This document shows positions 1 to 64,000 of a DNA stretch of 64,000 bases, piece by piece. Position 1 is the stretch's first letter, and each line of letters starts with the position of its first letter. The position numbers and the translations under genes are program-made. Source of the DNA: Takakia lepidozioides (lineage: Eukaryota > Plantae > Bryophyta); contig CM060733.1 in the NCBI GenBank assembly GCA_030704615.1, forward strand, positions 1,364,001 to 1,428,000, read 5' to 3'. The notes under the pieces were generated by a model that was given only the letters and a program-made list of their open reading frames with translations, did no database searches and had not been told where the DNA came from.

Positions 1-479
1 AATGATCCTTTGGCCCAGGGATAAAGATTCTACCCGGGGATGTGAGCATGCCCAGGGTTAGATTTCAAACAAATATTCTCTTACCCCGGGCTAGCGCCGT
101 ACCTGGGTCTAGATGATGAAAGTTTCATCCATCCCCATATTTTACAACAGTATTTTTTATGTATTTTGTATACGTACTTGTTTGTAACGGGCAGGCACGT
201 CCAGCCAAACAAAGGTGTCATTTTGTTTCACTGATTAAGAGACTCAAGATTTTGGCCAACTGGACTCGAATTGGTGGCAAAGCTTACAGTATTCCTCCTG
301 TGTATCTCCTAGATGCCACTGTAACCATGGCAGCGAGTGACACGACAGGTTGCACATGGTCATGTGGGAATGCACCGAAATATAAACGTCTTCAAGTTGT
401 CAGACTCCTCAGCTGACTGGTAATTCTGGTTAGATGCCTCTTTAAATGACCTCCGTAGGCTCATAATGATCGTCCATTT

Positions 480-3180
480 GTCAGCCCATCATAATCGAAA
501 GTCCCTCTCCAAGTTTGCTCTAAGCTTGGGGTCGACACATTTGCTCAAATCATGAGATGTTGGTACTTGTCCAAGAAGGAGACTTACAATCGCGTAGGAG
601 AAGGGTCGGGACACCTCAAACTTGTACAATGCTATCTTGAAAATCAGATGGCCTAGCATGCGTGCCTGTGCAACGCAAGTAAAACAAATAATATTAGCAT
701 TCAAATAACACATCTGGTGAGTGGTAGAATATAAAAGCTCAAGGTAGCAGCTGGCTGCAAGTATAGTGAACATGGAGATTTACCCTATCCAACTGAATAT
801 CGGGTCGGACAATTTCAGTGTCGAGTTTTACATGTAGAATTATCTTTTGGAGGTTGTTTGGATACTCGAAAATTGCATTGTAGTTCTGCAACACATAATA
901 AATTTCAGTTAACTTTGTAGGTATCTTTGGCTTTCTTTAGCTGAGTGTTGATCAAATTTGATTAGCTATAGGTTCAGATTCTTACAAATGTGATTGACCA
1001 GAACTGTTTTCATGCGTTAGTCAACCGCGTCAAAGGTATTGCTTTCAGCAATATATTGTCGCTTGAGTGGATGAAGTCCACCTTGGGCTTGTAGGAAGCT
1101 TGTTTGGAGACCACATATGAGCACCATTACTCTGTAAAAGCGGCAAGCTCTTTCCCTTGGTGCACCTGAATACACGTTATTTAGAATATGTTGCATAATA
1201 TGCAAGAGCTTCCTCTCCTAGTGGCATTGCAATCAGACCCTCTGTTTCTCAGTCCTAGGCATGCATAAAAACAACCATGTATACCTGAATATGAGTGTTT
1301 AGGATTGGTGAGGAGTCTAGGTAGGAGTTATAGGCTTTGAAGACTATGTGGAAAAGATAGAAGCGTTGATAGTCCAACAATGTTGAGACAATGCTTCATC
1401 AACTTTGACTCTTGCTTCCAACAAAAGCAACTCATCCTCCTCACCCTGCTTATGGGCTTGACGACACATTAGCTCCAATTGACTTTTCGAAAAAGATGTG
1501 TCTAGGTAGGAGTTGTAGGCTTTGAAGACTATGTGGAAAAGATAGAAGCGTTGATAGTCCAACAATGTTGAGACAATGCTTCATCAACTTTGACTCTTGC
1601 TTCCAACAAAAGCAACTCATCCTCCTCGGCCAGCTTATGGGCTTGACGACACATAAGTTCCAATTGACTTTTCGAAAAAGATGTGAAGGTAGACAATTGT
1701 AGCACCGCATCCCCACCATAGCATTCAAGAATATCCCGAACTACTTCCAATCGATGACAATTATGTGATTGCGCAATACATGCCTCAAACTTATCCCATT
1801 GTCGCCAAAACGACATTGCAACTGGTCATCTCGAAGCTCGAGGCAAACATCCCTCAGCTACTGGTCTAAACTGGTGTCTGATGTCACATCATGCTCAAAA
1901 TGCCTTGAAGGCCAACCAAAAAGATTTTGACCATTTCTTCTCGTAAGGATTCCGGTGCGTTTGCAAGGTGCTATCCATTACTTGCCGTTGCTCCAGGGCT
2001 ACAATATAAGCCTTATGTGCATTCAACCATGTTTCTGACAAGTCGTTTAGTTGGACATCCTCGGAGTTGTCCAAACGTGTAAGTTGTTGTGTCCCTACTA
2101 TTGATGCGCTTGCTGGAACAGTAATTGCTGATGCTGATGTTGTGTACCTGTTGTTGTCATCGTTGGAGTTGTCCGAGGTCGAGGACGCCCTCGCAGAAGA
2201 CCTTCATCAGGCAAAGGGTTTGAAATAGTTAGATGCATTTGACATGGAGGCCCAGTCGAAGAAGACTTGCAGAAAACTCAGCTCGGGCTACGATTGGAGT
2301 ACCTGTACGGGTAGCTAGGTGATTAGTACTCTTTGCATTTTATTTTATTTTTGCATCTAGCAAGCACAACTAGTAGTATAGTCATCATCAAAATAGTGCA
2401 GTGTGCTGAAATTAAGTAGTGACGTACGTAGTCAATAAATAAAGTGTACTCATCATCACTATCGTCATCTTGATCATGTTGTGCTGCCATGGGACTGTAT
2501 AGAGTGTTGCAATAGGTAGTAATGACAGCCCTCGGTAGTGTGGTGGGATCCGGAAGGTACACCACAAAGGCGTTGCTTGCCAATGACCCAAATAAAGATA
2601 TTGTTGTCCAAGTATATGGTAATAGTTGGAAGCTTCTACCAACTTTTGTACCTCTAGCTTTCTTTGTCCGTTTGTAGAATAAGTCTGAAACGGGCCTGAA
2701 CAGAACTGCAATGATTGAACTCTGGTAATGCTGCAAAAGCTTGGGCAATCTCGTACTCTACTGTGTGATGTGAAACTGGTTGAGGGTAGATAAAACCACC
2801 CCAGGGTGGTGTATGGGGCAACGTCACCAGCACATTAGGAGGCCAGCTAGCCACCACATGGATGGTCTTTCCATCATTACAAGTCTAGTGGATACTCTGG
2901 AGCATTGTGTAAATTGTTCTTGTGATGTTCCTTTGTGCGTTAATGGCCCTCCCGCGGGCTGCTTATTCACTGAGGGAGAAGGATGAGCTGCAATGCTGGT
3001 CAACATGGTCTTGAGTACATGTGTATGACATGCCTCGTCTGCCCGATGCCCCAAACCGAGGCGGGAAGGCAAAGGCTCGCCCTCGGCCTTGGAGTCCCAG
3101 GGAAGACATTCACCATAGCACTTGAAGCACGATTGTTTGGCAAATGTCTTTCCCCCAACCAATCATCCTCGTCTGACATT
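480..3180 (-). pseudogene. Decayed spliced gene with HECT E3-ligase-like motifs (possibly TE cargo)
   Basis: Minus-strand peptides GEEALA (~1200-1218), GAPRERACRF (~1135-1165) and LGHLIFKIAL..FSYAIVSLLLGQVPTSHDLSKCVDPKL (~510-660) resemble the HECT N-lobe consensus (GEEG.D.GG.RE; LG.AI...F...LLG...DL..VDP.L). Many stops and GT-AG intron remnants. The upstream portion is unidentified. Confidence 0.4.
1316..1685. repeat. 185-bp tandem duplication
   Basis: TCTAGGTAGGAGTT(A/G)TAGGCTTTGAAGAC... starts at 1316 and 1501; near-identical copies giving duplicated peptides in ORFs 1344..1565 and 1529..1816. Confidence 0.9.
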
Positions 3181-4199
3181 GAATTGTTTTTCTACAAGCA
3201 AACAAAGGTACTAGTGTCAGAGGTTTCTTTGAAGAAACTATTAGGATCTTTACATCACAAATTGTCGGCTAGATTCTCCCCTCAACATACATAACAAGGA
3301 TTAGTGCTGGAATGTTGTTTTATATTAGATGGAACTGCATTAATACTAAGGCATGCACACATTCTAATATTGTTTAGAAACAATTCCATAAGCTATCACA
3401 CGATCTATGTATGTAATGATAAGTGCATGTCAATATAGGTTTGATTCCTCCAATTTGTGTCAACACCTTGTTTGATTTGGACAAGCTCTCACAAGCAGAT
3501 GGATCAAAAGGTAAAATGATAATAATTACCACCATCAGTGGTTTAGGTCATTGCTGATTCATTATGTTAGATCTGTTGCTGCCAAGTTTGACATTTATGA
3601 AACATTACTGCAATCAACTAGTCAATTGGAGAAAATTCATTCTAAAGCTTGCTGCAACATTCTTTCAAAGCTGAGTAAGAAAATTGACCTCGACGAATGG
3701 AACATCAAGAAACCATGGGAACTTTGGGAACAACCATAGGGGACAAGCAAAGAAATTCCACTTCTTCGAACCAGAGGGAAGAAATGGCGAGTTCTGCTTA
3801 TTCGAAGACAAGATGAGCAATACATTCTCAGACGGTTTAATGAGGTATTTCAGCTTCTCTACTTGTCTGATTCAATTGTTTTAGGGTGGTTGAAGAATTC
3901 AGCTTTGTTATGTGAATCTGTGTTTATTGAAGAGTTTTGTTTGTTGCTTGATTTTCCAAAACATAGTGAGCGAGGAGATGTGGCCACAACCCCATGAATA
4001 AGAGAGCAATTGCCCCCGAATAGTGCGAGGCAGTAACCATGACCCTACATCACCTGTAATTCGCAATTGCTACATTCGTTACCTTGTGTCTGTATTTTGT
4101 TTGTGTGTGTTAGTAATGTCGAGTGTGATTAGGAGATTGCTTCATGATCTTCAGCTAAACTGTTGTGTGTTGGGACCTCCCTATAGGAATAGGCAAGAG

Positions 4200-4990
4200 A
4201 GGCAAGATGGAGCCCACAGCCCAATTTGGGAGAGTATATAGCATGACTTGCTACGTGGAGAACATGTTGGTAGAGATGATGACTCTAAAGGACATTGTTG
4301 AGGCTCTTCGCATCAATGATGTAAGACAATTGAAGGGAATGATGACCAAGGCTCTGGGTGAACTATTTGGAGTGTTCCATAAATTTACGGTACAAGAATT
4401 GTGTGATAAGATCCAAGAGCTGTTGCGCCCAATAACCTGAAATGGAATCAATTGGGGAGTGCGGCAAGTGAGAGCAGCCTTGCGTGCACAAAATGTGAGG
4501 GTTTCTCGCCCCAAAGTTGCTGCAGCACTTCGGATCATTTCACCAGAGCAATATGAACGGCGACGCGGAGCTCGGACACTTGTGAGGCTCCGCAAGGACA
4601 ATCAGCAGGGAATGAACCATGATGGTTCACCCTCAGAGACTATACGCCAAACATCCCTGGCCAAAACTACATTCGCACCTCTGCCACCCAACCAAACGAA
4701 AGGTTGGTGCCTATTTGGCCGGCTCGATTTGGACCCAATACAATGTCATGATGCCAATGGCCTTATGGCATATTGACTGTAAGTGTTCAATTAGCAATTC
4801 TGACAATCGTGTTGAGAACAGTCAGAAAGATGCATAAATGGTATCCTCCCTCTATGATAGTGGATATAGTAAATTAAAGCTGTAATTTTGAATTTTGCTA
4901 GTGACATGATTCCTTGATTATCTTGCAACTTACAATAAATTGAGTATGTTTAGTATACGAGTGTACGCAAGCATCGACGGAGCTTCGCTA
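4200..4990 (+). mobile_element. Degenerate DDE integrase/transposase (IS3EU-like integrase-core family)
   Basis: G.RQVRAALRAQNVRVSRPKVAAALRIISP, then YNVMMPMALWHID | intron (gtaagt at 4779) | YNKLSMFSIRVYASIDGAS. This matches the Y.V..P..LWH.DG..KL......IDG.SR motif of eukaryotic integrase-core transposases. Stops, a frameshift and a mutated acceptor (ttgcaa). Confidence 0.6.
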
Positions 4991-5091
4991 CTATGGCTTG
5001 CAACAATAAAGCAGAAATCATATTTCAAGGTTACATAGTCTATGATGAATAGTTCAAGGTTACACAGTCTAACTTTCACAGTTTGATTCTG

Positions 5092-6603
5092 GACTAGCAA
5101 TGAGATACAACTACAGTCAAACCTAGATAATTGTTATGCTCCAAGAGTATAGACTCTATAACTATTAGGCGGTTACATCAAATAACAGTAAAATAGGTTG
5201 AAATTTCATAACGTAACAATTAAAAATTTAACATTAAAATAGGTCCTTCATATGCAAGATAACATTTAGAAAATTGAAATCGCCATTTGAATAGTTCAAA
5301 TGACCATTTCAATATTCAAATGGGTCATTTGGACTATTCAAATGGCCATTTCAATATTGAATTTGAATTTGAATATAGTACCATTTTATTTTTATTTTTA
5401 TTTTTATTTTTTAAAAACCATATCCGAGTTCATATTTCCAGGTTATTGACATTCAGATACCATTGCTCATATCATTCCGAACCACCTATGCATATTAGAT
5501 TCGTACTTGAAATTCAGGGGCTGCATTATTGGAAAACCTACCTTAAAAAAAAATAGCACTGCATACCAGAACCCTTCTAGTATTTCCAATTCAAGATACC
5601 CGACCAACACTGGTGTTAACCTTACTTATCTGAGTGTTAAGTGTGTGTGTGACCAACTTTAGGGGCTATTATTCATGGAGGTGATTTATTAGTGGCCAGA
5701 ATGGATTACTCCTTATCTGATCCAACTAGTTTAGAGGTGTATATTGAATGTAACAATTACAGAGGTGTTTTAATAAAGAGGAGAGTAGGTATTCAATAAC
5801 AAATAACAAATAACAAATAACTGCACTGAGACTAGCAATGAGATACAACTACACTCAAACCTAGATAATTGTTATGCTCCAAGAGTATAGACTCTATAAC
5901 AATTAGGCAGTTATATCAAATAACAGTAAAATAGGTTGAAATTTCATAACGTAACAGAAATTTAACATTAAAACAGGTTCTTCAGATGCAAGATAACATT
6001 TAGAGAATTGAAATGGCCATTTGGATAGTTCAAATGACCATTTTGAACAATATTCAAATCGGTCATTTGGACTATTCAAATGGCCATTTCAATATTGGAA
6101 TGGGTCATTTGGGCTATTCAAATGGTCATTTCAATATTGAATTTGAATTTGAATACTAGTACCATTTTTATTTTATTACTATTTAAAAAAAACAATATTC
6201 GAGTTCATATTTCTAGGTTATTGACATTCAGATACCATTGCTCATATTCGGATTGATTTGTTGAAAACCACCTATGCATATTAGATTCGTACTTGAAATT
6301 CAGGGGCTGCATTATTGGAAAACCTACCTGTCTTAAGTAAAAATAGCACTGCATACCAGGACCCTTCTAGTATTTCCAATTCAAGATACCCGACCAACAC
6401 TGGTGTTAACCTTACTTAACTGAGTGTTAAATGAGTGTGTCACCAACTTTAGGGGTTGTTATTCATGGAGGTGATTTAATAGTGGCCAGAATGGATTACT
6501 CCTTATCTGATCCAACTAGTTTAGAGGTGTATATTGACTGTAACAATTACAGAGGTGTTTTAACAAAGAGGAGAGTAGGGATCCAATAACAACTAACAAA
6601 TAA
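5092..6603. repeat. ~738-bp tandem duplication, AT-rich, with internal palindromic subrepeats
   Basis: GACTAGCAATGAGATACAACTACA... at 5092 and 5830, colinear to ~5815 and ~6603; internal AATGGCCATTTCAATATTG-type units. Confidence 0.9.
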
Positions 6604-9600
6604 TAACGCTATTTTTGTCATTCTTAGTGTATACTAGGGTAGCATGTGCCGTTGGCCCAAGTGTCCAGGGTCATCTAAGTCCAAGTGCAGTCCCCTATGT
6701 ATCTAAAGACCTTCATGTTTGGGAGATCTACGCCTAGGGTAGCCTATGCCATTGGCCCATGTGTAAAGAATTGAAATCTAAGCCCAAGTGCAATCCCCTA
6801 TATATCCACGTCTCCTATGTCAAGGCCCATGTGTGAAGAATTGAAATCTAAGCCCAAGTGCATCTCCTGTGTATCCAAGTGTTTCTCTCATGTAGAGGTC
6901 CAAGTGCAATCCCCCGTGCATCAAGAGACTCTACAGTTTGGGAGATCTCTTTGTCATTGTTCCAACAAAGCCCATTTTGCTATTTTTGCAATCTCCCTTG
7001 TCGAGGTTTCCTATATTAAAATATCCACTTTGCTATTTTTCGCAAATTTCCAGCGACCAAAAGTACTTGAAATTCGAAATCTCCCACATGAACGGCCAAT
7101 CACTACTCCAGGAAAGCCCACTTTGTATTTTTTTGGAATTTCCAACGGCCCAAAGTACTTGAAATTCCACATCTCCCACACCGCAGGTCCAAAAATCATG
7201 AGACCAAGCCCGTGCACCCCTCCTCGTCGAGGGCTTTCCAACGGTACCAAACACCAAGGCTGGCCCCCGCGGTTCGGGACATCTCAACGTGACAAAACAA
7301 ACAAAACAAACAAACCAATTGGCTTCCTGCATGTATTGATTTTTTTCAAAGTAAGAAAATCATAACATTTATGATGCCGACCGAAGTTAGCCTAAATACT
7401 TAGATTACTGTCTATAAAGGATAAAAGTCCAAGCTATTTCTAGCGTTAAGGTAATTGTAGACCCGAGTGAATGCGTAGTCCTTGCCTAAAGGCCGCATGG
7501 CTCAATAAAGGCTTAGATTGCGAGTGTACAACTCGGTGGCATACCATATGTGAAATAGCAAAAAGACCATCACTATAGGCCCAGATAATTTGCTCTGTAG
7601 TACTGTAAAATGTCAGTTTTGGGCATGGCCACTATCATAGGCGACCTAGGCTTGAACCGGGGTTTGGACTCCTCCCGGGCTTGGACCCTGCCACCTTCCT
7701 AATGCTATGGATAGTGGCCGGAACTCTTGAGAGTGTCATTGGGAACTATGGGAAATATTTTCTAAAAGAATTTACGGGCAACTGCCCAGAAATGGACAAG
7801 GCGAGATCTGATTTAGTCCTAATTTCGAGGGCCACGATTTTGCCTCTCTCATCTCTGTCTCTTGCCTTGCCCAAACTGTTGAAGCCCGCGTGCGTCGATC
7901 CGAGAGTGTGTTCAATCCCCTTGCCAAAAACAACAACCTTCCATGTGGAACGGGCATGCTTCTCATTAGGGTGAGGTTCTCCGTGCAAAGAGGATTTTAG
8001 CTGAAAAATTGAATTTTTTTTCCTTTGAAGCTAAATGAAGGTTTTTGTCTCTTTTGCAGCTGTTTGAATCCGAACTGTTTGCACGACATCGTTATTGCAG
8101 TTTTTACACCATCAATGCAGCTTTAGTTGTACAAGCGCTGATTGTGAGAATTGTTTAGTGATTTCCGTCATCGACCATATGCAGAAAAATGCGTTTACGA
8201 ATGGCGACTATGAGGTATATGACTGGATGGAGGGCACTCAGTTTTCATGTTTGTAGAGAGGTGTGACATGTTGGCGATGTTGCTCGCATAAGAGATTTGG
8301 CATGTAGCGCTGTAGGTCTCCCTCTTTGGTTATTAGTACTATTTAGTATATTGCTCTAATGTCATGGTAGACAACTGCTTGTTGATGTTGCGGTTCTCAC
8401 ATACTCTATGGTGGGGAGAGGCAAAGAAATGTACCAATGGTTTTTTGTCCAGAAGTTCAGGTGACATGAACGTCGAACAGATAGTAATTATGATAATGCA
8501 AGCTTTTCTCATTGGAACTTTGAGACCATAGATCTTGCATCAAATGTAGATTTGGGCCCCAGTTCCTTTTTCATAGTGCTACACAATAAAAACCTACTTG
8601 TGTTTGGCCCTTGGCTTGCTCTTTGCTTTGGCCAAGAGAACGGTGAAGACCAGAAGAGAGTAGGCGAAGCGTGTTGTTTGTAATGTGTATTTTATTTTGG
8701 AAGACCAAAATAAGGAGAGACAAATACTATTGAACCATCATATGCAAATCTTTGATATACACCCTTAAGAGTTAGTCCATGTTGTGTATCAGTGTGGTAT
8801 CAAAAACCATCATGCAAGTACTAACCATTTGTTAGTTGAGTATTGCAGATGCCGTTTCAATATAGAATCATTCCACCCTCGCAGCAAAGATAGATTTCAA
8901 TAAGCCTCAAAATGGGCGGTATGTTGTTACTGCAGATTGTGCTTTGCTGATATTGATGGAGGAGAAGATGCTAGTTGCACTCTTTTAGTCTTTTTTTTGC
9001 ACTCCCAACATCACTTTGATTTTTGCATTTATTCTAAGTGTCATTTATGTGTAGAAGGGCACCTAGTAGCTCTTAAGGTTGTTAAAATGGGCTAGCAGAA
9101 CGCTAAGTAATTGTCGGTGTAGCTTCAAGCTGCAAACTATAAGGGGTAGCTAGAGGGTGAAAGCCTAAAATAGAAAAAATATCATTCTTTGCTCTTTTCT
9201 AGAAGTTTGACAAACTGAAAAGTTGTGGCCATTCTTGTATCTATGATTACTCTTGTCAAATTTATTCTATTTCTTGGGAAAATTGCAACATATGGATCAA
9301 CAATGGAACCTAAAGCGTGTCACTGAGAGTCATGTAGCATCTCTAGTTGGCTCCTATAGGCTTCATCACTTAGAAACAGTCAAAACTTGTAGTCAATTCA
9401 GCCCTAAAATAGGTAGATCAGGAAGTATATTCTCCCTACCGTAGTGGGATAGCCGGTTAGGCACTTGCCTGCCTAATAATTATTTTTGGGGCCATTTGGC
9501 ATTTAGGCACTTTCGAGATTTTGTTTTTTAAAGTTAGGCATCTTGCACGTGTAATTTTTCAAATTAGGCAACTAAAAATAATGATCACAAAATGAAAACA

Positions 9601-9619
9601 CAAAAATATAAAAATACAG

Positions 9620-9770
9620 CTGCTGCCATGGATGAAAATTGAAAACTGAGTCCATGGATGACGTTTAAAGGAAAACTCAGCCGTTGCCATCAAAAACTGA
9701 GTCCAATGGATGACGCTTTAAATGAAAACTCAGCCGCTGCCATGGATGCAAATGGAAAACTGAGTGCTAT
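9620..9770. repeat. Short degenerate tandem repeat
   Basis: Repeated GCCATGGATG / GAAAACTGAGT / GAAAACTCAGCCG modules. Confidence 0.6.
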
Positions 9771-10387
9771 CGCCTGCTACACTCCTATTAACTACTGCTA
9801 CATAGAAAATTGCGGCCGCACTGACATTTTTAAAAATGTTTTAGCCATAACTGTAGTTATCTATCCTAAAAACTTCCTTCCTACTTCAGAGCGAATCTAG
9901 CACTACCCCCAGTGCTAAATCTAAACAGGCGCGCCGTTTTTGGGCAGCTGCCCGCGCCATTCTCTGCCATCGCCATTCCCATTCGCCATTGAAAGCCTCG
10001 AGTAATGTGCAGCATTGTGCTCCTGGCCCAAATGTGCTCCTGGCTCGTGATATTGTCTCGTCGTTGCTCCTTTGGCTATGGCGAAAAGGAAGGAGGCGCG
10101 AGAAAATGGCGAGAGGAAGTCGGGCAGGGGCAGGCGAACGCATGTTTAAAACTAACAATATGCACTTAAAACATGTTAAGCTAAAATGTTGGTGCGGCAG
10201 GGATATTGTTAGTTGGAGCAGCTGTTATGAAAACGGGCCTGCTAACCGTTAGCAGGTCTAACAGCCCGGTGCGGCGGGGGGCTAACAAGACTACCTGTAA
10301 ACCAGTTGTAGGTCTAACTATGAATGAGAAAGCGGTACATGGATGATAAATGGAGCCGACAGGCACTAAAATCAGCACTTGAGAGCA

Positions 10388-13300
10388 ATGACATTCTATC
10401 CAGGACAGAAAGTGGCGAAACCTGGCGAAACAGCAGGGCCGAAGAAACTGCAGGTCGCAAGTGTCTGTCGCTCTGCAACAGCTCGGAGTAGCTGCGAGGC
10501 TTGCGTGGTGGGACGTTCGTGTACTGCTGGGCGTAATCTTGTGTTGCATCTGTACTGGAGATTCTATGGAAGTTTCTTAATGTTTCTCATAGATCGTTGA
10601 AGGATTTTTCAGGATGCTGTAGGTTTCTTTTAGCAATTTCCCTTGGTGGCAGTGATCTGATCCGTCAGAAGGGAGAGAAGAGCGGGGTGTTCAAGACTGT
10701 TGTAATCCGTGTTTCTGCCTCCCATGCATATGATTGTTTGGGGAAAGCATGTCGCGGCTTCTGTAGAGCATGGCCCGCACTTTTCTAGAAGGACACAAGG
10801 AAGTCACTCATGCCTGCAGCCAGTGGACCCTGAAAGGCTCGCCATCCAGAGACTTCAGTCCTCATGCTGTGCGCAGACTCCATGGCGGAAGGAGCCCAGA
10901 GGATGTGAAATCGGACTTACGAGCAAGAGGCGCAATTTTGGGATCGGATGCCCAGTCTATACAAGGCGATGGCCGGTTGAACGGAAGTTCATTGTACCAC
11001 CCGATCATTTCAACAGAAGCTAATACTTTGGGTTCAGCCAGAGGAATAGAACTTTCTGCAGGGTTGAGCGTTACCCTGTGTGTACCTCAATTTCATGTTT
11101 CAATTTTATGCATGTGTAGTAAATGCCCACGCATATAGCTGCTGATAAAGAATCCTAATAAAATCAAGTCATGCAGTGGTCGATTGACATCTTCTTTTGT
11201 TTTTTGGTGTAGTGCCCGGGTGTTCTTATTGATCATAATAATTCAGTTTGGGTCGCTTGTTTGCTCAAGGTATCCTAGGGTTTGATAACTGGTGTCCTCA
11301 ACTGCCTGTATGCAGTTGCAGAGAGAATGACAGAAACAGTCCTGTGTCTTGTTCCAGGGTTTTGAAAGTGGTCAAGCCTTTGGAAATTACTGAAGCCAGA
11401 AAGGGAGCTTCTGATCAGAGTAATGAGGTTGGGGGCAGCAAAAGTCCGGAGGATTTGATTTGCTCCAGCGTGACCTCAAGATCAAGCCACCTTGAGCCCT
11501 TATTGGTGCGAGATGGCGTGGAGAAAGAAGCAAGCTCCCTGGAGCAAATGGTGACCAAAGTGCCTACAGATTGCAATGTTTCTGTGAAGGAGCTTAGTCA
11601 TTCTTCTGAAAAGCTTGGAACAGGCTCCTCTACTCTTGAACGTATGCAGCCTGAATTTAATATGGCTCCTCGAACCCACCGCAATTCCCCTCAGCATGAA
11701 GACAAAGGCTTAATGCTTGTGGAGGACTTTTACCTCTCTTGTGGTGATGAGTTCATTTCTCTAATGGAGCTACGAATTTCAGGTGGAGGAGTTTTAAGTA
11801 GGAGTTCACGCACAGGTGTAGTCTATCTTCGGGGTATAACAGATAACGGGCTTCGGGACGTTGCTTGTATAGTTAACCTCTGGAGATTGCAGTTCACAGC
11901 AGAGGGCAAGCCTAAGTTTTTGGTGCAGGAGGTGGCAGGTTCCTGGTATTCAGTTCTTTCCCTCTTGGGCTTCCTGCTATGGAATTAAGAAATTTTCTTT
12001 TTCTCGTTATCCCAGATTGACTTATTACAATGAATCATGGAGTGACAACATCTTTACATGACATCATTAGAGTTTTACTTGAAGTTTTGGTTTTTTGACC
12101 AGCAAAATCTTAAATGATCATTGTGCTCTAGGGCACTAGTGTGTGTACAATCACACACCCCTCCATCCCCTCTTAATCTCATGCACCTAAAAATTAACTC
12201 TAAGGAAGGCCCTACCATTCTGATTTGTCAAGGAGACTGCAAACTTTTGGTTCAATTATGTTTTGGGCGCATTACGCACTGAGTGTGTATGCATAGTATG
12301 CTTAGTGTCATTTGTTACTTAAAAAGTCTAGCTGCGCAAATTCATTTTTCAGTTTGTGCAGGATGGAGCTCCAGAATTGTCATGTTACTTACTTAAGTTT
12401 CATGAGGACTGTCAAAGTCGCTGCTCATTTTCTTGCCTTCACAAAGCAGCAACCAACTGGTTCCAAAGAAGCTGCCTGGCGTTATGTGTGCAGAGAGTGT
12501 AGGTAAGTTAACTATCAACCAGCGGCAGGAGTCACAATGTAGAATCCCCCAAGATCATTGCTCACTTACACCTAAGCTTGATTTCACTGTGTTGGCGTGC
12601 ATTTTGAATGGTGTGTTGATAAATTAGTCTCTTACCTGCTAATGTTGGTTGATGGTGCTGAGCAGGTCACATCCCATCTGCTGTTATGCTGACTATTTGC
12701 ATTGGTGTGAAATGGGGTACTTTAATCTGCATCCCTGCTGTGGTTCTCATTTGAAAAATGATGTCTTCGCTTCTGATCAACAGCTCCTTTGAAGCCAAGC
12801 CAAACCAAGATGATTTGTCTCAAGCTTTTCCTCTTATCCAGGCCATTGTGAGCAGCGACCAAAAGTTGGAAATAGCTCCTGTGAGTACAGGATCAACTCT
12901 TGCTAATTATTCTTCCTGTTTTTGTGGCTGAAGTATTATTGAGATCATTGTTCCTTGTCAAAAGGGTCAATTTATGTGTCAGCAAACTATTGCTGCTTGC
13001 ACTTGCACAACAGTTATGCAGGCTACATGGAATGTTCTTGCATGTGTTCTGGACTATTCATTTTCTCTAACCGTTTTCCCCCTGCTGAGGGCAGGTTTGC
13101 ATAGGAAGATGTACCTACTTGATTTTCTCCAGTTTGATAAATTTGTTTGCTGCTCTTTGTTTTCAGTACTTACGTACAGGGGGTTGGGTGGTCTCGTTCT
13201 TCCCAAGAAAAGAAGCAAATTTCGAACAAGATTCCAGGATTATGGTCCTTTGATAAATTTCAGGGTCACGCCCTTCGATTTTGTGGAGGGTAGTGAGGGA

Positions 13301-16300
13301 GAATTTTTAGTGCTTGGCTGCAGTCGGGATTGGAAAGTCCCAGCTTAGGCAATGTAATTACTGCTATGGCCATTTACTGTTGGTTTCGTCTTGTCTAATG
13401 CGCATGAATTGCCTTGTCCACACAGATAATACGGATTTTTTTCCCAACTCTGTACAAGGGAGAAACATCACGTGCTGAAAAGGTTTGCACCGTGGCTTAT
13501 TTTTCCTATGTAAAAACTGTCTGAACTTGTACTTTTGTCTTTTCTGATGAACAATTGAGAGAGTGCTTGGTATCAGTCTGTAAGTGGCTATGAGGAAGCT
13601 GGGAATGCATATTTGGAATCCATTTGGTGGAAACATGTCTGAATCAAGCATTGGGCTGTCCTTGCTTCATGCAGACAAGCCTTCTTTACAGTGGGGTGGC
13701 GATGGGGACAACGGAGACAGGGAGAACAAGACCTCAAAAGAGGCTCAGGAAAATTGGAAGTTTGTATCCTGAAGTGGAACTACCATTTTCTCAGAACTGC
13801 AAGGCAGAGCCATTTACGAACGAAGTCCGCTGTAAAGTGGACAAAAAGGACAGATGTAACCAGGAAAATCACTCATCCAACAGCAAATTCGAAGATCGAG
13901 AAGGTGTAGAGGAATGGGTTGATGAGCCGGACGTGTGCGCATTTTGTGATGATGGAGTTGATGCAGGGGAGAAACTGCTCTGGTATGTTTTTCATGTCAG
14001 TTATCTTTTTCTACCTTGCAGTTTATATGCCGGTTTCTTTTCCAACATATTTTTTCCAAAGTGATTATGTCACTTCAGCGTTGCCCATAGAGGTGATAGC
14101 CGGATCTTGATCTTAGTATTGGGTGCAATGGCAGTTGTGATGGTCCATGTATGCGATCTTTCCATCCAACAACGAAATCGGGAAGGAAGAATGAGTGCGT
14201 CTCTCTTGGACTTACCAAAGCGGCAGTCGAAGTGAGTTCTCCACTCTTGGTACCATACTTTGACTTTCCAATTTCCACTAAACCAACTGTGTTCCTTACA
14301 GGTTGTATAGACTGGTGTTCTACACTAGTTGAACTACAAGTGGAAGGTATAGTGCCAAGCCCTAGCATTTCATTTATGGTGCAAGGCATGGCCCCCTCCA
14401 AATTGATAACCACTCTTCTCTGAAGGCTTTAAATTATCTCTTGCAAATCTGCTATTAACTACATTATTCTTTATGCAGGGAGATGGCTATGTCTGTCCTA
14501 ACTGCAAGTGCAAGCGACAACAGTGCTTCTCTTGTAATCTTCTAGGAAGCTCTCACGACTCCCTCGGTGCTCAGGAGGTTAGAAGTTTTGGAACTCAGCT
14601 TGTGAACTCTTTTGTGAGCATTGAAAATTACAGACTGGTTGCACACACTTGCCATATTTATTGATAAAAGCACAATTAGCACAATTTCTCTAAGTGGTAC
14701 TGGCAATTGGTTTTGGTGTCAGTAGGGATTCTCTCTATCTCGCTCTCTCTCTCGCTATGGAGTTTCATGCCCACCTATTGCAGGTTGTTGCATGTAGTAG
14801 CCGTCATTGGACTTTATGGGCATTCGCACAAAAGATAAATTTCCTCAGTTGAGAAAAGAAAGGGTTGTGCTCTCACCAAATCGTAATGACATTCTCAATA
14901 GAATGGGTGTAAGGACAGCATGACTTGTTTGGGGCCCTAAGTTATCAAGGAGTCAATTTGAGTGTCTCGGTAGCTCCGTTATGCTAATAAGTTTGGCCTT
15001 GGTTTCAGGTTTTTGTCTGTGGGGCTAGGGCATGCAGGCGTTTCTACCATCCCCAATGTGTGGCCAAGTTACTGGTCTCGAAGCCTATGCAAGAAGCCTT
15101 TGCCTTGGGCATCCAACGCGGCCTGGAGAAGTTCCGTTGTCCTCTCCACAAATGCTTTAAGTGTGGGTTGGAAGAAAACAAGGATGTTCGGGCTTTGCAT
15201 CTCGTTAAATGCAGACGTTGCCCAGTTGCTTGGCATGACATGTGTTTGCCAGAGTGAGTCACTCTCCTTTAAAGTTGAAGTTGGCACACCATGCATATTG
15301 AGATTTTTTCTGCAAGACTTGCATTTAGTTTGTTTTCCATGTCCTTTCCTATTGCAATATTACAGATTGTTTTTAAGTGATTACAGGAATTGGTTCAGAG
15401 GTCGGTATCTGGTTTCTCAAGTCTTTTGTGGTTGCATTGCTGTTTTTCAGTGATTGTTGCACATGGCCCGTTGATGGTGGCAAAGTTGTCATGTATTGCG
15501 GGTTAGTGGTTGGCACTCTTTCCTCTTGGTTTTCTTTGATTTGTAGGCACGTCATACTTTCCATGTTAGTTGGCTTTTTTCTATATACGCTGGCCTGAAT
15601 GACATTTTGTCAATTGATCACGATGCGCCGGATGAAGATGCTGGATGTTTCTCTCTGGGAGCATGGAAACGGCACCTTCTTATGGACTTCTTCCTAGTCT
15701 CTGGTGTATTACTCATTATGATGGAGTTGGATTTCAGTACTTGATGTTTCTATAGTAGACCTCACGGCAATGAGCTTTCGAGTGAGCTAGTTCTGCCAAG
15801 TAGATCAGTGAAGGAATTCAACATGTTTCTGTTGCCCAAGCAGGAAACATATTCTTGACCCCAGGTTGTTGACTCCAAGACGGAACCATATCATATTTCC
15901 TTCAGAAGATGCACCGAGCAAGGTATGTATGGAGCTTACATCTCTCTAGATGTGTACATGATTGCAGAAAACACCTGAATGCTCCCAGCTGACTTGGGGC
16001 AGATTCATCAGTGTTCTGGGTGGTGTCAAAAGTCAAGCACGGTGCTGATAAAGTGGGACTGATAGAGATTTACAATGTTACATGAATATGAAATGGTGGA
16101 TCCATGGCACAAGAATTTTAAGTATATTGCAACATAGTTATGCAAGTGAAAAGCCTTACAGCTGCAAAGTGTTACAAGATGTCAAGTTTTTTCTGTTTGA
16201 GAAGCTAAGTTTGTCCTTCTTGTTGTTACAGGTGGATTCTTTGACCAAGTCCCATGGGTTCTCAGGGGAGGTTGGACGTTTAACAGCAGGCAGCTTGTCC

Positions 16301-16862
16301 TTACCAGGTTATTGTCCACCCGCTGGAGCTGACCCATGGTTGGCTTAGATATTGTGTAAGTAGAGCCCTCCACTGAGGTTTCCTCTTGATGTAGTGAAGG
16401 GAAGTTAGCTTGTTCCTGTTGTTGCAGAGAGTTTGAGCGAAAAAGAATCGTCTGCTTCCAGGCACAGAGAATCAAGTGAAAGGTAAGCTCTTGTAACCTG
16501 GGTATCTACTAATTTGAGCTTAAGCTATGTGTCTGTGTAATACCAACCACTTTAGGGCAGTACGTTCTTATGGACCAGAATGCCTACTGCAGCAGCATTG
16601 TTATCCTCACCTGGAATTTGTCCACATATATATGCATTGACATTAGCTGCAGCACCAAAAGCAATTAGATAGACAATCGTGTAAAAACATCTTATTTGTC
16701 GATAACTACAGGCCTTGTTTCTTATGATTGGATTGTGTTGGCATTGTGTGCTCTATTTTTGTACATTTGTGTAGGGTTCTTGAGATTATAAACAATTCAC
16801 AACAAGCATTAATGCTCGAGAAAGTCGTATCTAACTTCTTGAGAAGGTTGTATCAAAATTAG
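10388..16862 (+). CDS. EDM2: EDM2-like protein (RFTS-like region plus atypical PHD fingers), multi-exon
   Basis: Exons: ~11316-11940 (VYLRGITDNGL); to 13982 (DVCAFCDDG..LL); 14135-14231 (CDGPCMRSFHP..C.SLGLT); 14479-14577 (CPNCKCKRQQCFSC..LGSS); 15009-15253 (C..FYHPQCVAK..CPLHKC..CRRCP..WH..CLP); 15451-15501; 15844-15921 (H.LDP.LLTPRRNHI.FP); 16232-~16307; 16428-16482; 16775-16862. The PHD array closely matches Arabidopsis EDM2. Start and end are uncertain. Confidence 0.8.
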
Positions 16863-19800
16863 CATCACCAAGTGGCAGTAACGTGCAAATCAGTTACGAA
16901 GATGTCTCAGGCAAGTAAAATAAATCCACCAACAAAGATACCAAGGACAGAAGGAAACAGCTTGAGCATGCTCTCTAACTCTTATTCAACCAACAATCAG
17001 TTCTTTAAAGCATGTTATAGAGGAAACAGGAGGATAAATGACCTTGTTGAGGAGGCACACAAAGTAGGTCACAACCGGAAGGGTTCATTGGGAGGCATGC
17101 TAGAGTCTTGGCAAGAGAGGACATGATAGTGCATACTTCCTGCAGACAAACATGTTGGATTCCTTGTGTCGAAGAGTGCAGCTGTGAGATGGGAATGCCT
17201 GGCAAAGTCTAGCCAGGTCATAGTCATAACGTGTAGCCATAGTTCTGACATATGCTCACTTACATGTCGGTTACAGTGAAATGCTCACACTCAAGCATGG
17301 GTGTTGTTGAGCATATGTTTACCCTCTGCTTGTAACTTTTGAGTGGGCAAATTGGCACCTCATAGTGGCAGAGTGTACCCTTGATTGATAACTTGAAATA
17401 TGACTTATTTGATAACTTGATTTCCCTACATACATTCACATGCTTTATGAGCACTATGAGCACTTCTCGGGGTAACAAGGATAGATGGAGTTAGTATAAA
17501 TAAGAGAAGGGCCATTTTGCAGAACAATGTAGATTTATGTCCAGTTTTATATCTACAGGTTCGTTGATTTCCACTGTAAGACCCATAATCTAAGACTCAG
17601 GGTGGTCAGGGTGGAAACAGGAGAAGGGAATCCCGCCATGTCTGTCACTCACAGCTGTGGTTTTTCTTTCTGTGAAAGTGAGATTGGGCCTGTGCCACAT
17701 CTGCCCTGGCAAGAAAACTGACTTCAACTTATATTTTCCTACACTATAATCTAACCATGCATGGAGCACATCCCTTTTTGAATATAGCTCCCCGGAGCTT
17801 GACAGTATGTATGGAATGGACCATCTTTTGAGACCTGCCTCAAGTCTGCCTTTGTGATGACCTCCCCACTTACTGAGTGCAGATGCCTCAAAATCTTAAG
17901 ATAAAAGTCTTATTGGCAAGGATCTGAGAATAGATGGCATATAAGAGGCTTATGGTTTATTTATCAAGAGGAAACTTCTTCCATATTCAATTGTAAATAG
18001 TGACCATGTATCTACAGTGAATGATTTACAAGAAAAGCAACAAAGTGTGCCTTCAGTTTCATGGCCGTGACTTTAAGGATAACTGGGCATGACTGGGCAT
18101 GACTTTAAGGATAACATTACTATCACTTGTGTTGCAAAAAAGGGAGAGAGAATAAAAGCCTCTTTTCCTAGAGGTTACTGGCAGGGAAAAGAGCACAATC
18201 AAAGATTTACATTTGGAATCTCATTATACCCGGTCATTGTTATCATGCTAGATATCTGTCCAGCCAACTTCTCAAAACTTCAGAAGCTTTGAAACCTTTG
18301 TCATTTCTTTTAGAAATTACTTCGAATCTGGAACATTTTTCGCTCGCATGCGAGGTATGTAAGTTCCTCATAATCTAGTGTCCATGCCACTGTCTTCGTC
18401 TTTGCTTTGTCTCAGAATGTTGTGTAAGATACCACAATCACTTGCTAGTCAACTCAAGACTGTATGACTGTATCGGATCGCTCTCTTTCCTCAATCCAGC
18501 TGATGGGTTGCTTCAGACCGTGGACAAAACCAAGTGAAAATTTGACAGTTTGGTCCAAATCCGACATTCTTATTACTTCGAGTATCTGAATAAGGATCTT
18601 TACATATCTTCTCTAGCATTTACTCAGCTTGGAAGACAAAAAGTGAATTGATCTCTACTAGGGCTCTAAAAGATCGATTGTTTTCTCTCTTCGAAAGTCA
18701 GCTCAGAGGCTAGTATCTAGAGCGAATGTTGTTTGCGTCAGTCTGTCACTAGCCGCCTGACTGCAGCCCGGGATATTCATCACAGCTCCCCTCGAGCAGT
18801 CAGGTCCCAATATGAATGAGAGAAGGCAGCTCCACAAAATACGCCAATTGGGCAGATCACTACACTACTATCGACTAATCCTAGTCCAGAGTTTGAGAAT
18901 AGTGTTTTTGATAGCTACATATGTGTGGGTAAGCTCGAACTACGAACTCCGGAGAGAAAACAAGGCGCCCAACCTTTCGACACTGAGCTCTTGCCACAGG
19001 TTGAACGCCAACTCTGAAACTTCACGAGGGTACAGAGCAAACTGACCAAAAGCATGGCGGAAGGCTCTCGTGGCAGGCATCGAAATGCGACATACTGCTC
19101 ATCTTGTCATGCACCCCGCATCACATGTTGTGCCAAACCATGCCCAGTTGCTGTCTGCACACACCCCTGCCGCCCCTCTTCCAGTCTCGGCCTCCCCAAC
19201 CAATCCCCAACCCAATCTCAGTGAACTCATAGAGAGATCTATAGAAGCTGTGGCTCACACGTCCGTCATCTAGAACGACTTGAAACACGGCTTTGAGCAT
19301 CAGTTATGCCGTTGCCTGGGAATTAACTGGATGTGGAAGGACGTTCTAAGCAGGGGACCCGTGAGAGCAGCAATATGCTATTCTCTGCCTGCCTGCACAA
19401 GCAGTAACTAAGTAAACGCCAAGCTCGAGCACCGAGAAAGGCCACGGATCAAATATCGAAGATCTGCGCGAATGCAACACGCTGTGTCTGCATGAGCTCG
19501 ATGCTCGAGATCATCTCTCCCTCCGCCATCTCTCAGGAGCTTTGAGGGCAAATAGAATCATTCATAAATTTTGGGCCCCACCTTCCTATAGGCTTTCTCC
19601 CTACTCGACCACCCACCAAGGAAATGTGGGAATCGTGAAAAACGTTTTTGCTACCGAAATACAGCATATTGGTTTGGGATGCGTTTACTCACGGGATGTG
19701 AAATGTGGGATTTGGGTCTGCAGCCCGCTAACGAGATTTGGAATTTGTCCGTTTTCTTACCGAAATATTTGGCTCGTGTGAGTCGGGTAGGGTGCGGGAG

Positions 19801-22176
19801 GAAGGAAGGAGGGGTGTAGGCTTGTGCAGACACGAAGCCGTTCAAAAAAGTGCTGCTTTGATGGCCTGCGCGCTGAAGTGCCAGTGTTGCAGCGGAGCGA
19901 GTATCAAGGCGGTGAATGGGTTGAACACTTTTGACGTGTGTCAGTGGCGCCGCCATGTGTCTTGAATGGAGGTCCTTCGTCGATTTGTTTTGTATTTTTT
20001 TGGGAGATCACAGGGGAAGCTTGGTACTTCCATCTATAATGGGCCTTCTCTTTCTTATTCCTCTTCTCTCTCCCTCTTTTCTTCTCCAGGGCTATAGGCA
20101 GTTGTTAAGTACACAGAGGTCTACACGGATGGACTGCAGCGGGTGCGAGACCCGAGACCAAACATGGCGGCTGATTGCAGGCTAGGCTAGCTATGGGTGC
20201 AGGGGCTGCCATGATGGTGGAAAACTCTTGCAATCACCCCCACCGTTGGCTACGAGCTAGGTGACTGGTGTAGCCGCCATTCTCCATACGCAAGTACCAT
20301 GCACTTCTGGGCTTGGTAACTGCAAAACGACCCACTTAGTATTGACATACCATCCCATTTATTGAGCCATGCAGTGGTACTGATCGCGATGTGTAACGTA
20401 CCACCGGATGAGAGCTTAACGACCTCAATTTGAACAACTGAACAGAACACAGACGAATAAAATAAGAAAGCATGCATGTGTATGGACCTAACCTACGACT
20501 AGAGGCTTGCAGCATACACGTTTGGTATGCAGCCCCACTTACGAGGAAAGGTCCTATATAGGGAAGTTTACAACCAACCGTGCAAAGCCATTTTATGTCA
20601 AAGGTGTGTGCAGCTGCCAGCATTGCAGGGCATTCCCTATAATAGTATTGTAATTTGTGCACTCATCACACACTCAGTGCTTGTCCATGAAGTCTTTTTT
20701 TGCAGTTGCTCGATTGAATGGAAAGCAAGGCATTCTCGTCGCGACGTTGGGGCTCTCTAACTGTGAAGATCTGTCGACACGGGATATACTAACTGGTGTC
20801 ATTACCCAGATTGTCAGGATCCAAGAAAAATCATGCAAAAGCTCTGACAAATATGGTGTCTGTAACATTTAATACTGGTTCATCCTCTTGGAGTGGACTC
20901 GCATGCGAATTGAAGGATTAAGCTTACGATTTACTGTGTGTAAGTTATTCATACATTCGTATTCAAGGGGTGCCATCATTCCAAGAACCACGTCAGTAGC
21001 TGAACTGACACCGGTGACAGGATTTTCCGATCGAAGTGTTTCCCTTGACGATTCGTATCTACCTCCCTAAAACGTTCAACCTCTAGTTTGCCGTCTACAT
21101 ATCTGCCGTTATTTTGGGGAGTTTATGACCTCCGGCCTAGCCCATTCTCCCTGGTCACTCAATGGATGCCAGGCATCACAAAATGCCAGAGAATGACAGC
21201 TCGAGCACCGCAATAATAATGGATGCACATTCTGCACTTTGACATTGAGTCACGTAATTGGCACTTATTATTACCTCAATTCACGTATTCACGTATTATC
21301 TTAATAAGACCTTTGCAATCGCTCTTACTTGTATCTACAGAAGAGACTCATGGAAAGTTGAAAGTTGAAACCTTCGCAATCATAAACCGCCACGTATATA
21401 TCTATCTCGGTGAATTTTAACCTGGACCAGTGATTGTTTCGGATGCATACAGTCTCGAAAGGGCCTTCACTTTCCCTCATCAGAGCGAAGACTGGCTAGC
21501 TTACCATCAGCACCGCCACAGTTCATCACGGAGCACATTTACGATTCGCAAACAAAGAGTTATGACAAGCAAAGTAGCAAAGCTAGTAGGTGTCAGCAGC
21601 GACATGATTGAGGCTTAAGGCTGGCCTTGGAATTTGAGCTTTGTGTCTTTGCAAATTGCATCCCCTAGATTTATGCTGTGATCTACCTCCGTGAGCTGAT
21701 GGATATGTATATATATATGCAGGCCTGTATATTCCCGCGGAGGAGTACGAGAGTTGAGGGAGTTATGGTGGGGAAGTTTCCAGGGAGAGGAATCAATGAT
21801 CATCAAGCGGCGAGCTAGTGTAGCGTGGAGAATAACCTGCACAACGATTCTGCACTTACTCGCTTGGAGGGTGGCGGCTGCCCATTGAACTAACGACAAA
21901 TAGACTCTGTCTGTATTTTTCGCCGACGTCGGGCGTACGTCCATATCTGCATCGGATGGACGACAGCTACCTGTCGACGAACAGAGACGGCACCACTCCA
22001 ACGTCCGTACACATGGCGCTATACAGGCCGTCCTGAGCATCGACAAAGGATTCGAACCCACCGCCTCAGCTCCACAAAATATCCTCAGATACGGATATAA
22101 AAATCTACGAAATATTCTTAAGTTTGAAACCTAATTAGTCAAATAACCTGAAATGATCCCTCTTGTAAAGCTAGAA

Positions 22177-22639
22177 TGCTCTCGTCCTCCGCGGGTTAAG
22201 TCATGCACAGGGGATTGTAAGCAATAGAACTTTGCCAAGCCGACAGGGAAGGATCTATTGCAGAGCACACATACAATCTAAGCCAATCGTTGCACGCAGC
22301 AAAGCATCAACACAATTTCATCCAGCATCCTTCACACATCCACTGCACCAGTTTGTACACCCAAAATATCTTGCCTAAGCCTGATGATCTCTTCATTTAA
22401 ATAATCGGGAGAGGCTAATCTGGAGATCCAGATGCAGCATTCTTATTGGACATGCAGATAACAAGACCTCACATCCGCCAGCTAAGTTTCCAGGTTGGCT
22501 TATCTCGTGACTGTTAACGTAGGACAGTCACATAACCAAAGATAGTCCTTGTTATCATTAATGTCCAACAACCCCATGTTTTTCATCCAAGGAACTGATA
22601 GGAGAGCATATGCACCGCCATGGAATTTGGAGCTCCACA
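22177..22639 (-). repeat. 3' LTR of gypsy element
   Basis: TGCTCTCGTCC...GAGCTCCACA, paired with 26311-26773. Confidence 0.9.
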
Positions 22640-23079
22640 TATGTAAAGCTTGCCCCCGCTAGGAAAGCGAGCTCCTGCGAGCTAACTGAAATACCGAACT
22701 TCCGAAACTAAGTAAATCACACCATACCTAATACTAGCATCCAGCGCGAGAGGGATGAAAAAACCCTCAGCGAGAAAACCTTGCACCTGCAAAAATGGGC
22801 TAAGGGCAAAACTCGCTGGGGAAAAACCCCTATCATGTTACAATAGTGATGCAAAACACTAACACGAAGCTAAAGCTTGTGCTAAGTTCGTCCACCTCCT
22901 CTAACACCAGATATCGCAGGTCTGCAGCAGACCATTATTTGCACACCACACAACACCAGAGATGGCCACTGTTGAACCATCAGAAAGCACATAAGAAAGG
23001 CCATAGCTTGAACCTCCAGAAAACACACAAGACTGCAACACTCCAGCCTCTAATCCCTGCACTCAATTACACACAAAAA

Positions 23080-25889
23080 TCAGCCAGTCATCCTGCCTTC
23101 TACATTGATGCAGGTGAGATCGAAGACCAATCTGCTGTGCACCAGGGAGTCCACATGCACAGGGTGAGTTATGGGTGGCGTGGAATGATGTTGGGGAAGC
23201 AACAGGAACTTCCTCTCACGAAGTTTTTCAATGATGAGATAAGGACCCTCAATGCGTTTAGAAGCTTTGGAGATAATTTTCCCAGATTGCAGACGAACAC
23301 ACACAGTTTGGCCCATCAAGAATTCTTCTGAGTAGTGAACTTTCCTGTTGTAGTTACGAGCCTGCACAGCCTGAGCCCGAGAAATGGTAGTCCTGGCCTT
23401 AGTTTCAAAGACAAGCCGTTTGGAAAGCATAGCATCCACAAATTGCTGCCAATCAGTGGGCTCTGCAATGGGAGTGAGCAACGGAGTATTATACAGGGGA
23501 GTGCGAGCTTTTCTACCATAGAGTAACTCAAATGGAGAATACCTGGTGGTAGAGTGTACAGAGGTCCGATAAGCAAAAATCAGAGTGGGTAGAGTAGTAT
23601 CCCAATCACCCAAGAATAACCCTGTCTTCTCAAGCATAGCACACATGGTATGATTGAACCTTTCAGTCAAGCCATTGCATTGAGGATGATAGGGTGCAGT
23701 CGTACGATGCTTAACACCCAAATTAAAACACACAATCTGCATGAGCTGATTACAAAATTCAGAGCCTTGATCGGTGAGGATCTCTTGGGGACAGCCATGG
23801 CGCAAGATGACCTCGTTGAAAAAGAACTGTGCCACAGTGTCTGCATCCTTAGCAGCCAAGGGTTGAACCTCCACCCACTTAGATAGGTAATCAGTTGCCA
23901 CAGCAATGTAACAATGTCCCTTAATCGTAGGCTGGAGTGGCCCAACAAGATCTAGGCCCACTCTGGCGAATGGTTCAGACACCGGAATGGGTTGCAAAGC
24001 AAGTGAAGGACGGGCCCTAGGAAGCAGTGTCTGAGAGTGGTACTCCACACAGCAAGAGATAAAGCGTGTAACATCTTGAACCATCCCTTTCCAATGATAC
24101 CTCTCTTGGAGCCTCTTCAAGGTCTTAGTGATGCCCAAGTGACCAGCAAAAGCAGAAGAATGATGCAACTCAAGCAACTCTGAAACTGAATCCCTATTAG
24201 GAACTTCCATAGCATGGGTCTGACCTTCCAAGGCAATCCTCATGAACAATTTACCTTCACGTGCCTCACAATGGGGAAAATGATAGTTAACATGTCGTTG
24301 AGTAGCCTTGGATATGCCTGAAAGTTAAATGCAGGTCATGCACTTATGGAGTAGAGCCAAATGCAACTGATTCTCCATACCTGTACACTTAGCAAGACCA
24401 GCTAGCAGTGGGTTAATATGAGGAGATAGGAGTGTCCGCCTTTGTGTTCTCCTATAACATAAGAGTCTCATACCACATCTGAACATGGTCATGGAGGTAA
24501 CAGGCAGGGCTGAAGCGCACATCCTAAGGGGAATAGATCACTATGGTAGCTATGGAAAAGACAGGATATGCCTAAGCTAAGAAGATACAAACACTCTGAA
24601 ATCTGCAGATGCGATCGACTGCACACCCTTCCACCCACAAGATAATCAACCAGGGTCAAATGTCATGAGATCCCAATCATCCAACAAGTTCATGGACCTA
24701 GGCATTTCATCAAGCAAGCTACAAAACAAAAGCTGATTTGCAGTGATGGTAGAAGTAGGAACAGACGCAGGTAAAGCAATTAAATCATCAAGAGAAGAGT
24801 AAGGGGTGGGAACCTTTGTTTCCCCTCTTGTCAATGCATCAGCGTTACCATTTTCCTTGCCTTTCTTATATACAATGTCATATTCAAACCCTTGTAGAAG
24901 AAGAGACCAGCGAGCCAATCTACCTGATAATTCTCGTGGAGTTTTCAAGGCTTTGAGAGGCAGGTGGTCAGTCTCAACAATGAAATAACAACCATGTAAA
25001 TACTGACGGAAGTGTTTAACACCAAATATAACTGCGAGGCCTTCCTTATCAGTAATGCTATAATTTCTCTCATGCTTGGCCTTCTAGATGCATAAGCAAC
25101 AACATGCTCACGACCATCCTTCTTCTGGCTTAGGATGGCTGAAACAGCTAGGTCACTAGCATCAGTCTGCAATAGAAAGGGAATGGAGAAATCAGGAAAT
25201 ATGAGTATAGGAGTAGAAGTCAAGGCTATCTTGAGTCTCTTAAAGGCCAACGCTTCTGCCTTACCCCACTGAAATTTAACATCTTTGCAAAGCAAGTAAA
25301 ACAACGGACCAGCTAGCTTAACAAAATGAAGGATGAACCTTCTATAATAAGATGCAAGGCCTAAGAATGCTCTTACACAATGTTTGTCCTTCGGGATAGG
25401 AAAATCCCAAACTGCGTGGACTTTGGTCAAGTCAGGTTTGATGCCATCCCCACAAAGAACGTGTCCCAAAAAGCGCAACTCCAGCATACAAAAATCACAT
25501 TTCTTTGCCTTAACTTTAAGTCCAGCACTTCGTAACCTGCTCATGACTCTTTGCAGGTCCAAAAGGTGAGATGCAAAGCTGCTGGAATAAATATTGATAT
25601 CAACTACATATACAAAAGCACATTCCCATCTTAAATTACCAAGGACCACGTCCATGAGCCTTTGGAAGGTAGCAGTGGCATTACAAAGCCCAAACGGCAT
25701 GGTTTCGTACTGAAACAAACCATACCTGTAGGTAAATGCAGTCTTTTCTTTTGAGTCCTCCGTTAGTGGAACTTGCCAGAACCCAGAGGCTAAATCAAGG
25801 GAAGAAAAAATAGTTGCCCCATTAAGTTGGTCTACAGTCTTGCGCGCTTCATCAACGGCCGTCTGCTCAAACTCAAGCACAAATGGCAT
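23080..25889 (-). pseudogene. Gypsy pol (RT-RNaseH-integrase), frameshifted
   Basis: ORFs 24945..25889, 24646..24948 and 23080..24249 in RT-RH-INT order. Confidence 0.9.
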
Positions 25890-26310
25890 GAAAAGTTAGG
25901 ACTCTAGTGATGAGGAAAGCTATCTACTTGCTTACAACCTGCAAGACCATCCAGTAAGCCGAGGGCACGTCAAGTGGAATCTCAGCGTCTCCCCTCACTG
26001 GCGGTTCTCCCTCGTAAGGCCTTAGCACTTCAGGGACGCAACATCATGCACAACACTCAGGAAGACAGCTTCAAACGAATCGTCGTCAATCACAAACGAA
26101 GCAACATCATTCGAACTGGAAGCCATAGTCGCCGTTTGCACAGTGTTCACTCACAAACCAGGAATACACAAGACACACAAAATCAGCAGAAACAAACATT
26201 CACCAGGAGGGACAAATGATTGAACACCGAACCTAGGCTATCATTAACAGGACACCCAAGCCGTTAGATTTAAATGCCCCCCATCTCCATAGAACCCTGA
26301 CGCAAGGATA

Positions 26311-26773
26311 TGCTCTCGTCCTCTACGGGTTAAGTCATGCACAGGGGATTGTAAGCTATAGAACTTTGCCAAGCCGACAGGGAAGGATTTATTGCAGAGC
26401 ATACATACAATCTAAACGAATTGTTGCACGCAGCAAAGCATCAACACAGTTTCATCCAGCGTCCTTCACACATCCACTGCACCAGTTTGTACACCCAAAA
26501 CATCCTACCTAAGCCTGATGATCTCTTCATTTAAATAATCAGGAGAGGCTAATCTGGAGATCCAGATGCAGCACTCTTATTGGACATGCAGATTACAAGA
26601 CCTCACATTCGCCAGCTCAGTTTCCAGGTTGGCTTATCTCGTGGCTGTTAACGTAGGACAATCACATAACCAAAGATAGTCCCTGTTATCATTAATGTCC
26701 AACAACCCCATGCTTTTCATCCAAGGAACTAACAGGAGAGCATATGCACCGCCATGGAATGTGGAGCTCCACA
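26311..26773 (-). repeat. 5' LTR of gypsy element
   Basis: Paired with 22177-22639. Confidence 0.9.
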
Positions 26774-28199
26774 TTCCCAGGTTTCCTTTCCACCAAAGAA
26801 AAAAACAAAAAAGAAAAAAAATTAATGAGTGAAGGAATTAGTTCTTTTAAAAAGAGGAGACTTATTCTCCAGCTTGTAAAATTGGACCCCAGAGTGTTTG
26901 GGTGTGAAGGTCCTTTAGGTAATGGATTTTGCTTGAGGATCGATCGCTAATGTTCCCAGAAATTCTTGGCAAAACTGCAAGAAAAACTGAACCACCCGAA
27001 AGGCCTATGCATTCTGCAAATTCAGTTTTACGGAAACTGATCACAAAGAAGGTTAGCTACTTCGGACATTTCAGCTATAGAAGTCTCCAGATACCGTCCC
27101 TGCCCAACCGTTTAGGCATTTTTGCGCCTAAACGGACTGCTTAGGCATGTTTCTCAAACCATTTCTCACATTAGGCATCTTCATGCTATAAGTTTTTTGA
27201 ATTAGGCACATGAGAAGAGAAAACATTTATTTTCTTAAGAATAAAAATAGAAAATAGAAACCCAATGCCTATGGGCCCTTGTCCCATGCCAACAGGCCCA
27301 GCTCAAATCTCCTCCAAGCTTGTGGGCTCCAGCTACCCTGCATTTCCGTGCAAACCCTAAAAATGCCCCTCTTTGTTGTACGCGGCGCTCCAAGGCTCAA
27401 ACATCATCTTATTACAAACAACATGAGCATAAGCTTGAAAGCTTTTTGCTGGAATTTTTAGGCATTAGGCACTTTGGTACCATAATTTCCGTGCAATTAG
27501 GCCAAAATTTGAAAAATTCCCAAAACATGTTGTTTTCGGAAAACATTTTTACTCGTTTCGGATGAAATATGTTGGGTTGTGGTAGATGATGTCCCCCTGC
27601 CCGGGATTTATCATTCATCATCCTATTAATGAAAGGCGGGACCCAGCGTCCAGCCGTCGCTGCTCACCGACGTCCAAGTTTAATGCTGCCGTGCACCCTT
27701 GGCGCTCTAACCAGGGTTAGTATAAGGGCAGCCTGTAAAAAGTATATTGTCTTTTAGAAAACAAATTTCCCCTGCCCGCAGTACCCCGCACTACTCACTG
27801 TGTTGCAAACTGAATTTTGTGTAACTTTGCTTCTGGATGAGAGGGAGCTCGGGGTGGTTAGAAGTCAACCAGACACCCGAAACTTGGGGAGTACAGGCTG
27901 TATTTAGTCTAGAGCCAATCAGAAGCTGGGCTTCTGGGCTGTATCGTGGTATTTCATCCATCCAAATAGCTCTTCAATACACCACTCAAGTATTCACATG
28001 ATTCTTTCTTATTTATGTTGCCTCTTAATTCAGAATATGGTTTAGGGGTTGGATAAGATTGGGCACTCTATTAAACACTGCATTTAACAGTCTTATCTCA
28101 ATCTCTTTAATGCTTTGATTTTCTGCTCTATAGCAATGATGCTAGTTGCTGTATATGTATTCTATTTCTCAAAACCTTAAGCGTTTCATTTTTTGAAGA

Positions 28200-28617
28200 A
28201 AAAGGAGAACACCGGGCCCAGCGACTGCTCACAAATCAGGCCCGTTAATTATAGTGAGAAGAGAAAATAACCTCTTTCAATGTGACCGCGCCATGAGGCC
28301 CGGGCCGAGCACAAGGCTCATGGAGAGAAGGAGAGAAGATTATACGATTATACCATTCTGGACAACCAAGTTGTAGCCCAGTTGTAATGGGCACATACCA
28401 CCTCGGAAGTGGTTGTGGGTTCAATCCACCAATTGGTGCCACAAAGGTGTCCACCTTCCGGCCGGAAAGGCAGTAGCACTTGGGGGTCAAGAGACACCGT
28501 ACTTTATGCTTCCTTGGGGAGCCGTAATATATATATATATACCACACCAGACGAGGTTGCAAGATTTGAACCTAAAGTCACCTTGGTGGCATCAGAGCAA
28601 TATACAACTGAACTACC
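28200..28617 (-). mobile_element. tRNA-derived SINE (family A) containing a nested second SINE-like insert
   Basis: Minus-strand head GGTAGTTCAGTTG...TGCCACC...GGTTCAAATC (A/B boxes); body homologous to 34331-34543 and 35225-35414. Insert 28356-28537 (+, GGTTCAATCC box, (TA)n tail) is flanked by a TATACCA duplication. Confidence 0.7.
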
Positions 28618-30227
28618 GACTGGTGTTTAGGTCTTATAATGTTCGATATAATGAAATGTAAGTGTTATGGTTGTGTTTTGCGAAATGGTGGGTTTGGAGG
28701 CAGCTTGCAATGGGGGCAGCATAATGGCGGTGCGGTTCCAATGTACATTCGAGGATTCAGTTGGCCGCTTGCATTATTGTATGCAACCGGGGACATTTCA
28801 TCCTCATATGTACAGATCTTTTTTCTTTTCTTTTTTGAAAATGGGAATACAGATCCATTTCCAAAAACGTTTTTGACATTAGCACATTTTATACCTCGCA
28901 ATCTAGCTCTGTGGTGTATTTTGTCCGCCCGGTGTTGTTGTATCCTTCCATTTCCATTGAGGTTATTTTCCCTCTACCTTTGAATTGAGTTGGCTGTCAT
29001 CTTAAGAAAAATAAAAATAACAAATACAAAAAACATGGTGCTGATATTGGCCCAGCCATGCTCGGTAGGTACCTATTAGACTCGAATCCGTCTACGTAGC
29101 ACTTACCGACCTCCCCAATGTTTCGCAGGAGGGAGGTGAAAGTAGGGTAGAGGATTGGCCGACAGAATTACGATACCGTTGCGGGTGTATGTGTACGATG
29201 TTCACGTACATATACCGACAGTACACGTCGGAGACGTTAGAGAGGGCGAGTACGTTCGCACAACAGTACACCCGCGCTCCCAAGGCAGCCCGTAATAACG
29301 GCCAAGGGATCCGGCCCGGTGCATTCAAAGCACCCGAGATGCTGAACGGAACGGCCCGGCCCCGACCCGACCCGCGCAGAATCCCCCCTCTTTTTCTTTT
29401 TTATCTGTAAAAACATTAATTTTACGTAATTTTATTTCGGGACGCAACGACTCAACTTGATCGGGTAGCCTAGCCTACTCTCAGTAGGGAATAATTGTCA
29501 AGACTATTTATAAACAAATATCTGACAGATAATAGCGTTATAAAAACGAAGAATGAGAGTGAGTTGGGGAATTAGTAAATGACACTTTTTGGTCCTTGCC
29601 GTCAATCGACATGAGGACGTAGTGCACGTGGCTGCCGTTGGATAAGGAATCGACGGCGCGGATGACGATAGACTAAATGTAGCAAAAAGCGCATTCCAGA
29701 TACCGCATGTTATGACCGCCGATATCCGGTCGGAGGGCTTTACACGTGCCGAGATCGGCAGCGCGCGTACCGGCTATATCCAGTGGGACGATACCGGCCA
29801 CCGAGAACTGGCGGTTATATCCGTGCGGGTGGGGAGGGTGGTTGGGATCGGGCTGGCGCGGCCAAGGACGGTAGTTAATGGTAAGTGGTAAATGGGTTAG
29901 TGAGTTGGACCGGGATGGTTAGTGGCAGGGTTAGTGAGTTGGACAGGAGTAGTTAGTTGCATGGTTAGCGCGCTGATTATGCTCGATTTTCTTAACCGCT
30001 CGCTTTACCGCGGCGGTACGGGGCCTGCTTGCTGGGGCCGAGAAGGCCACCGGCGGCGGGTCCGCCGGCCGGTCAACCAGGGGGCGCTATTTATATTCAA
30101 ACGGTAGGGCGTTTCTGGCGTGGCGGTCTTGTGTTCGCTTTGCTTGAGTGTTGCGAAGCTCTGCGTGTGTGTCATCGTTGCTGTGCTCTCTCCTTATCTT
30201 CGTGAATCCCTCGAGGACATCCTCGCA

Positions 30228-32729
30228 ATGGGGAAGCAGGAGCACGTGAGCTTCTTCGAGATGCCCAAGTCTAGGTTCAAGAGGATATGTGTGTTCTGCG
30301 GCAGCAGTAGTGGCAAGAAGAGCATTTTTGGGAATGTGACGCTGGAGCTGGGCCTGCAACTGGTTAGTGCTGGCTTTTCTTGCCGGGGTCGCTGAGGTTG
30401 TGTGGTGGTGGAACGGGTTGGGAAGAGACCAGTGTGCTGGTGTGCCACTGTCTGCATTTGATGAAGGGTGGTCAGTGTGGAGAGTCCACAGTTGTGGAGC
30501 TGCAAGTTCTTGTTGCTCGCAGCCTTTACTATGGCTTGTTGTTCGTGAGCTCCTGGTTTTATGGTACATACAGGGCGTTAGTCATTTGTGGATGCACTTC
30601 GCAGTGAATCATGAGCCACTGAGAGGATGTGTTATGGTCGTGCACAAGCTTTTCTTCCGCTCCACTGAAATGCTGTCAACTGCTGTGCCAGGCACATCCT
30701 TTCGTCTGTGCCAGTTGAGTTCAATTTAGTGAAGGGTTTTCAGGATATGATGAGTACTAATCTGGTAGTAGGACTATGGGGCTTTGAACATTCTACAAGC
30801 GCAACTGCACGTCGGTAAAAGTTTCCCCGCTCTAAAAGTGGCCGTAAGCTCGAGCTAGGTGTTATTTGAACCTAACTCCTGCACGTCAGGGATGAGAATT
30901 TCTGTGGCTTGAACCGCGTAGGGCATTGCAGGAGTTCACAAAGTTAACCTTTCATGAAATGTTTCGGTTGGCGGGGCAGGTGGAACGTAAGATTGATTTG
31001 GTTTACGGAGGTGGTAGCGTGGGTCTCATGGGCCAGGTTGCCCAGACCGTTCACGATGGTGGTGGGCATGTCATTGGGTATGTGGCCTTTCTACTGCATT
31101 CGACAGTGTGTGCTGAAGGATTTTGTACGAGTCCGTGATTGATGTTCGGATTTTTTCTGGGTTGGTGGTCACAGACTTCTTGGGTAGGATTAGGATCAGT
31201 GCGACGGCCAGCGGCGAGCATCTTTCTAATAAGCTGCATGCATGGACAGTGTGTAGTGTAGAATACTTCGCTATTGGTTGGCATGTAGCCCACTGTACTT
31301 GGTGTTATGTTCTTCGAGCTCCTGCACAGTTGTGAAGGCAAGAAGCTGATTGAAGTGAATTGTGACGTGTGTCTTGGATTGCAGTGTCATTCCCAAGGCC
31401 CTCATGCCAAGTGAGGTATGTTCTTTCATCCCTTGCTGTTGGTCGTTTTAATCGGGCACTGTGACAGGCACGAGTTCATGTTACTGTCCTAGGTCGTAGT
31501 TACCTCAGGGATGTCCGTTTTTGGGTGGGGGAGACCGGCTCTCAAGTAAGTCAATAGCTTTAGGAGGTTTCACGTGGATGACTATCACTGTAAGGCCTGT
31601 AGCTACGTTACGTGTTATTTCCTGCAGTTTCAGCTGCTTTTTTAGCGACGCTTGGAACAAACTATGACCAAACTTGTGACTTCGAAGCTATAATATCAAC
31701 ACACAAGCGTGCGAAGCGCGTCCGTTGAGCAGTTTCTGCTTGTGTTTTGTTGTGCAGATCACTGGTTACACAGTGGGAGAGTTGGTTGCTGTTGGTAACA
31801 TGCACCAGCGCAAGGCAGAGATGGCTCGGCAATCTGATGGGTTTATTGCTCTTCCAGGTGTGTACTTCAATTCACGAACTCTCTGCCTGGCTGGTGCTTA
31901 CGATACTTCTGCTTCAATACTTTTCCATTGTCTTCTTTCGTCAATTCTTCTACGTATTTCAGGCATACTACTAGTCTCAATCCGGGTTGCTCAGACACTA
32001 CCTCAACCGGCTATTCATACCCGTGATTATGGCACTCCGTAAGATGTTTTAAGGTGGTGTTTCTTTGCGCAGGTGGATATGGTACACTTGAAGAGCTCCT
32101 GGAGATGATAACCTGGGTACAGCTTGGAATACATACCAAGCCGGTGAGTCTTATGTTGCCAAGTAAGAAAATGCTGCAGGTCTTGCATAATGGAGACTGT
32201 CACGGTGGATTTGTATTGCGCCGCTGGTTTAGACTTTTGTCCCAATCCACTGTAAGGTTCATGCTATCTGTTTCATTTTTTTGGTCTGTACAGTCTCAGA
32301 CAGTGGAGAATTCCCTACATGACAGAAGTGGCACATGGTTGATGCAGGTGGGCTTACTGAACGTGGACGGCTATTACAACTCTCTTCTGGCTCTGTTCGA
32401 CAAGGCCTTGGAGGAAGGCTTTCTCAAATTGTCAGCCCGCAATATAGTTGTATCTGCACCCACAGCCAGTGAACTCCTTGACAAAATGGAGGTGGGGACT
32501 CAATGTTGCTTATGTGTATCGTTGTCGTGCACTTTTGTGTGTTCCTTGTCTAGAGTTTAGTTTCACCCTACACAATGCCGCACACTTCATTCTCACATAG
32601 GTGCGGCGGTGCCCATCTTGTGGTGTCTCTTTCTAATGTGATTGTCAACCCTTGCAGGCTTATGCACCTGCGGAGGATAGGCTGGCCCCAAAGCTGTGTT
32701 GGGATGTTGAGCACCTCGCGCTTCAATAG
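30228..32729 (+). CDS. LOG: Cytokinin riboside 5'-monophosphate phosphoribohydrolase LONELY GUY
   Basis: 7 exons: 30228-30362, 30980-31077, 31385-31415, 31758-31857, 32073-32143, 32348-32491, 32658-32729. Motifs [57 protein letters not shown]; canonical GT-AG. Confidence 0.96.
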
Positions 32730-33711
32730 CAGCCTTCGTGTTGGGGAGCTGCTTACGATTTTTACCAATTGTCACTCTCGTCGATACCCTTGCTGTTCGT
32801 CCAATTAAAATACAGAACGTGCTCGGGAGCTCTACAATTCATACCAAAATACTGGGCAAACACTTCCACTAGTGTAGCTGGTAGCTTAGTTTTGGGAAAT
32901 GCAGGTCTGACTGTACATTCCTGATTGTAATATAAACCTGCCACAGCTCTAAGGAGCTTGTGTCCTCAGAACTTGCCAGAAAGTTGACCGATCTGCAGGT
33001 GCAATACATAGTTTTGTTGCTCAAATTCAACGTGCGGTGCGATGAAGTATTTTCTCTGCAATTGCACTTCGCTGAAGACAAACGACAGTATGGTCATGCC
33101 ACTGACACAGGTTTGTCAGTGCGAAGTGCATGCTCGACCCACCACAGTACCAAATAGGCTGGCTCAATTCTCATGCATATGAAACAAGGAAAATTTGTTT
33201 ACCGTAGATAACAGACTGATAGTATGACTTGTACACTCTGTCCAGATGAGATCAGTTGTCAAGACTATTCTTGAATGCAGAGACGATTCGGAAATTTTTT
33301 ATCGGAAGTTCTGTCATGGGTTTTCGATGATTAGTCAGATGGGAGCTGGCCTCGCACTAATCCCATCTTACAGTTTTTACTCCAAGCAAGTTTAACCTAC
33401 ATCAGCCTCCCAGAACAATTTCTTCAGTTTCTTCTTCTGTGTTTAGAAGGCGATTGACTGATGCTAGGGACAAGTAAATTGTATTGGTATACACTGAAAC
33501 AGGAAGGTAGAGAAATCAACTTAGCACAAATCGAGATAGGAAAACCTAGCAAGGCCAAGGAACGAAGCAATGATAGATTTGTTTTCGAAATGTACAACTG
33601 TGACCCGTGAATGGTGACATACTTACATAAAGAGGCTGCGATGTGCATCCAAATGTCTGAAAAGTGCCTGAATCTGCAAGAGACGAACAAAGGACAAACA
33701 AAAGCCTTGAA

Positions 33712-33990
33712 AGCCCATACGCCTCTGTCCTTGTAGCTTTCTTTAGACAACGAGTTTATGTTGCTCTACAAAAGGCTCAAGCTCAATCTAATTTACGTAG
33801 GGCAGAGGTTGCTGGGGTGGCTTCATCTCGCCTCCCCACATTCTCTGATCCACCCTCTTTCCTGTTGTTGTCTAACCTTCTTCAGGCTGTAGGTGATACT
33901 AGAATAGTATGATTTCTTTCTTTGTGTCAATATATCTAGCTCTACGAGCTCCGGCTTTTTCCTCACCCCTACTTGGGTCTTTTTATAAAG
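33712..33990 (+). mobile_element. 3' fragment of CRE-type LINE
   Basis: PYASVLVAFFRQRVYVALQKAQA is homologous to PHASVFVVFYRQWVSVALQRAHA at ~44600. Confidence 0.7.
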
Positions 33991-34330
33991 TTATGCAGGT
34001 TTTGTCTAAAAGGACAAGACACTTTCTGATAAAGTTTGGGTCCTTACAAAGAAAAAGTTGATGGGTTTTATTTTCGCCCTCCTATCAGTAAAACTTTGGT
34101 ATATCAATCAAAGAAAAAAACAAAGAATGTTTATGTTTACCATAATTTTCTTAAACCATAATCGACAGGTAAAATCCGAATTGGAGGGGATCTGGAAATG
34201 TTTTCAGTGGCTGTGCTAAAATATTACACTAAAAAAACTTTTTTCTATAATTGACTTTCTTTAATTTCTTGAACAGCGGAGCCGGCTCCTTCCATGTACA
34301 CCAGGTTGCACACACATTTTGACAACCAAC

Positions 34331-34543
34331 AGTCAGTTAGTTGGCAAAGTGCACTGAGTGCCACCCAGATGATTCTAGGGTCAAATCCTGCTACTTGACG
34401 GGTGTGGTATACTCTTCTCCCCCATCCCCCGGCAGCGTCCCTCCATGGAGCGGTTACTGTGAAAGAGGTTATTATTTCCTCTCACTATTAAGGGGCCTGA
34501 TTTATGAGTTGTCGCAGGTGTTTCCCTTTCAAGAAAAAGAAAA
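34331..34543 (+). mobile_element. tRNA-derived SINE (family A)
   Basis: Head ...AGTTGG..TGCCACC...GGTCAAATCC; body is the reverse complement of 28200-28350; A-rich tail. Confidence 0.7.
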
Positions 34544-34749
34544 ACAATTGTCAATGTTAGGTCACTTTGTGCAAGATTTTGCAACAACGACACGGTGCAT
34601 TAGATCGCCGATGCATTATCACCAAGCAATGTGTCTCTATAAATTGTCTACCCGTCAAACAAGCACTAAACTCATTAGTATTATATCCATGCATCCTAAG
34701 TATTCAATTTATTTGTATTTGTCAAACATTGAATGCTTCCCTGAAAAAA

Positions 34750-34934
34750 TCCTCCCAACTCCTGAACCCTTCTTGCGTAAGTCCACCCTTAGGAAGGCAG
34801 GTCCAATAACCCCCTTCTATTCATGGAGGCATACAAGGGACTGCCCAAAGGCCCCAAAACCAAACCACACATAACTTGGTAACAGGATTTGAGCCCCGAA
34901 GCACCAAGGTGGCATACAATGCTCTATCCGAACT
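34750..34934 (-). mobile_element. tRNA-derived SINE (family A-related)
   Basis: Minus head AGTTCGGATAGAGCATTGTATGCCACCTTGGTG..GGCTCAAATCCTG. Confidence 0.55.
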
Positions 34935-35224
34935 TGTGGTTTTTATCCTCAATGTTTTATGGGGCACCACACTATTGGACTCCGGTGTAACCCCATTCCA
35001 TGTCACCTGCAATGATGTCACCCCGTTCCGTGTCACTAATCACAAAGCTGGGAGGAGGAAGATTTGACATGCTAGAAACGGCCTGCCATGTTGATAGAGA
35101 TTGCATACACATGCATTAAGTTCCTGTTCCTATTGTTTTCTCCATTAAGTTCCCAAATAAATAAAAGTTGTTACGTTATTGTTATATATACTATAAATTA
35201 GATAAGAATATTATCCAGCCACAT

Positions 35225-35414
35225 TGGAAACCTCTCACAAGTCAGGCCCCTTAATTATATAGTGAAAGGAGAAAATAACCCCTTCCAATATAGTGATCCC
35301 ATGGAGCTCATGGAACACAGCCCAAGGGAAGGGGAAGAAGATTATACCACACCCAACAAGGTAGCGGGAAAAATCACATGTGTGCTACTAAGTGCTCTAT
35401 CCCATTGAGCTACC
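35225..35414 (-). mobile_element. tRNA-derived SINE (family A)
   Basis: Minus head GGTAGCTCAATGGGATAGAGC; body TCAGGCCC..TTAATTA..TAGTGA..GAGAAAATAACC shared with 28235-28275. Confidence 0.7.
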
Positions 35415-36074
35415 AATTTTCTTTTCACTGGTAGTAGTTAACGATACCATATGAGGATATGTTTCTACCTGTAACATGAACTTATTCTAGTGTATACATT
35501 TCTTTTCCAATAAAAAAGAAAAAAATGAGAAAAAAAAATCTTTTAAATGATGAAGGGGTTTTCTGCGAGGGGGTCACCCTTTGCTCAAAGAAAAGAGAGG
35601 GCTGCTACAAAATTAGAGGGTGAAAAGTAGCAGCCCAAATATAAAAGGTTTTAATCCAGCCCTTCTTTTTTAGGCGAAAAAAAGCCTAAAAGCACCAAAA
35701 AATGTGGGCCCGCGACATCCCTGTGCAAAAATAAAATATATCACCGAAACGGGGCGGGGCCTGGCCAGCTGGTGCCAGAAAGCACCAGGGGAACCCACCC
35801 TTTTCCGCCTGGAACGGGGGACCATGGGGCCCTAAATCCAAGGGCTAGCATCGCACCAGGGGTCAGCCCTATTTCGCCACCTGCACATATCGCCACCGTC
35901 GATCACCAGCCAGTAGTGGGGTGGAGGGGCAGTTATCTTGGCATCTCTTTTTGTCGCTTGGACAGGTCCAAATGTAAAATAAATTTGCATGATAATAGTT
36001 AGCTAAATTTGCACTACTACTTAAATAACTTGACAATTCTTACACTATTCCTAGTGTCCAATTCTACTTTCGAA

Positions 36075-36930
36075 TGTTTGATGCGCATTCTTCAAGGAAC
36101 TCTATGATGTTGGGCATAATAAAATGGTTGGGATATTTCATTCACTACTTACATAGGTCATAAGTCACTTGTACACTTTCCCATATTTTTTGGTCCATTC
36201 ATACTGAGTAGTATGTTTAGTACACCGCTAGCAAACTCTCTACCCTAAAACCTAATTCCAATGTTTGATGCTTATTTAATTTATTGCTTCCAATTTTGGG
36301 TGCGGTCGAAGTGCTGGGATATTTTATGAATTGTTCTAGGTCCATGTAAAGCCTCAGATTCCATAATTGTTTGTCCATTACAGTTCTCTAAACCTTAAAC
36401 CCTAAGCCCTTAAACCTAACTCCATTGTTTGATGCGCATTCTTCATAGATTGGATACAATATGTGGTTGGGATATTTCATTCACAAATTTCGTAGGGGAC
36501 AAGTTATCTGTACCATTTCCCATGTTTTCTTTTCCATTCACACTGAGTACTGTGTTTAGTACCCTAGCAAACTCTATACTCTAAAACCTAATTCCAATGT
36601 TTGATGCTTATTTAATTTATTGCTTCCAGTTCTGGAAGTGGTGGGATACTTCACGAATTGTTCTACGTCCATGTACAGGCTCAGACTCCATAATTGTTTG
36701 TCCATTTACAGTTTTCTAAACTCTAAACCCTAAACCCTAAACTATAAACCAAACTCCACTGTTTGATTCACATTCTTCATAGAAATTTGGATACAATCTG
36801 TGGTTGGGATATTTAATTCACAAATTCCATAGGTGACAAGTCATCTATACACTTTCCTATATTTTCTTTTCCATTCATACCAAGTACTACATTGTTTAGC
36901 AAACTTCATACCCTAAAACCTAATTCCAGC
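36075..36930. repeat. A-B-A-B-A higher-order tandem repeat (~160-190-bp monomers) with CCCTAAA motifs
   Basis: Monomers start TGTTTGAT at 36075, 36262, 36426, 36598 and 36760, alternating ..GCGCATTCTTCA and ..GCTTATTTAATT types. Confidence 0.8.
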
Positions 36931-39900
36931 AAGTTGGTTCAATGACTTTATAGGTGAGAATCTAGAGAACACTCTTCCACTATATGTGGTTGTCATATTT
37001 ATGAATGATCTCTAAATATTTTAAAACATATCAATTCCAATGTTTGATTGACATCCAACCTTATTCCATTCAACGTTTTAATCCATCAATTGAAAACTTG
37101 CAATACATTGGTTCATGGTATTACTATACTTTAAGCATGGTATGGATGTTTACTTTTCATTTGTATATATTATCTTCTTGAATCATATGTTTATGCCATA
37201 CATTTATCAATTTATTAATAACTTCACTCAATCGATCTTATATTTATAATTTTCTGACGCAAATTCGACTTATAATTCGATGTCACACGAATGGAATTGT
37301 GCAACATAAAGTTAAATGACTCAATACTCCATGGTATTATTATTAATACCCGAATTAATTTTAATTATGTGATATATTAAGTTTGGTCCGGATTTAAGCC
37401 AAAAGTCCGGAATTACTTAGAATGTGTTAGGTCCTCCGCGCCATATTCGCCACTAGAATTTAGGAACACAGACATATCAAAATTATTGTTATTGTCAAAA
37501 CTTGGAAGATCATGTCTCGAACTTGATGGTACAGGCCAAAGAATTCTCAGTATCACGAGACATGATAACCTACAGGGGCTGACTTTTCAATGCGCTTGTT
37601 TAGAACCCGAGGTGGACTCTCAAGTCTAGAAAACTCAAATGAAGGTTGCAAACTCTCAGGATAGTGAGATTCAACGAGACTAGGAGCAACACAAACAAAG
37701 TATGGATTCGCACGGGGATTCCTAGCAACATTGCCAACGCTAGCCCGAGAAACATGACCAGGACTTGTGATTTTTCGCTTCCCTTTCTGACCAGTCAATG
37801 TGGACACGAATTCCAAAAAACACAGACTGACGTCCACAAATTCTACTCAAAAGCACTAAACAGGGGCTGCAAATGCAAGCAAAGCGACAATATAACAGCA
37901 GCGTAGAAACACAAAGCCAAAACACAACGAAGCAAAAGACGCACAACAATGGAGGAGAACAACGGAGCAGAGAAATCGTAACTGTGGGGCTCTTTGTTCA
38001 ACCTTGCAAGTGTGTCTTGTGGTCTCTATCTGGTTTACCATTTGGCTTTTTGCCACCTGCCCATTTTCTCACACCATCTGACGACATCCGGATCTTGGGC
38101 GTTCCTTTTGGCACCACCTCATTCACTTCAACTTTTCTGGAAAACACACTTCAAGAGGACATCTCCCATTCTGAGCTCCTTCCTAGGCTTGGGGTGTCGC
38201 GCACCTCACTTCAATAAGCTCCCCTTCACGTTATAGTTACTCGCTTTGATGCGCGCGCCTAACTCCCAAACTGGCCGCCGGGCCAACTCGGAGCTTCGGC
38301 TGCTTACCGGGACATAACGGTCCCTTTTTGCTCCTCCACAAGACCCTCGCTCACTTTGGGCCTAGTGGAAATTCCCTTTGGTTGTTGGCAGTCCGGAACA
38401 GCTCCCCACACCTTGGTTGCTTTCCGGCTCGCACGCTTACTCACTAGTTTTTGGTCACCAACGGGCTTGTACCGTTCTCGGGGTTACTACTCCCTATATG
38501 TACTTCTGTGACTGTCCGCGGGGGTTTCACAAACAACACCGTCCTTTTATGGCGAACCACCACGAAGACCCTTGACTCCCAGTGATGAGTCGCGGTGAGT
38601 TTTGGCGCACCCACCACGGCCCCAATGGACCGTGATGAGTCCCAAGACTCCCCACGACTCCCACCACAAGGTCTCCGCCCCATTAGAAAAAAAAATGAGG
38701 TCAAAGAAAGGCTGTCCCATGTTCAACTTGGCCCCTATAGCCGCTCAAGGCGGGCAGAGACATTTCAAATATCCGTGGTCGATTTGAACGGCCAGCGTGG
38801 CAAAATTGGTTCCACGTATGGCGTTTCCACCGTGACGATGGCAAAAATGATTCCACGTAAGATGTTTTGGCGTGCTTCCGCGCCGGGTTCTGGCGCGTTT
38901 TCTCCCGCCGGGTTCGCGGGCTTCTTCCCACACTCGTTTCTTCCCCCTAGTTCTCGCAGCGTTTCTTACCATCTTGTACTCGTCGTTTCTAGCAGTGTGC
39001 GTCGACACCCTGAAGCTCACGATCATGTCCTAGAACAGGTGCTACTTTAATCTTGTTCCTCATATCAAGCGGTTCAATATCATCATACACTTGTTGTACG
39101 TTTGGCAAACGGTCCTCCAGAAGGTCACCTTTATCCTCGTGATGGTTGCTAGATTCCATAATGAACTAGCAGTCTGAATTGTTGATCTTTGGCTGAGTGT
39201 TGAGTGCGGTCTTTTCCTCAGTTGGTCTAGACAGCTCTTGGAATCAATTTAAGTCCAAGTTTTCAGCTCCTCATCCCTAAACAATCACATTTGTGTGTGG
39301 GACAACTAAAGTGAAGTTAACTCTTGTCAATGCGATGGCAGTGGCCCGGGAGAGAGAGATGGCAGTTACGTACAAAATGATAAAGAGTTCATTTATCATG
39401 TGATGACTGGCAGGGCCAGCTGAGCTTTGCAGGCTGGCGTGCCGATGACGGTGCTGTTTCTCGTCTGGTAGATGTTCATTGCAACCTTCGGGAACTTAAC
39501 ATGTTAGGCTTTCTTTTAATATACCTCAGCTTTGCTTACATCTTGAGCTTCGCTCTGGACATGTATAATCATCGTTGTCAAAACAAATTAGGAAGTGTTG
39601 CAAATACTTTCAGGGGATATTACATCATGTACTTGTATTGTTTTTCCCTCTTCATGGTACGAATGCAGAAAAGAATTAACCCTGGTCATACGTTCTATCT
39701 AGTGCAGGACGGCACTGAAGCCTGGCAGCCATGTTTGGAGGCGAAACTGTGAGGTTGGACCTTTTCTCTTGATTTCTTCCACTGCCAGTTGCACTGCAAT
39801 TTGAAAAGGGTGTGCACGCTCATGCAAGAGTGTTCAATTTGTGTTGTAGAGGGAAAATCTTGCGCTCATCTGGTAGATGTATTTGGATATGAGACTAGTC

Positions 39901-40546
39901 TTCCATGTTGCCCTTATTGAGACTGCTTTTGTCTCTTTTTCTGGGGGGTTTTCAGGGAACTGAGAATAGCATGCACAGTGGCACAGGTGGATCGTGAAGG
40001 TGGTGTGAGTCCTCGCATCTCGCCTCTGGCTCAGGTGAGTCTCTTCATTTTGGTGTAGGAATGAGGACACACACACATAAGCTAATAGGGGAGAGAAACA
40101 AGGGGTTGGCAATGGGTTATATGCAAGTGACAATTGTCAAAAGTATGTTCATTGTGGGTGATGAATAGGTACGAGATGTTGGGAACCTGTTGACAAGAGT
40201 AGGTCTTGCACTGCCTGCAGTTGATGTGGACGAGTACACTGTGATACCTAGTAACTCTAATTGATTTGGATTGTTGGAGAAGCAAGCCATTTGTTATGTC
40301 TTGCATTATACATGCTACCTACATACAGCACAGACCGTCATTCTGCTTTGGAATATATGTGCTTCAGTATTTGTGTGTTGCCAGACATAGGCATCCTGGA
40401 ACAAAGTTAAGAACAATAATATCGAGTATCAGCGGGATTAGGGAAGTGAGACAAAGATAACGATGTATCCAATATTTATAGAATTGGACTCATGGTATTC
40501 CTAGTCAAGGTGTAATGTCCATGCAGCTTGGTGGTATGAAGGGCGG

Positions 40547-40822
40547 GTGTACAGTATGGTGACATCGGGTTCTGTTGTTCACGACAGGACTTATGAGGTA
40601 TCTGTTGGCAATTTTCCAAATTGCATATGCCCGGACTTCCAGAACACTTTATCAAGCTCTATTGGAAAGAAACCCAAATTTGTCCCGTGCAAACAACTAT
40701 ACTACATCTACATTTACGGGATGTTTTGTGATCCTCACCGAGACACGTGCATTCACCAGTGTACAATGGGTCCCACTGACATTCATACACTTCTCCAGCG
40801 TGATAGGATTACTGAAATGTGA
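40547..40822 (+). pseudogene. SWIM-type zinc-finger domain remnant
   Basis: YEVSVGNFPNCICPDF...KFVPCKQ fits SWIM Y.V......CxC.DF..CxH (H changed to Q). The upstream frame is interrupted by stops. Confidence 0.7.
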
Positions 40823-40951
40823 GGTGTTCAGAAGGAGTTGGATTCTTTGACAATGATTCCACTTTGTTCAATGTAATGTTTTTAACATGTTCTATTTCTG
40901 TTTTGGCTAAATCTGTTTCGGTTTGTTTGTTTTGGGGTTGGTGGTTTTTCC

Positions 40952-41656
40952 AATTAAGATGTCGTTGACGACACCTTAATCCACCCACCTGCACACGCAC
41001 TGCCTTCATATCTTTGTTGGATTCATATTTTTTGGGTTATTTGGGTTTTTTGATGAATTGAAATGTCGCAAAAGGTGGTGGGAAATAAGATGTCGTTGAT
41101 GACACCTTAATTCCTCCAACCTGCACATGCACCGCCGTGAAAGTTTTGTTCAGGTGGTCGGAATTAAGATGTCGTTGACGACATCTTAATCCCCCCGACC
41201 TACATACGCACCACCTTGAAAATTCTGTTGAGGTTGTTGGAATTAAGATGTCGTTGACGACACCTTAAACCCCCCTTCACACGCACCGCCTTCAAAGCTT
41301 TTCTGGATTCATTTTTTTCTGGTTTTTTGGGTTTTTCCATGAACTGTCATATTACAACAAATTGTGGGAATTAAGATGTCGTTGACGACACCTTAATCGC
41401 CCCGACCTGCACACGCACCGCCTTCAAATTTTTGTTGGATTTCTGTTTTTTCCATTTTTGGGCCATAATCTGAAAAGACGTGGCAGTAGCTGGTGGGATT
41501 TAAGATGTCGTTGACGACACCTTAATCGCCGCGACCTGCACAGGTGTCGGCTTTGTAGTTTTGTTGGATTCAAATTTTCTGGTTTTTTGGGATTTTCCAT
41601 GAATTGTTTGTGGCAACAGGAGGTGGGAATTAAGATGTCGTTGACGACACCTTAAT
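40952..41656. repeat. Array of seven 29-bp imperfect palindromes (AATTAAGATGTCGT-TG-ACGACACCTTAAT)
   Basis: Copies start at 40952, 41083, 41162, 41241, 41369, 41498 and 41628 (periods 131, 79, 79, 128, 129, 130); 0-2 mismatches per core. Confidence 0.95.
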
Positions 41657-44600
41657 CCCCCCCCCCCCCCCCCCCCCACCTGGACACACACCGCCTTCAA
41701 AGTGTTTTTGGACTCAATTTTTGGGTTCATTGTTTTTTGGAGAAATGTTTCTGCGATTTGGTTTTGTCCTCCACTTCTCATGTTCTATCCTCCTCCCTCC
41801 TCTGCAGCCCCACCCCCATCGGAAGAGTCCATAGGTAACTCAAATTTTACTCTGTATGTAATTGCCTTGTAACTTCAGCAGTTTCCTTCAAGTTCTCTCA
41901 AAGTAAGTACTGCCAAGATCAGCCGACAAATCTGAAATTCAAGACACACTCGAGATGCAATTGCTCCACGTGAAACAAAAACGAAGTCATGGTTCATCCA
42001 TTTCGCTCATTTCTCATCCAACAGTCATCCACCATTCATCCTTTCCACTTTTTATTCATCCTGAAACCATTCATCCGTCGGCTTTTTCATCGCACATTCG
42101 TACCTTACGGTCGTCATGGAGCTTGGATTGTCCCGTCGGATGGGGTGTGCATGCGTCCGTGCATTATAGTTTTTGTCCACGACAATAGGCTCCCATTCAC
42201 TAATTTGCTCACGCTTTGAATTTGCTCACGCTTTAGGGATTCTGCTCACGTTTTCCACTTTAAGCGTGAGCGTGCTCACGTGAGCTGCTCACACGGTAGC
42301 TGCCCTCCACATTGAAAGCCTGAACATATCCCCGAATGTCATCCATTTGCTTCAAATTCCTCATCTTGTCCCGGGCGAGCCAGGACGCGTTAAGGGGCAC
42401 AAACTGTCTTTTTATAAGTTCCTTAAACCCACTCCAGCTCAAGGTTTCTGGGTTTGGACCTTGGTCATGAAGGCGTTTCTGCCACCATTTGTTGAGCATA
42501 GCCCCTAGGTGGGAGCCACTTCCACCCGATCCTCGTCACTCAACTTGGCCGCCCAGAAGTATTGCTCTAGCTCCAAGAGCCAGGTGTTGAGTGCCTTCCG
42601 ATTTTGGACGGCCTCGAAGGTGTCGGGTTCCTTAGGCTTCACCTTAAACTTTGCCCTAGTGGAAGTGGCATTAGCCACCCTCATCACGTCTTTCAACGTC
42701 CCGCCAAACTGCGCCAACAACCATTCCCAAAATGCTGTAGGCATGGGAGACATTTGTTGGTCTGGCGGAGCCTCTGGGAAGTCCTCGGGCTCCGACTCCC
42801 CAAATTCCTGCCGTTCTTGAGCGGCCTCGCTTTCAGAAGCATAAATCGCCTCTTCCAATTGCCGCTTCGGTGACACGTCGCCCCCACCGGACTCACTAGG
42901 ATCATCATCTTTCGGGCCGTTCCGCTTTCGCTTTGTCTTGCCCGACCCCATATGAGGCCGATCTCAAGGACGATCGCGTACTGAACTCTAGGCTCTGATA
43001 CCAAGTGTCGCGCACCTCACTTCGGTAAGCTCCCCTTCACGTCATAGTTACTCGCTTTGATATATACTTTTGTGACTGTCCGCGGGGGTTTCACAAACAA
43101 CACCGTTCTTTTATGGTGAACCACCACGAAGACCCTTGACTCCCGGTGATGAGTCACGGTGAGTCTTGGCCCACCCACCACGGCCTCAATGGACCGTGAT
43201 GAGTCCCAAGACTCCCCATGACTCCCACCACAAGGTCTCCGCCCCATGGTGAGTCCTATGCCACCCCCACTAAGACCCACTAAGCTACCACCACCCCTCG
43301 TGGAACCACCGCCACCGTAACCCGGTGTGCGGGGCTCCACCTAGTGAGTGCCTTCGCCTCCTTGAGTGCCTTGGGCACTCAAGGGTGCTTCAGCCCCCGT
43401 ACCTATTGTTGCCACTGCCCCCACCACAGGGGCAACCCCTCTTGTGTCCCGACCCCCTGCCCTCGCGGCAAATGGCCGCGACATGGGGATGTACAGGTAG
43501 CCTATGATATTCTCACAAGGTGTTTCATTCAATGACCATTGTACCATTTACGGTCTTTTCCACCTACCGCTGAATTTCTACAGTCCCTGTCGCAATTTGA
43601 TGCTCACATTATGGGGGTTTTTGGTCATTTACAGGGGCCCGGTGCTCTGGATGGTTCCCAGGGGATTTACCTCGGCAAAAAGCCACCTAACCTGTGTCCG
43701 CTGGCGGGGTGGGTCTACTCTCCACTGCCACCACTGCTCCCTGTGCTTTCCTTGGCAATTGGGCTCTGGTTGCTCTAGCCCTCGCGTCTCAATTTCTATG
43801 TGACCAGCGGCCCCTACTCATGGATGACATTGCTCACGTGGATAACGGTCCACTCTCATTCCAACAACATCTCGATCCAATCTGCACGGGACCTTCTTCA
43901 TCCATCGGTGCGGGCTTGCCTTCCGCCATTTGAGCAGTTGGTTCCTCAGGGCTCGGACCATCTCCAAGTGACCATCGTGGATCGCGTGCACCAACAAACC
44001 TTTTCTAGCGTGCTTTCTGCTGCATCTTCTGATGTGCATTGTGTCAGGCTCTTATCTTGCGCAAGACCAGGGGCGGGTGAGTGGCTTATAGCAAAACCCA
44101 CTATCACACTGTTTCGTTTGTCATCTCCAATCTTTGCCACGGCTCTCCGCATTCGTCTTGGCTTACCACATCCTTCTGTGCTTGGCTTACAACGCTGTGT
44201 TTGTCACCAGCCCATCTGTTCATCTCCTTCGTTGTCCATGTGGAGGAGATCGTACAACGACTCATGATGTTGTGCGGGATACCGTCAGTCGTACGCCTCA
44301 GCCCACTCATCGGCGCGTTGACATCGTCTTATCTCGAGATGGTTTGCGCACCTTTGCAGATGTTGTCATTGCCAATCCCACTCGATCCGACTTACTTTCT
44401 TGCTCGGCCTCTTCCCAAGGCATTGCCGCTTTGATTGCTGCACAGACCAAACAACGAGACTATCAAGACCGTCATCCCACAAATGCGTTCCTTCCACTGG
44501 CTGTAGAGATCTTGGGATGTCTTCATCGTCAGTTCGACGACTTCCTTTGTACTGGTGCTCATCATGCTGCTCAGAACAAGATCAATGGCATTCCCCATGC

Positions 44601-45295
44601 TTCCGTCTTCGTAGTTTTCTATAGACAATGGGTTTCCGTAGCACTACAGAGGGCACATGCTATGTCGATCTTGCATCGGGCTATTGTAGCTAGCATGGCA
44701 TCGTCTCATTTTTCTGCTCTTCCCGATGTCACACCCATTTCTTTGTTTGATGTGATTCAGTTGGATGGGATGATCACCTGGTTTGATTGGCTTGCTCCGC
44801 TTTCTTTTTCATTTCTTTATGTTAACTCTTCCCTTGCTATGGGAACTTTCCATCCTTTGTACAGTTACCTCATGTCAGTTTGTAAATAAAGCTTTACAGG
44901 GAGACATTTCACATACATTTTGAAGGGTAGGGTTTGGCTAGCAGATTGGTACAACTTTTACAAATGTCAGTGGAGGGGTGGCTGAGAGTGACAACATCCC
45001 ACTATGGCCCAAGTCATTTGGTGTGTAAATGTATAAACATTCGATATCATGTCCCTGTGAGAGTTCTCTCTTTGGCCTTTGTACTCATACAACCATGTTG
45101 TAGTATTATACAGAGCCGGTGGCAAAGTGTAGTAAGGTAGTGTTTCTTTTCTCCTTCTGTCCGTGCTTGAAGGAGGGGGAGGGCCCATGTAAGTAGGTAG
45201 AACATGGAGAGTGATAGTGTCATCACACTTGAATCTTACTTTTTTCTGGAGGCTACTGTGAATATGTGCTAAAGTGTTGTTACATTGCTTTACAG

Positions 45296-45770
45296 ATCAG
45301 GGCCTTGGCACGGCCAGCAGTGCTTGTGTGTGAGGTTGCCCAGAGTGCAAGGTACATAATGACCACAATCTACTACTGGGAAGCAGCTCAGGCTTTCATG
45401 CCTGCTCTCATTTATGGTTCAAAACGCAACCTGAAAACAGGTGACTCACCCCACCCAAAAGCTGAGTTGGGGGCTCAATTGTTCTGGTCATTGCCGTCTC
45501 TTTTATTTTTGCCATAAGCTCTCTGATCTTAGAAATGGTTTGCAACAATTTAGGGCTGTAGTTGTTTGCATTTTTGTCCCCTTGAGCATGTTCATCACCA
45601 TCAATTTTGCAACATGTCATAGTGTTTTGTGGTGGTCACAGGCGCAGATCCTACTGCGGTCATTAATGGTGATAGGCGTAGTGGTTGGATTATTGTCAGG
45701 GTGCCTGGCCGCATCAATACCCTGGTTTTTCCCCCAAATCTTCACTGGTGACATTGCTATTATTAATCAT
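45296..45770 (+). pseudogene. MATE transporter fragment, DTX46/EDS5-like
   Basis: Exon remnants IRALARPAVLVCEVAQSA (45296-45351), AQAFMPALIYGSKRNLKQ (~45385-45440) and AQILLRSLMVIG..SIPWFFPQIFTGD (45642-45770). Intervening exons and both termini are missing. Confidence 0.7.
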
Positions 45771-46919
45771 GTACGGTCTCCTCCAGTTTCCTGTCATATT
45801 TTATGGTTGATTTCTGATGCAGAGGCTATGTGTAAATCCTCCTGTATAGGAAGGGAGATATCTTTCATATTAAGCTTCCTAGTTGGAGCCTGAAACCATG
45901 TGGTACATAGTAGAGTTTATCCAGAAAGTGATATCTTTCTGATTTGGTATGCCTGGATTTATGTGGTGTCTCCTGACCATTGTTCTAGCAAAATTGGCAA
46001 ATCTTTTCTTTTTTCTAAGACATTTCTCGGTTTATTCTGATGCGGATGACATTGCCATTTCGGTGCGGATTGATGATGACCCTGCTGGACTTTCTCACTC
46101 TTTCTCCCTCCCACTCATAAGGTCGATCTAGGCAATGTCGTGTTGAATGGTTTTTTTTCCTGAAAGAAGTCCATTGTGCCAAATTCCTCATCGCAAAATG
46201 GGCTGGACTGCACCCATGCCACACATTCTTCCAAAGATGTGGAATCTTCCCTAATTGGTCATTTCCCTGGCCACTCTACTACTTGTCTTTTGCAAAAAAC
46301 AGAATGTGCTGACACGACATTGTTTGCTGTTGCCATGCTCACTACACTAGCAGTCCTATCTAGCTTTTGAACTCGGGCGATCGTATTGCACTTACAGGGT
46401 TCTCGGCAAATTGGTGGGGCAGTGCTTCTTTCCACAATATTTACTGCCATAGATATTAAGACCCCTCTTTTTGTTCTCAATTAAAGCTATGATTAATGGC
46501 AAGTATTGAAAGGCACTTTCACTCCCCCTGCAGCATGTCTTCGTGTGGAACCTACTGACATCATCTCTTGCACCCAAAAATGCAATTTGTGTTTGGCTAC
46601 TCTCCTGTGGTATTGCCCTGGCGGTCCTGACTCGGATTTTGAGTATAGTATGCAGTCATATACAACATATGAGCCACTAGCATGCGCGCCATTCGTGCAA
46701 GGTTTGATCCTATTACAACTGCTTAAACCTTAAGCCCTATTCCACGATCTACCACAGTATATCTTGCAGGATAGTGTAACTGGGTTATCATTATTCCCTT
46801 ATTCTTAATGTCTTTGACGAACTTGCAGATAAGCAAAGGAGTTTGCATGGTGAAATTATGCTCAACAATAAGCAATGTTGTTGTATCACTGCGAGCTATG
46901 GGCATTAGGAGAATTTCGT

Positions 46920-49900
46920 AACTGACAACTGCACTGCTAGCATCACCATCGCTACTCATGGGTAAGAGACCAAGCGGCCCAACTGTACAGATGTTCAAAT
47001 TCTCCTTTCGCATAGTTTCTATGGCGGGAGCCTCTAAGTCGTGGAACGTGTTGACTAGAACCCACTCAGAGTCATGCATAAGAGGCGTTTGCTGCGTGAT
47101 CACGAACCGAATAATATAGCTTGAAAAATCGTGTGTGAGAAGGAACGAGGACAGGTCATCAACACGCGTTAGTGGTGACATCCCAGGCAAGCAGGTGACC
47201 ATTCGCGTACGGGCTGCTGACTCCTCGATACTCAGTTGTTAGAATTGAGCAAGAACATGAACAAGAACTAAAACTAAAACTAAAACTCTCCTCCCAACCA
47301 TAGAAGCCACCATCATACTCTTACACTTAGACTAGTGGCTTCACCCCCGAGTTTGTACAAGAAGGTCTCTAGAAAGTCCTACTTGGTCACTTCCACTTCC
47401 ACTATGGTGACCATCCACCTTCTAGCCATTCACCTTCCAAAGGTGAGTTAAACAAGATAGTCTCTTAGACTTCTAAACCTTTGGCCTTCAAGACTCTTAG
47501 TCTTCTAGATATGTTTAATTACTTCCAACACTCCCACTCAATTAAATCATATCATTGAGCTACTTCGTTTGTCTTTGGAGAAGAGACACCAAGTAAGGCT
47601 GAACACTTCATATGTTTTGTTTGTAGTAGACTCTTCATCAAAACATCCGCAACCATATCTCCTGTAGCACAATAGATCATCTTGATCTCTCCCTTGCATA
47701 CAACTTCCCGTATGTAGTGATGTTGCACTTCAATGTGCTTCGTCCTTGAATGATACTTCGGATTCTGACTTAGTGCAATTGCACTTTGATTGTGACAATA
47801 GAGAGTCGTAGGTAGTGATTGGAGATGATCCAAATCTCCAAGCAACTTCGGTAACCAAATAACCTCATTTGTTGCTTGTGTAATGGACATGTATTCAACT
47901 TCTGTTGATGACAACGCTGTTGCAACTTGTCGTTTGCTAGACCAAGATATAGCTCCACCTGCTAGGAGAAAACAATGGCCTGAAGTTGATTTTCTACTAT
48001 CAACGTCTCTTGCCCAGTCAGCATCAGCAAACCCCAACAAACTTGGATCTTCCACTCTCTTGTAGAGTAGACCAGAGGTTGATGTTCCTCTTAGATATCG
48101 AAATATCATCTTCACTGCTTTCCAATGGATTTGTCCGGGATTTGAAAGAAATTGTGAGACCACTCCTACTGAATGTGCAATGTCTGGCCTAGTACAAACC
48201 ATGCAATACATCAAACTGCCGACTGCGCTTTGATGAGGAGTTTTCCTCATATCTTCTTGCTCTTCTTGAGTCTTAGGTGTCATATCCTTCGTAAGTTTCA
48301 AACCAACTTCGAGAGGAGTTGATGTTGGCTTACTCATCTCCAACTTAAATCTTTGTAGAATTGTCTCAATGTATTATTGTTGATGCATGAATATTGTATG
48401 GTTCACTCGATCTCTGCTGATTTGAATACCGAATCTCACCCATGTCAGTCATGGCAAACTCAGCATTCAACAGTGCTTTGGTTTCTGGCAACAACATTTG
48501 ATGATCGTTGGTGACAATGATTGTGTCATCCACATATAGAGCTATGACCATAAATTGCTCTCCCATCTTTTTCACATAGATGTTTGTGTCAGCAATGCTT
48601 CGCTCAAATCTTGCCTTTAAGAGGTAAGCATCGATCCTAGCATACCAAGCTCGAGGACTTTGTTTGAGTCCATATAAACTCTTTTGCAGCTTATACACAA
48701 TATCACTTCCTCCTTGTACAAACCCTTCAGGTTGTCTCATGTAGATCTTTGTCTAGAAGAACCATCTCCATCCTAAACTTCCAGGTTTGATAGTTAGCTC
48801 CATTGAATCGATCTTTCACTCTCACATCTAATGCATCGTCATAGACATAGAAGGAGGATTGCTAGAAGACGACGCTCCAGCCATAATCAAGTTCTCTCAA
48901 TCTCAACTACCAACTCTCACCTAGAGAAGAATGGCTTTGATACCATGTTAGAATTGAGCAAGAACATGAACAAGAACTAAAGTCTTAGACTAAAGCTAAA
49001 ACTAAAGCTCTCCTCCCAACCATAGAAGCCACCATCATACTCTTACACTTAGACTAGTGGCTTCACCCCCGAGCTTGTACAAAAAGGTCTCTAGAAAGTC
49101 CTACTTGGTCACTTCCACTTCCACTATGGTGACCATCCACCTTCTAGCCATTCACCTTCCAAAGGTGAGTTAAACAAGATAGTCTCTTAGACTTCTAAAC
49201 CTTTGGCCTTCAAGACTCTTAGTCTTCTGGATATGTTTAATTACTTCCAACATCAGTGAAGGGCGTACAGATTGATCCAAGGGAGGGATAGATAGAGAAG
49301 AAGTTGCAGAAACTAATGGAGATGGTAGGGGCAACAGGCCCTCCGCAACAAGCGTGGGAATGTGTTCAGTAACATACAGGGTGATAGCGGATGGTGGGAC
49401 AAATGTTGCAACAGGGATGCCCAAGGTTTTGGCTGGCTCAAGTACGCATGTCATGATCATATCACGTATGAGGCACATGACAGGAGAGTGCACGATCAGT
49501 TTTTCCAGGAATTCATGAAACACAGGCGTGAACGCTTCCAATCCCGAAATAAGCCCAGGGATGTTAGCTGTCCGGGGGTGATCTTCTGGTAATCCATCTG
49601 GTAGCCCCACAAAGTGAATTCGTGCATCTAACCTGCCAAGGCTCAAGATTGAGCAGAAATGAGCTAAAAGATTCGAGATCAATATACACCAAGTTCAGTC
49701 ACAGCTCCCAGGTATTAAAAACCGACATATAATATGAAAATTGAAAGCTTGCATCAATGATATATCCCATATGAGACATTGAGAATGTCGAGCGTTGTTT
49801 TCAATATGAATGCGCCTTGGTTATCACCGTCAGAAATTGTAACGTGCTTGTGATTACACTGTCCACAACAAGCTTGGTTTACAAGAGTAGTGGCCGGCCC

Positions 49901-50356
49901 GTCTGTCGTGCTCTGTTTGAAGATCGATTCAAATCACCCTGGACCATTTGAAAGGTAATTCATATATAGATCTGGCGGGGCTTGTTGAACAATTATCAAT
50001 TGAGACACAAGAAGTTTAATATGACATATAATAATTAACCGCCATGACCAAGCGAGCTCAATACTGTGTGCACACAAGTAATAGAAGGGAAGCAACGATT
50101 TTGTACAGTTCGTCGTTTGGACTTACTTGGCTTCTGATCCACCTTGGGCCGCTTGCATCATGCGTTTGTGATTGTGTAGCGTGTTGACAAAGGTAATATG
50201 GAGGTCCTGTGACCTACTTAGGTACCGTGCGAGTTGCAAGTGCGGAGTGATATGACCCTGGGCTGGGAATGGCACCACGACGGCGTGCAACTGTAGGTCC
50301 TCCTTCTGCTTGGACCTTAAAGTCTCCATCTCGAACTGACGAGTGTAGCTAGGCAT
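46920..50356 (-). pseudogene. UDP-glycosyltransferase (GT1) N-terminal half, disrupted by copia and lacking the PSPG box
   Basis: HAVVVPFPAQGHITP..ITFVNT (exon to 50127); IHFVGLPDGLP..CLIRD (49632-49253); CLPGM..VLVNTFHDLE..TVGPL (47236-46950). No WLD/PSPG sequence is visible downstream. Confidence 0.85.
47237..49252 (-). mobile_element. Ty1/copia LTR retrotransposon, non-autonomous deletion derivative
   Basis: LTRs 47237-47530 and 48946-49252 (TG..CA, nearly identical). TSD TCAGT at 47232-47236 and 49253-49257. PBS TGGTATCAAAGC; PPT TTGAGTGGGAG. RT end/RNaseH (SLYGLKQSPRAW, LYVDD, ADADWA, SRTKHI) at 47552-48740. Confidence 0.96.
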
Positions 50357-51454
50357 TTCAATCCAAATTCAAGCAAACAAGTGGGATCACGAAAGGTGTT
50401 CCTTATCCGATCAGCAACCAGGCGCTGTCAAAATCGCTGCTCACGGGTGGTCGTTCCAAGTCGAATTTCCCGGTGCCCATCAATTACATACTGCCCAAAG
50501 TTGTCCAGTGGGAGCCACTGCTGCTTTTTAGAATTTGGGTGGGCAAGGATGTGACAAGACTGAGATTGGTGGTTGGGGAGATTGGTGGTTGGGGTGGGGA
50601 CCTTGATCACAAGCAAGGTCCATCTCTTCATATTTTCAAATTTCAAAATTTGAAACCAGAATTGTGCTCATTGCATGCTCGTGCAAGAAGAAAATCCAAA
50701 CTTGGTGCCATTAGCGCTAGGGGGTCCAGCTTGAACCTCTGAAATGACACAACAAAGCAGCCTATAGTAGACTTTGGAATTTTCTGTAGGAGATGGAGAG
50801 AAGCTGACGTACCTATCACAGAATTGGAATATCATGGGGAAACACTCGGGACAAATCTGGAGGGTGGGGGCAATGGTCCAACCATTTCAAGTCATTTGTG
50901 TATGAGTCCATCAAAAAATTAACATATAACCAGACCTCACCTTGAGAATCCTGCCATAGGAAAACAGAGATTTTGCATGTTCTATCTTTCACCCATGTGT
51001 GATTCCAAATCAAATTCCACTTCTCTTCTTGAAAGCCATACCCAATCCAATTCTTGTCCCATTTAGAGAGGAGGTTAGAGGGGCGGCAAGGTTTTGTAGG
51101 CTAAGTTAATCTTGGACACTGTAATAAGGCAATTGTCCACCGGCAAAAGTCCAAATCACTCTTTGGGGTCTATTTGTACGCCCTGCATGAGGATTTGTGA
51201 GGCCCCATAATCTTTTGGCCCCACATTCCTCTTTTTCATTATGACATGTCAAGGCTCATTGACACCGGGGAGGCCGTTACACTATGTACAGCTAACCCTA
51301 TGTTAGGCTGGCTGCATCCCAGCTCTTAATGTTTCTACGGCCAGGATGCTAGGAAATCCACCCAGCCCATAGCAAGCTGCCAGCTGGTCAGGGCACATCC
51401 CGACCTCGTGTTAAGGGTATTTGATCATTCTGACCGTGAGTAGAGGGTACGTTC

Positions 51455-51950
51455 CAGTGTTGTTCTGGTATCAGTGTTAGGACATACCAGACTGGTCCTG
51501 GTACCAGATGTATCACAAAAAAATTATACCAGTCTGGTCTATATAATGGTGGATGTATAATTCTCTACATACTGGTATGAGTATGAGTATCATGACCACA
51601 ATATCAGCTGGTACGAGATATCAATTCTGGTATCATTCCAAAGCCATCTTGAATTACAAGTTTATCACTAGCAAGTATCAAGTGAAAACAAATACAATAT
51701 AAATAAAGAAATAAATATACATATGTACAAGTATGTAGGCATATATACACATAAATTAATATAGTATACATACCAGGAAGACGGCGGGGAAGTACTGGTA
51801 TTGAGGCTGGTATGAAAAAACTGATACCAGCCTGGTCTGGTATATGACCCAGTATTCTCCCAAATGATACCAGACTGGTCTGGTATCTAATACCAGTGCA
51901 TATACCAGTATTTTATACCAGTCCTTCACCTATATACCAGACCAACACTG
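51455..51950. mobile_element. hAT-type MITE
   Basis: TIRs CAGTGTTG(T/G)TCTGGTAT; 8-bp TSD GTACGTTC at 51447-51454 and 51951-51958; many internal ATACCAG/CTGGTAT motifs. Confidence 0.9.
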
Positions 51951-52011
51951 GTACGTTCAGCCTGGTGTAGTGGTTTAAGAGTAAAAGTAAAAGTAAATTA
52001 TAGTAAAGTAA

Positions 52012-52135
52012 AGTTTGTTTGTTTTTTGTTTTTTTTCTCTTTTGTTTTTAAAGGAAACCTGGGAGCGACCGGACTGCTCACAATTCAGGCCCAAGCCTGT
52101 TGAGGAGGGGGAAAAATTAACCCCCTTTCAGATAA
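52012..52135 (-). mobile_element. 3' fragment of SINE family A with A-rich tail
   Basis: GACTGCTCACAA.TCAGGCCC shared with 28223-28243; the T-rich run 52012-52049 corresponds to the tail. Confidence 0.6.
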
Positions 52136-52374
52136 GCCATTAGGCACACAGGTGGGAAAGTTTTGTTTACTTTACACTTTGGGTTAATGTGAGCAGATAA
52201 AATGTTGTGTTTGTGAAAACCCTAAACTTGGCTCACAGAATACTTTGGCTCACCAACAACCAACACGCATTCTGGGATGTTTGCCTGCAGGAAGGTGGGC
52301 ACCAGTGTTTAAAGCAGAGCTCAGGCATTGATGTGGGCGGAGCGCTTCCCCGTTGATTCTTACGCGCAGCGACG

Positions 52375-55300
52375 ATGGCAAGTGCAGAGCAGTTAGTGCT
52401 GGAGTTAATTGTGCCAGAACAGCGTGAAAATGCTCTTCTTGACCTCTCCAAGGTTTGCCTTTTTCCCTCTCTATGGTTCGTAGTGGCTGTGGAACTTTGG
52501 GAGTTTTGACGAGTTTTTCTGCCTGCCCCTGGGGTGGTGGTCCTTGCATTGTGACCTGACAAGATGATGAATGTGGTAGAAAAGGGAGGCATTTCCAGAC
52601 TTGGCTCCAATTTTGTGGCATTCTTGTGGCACCATAGCATCGCTTCTACAGGTAAATCTGCTTCGTCGTTTTCTAGTCCTCTTTGTTCATTTTGCTGGAT
52701 GTTTGCAAGCTAATTAGCTGTTTTGAAGTTTGATAATCCAATGGCCAAAAGTTGGAGGCGTCTTCGCCAATGCAGAATGTACTAGTCTGTGGGCGCTGAA
52801 TAAAATTTGAGTAAGTCGGGTGTGTGGGGGCGGTTGTGCAGGAAATTGTCTCTATTTATCCCATGCTGTCCCCACCAACTCTCACTGCAGGGGCTTCAAA
52901 CCGTGTTTGCAATGCCTTGGCTCTTCTTCAGGTAAGGCAGTGTTACTCTGTTGGCTTTTTCTTCCTCTCCAGAAAGGAACTATTAGGTTAAACTGGTTTT
53001 TACCTCTTGCTTTCTATCGATCTAGGAGCTACCGAGAACCAAGTCACATCAATAACTCAGAGGTGTTTAGACAGTTGATTTGTACATTGCAGTACAAACC
53101 AGACTTAAAAGCTGCTTTTGTCTTGATTCATGATGGGGGGCTGTACTTCTTTCTTCCCTAGTTGATGAGTGCCTTCTGGTGGTGGACATTTCACACAGTT
53201 GAGGTTTTGTTGTGTTTGGGTTGTGCAGTGCGTGGCTTCACATTCTGAGACCCGGGCTCTCTTCCTCAATGGTATGTTGCTCCTCCACTGCCTTGCAATT
53301 TTTGGCTAGCTATGGTTTTGCCTAGAGAGTTGTAGGCAGGCCCTGATGACCCCTGTTCCAAATGAGAGGAATGGGCATGGCTTCTGAAGATGTAGGGAGG
53401 CTGGTTATGTGAACTACATATGGCAGATCCTAATGAGTCCATCCATTCACTCTTCCGTTTTGATAGATTTCTCAACACAATAATGGGATCTCCAAATTCC
53501 TGAGTGGTGTTACGAGGACTTACCTACACTCAATGAAAAGGGAGAGAGAGGCAAAATGTACTCATAAGACGTTAATTGCCATAGCCATAGACTCCACACC
53601 CAGTTTTGGCGGAACAAGAGGGAACAGACACTACCTTTGGTGCTCACTCCAGTTGTGGGACTTACCTTGATATAAACAGGTAGTATGGGCTTTCCAGATT
53701 TCCTCTTGAAGGCCCTTCACACAAGCATCAATCTGCTGTATGTGAGCTGCCCAGCAATTACACCCCAACAGGGCCAGGGCTTTAGAGGCTGGCCATTAAC
53801 CATAACACAGCTTTTGGTCTTCGCATACAGGTTGTGAACCATCCTCCACATCTTTCCCCTGACCCCAGAAGACAGTGGAAGCCACAGCCCGTCACACCAT
53901 ACTGTGTCATAAGCCTTTTTAACATCCAGGAAGAAGACAGGAGGTTTCCCTTCTCTTTCCTTCCCAGGATAGTCTGGCTTAGGGTGAAGACATGGTCTTC
54001 AGAGCCCCTATTTCTCTAGAAGCCTGCCTGACCTTCATTAAAAACTAGACTCCAAATCAACCTCAAGACAGGCGCTTAATATCCTACAAAACAGCTTGCC
54101 AACCGCTCTAAGAAGCATAATGCCACTGTAGTTCACAGGCTCGTCTCTGTTGCCTTTCTGATGCAGATTGACAATGACACTCTCTCTCTCCAACGAAAGG
54201 TCTTCCAAATAAAGTCAAAGAGGAGGGCAAGGGCCTGTACCATTGGATTGGCCACCATGCTTAATTAGCTCAGTGATGCCATCACAGCCACCGGCTTTAT
54301 AGCCCTTTAGATGTTCTATTGCTTCAGCAATCTCATAAGAACTTGTTATTCCGTAAATTGTGCACTTGCTGGCCATTTTCCAGCTTGCACAAACGCTGTA
54401 AAGCCAACCAGGATCTTTTATCATTATCATTACCACTGTGGTGGTTCAAGTTAATGTCACGTTACAACCTTTCCCAATTTTCAAGCAGGGAATCTGGATC
54501 TAAATGCTCCTCGAAGAACTCAGGTGTCCATGGTCTTGCACCATGCACACATTCTGTTGAGCCTTTACTAGCTGATTTTTATCTAGGCCACAAACTCTCC
54601 GTCATCTTTGATACTACATCAGTCCCTATAAAGCACTCGCGTCTTGGTGATCTTAAGCTTGATCTCATTGGCCCACCTCTTCCGTATACTATTAGTTTCC
54701 TTCCAATGATCTTATCAGCCACAGAAGTGACGAAACTCTCCCAAGAGCAGCCTGGTTGCAGGGAGAGAGAATGTACTGATAAGACTTTGTTTGCCGTAAC
54801 CTTGTAGCCATAGACCTCGCACCCAGTTTGGACGGAGACATAGGGAATAGACACTACCTTTGTGAGGGGTGCACTCCAGTAGTGGGATTTCCATCGGGCT
54901 TTTCTGATATCCTCTAGAAAGCCCTTCACACAAGCATCAATCAACTGTATGTGAGCTGCTGAGGCCCTGTTGACCTGAAGAGGGTCACCCTCTGGTGAGA
55001 ATACAAACATCTTTAGGCTGCCCGCACATTGGGCAATGACAATCTTCCTGTCCTCTCTGCACCTGTTTATTGTTCAAAGGTAGACTCCCTGCCCCTGAGT
55101 TACAATTTCAGTCTAGTGCCGAGGGTAGGTAGGCCTTTCAGAGAGAGTGTACTCATAAGACGTTACTTGCCGTAGCCTTTTGGCCTTTGACCCCGTGTCC
55201 AGTTTGAGCGGAACACAAAGGGACAGAAACTACCTTCGTCAGGGGCTGACGCCGGTAGTATGAGTTACCTTGGAACATGCAATTGATCCAGTTTTCCAGA

Positions 55301-55484
55301 TATCCTCTAGAAATCCCTTCACACAACCATCAATCTGCTGTGTGTGATATGCCCAATAACTAGACCCCAAAAGGGCCTGGGCACCTTTGAGAGAGAGAGA
55401 GAATGTACTCATAAGACGTTTGCCGTAGCCTTGTGGCCATTGACCCCACGCCCAGTTTGAGCGGGAACAAAAGGGACGCCGGTA

Positions 55485-55522
<38 letters not shown>

Positions 55523-58471
55523 TAATGCTGATCTGGAGGAGGGGGGCACAGCACATATTCCATTGTATCTGTATCCGTTTTTGAACACTATAAGCAAGAC
55601 GCGACCTTTTGAGTACCTACGACTCACCAGTCTTGGTGTCATTGGCGCCCTTGTTAAGGTGATCTTGGCTGCTCTGTCATTGTCGCAACAGTTGTTTCGT
55701 TGAGTTATTGTAGACTATAGTATCCTTCTATTCTGCTGATTTTCCTGTAGGTCTAAGAAAAAGCTTCCATGTGAAAGCTTCTAACCAGCATGATGGCATC
55801 CCATGTGAAGTTTCTTGCTGATTCTGTCATCCTGCTGAACAAGTTTTCTTGCTTCCACCCTTATATACCTTTATCTTCTTATCTCGAAGCCTTGTTATGC
55901 GTAGACGATGGCTAAAAGCACAAAAGTGCAAATTGTAGATAGACAACTGCTTTGCGACATGTCTATGAGCTGAATGGGGTGGTGAATGTGCATGTAGGTG
56001 GATGATACGGAGGTGATAAATTTTCTACTGTCCACAGAAATTATCCCGCTTTGTTTGCGAACTATGGAAATGGGGAGCGAACTTTCTAAAACAGTGAGTT
56101 TCTTAGCCTTCATTCTCCATATAGCATCCTCTTGAAAGCTCACAATTTTGCAGCTGGAACTGTTACTACTTTAACAAGTGAAAACATAAAAGGGTCAGTG
56201 GGTCCTGAGACTCTCGTCACACTGCCAGAGGTTTGTTGCTGCTAAGTCTCTGAAGGTCCATGGATTATACCAGTTATCAAGTACCCACGAATGCATGCTG
56301 GATCAATTTAAGCCTGGCTGGAGAAACATATTTTCTTGAGGGAATAAAGCACTAACTGAGGGATGGCGGCTTCGAGTCCGTTTATATATGTTGACCAATG
56401 AAGTTAGGCAGAAAACTTCCCTGAACTTGTTTCCAGTCTGTGACATGGGGGAGGACATCTTGGATGACCTCAAGGGTCTACCCACTCTCGGCACTAGACT
56501 GAAATTTAAACTCAGGGCCTACCTTTGAACAGCAAACAGAAGCAGAGAGGAAAGGGAGAGTGCAATTGCCCGTTGTGTGGGCAATCTGAAGACAGTATTC
56601 ATTTTCTGATACACTGTCCGGGGTTCTCTCACCAAAGAGACCCTCTCTTCAAATCTATTAAGGGAATTGTGCCTGTACCCCTGTTTACCAACTTTGAAAG
56701 TCTCGAGGCTGAGCCAAAAGCCCAGGCCCTCCTGAGGCCTAGTTTTTGGGCAAATCACACACAGCAGATTGATGCTTGTGTGAAGGGATTTCTAGAGGAT
56801 ATTCTTTATATGGAGGTAAGTCTTACTACCAACGTCAGCCCCTGACAGAGGTAGGTTCTGTCCCTTTTGTTCCCGCTCAAACTGGGCGCGGGGTCAATGG
56901 CCACAAGGCTACGGCAAACAACGTCTTATGAGTACAAATATATATGTTGACCTATTGCAGAGACTTTGTTGCTTGCATTCTTGCATTTTGGCAGCCTTCT
57001 CCAGTTGATTTCTGATTATTAGCTAGTAGAAGCACAGGACATCTGTTGGGAAGAGGGAAGCTCTTGGTCACACTGGATTGGCTGGTATCTTGAGTGGCAG
57101 TTAGTAGTCAAGTAATGCATTGAGTGGTGGGATTGTGGCAGGTGGCAACGTTTATAGTGCAGAAAATACTGCTGGATGATGTGGGGCTGGCCTACATCTG
57201 TGCCACAGCGGAACGGTTCTTTGCCGTGGGGTTAGTGCTTGCAACCATGGTGCAAATGTTGGCTGATCAGCCTTCTGTGCGCCTCCTGAAGCATATCATC
57301 CGCTGCTACCTTCGCCTTTCTGACAATCCTCGGTCAGCTCTCTCACCTTGGAGAGCTCTCTTTTTCTTCAAACTCATCGTAGTCCATGGCCAAAGGCTAC
57401 TGTGAGGACAATGCTGCAAGTACAGTTCTGTCTCCTGCATACACAAAACACAAGTTATAACCTGACATGTGGGATGGTGGGATTCCATGCATCTAAATGC
57501 AGGAATTTGTTTTATCCAGCTCTTCAAGATACTTTACTTCATGGTGGGGGAGGCGCCATGACATGAACAAAGAATAGCTGATAAGACAAATTGCTGCGTG
57601 AACTGTACTTTCTATAATCGCTAGCTCTTTAGATTGTGAAGGTATGTGAGGATTTCAGGGAAGCAAACTTTTGGCTGAGGTTGGATGGATTATAGGAAGT
57701 GGAATACTGTCAGAGAACCTCAAGGATCAGTTTGGTGTGCAGGGCATGTGAAGCCTTGAAGAATTGCCTCCCTGATCTTCTTCAAAATGGCACCTTCAAT
57801 ACCTGTCTTCGGGTAGGTGATATTTTTTTCTGGCACTGGCTTTCTTCTGGTAATGGCCATAGTGAGGACGAACACATCAACCCAATATAAGATTTCTTTC
57901 CTGATAAATAGTGGAAGACCTGCATATCCTCATCAACTGTAGGGGATGGAACATTATGGATCACCTGGCCCTGCAGGATTGCAGGGGCCCAGCATCTCAG
58001 GTGACCCACTATCCTGGCTTTAATTCCGGGCATCTGAGATGTGTCTGATGCAGCATGTCAACATGTCCAAGTGGCAGCTGCACCATTTAGGATGAGTCAT
58101 GACAATGACACTACCTGTGCTCAGCCCCTTCAATGTGTACCGGATTCTCTGACATATTGCATAATGTGAAGAGGTCAGGGGTATGAGCCCCAAGTATGGT
58201 GGTTGAGATTATGAGGTCGATTGATGCATATAGGAAAGCAGGAATGTGACCAATGGTGACACCAGAATATCTCCTCCCCCTCTCCCCCACATAGACACAC
58301 AACTTTGAAACCTTGGGGTGGGTGCAGGAGGATCCCACGACACGGAGATGGTTAAATCAACTGATGTTAAATGTTCAGGGGCAGCAGCAGATGCATCCAT
58401 CGCAGCGCGTGCCCACAGGCATCCAGGGTGGCCCCCTTTCCTCCATGGACCAGCTTCTGTCTGGCCAGTAG
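52375..58471 (+). CDS. NOT9: CCR4-NOT subunit 9 (Rcd1/CAF40 family)
   Basis: Exons 52375-52452, 52580-52651, 52842-52931, 53229-53271, 55552-55658, 55998-56093, 57142-57332, 57743-57812, 58328-58471. Motifs [75 protein letters not shown]. An extra upstream exon is possible. Confidence 0.95.
53540..55520 (-). mobile_element. Cluster of LINE fragments (RTE/RTEX-like) in NOT9 intron 4
   Basis: 3'-end copies at ~53540-53790, 54762-54965, 55141-55380 and 55389-55487, ending ATGAGTACA-like + (TC)n. An RT N-terminal piece (E...[21 protein letters not shown]) lies at ~54060-54360. Confidence 0.75.
56290..56937 (+). mobile_element. LINE 3' end with CCHC zinc knuckle (same family) in NOT9 intron 6
   Basis: [31 protein letters not shown], and a 3' end ..GGCTACGGCAAAC..GTCTTATGAGTACA. 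Confidence 0.8.
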
Positions 58472-59382
58472 ACTACTTCTGTGTACATTGCATATTTGTT
58501 GTATGGCACTTGGAAGTGTTGTAGGATTAGTTGGAGTTTCTGGTGCTATCTGGTGACATGGATCAACTGTACATTAATCATCACAGGACAAATTATGTTG
58601 GTCTGAAAAGTATCTTACTACATTTTTAAAACAAATTTTTGCCAAGGATGCCCGGCCTCCTGCTTCTGCAGTGAATTGTGAAAATAAGAAATGCCAGGGT
58701 ATTTTTTGGTGGTGGTCAATTATTGATTCTCTCCTGTCTGCTTTAAAGTACTACTACAGCTTCCACAGTGATGGAAGAGCCTTGCTCATGTTTGTGTCTG
58801 GACATTCAATTCTTCGACTTGGTTGTGTTTTCAGTCATCTACATGAGTGAATCTCTTGGTCTCTTTCAAACCATATCTGCTCAACGCGCGCGAACAATTC
58901 AGTAAAGTACTATGACCAAGCTTTCCCTACGAATCCAAGTACAAGTTCATTGTTGCACCTGGCGAACCACATTATTTCCTCATAGTCATGCAACTACCAG
59001 AGGGAGCTGCATGATGAGACACAGGCAACTAACAGAAGAGGGAAGTCCATTAGCAAGGGTAGTGTGATCTCTACCCCGGCCTGCCTGCACCACAGCGGAT
59101 CTCTGCCACTGGCCCTGGCAGGGTCAGCATTTCTGCTTGCCAAGGCTGGGATTGAGGAGTTCTGGTTAATGAAGTTCGACCTAGGGTATCTACCTGTCCA
59201 CTTGCAACAAGTCCGCAGGTGCAACAGAACCTGTATTGTTAAATTGTGTGTTAGTTAAAAAGTAATTGTAGCCAAGCAGGCATCTTCAATAGGGGAAGCT
59301 TAGTGATGTCGAGCTCTTAAGTCACCAACAAAATTGCACTCCAGTAATTGTCCGAACAAAAAAGGGGTGAAATTTTCATTTC

Positions 59383-61519
59383 TCACTGTGGCACGCCTAA
59401 CCACTTCGTGAAGTTCTCAAACTCTGTGTACTCACTGTCAGAGACCATAGTTTTGTACCAAGAAGCACCAGCCTTCTTCACAGCCTCCTTCTCTTCAGGC
59501 TGCACATTGCCACCACAGATTAATTTGTAAGTAACATGTTGAAACTCTAACATAAGCCACTTACAGAAAACAAACATGTACTGAATTTTGGACATTTTAC
59601 ACTACAACCCAATTTTTGACATACAAAGAGTCTAGGAATACACAGAAGCATCTAGGTGTAAGGTGTAAGACATGTACCTTAGGGGTTTTCCTCTTGCTCT
59701 CAAGCTTCTCCGCCTTGGCATTGGCACGCTGCTCCTGGGCCAAAAGTTCCATCCTCCTGGCTGTCTTGGCATATGGGTTCAGCTTCAGAAGAGCACCCAG
59801 GTTCTTCAATGGATTCTTCTTCAGGGCGCGTCTCTTTATGTCCTTCTTGGCGGGGCGGACGACACTCTGGATCTCATCAGAGTTGATGATTCTAGCCAAA
59901 TCTGGGTTGCCCATGATGGGTCGGGGTAGGATGTAATCTTTCTTCACAAGTGACTTCTTCTGTAGAGAACCAAAGATTGCATCCAGCTTCTCAAAGGCAG
60001 ACTTGGTCCACACAATAAATCGGCCAAGGTGACCACCTGCAGCCAAATGCACCAATCTCGTGTGTCAATCCATATGTTGCTCCAGGGCCAGCAAAAGAAG
60101 CATGGCGTTCTTTCAGCACTCTGCTGTTAATAAATGTGGATTTTACAAGATCCATTTTTAATCCATCCACTTTCGTGTGCTTTATAATGTTGTGCATGAA
60201 GGTTTCAAAGCTGCGACGTCCGCTGGCAAACTACCAGACATCATGTGTGTTCTGGTCAAGATGTATCTTACACAACTTCAAAGTATACTACACTCTGCCT
60301 GTCTTGCTGTATCTAGTCCCTCAAAAAACTGGGAAGAATATGTGAATCAACTTTGGGCCCGTCCCATTGTTATCTCACTTATGTTTCACTAAAATTTACC
60401 AGAAAGACTTGGAAAACTGCTGTGTTGAAGGCTTTCTCGTGAGACACTTTTGGCAAGTTACCCAATCATGCATATGTGCTGCTTTTGGGTCAGATTGACC
60501 TGCCCTGGTTTGATACAAGTAGATCGTACTGTTAATAAAATATTAAAGTCAACAGCTTTGCAGAGGTAGCGCTTGCTGATTGCCCCTATAAATCCCGGGA
60601 ACTTCAGAAACATGATCAATCCCTAGAGATTTCCCTTTTCTTCGAGTACCAAAAACATCCTCCTTCAACTTGAAGAAGAAAGATATTCTCCAGGATGAGC
60701 CCTATCTTCGCTAGGTTTCCCAGAATCATGGCATGCACACCACCGCAAGGAAAATATAAAAGTAGCCTCTTCCCAGTAGAACTAACCTGGAGCAAGCTGA
60801 AGCAGATTCAAGCGGTCCACAGACACAATCTCCACGCCAGGGATGTTTCTGAAGGCCTTCACCAGTTTCGCACCCTCAGCACCATACACGATCAGAGGGC
60901 CTCTGCGAGAGACGTACCTTCTGTTCCTCATCTTCCCCTTTCCGGCCCGGATGTTGTGGCTCGCCTTCACTTTCTCAACATCCTCATAAGCACCGAACTT
61001 CTTCAGCAGCTTCACAGCAGAGGATGTCTTCTCAATGCCCTCAACGGTATCGCTCAAAACCAAGGGAACCTCCGGAACCTTCTCAATGCGGTGACCCCTG
61101 GCAAGAAGCAGTGAAGGGATTGCTGACGCCGCCAAGGCAGACGCAATAGCATACCTCTTCTGATTCAGGTTCACCTTGCGGTGCCATCGCCGCCAGATCT
61201 TAGTTGGAGCAAACATGCGACCGCCGCGACACATATTGCCAAAAGCTCCCTGGCCAGCACGATGGGTACCACCTCCAGGAACCCTCGGAATACGAGACAC
61301 AGCTCTTCCCGTCCCCCATGACTCGGCCGACGTCTGGTGCCCAGCCTTCTTGCTCACAGCATAAGGCTGCCTCTTGTTCTTTGCAAGAGATGTGTGCACG
61401 GATTGTACTACATCCTGTCGAATTGGTGAGAGAAACACAGCTGGAAGGGTGGCTGAGGCAGCCGCACCCTCTCCCTCCAAGGCCTGAACCGTGACCAGAG
61501 GACGCGCTGCTGCCGCCAT
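59383..61519 (-). CDS. RPL4: 60S ribosomal protein L4 (uL4)
   Basis: Exons 61519-60787, 60036-59678 and 59499-59383. Motifs [49 protein letters not shown]. 5'UTR intron at ~61541-61590. Confidence 0.97.
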
Positions 61520-62242
61520 CGCTGCAAGCTCTGCACCAGCCTGCGACACCAAAGAAATTACAAGACACACCCCGAGAGACTTAGGGCTTACCGATCGACG
61601 CAATCTGAACGAAAGGTGAGTGTATCGTCTATCTCGGAACGATACGTTCTCAGTTACAGGGTTTAGGGCCTTCCTCCTCCGTGTTTCTTCTTTGCTTCCT
61701 TGTCTGGCTTCCAGTTCCAGTTGGGAGTTGCAGTTGCTTAGTGAAGCATGCGTCTGCTCATAACTTATATCTTGAGGAAGACATGGTTGTGAATTGCAGT
61801 TCCAAGAAGTGTTGGCCTAATGTTCGTGCATGTGTTAGAAAGAGGGAAAATATGGCATTGTTGACAAGCAAGGGCTGCATGTGTTTAGCAATGATATGGT
61901 AGTGCCTTGGACCCAGACGTATTTCTAAGAAACTGTTAAGCAGCTGAACCTCAAGATTGAGGAAAAATACCGTATGTAACTAAGTACTCATTGTCTGCAT
62001 GACTAAATTAGATGCAGTTCCTATCCAAAGGTGGAACCATTTGGTTTGATATGACTTCATCACACTCTTTCCAGACAACCACGTCTGAACGTCTGAACAC
62101 AAACAATGAACCGTATGAAAACAGCATTCACTAACACTTTGTATCATACACAACAAGAGTACCTAAACCACACGTGCTCTGGTTCCTTACCTTGATTATG
62201 CTTTGGTTCATGTAATGTAACACCCTGAGGCCAGACCTCCAA

Positions 62243-62610
62243 AGCATACAATTTTCAGGCCAAGTTGAATAAAGGCAAGCTTGCTGCAATTGACCCCAAT
62301 AATTCAGAGTAGTTTGACTCCCAAAACCATCCAGGGGTTTAAAGAATTCAGCATACAATTTTCAGGCCAAGTTGAACAAAGGCAAGTTCTGCAATTGACC
62401 CCAATAATTCCTAGTAGTTTCACTCCCAAAACCATTCAGGGGTTAGAAAAATCAGCATACAATTTTAAGGCCAAGTTGAACAAAGGCAATCTTGCTGCAG
62501 TTGACCTCAATAATTCGTAGTAGTTTCACTCCCAAAACCATCCAGGGGTTAGAAAAATCAGCATACAATTTTCAGGCCAAGTTGAATAAAGGCAAGCTTG
62601 CTGCAATTGA
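62243..62610. repeat. ~105-bp tandem repeat, 3.5 copies
   Basis: AGCATACAATTTT(C/A)AGGCCAAGTTGAA at 62243, 62350, 62454 and 62560. Confidence 0.92.
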
Positions 62611-62906
62611 ATTCAAGCTTGCTTGTATTCATATTCTGGCACACCCTAAGCTGCAACAACCACCAGAAATATCCAAGTATCTGGTCAGGAAAACTTTTGC
62701 GTCTCTAGTTGACAGTAGTACTACCAACTTTAGACCCAGCTTGTGATGCTCTTACAATAATAAGCAGTAATCGAAGTTTTGCAAAACTTGGAATATCCCT
62801 CCTACATCTAGACCCATTCACAGGAGTTGTAATGTCTCATCACATGAGACTTTCTGCTTAGAACTTGGATTATCATTATACAAGGAGAGAAGAGAACTGC
62901 TTGCTA

Positions 62907-63684
<778 letters not shown>

Positions 63685-64000
63685 TCAGCCCGGGTACATG
63701 GAAACTCAGAAAGAAAAGAGTGGTGATCCTGGTATGCCAAAAGGGCAGTTTTAAAGTACAGAGAGCACTCTGGTAACGAATAGACCTACAAACTTATCAA
63801 GCAGTGCAAAACTAAATGCAGCCGCAGGAACTAAAATCTGTAAATGCCTATGACCCAGTTTGGCCAGCCAGATGTATGTTCTGAGTACTTGGCAGCATTA
63901 AAAGCCCCATGCAACGTCTGCCCACATGCAACATCATGCCCAATTGAAAATTGTAGGCCTTGTTGAGCATGAGATCAACCAGCACTGTTGAGCGTAGATT

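Follow-up and report, generated by a model that had tools for sequence, protein, structure and literature searches.

Palindromic array behind a Mutator-type transposase remnant in Takakia lepidozioides: the probable 3' tail of a dead transposon

The transposase remnant and the palindromic array

The window analysed here is a stretch of 64,000 nucleotides from Takakia lepidozioides, in which an earlier note had singled out a CRISPR-like array of seven hairpins downstream of a SWIM zinc-finger ORF (Table 1). This ORF, at 40547-40822, is the end of a Mutator-like transposase. Its start is an artefact of the ORF finder, and the real protein homology runs from 40541 to 40819; in a tblastn search with the transposase ORF of a related locus, L001, residues 400-482 matched 40541-40804 with 56% identity (E 2e-28). 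A phmmer search with the window remnant recovered 106 relatives, the best of them P0001 (E 7e-25), and the closest relative, at 58% identity, is L001/L002. The description of the ORF as a SWIM zinc finger stands for the family, in which C388, C390, C405 and H407 are invariant (alignment A2) and the Pfam SWIM scores of P0001 and P0061 reach 21.2 and 22.2 bits against a cut-off of 19.6. Such a C-terminal finger (CxCxnCxH) is common in plant MULE transposases. The description fits the window copy less well, because only about 88 codons are left and the CKH histidine, the invariant H407 of the relatives, is replaced by Q; this replacement explains why Pfam found no SWIM match on the window remnant.

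Contigs of other copies in the plant's DNA run diverge exactly at 40541. Where the left flank occurs elsewhere, it continues past this position into a sequence that the window lacks, arguing that the junction is a rearrangement and not a clean insertion. A search of the window for an inverted partner of the element end gave nothing; with its truncation at 40541, the copy could have kept one end at most. The window copy is dead: it is 5'-truncated, its SWIM finger is broken, and it is not a working system.

The array that follows is built on a near-palindromic core of 29 nt, present on the plus strand in seven copies between 40952 and 41656 with 0-2 changes per copy, exactly as had been reported, and none would be expected by chance (100 shuffles). 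The distance from the transposase stop codon (40820-40822) to the first core is indeed 130 bp, and the perfect stem described for copy 3 is there. Each unit consists of the core, a conserved C-rich or ACCTGCACACGCAC-type flank and a T-rich linker, and a run of 21 C (41657-41677) directly follows core copy 7. The start-to-start spacings of the cores (131, 79, 79, 128, 129 and 130 bp) give linkers of about 50 or about 100 bp and thus two classes of unit length, 79 or about 130 bp, the long units carrying an extra T-rich module. The linkers can be aligned with one another at about 80% identity, in keeping with the original description of them as related, T-rich and of two lengths. The best explanation is that the array was multiplied by tandem duplication of the 79- and 130-bp units.

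The palindromic core is selectively conserved. Mismatches occupy 5 of the 203 cells in the cores as against 119 of 580 in the flanks and linkers (Fisher p 9e-12), or about 2.5% in the 29 core columns versus about 20% in the rest of the unit, and the core is still the better conserved when it is set against the proximal flanks only (p 1e-9); the earlier statement that the cores are far better conserved than the linkers is borne out. When a query of 2,001 letters was compared with the plant's DNA run, 929 contigs matched, the array and the SWIM piece proved to be high-copy, and the contig depth peaked on the cores, with the highest summed depth in bin 41372-41438 (core copy 5). The element's 3' non-coding end may also continue beyond the array, since in a DNA contig from another copy a core runs directly into 41988 onward (40982 to 41988; a single contig, with only 29 letters on one side).

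Table 1. Features of the transposon fragment in the window
Feature	Position	Strand	Remarks
Last ~88 codons of Mutator-like transposase (SWIM zinc-finger end) with stop	40541..40822	+	5'-truncated at 40541
Non-coding spacer, transposase stop to array	40823..40935	+	Read from sequence
Array of 7 units	40936..41775	+	Units of 131, 79, 79, 128, 129, 130 and 164 bp
Core copy 1	40952..40980	+	0 mismatches
Core copy 2	41083..41111	+	2 mismatches
Core copy 3	41162..41190	+	1 change, giving perfect 13-bp stem
Core copy 4	41241..41269	+	1 mismatch
Core copy 5	41369..41397	+	0 mismatches; lies in highest-depth bin
Core copy 6	41498..41526	+	1 mismatch
Core copy 7	41628..41656	+	0 mismatches
Sequence that may continue the non-coding 3' end of the element (weak assignment)	41988..42290	+	TTCATCC and TTTGCTCACG short repeats

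An array of hairpins might give rise to a transcript that is processed, hairpin by hairpin, into small RNAs, in the manner of a CRISPR locus or a miRNA cluster; small or guide-like RNAs were among the readings offered in the earlier note. Each unit can fold into a hairpin as a single strand (z-scores of -1.4 to -5), and Rfam returns miRNA-precursor matches, although these are sub-threshold, at 21-22 bits versus gathering scores of 67-99, and no Rfam match to the array reaches its gathering score. The covariation analysis proposed along with the folding points the other way: compensatory changes occur in 0 of 11 stem pairs, the covariation term is +0.31, and an A/C mismatch is conserved in 6 of the 7 copies. 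The longer stem said to be formed by the flanks in most copies appears in single-copy folds of copies 1, 2, 3 and 6, but is only partial in the others, and the consensus structure does not include it. Dicer substrates need stems longer than 13 bp. The two RNA-type runs place only one 34-nt piece on the array and leave the rest essentially uncovered, which is weak evidence against transcription. Taken with the homology of the linkers to one another, the lack of cas genes and the eukaryotic setting, these results make an RNA product scarcely credible, and a miRNA cluster was rejected.

The array resembles a CRISPR array in having repeats of about 29 nt that are partly palindromic and evenly spaced. 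It differs in that the linkers are homologous rather than unique, in the lack of cas genes and of a leader, and in the lack of evidence of transcription; a CRISPR array in this eukaryotic genome was rejected, as the earlier note had itself concluded. The analogy that it drew with the hr origins of baculoviruses was likewise rejected, the viral context being absent. For annotation, the lesson is that such arrays should be masked in this genome as transposon sequence and not recorded as CRISPR-like loci.

The transposase family and its arrays

The remnant belongs to a family of at least 323 unnamed proteins, a large and Pfam-unrecognised group from plants and from plant-associated (probably moss-associated) metagenome assemblies. 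The window copy lacks the catalytic part, and the DDE core was tested on the relatives, in which the motif order is D...D...CxxH...E, with D188 and D254 (66 residues apart), C283-x2-H286 and then, in the next exon, the glutamate of an NLAE motif (alignments A3 and A2). Embedding neighbours of the family carry PF10551 (MULE) in 10 of 10 cases; a direct Pfam search of the family for PF10551 gave no match even at E 10. An AF2 model from a 41-sequence alignment (pLDDT 75.6) was the only one used in the structure search, an earlier model from 5 sequences (pLDDT 44.8) having been discarded. Its top solved match is the IS256-family transposase ISCth4 (probability 1.00, E 5.7e-4), and its structural neighbours in the Atlas are MULE clusters, so that the structural check suggested in the earlier note, applied to the relatives, does point to a transposase domain. 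In bacteria, the Mutator superfamily is represented by IS256. Among solved structures, ISCth4 (PDB 6XGW, 6XG8, 6XGX) comes closest to the family's catalytic core, but it shares only 10-11% identity with it, the TM score is about 0.3 over the whole model, and ISCth4, a bacterial insertion sequence, has neither SWIM nor arrays. Based on the motif order, the embedding neighbours and the predicted fold, the family is placed in the Mutator superfamily.

An N-terminal zinc-finger DNA-binding domain of the WRKY-GCM1 type is a further feature of Mutator transposases (PMC1702500). A Cys/His-rich ORF (5469-6128) precedes the transposase core in L001 and has homologues in 36 loci; neither Pfam nor a PDB sequence search gave it a named domain. 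In the ORFs of L001 and its relatives, Pfam searches detected no domain of the MULE, ParB, methyltransferase or WRKY/GCM type, and a PDB sequence search with the L001 ORFs found no match.

Regular arrays are found in several members of this clade, built of palindromes that are unusually long and specific to the lineage. In L001/L002, an array of a 30-nt palindrome with a period of 42 bp starts 200 bp after the transposase stop. L001 has 16 such sites, grouped at 885-1716, at 3607-3927 and from 8811 to the contig end. The second of these three clusters is internal and lies between divergent genes, in their shared promoter region, and another is on the far side of the accessory gene described below. 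The L001 palindrome and the window core have the centre CGTTGACG in common and are identical at 19 of 38 positions overall, the arms being only marginally significant outside the 8-nt centre (permutation p 0.04). The more distant relative L004 carries five copies of an unrelated 31-nt palindrome at a period of 84 bp, from about 390 bp after the stop, and its array is followed by a run of TTTGCTCGGA-type motifs similar to those of the possible continuation in the window. Palindrome-bearing arrays with periods of 121-136 bp also lie inside the element in L087, L058 and L039. The order of SWIM stop, short spacer and palindrome array is the same in the window, in L001/L002 and in L004, and the array is linked physically and evolutionarily to the SWIM-ending gene in three lineages.

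The comparison of downstream arrays leaves aside L003, L005, L006 and L087, whose contigs end soon after, or within, the gene. Among the loci examined none reaches both element ends, and L001 stops inside its array. A strict scan (arms of at least 11, at least 3 copies) found a long-palindrome family in 0 of 80 metagenome-derived relatives, arguing that not every member of the family has long palindromes. The 25-nt core had no exact match among JGI metagenome contigs, and a word search with residues 340-446 of P0001, aimed at relatives in the same genome, returned P0001 alone.

These comparisons bear on another view of the array, that it is a functionless minisatellite whose core merely seems conserved through recent duplication, gene conversion or replication effects of the hairpin. 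The copy is dead, the units are young enough for 80% identity, covariation is lacking, and tandem repeats are frequent, at many positions, in all of the related loci. However, every column of the unit shares the same duplication history, and one would then not expect mismatches of about 2.5% in the core and about 20% elsewhere. Nor does a minisatellite account for arrays that recur in the same position in lineages with palindromes of unrelated sequence, or for the genome-wide peaks of contig depth on core-bearing bins, and this reading is improbable. Tandem repeats are also common in plant non-coding DNA in general, a point that counts against the binding-site reading preferred below; the frequency of such repeats is an uncontrolled observation.

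The surroundings of the window array suggest another origin: the tandem repeat could belong to the interior or the 3' UTR of a surrounding non-autonomous LTR retrotransposon, as is known from plant Ty3 elements, with the SWIM adjacency accidental. An LTR-like piece lies on either side of the array (38196-38683 and 43008-43245). Read on the minus strand, the array is downstream of both a tRNA-Met primer-binding site (43004 to 42988) and a gag ORF (42951 to 42260; Pfam Retrotrans_gag, E 7e-7), and there is no pol. This origin is very improbable, because L001/L002 and L004 show the same SWIM stop-spacer-array order in the absence of an LTR element and because the centre of the window core recurs in the L001 palindrome. 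As to the wider neighbourhood, the window copy sits among LTR and LINE debris of the plant genome, and LINE-like and copia-like ORFs are neighbours of the array along with the retrotransposon gag.

Proteins that may bind the palindromes

The reading that we prefer, with a probability of roughly 0.6, is that 40541-41775 is the 3' tail of a dead Mutator transposon, and that in working elements the palindromes are binding sites for an element-encoded protein, the transposase being favoured. The fragment would comprise the transposase end with its inactivated SWIM finger, a short spacer and a 3'-proximal palindromic array, extending perhaps to about 42290. In working elements, the palindromes would most likely serve as multi-copy sites for a dimeric element-encoded protein; if this is the transposase, many subunits could be loaded near the element ends and at the promoter, by analogy with the subterminal repeats of Muta1 and En/Spm. 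Iterated binding sites for such a protein were among the functions proposed in the earlier note, and they remain the best reading, consistent with the arrays at the same place in the relatives. Both the binding and the choice of protein are inferred. The array in the window is an inert relic, a fossil without function now, and the interest of the locus lies in its clade.

Mutator elements have terminal inverted repeats and a target-site duplication of 8-11 bp. The termini, TIRs and TSDs of the present element were not found, and the term subterminal is thus not proven for its array. In Mutator elements, motifs repeated close to the ends are known to promote transposition: the subterminal repeats of Muta1 raise transposase binding, cleavage and excision (PMC5499845). 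Muta1, from Aedes aegypti, has nine 12-bp direct repeats with linkers of 3-4 bp inside a 145-bp TIR (PMC5499845, PMC5225508). The likeness is that both belong to the Mutator superfamily and carry many tandem copies of a short motif near an element end, a presumed one in the present case, and that the terminal motif of Muta1 is itself a short imperfect palindrome. The present arrays differ in having palindromes of 29-31 nt that lie 42-136 bp apart over 0.3-1.7 kb, with no TIR found and with binding that is putative, and the L001 sites lie between and beside genes as well.

En/Spm (CACTA) elements carry subterminal 12-bp motifs for TnpA, and Ac/Ds elements carry subterminal hexamers. Like the palindromes on the preferred reading, these are multi-copy sites for an element-encoded protein; they occur in both subterminal regions, partly as inverted dimers, with an overlap with the promoter, and link transposition to the epigenetic state. 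However, these elements belong to other superfamilies and have much shorter motifs with no regular tandem unit.

The earlier note would have given up its proposal of a new system had the palindromes been the known subterminal repeats of a classified transposon. The remnant is indeed that of a Mutator transposase, and repeats are known in Mutator elements, but a literature search found no description of this clade or of its long palindromes in searchable papers. If the palindromes are transposase sites, the clade offers a natural series, with a different site in the same architecture, for the study of end recognition by Mutator transposases.

The rival to the transposase as binder is a putative ParB-like accessory protein, whose gene is found in some members of the clade and for which the palindromes could be parS-like loading sites or self-marking methylation targets. 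In L001, an ORF divergent from the transposase (2945-3811) contains a DGNHR motif and has DUF3723/ParB_N clusters as its neighbours in the embedding. Four palindromes lie at the 5' end or promoter of this ORF, with seven more just downstream of the L001 ORFs, and the relatives with a detectable homologue (L039, L058 and L067) have palindromic arrays next to it. As with parS, the sites are palindromic, occur in several copies and lie near a gene with a putative ParB-like N-terminal domain, that of L001. Unlike the parS/ParB system, the host is a eukaryotic transposon, there is no ParA partner, and each site has twice the length of parS. The ParB assignment is itself weak: the L001 ORFs have no ParB or methyltransferase Pfam domain even at E 10, the ORF at 2945-3811 has no PDB sequence match, and its embedding recognition score is below the reliable range. 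ParB N-terminal domains that are fused to methylases, moreover, usually lack the helix-turn-helix that reads parS. Palindromic arrays occur in L004, L087 and L055 with no ParB-like gene detected in the available DNA (a short contig in the case of L004), and the window has no trace of one. This reading is unlikely, and the transposase is favoured; were the accessory protein the one that uses the palindromes, a system for marking DNA, encoded by the transposon, would be indicated.

A more specific version is distinctly doubtful, namely that palindromes centred on GTYRAC are recognition sites of a putative ParB-like/DNA-amino-methyltransferase protein, with which the clade would mark its own DNA (for example by 6mA) or spread the protein along it, to escape or steer silencing by the host. 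Transposons of such a clade would carry a system for their own epigenetic marking in plants, and the window would keep a fossil site array of it. Short symmetric motifs like GTYRAC are of the kind recognised by restriction-type methyltransferases, and this motif fits the centres of 15 of the 16 L001 sites and 6 of the 7 cores in the window.

The palindrome array and the truncated gene beside it

The 29-nt near-palindromic core described in the earlier note occurs seven times on the plus strand (40952-41656), each copy with 0-2 mismatches, where shuffled sequence is expected to yield none. The units measured by Tandem Repeats Finder and a repeat finder are 79 bp (two) or 128-131 bp (four) long. 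A MAFFT alignment of all seven units shows an additional T-rich module (~50 bp) in the long ones and homology among the linkers, as had been proposed. Mismatched cells make up 5/203 of the core and 119/580 of the remaining unit (Fisher p = 9e-12); the proximal flanks alone, with 75/400, also differ from the core (p = 1e-9). Because the columns of tandem units share one duplication history, this difference does point to constraint on the core, or else to its strong homogenisation. A hairpin fold is possible for every copy, and the 13-bp stem of copy 3 is indeed perfect; the outer G-rich/C-rich extension of the stem, earlier ascribed to most copies, is found in some of them only and is absent from the consensus structure. 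When the species' DNA run was aligned to the 2-kb stretch, 929 contigs matched and the peaks of summed depth fell on the core-bearing bins. This marks the array family as highly repetitive in the Takakia lepidozioides genome. Core copy 7 is directly followed by a run of 21 C (41657-41677), where the other copies have 6-7 C, and the DNA-run contigs appear cut at this run.

The array begins 130 bp beyond the stop codon (40820-40822) of the ORF that had been called a SWIM zinc-finger gene, a distance that agrees with the earlier measurement. Pfam finds no domain in this 91-aa ORF. phmmer, run exhaustively against 1.84 billion representatives, returned 106 relatives, the best being the protein P0001 (58% identity, E = 7e-25); several are gene models of 440-480 aa that match at their extreme C-terminal end. 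In these relatives a SWIM finger reaches or exceeds the Pfam cut-off, and the CxC...CKH ligands are invariant in an alignment of ten of them (A2). The window copy has CKQ in place of CKH, and its finger is therefore broken.

When the full ORF of the closest relative was used in tblastn, the match in the window was limited to 40541-40804. Contigs of other genomic or transcribed copies start or diverge exactly at 40541, sequences resembling the left side run on into other sequence past this point, and in one RNA-type contig the right side is preceded by 264 unrelated letters. The limit of homology and the divergence of the contigs thus leave only the last ~88 codons of the gene in the window, as a 5'-truncated, inactivated copy. 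The left flank (40300-40541) is itself a repeated, apparently transcribed sequence, covered at ~94% identity by RNA-type contigs that continue into unrelated sequence from 40541.

A divergent Mutator clade and its palindromes

The gene for P0001 lies on L001, a contig of 9 kb, and a second assembly of the same element is available (L002). Two more ORFs in other frames lie upstream of the SWIM-ending ORF in L001, giving a combined transposase of ~1,100 aa. Its core, like that of its relatives, goes unrecognised by Pfam, and a word-index search found at least 323 homologues with neither a Pfam domain nor a name. Two aspartates 66 residues apart are followed ~30 residues on by CxxH (alignment A3), and the next exon opens with an NLAE motif that contains the glutamate (A2 and A3). 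The order D...D...CxxH...E defines Mutator transposases. PF10551 MULE is present in each of the ten best neighbours by embedding. An AlphaFold model built from 41 sequences (pLDDT 75.6) had ISCth4, an IS256-family transposase, as its only significant solved matches (probability 1.00, E = 6e-4), and its structural neighbours in the Atlas are MULE clusters. Motif order, embedding neighbours and structural matches together place the family within the Mutator superfamily, as a divergent clade.

Palindromes recur in the relatives. A tandem array with a 42-bp period, the unit being a 30-nt palindrome, starts 200 bp 3' of the transposase stop in L001/L002 and runs off the contig; in total L001 has 16 copies in three clusters. 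The L001 consensus and the window core share a central CGTTGACG and are identical at 19 of 38 aligned positions overall (permutation p = 0.04 for the arms alone), and GTYRAC fits 15 of the 16 L001 centres. In the third L001 cluster the CpGs at the centre of the palindrome (GCGTTGACGC) have given way to TG/CA (GTGTTAACAC and similar), and the two upstream clusters (885-3927) retain them; this may reflect methylation decay that differs between arrays of one element. A distant relative from another sample, L004, has five copies of an unrelated 31-nt palindrome, with an 84-bp period and starting ~390 bp 3' of the stop.

A strict scan of 80 relatives fetched from metagenome assemblies (mostly decayed, AT-rich and probably moss DNA) found no long-palindrome family, so long palindromes are not universal in the family. 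Palindrome-bearing arrays with a period of 121-136 bp lie inside several elements (L058, L039, L031/L028, L055 and L087). The L087 array, from an ENA assembly, has ~12 units of 121 bp (5878-7619), each with a perfect 22-nt palindrome centred on GGATCC, 2.4-4 kb upstream of an intact family transposase; the contig breaks off within that gene.

Plant non-coding DNA commonly has tandem repeats, and for this reason the linkage of array and element was made to rest on the three cases in which gene, spacer and array follow in the same order, together with the shared centre motif. On these grounds we take the window array to be part of a Mutator-like element. The homologous linkers speak against the CRISPR-like reading, which is rejected. 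No result supports an RNA role: compensatory changes are absent from all 11 stem pairs, and 6 of the 7 copies retain an A/C mismatch within the stem. Rfam gave only far-sub-threshold matches for the array, and two RNA-type runs yielded one 34-nt piece on it, which is weak evidence, as contigs cannot show absence. The array is likewise neither an hr element nor a member of any known RNA family.

Probable binding sites for an element-encoded protein

A long conserved palindrome present in many copies in the non-coding parts of a transposon has the form expected of protein-binding sites, and it is plausible that a dimeric protein encoded by the element would bind here. A documented precedent within the superfamily is Muta1 of Aedes aegypti, whose subterminal repeats raise transposase binding, are required for in vitro cleavage and boost excision in yeast (PMC5499845). 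Mutator transposases include zinc-finger DNA-binding domains of the WRKY-GCM1 type (PMC1702500). En/Spm is organised along similar lines, its sites lying over the promoter as well as in the two subterminal regions. The L001 clusters flank the pair of genes on either side, with one more at the shared promoter region. Because this layout fits the pattern, the transposase is favoured as the putative binder.

The binder could instead be the product of the L001 accessory ORF, a ParB-like candidate oriented divergently from the transposase. This ORF contains a DGNHR motif. Its nearest clusters by embedding are DUF3723/ParB_N, with a recognition score that falls short of the reliable range. Pfam gives it no match even at E 10, and thus neither a ParB nor a methyltransferase domain. 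It co-occurs with transposase and palindromes in L001 and, weakly, in L039, L058 and L067, and the L058 and L039 arrays adjoin a homologue of it.

The array is a transposon cis-repeat array, known in kind. Compared with described arrays of this sort, the palindromes of the window and its relatives are longer (29-31 nt), their spacing is regular and wide (42-136 bp), and they belong to a Mutator clade unrecognised by Pfam, of which full-text literature searches found no description. The repeat is real and the locus is a dead fragment of a Mutator-like element; alone it is of moderate-to-low interest, and the transposon family as a whole merits proper description.

Other features of the window

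On the minus strand, several pieces of an LTR retrotransposon that lacks pol surround the transposase fragment. A T run, and no polypurine tract, lies upstream of the putative 3' LTR. The two LINE-like ORF pieces, neither with a Pfam match, appear to come from one plus-strand element split by later insertion of the LTR element.

Coordinates of features in the window and of the palindrome clusters in L001
Feature	Sequence	Position	Strand	Remark
Primer-binding site	window	43004 to 42988	minus	initiator tRNA-Met
gag ORF	window	42951 to 42260	minus	Pfam Retrotrans_gag
LTR-like piece	window	43008-43245	minus	
LTR-like piece	window	38196-38683	minus	with 245-bp insertion
LINE-like reverse-transcriptase C-terminal ORF pieces	window	38020-38190 and 43800-44889	plus	
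Tandem repeat	window	1310-1679		185 bp x 2
Tandem repeat	window	36111-36888		~337 bp x 3
Tandem repeat	window	62243-62610		~106 bp x 3.5
Palindrome cluster 1	L001	885-1716		seven copies
Palindrome cluster 2	L001	3607-3927		four copies, between divergently oriented accessory ORF and transposase
Palindrome cluster 3	L001	8811-9016		at least five copies

Just 3' of the array, a 205-bp piece (41784-41988) is ~89% identical to the middle of RNA-type contigs of 716-816 nt, which have very high depth (~612) in two RNA-type runs; the sequence on both sides of the match is unrelated. It resembles a fragment, captured or inserted, of some strongly expressed gene or small element and seems distinct from the array. 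Another hairpin-rich repeat lies at 5092-6606, where a duplication of ~740 bp (94-97% identity) has nested 41-nt inverted repeats on a TTCAAATGGCCATTTGAA-type palindrome. An ORF at 47552-48343 (minus strand) resembles by eye the C-terminal part of a Ty1/copia polyprotein, with no Pfam match, and is flanked by 264-nt direct repeats (47267-47530 and 48989-49252) that, at 98% identity, are probably young LTR pieces.
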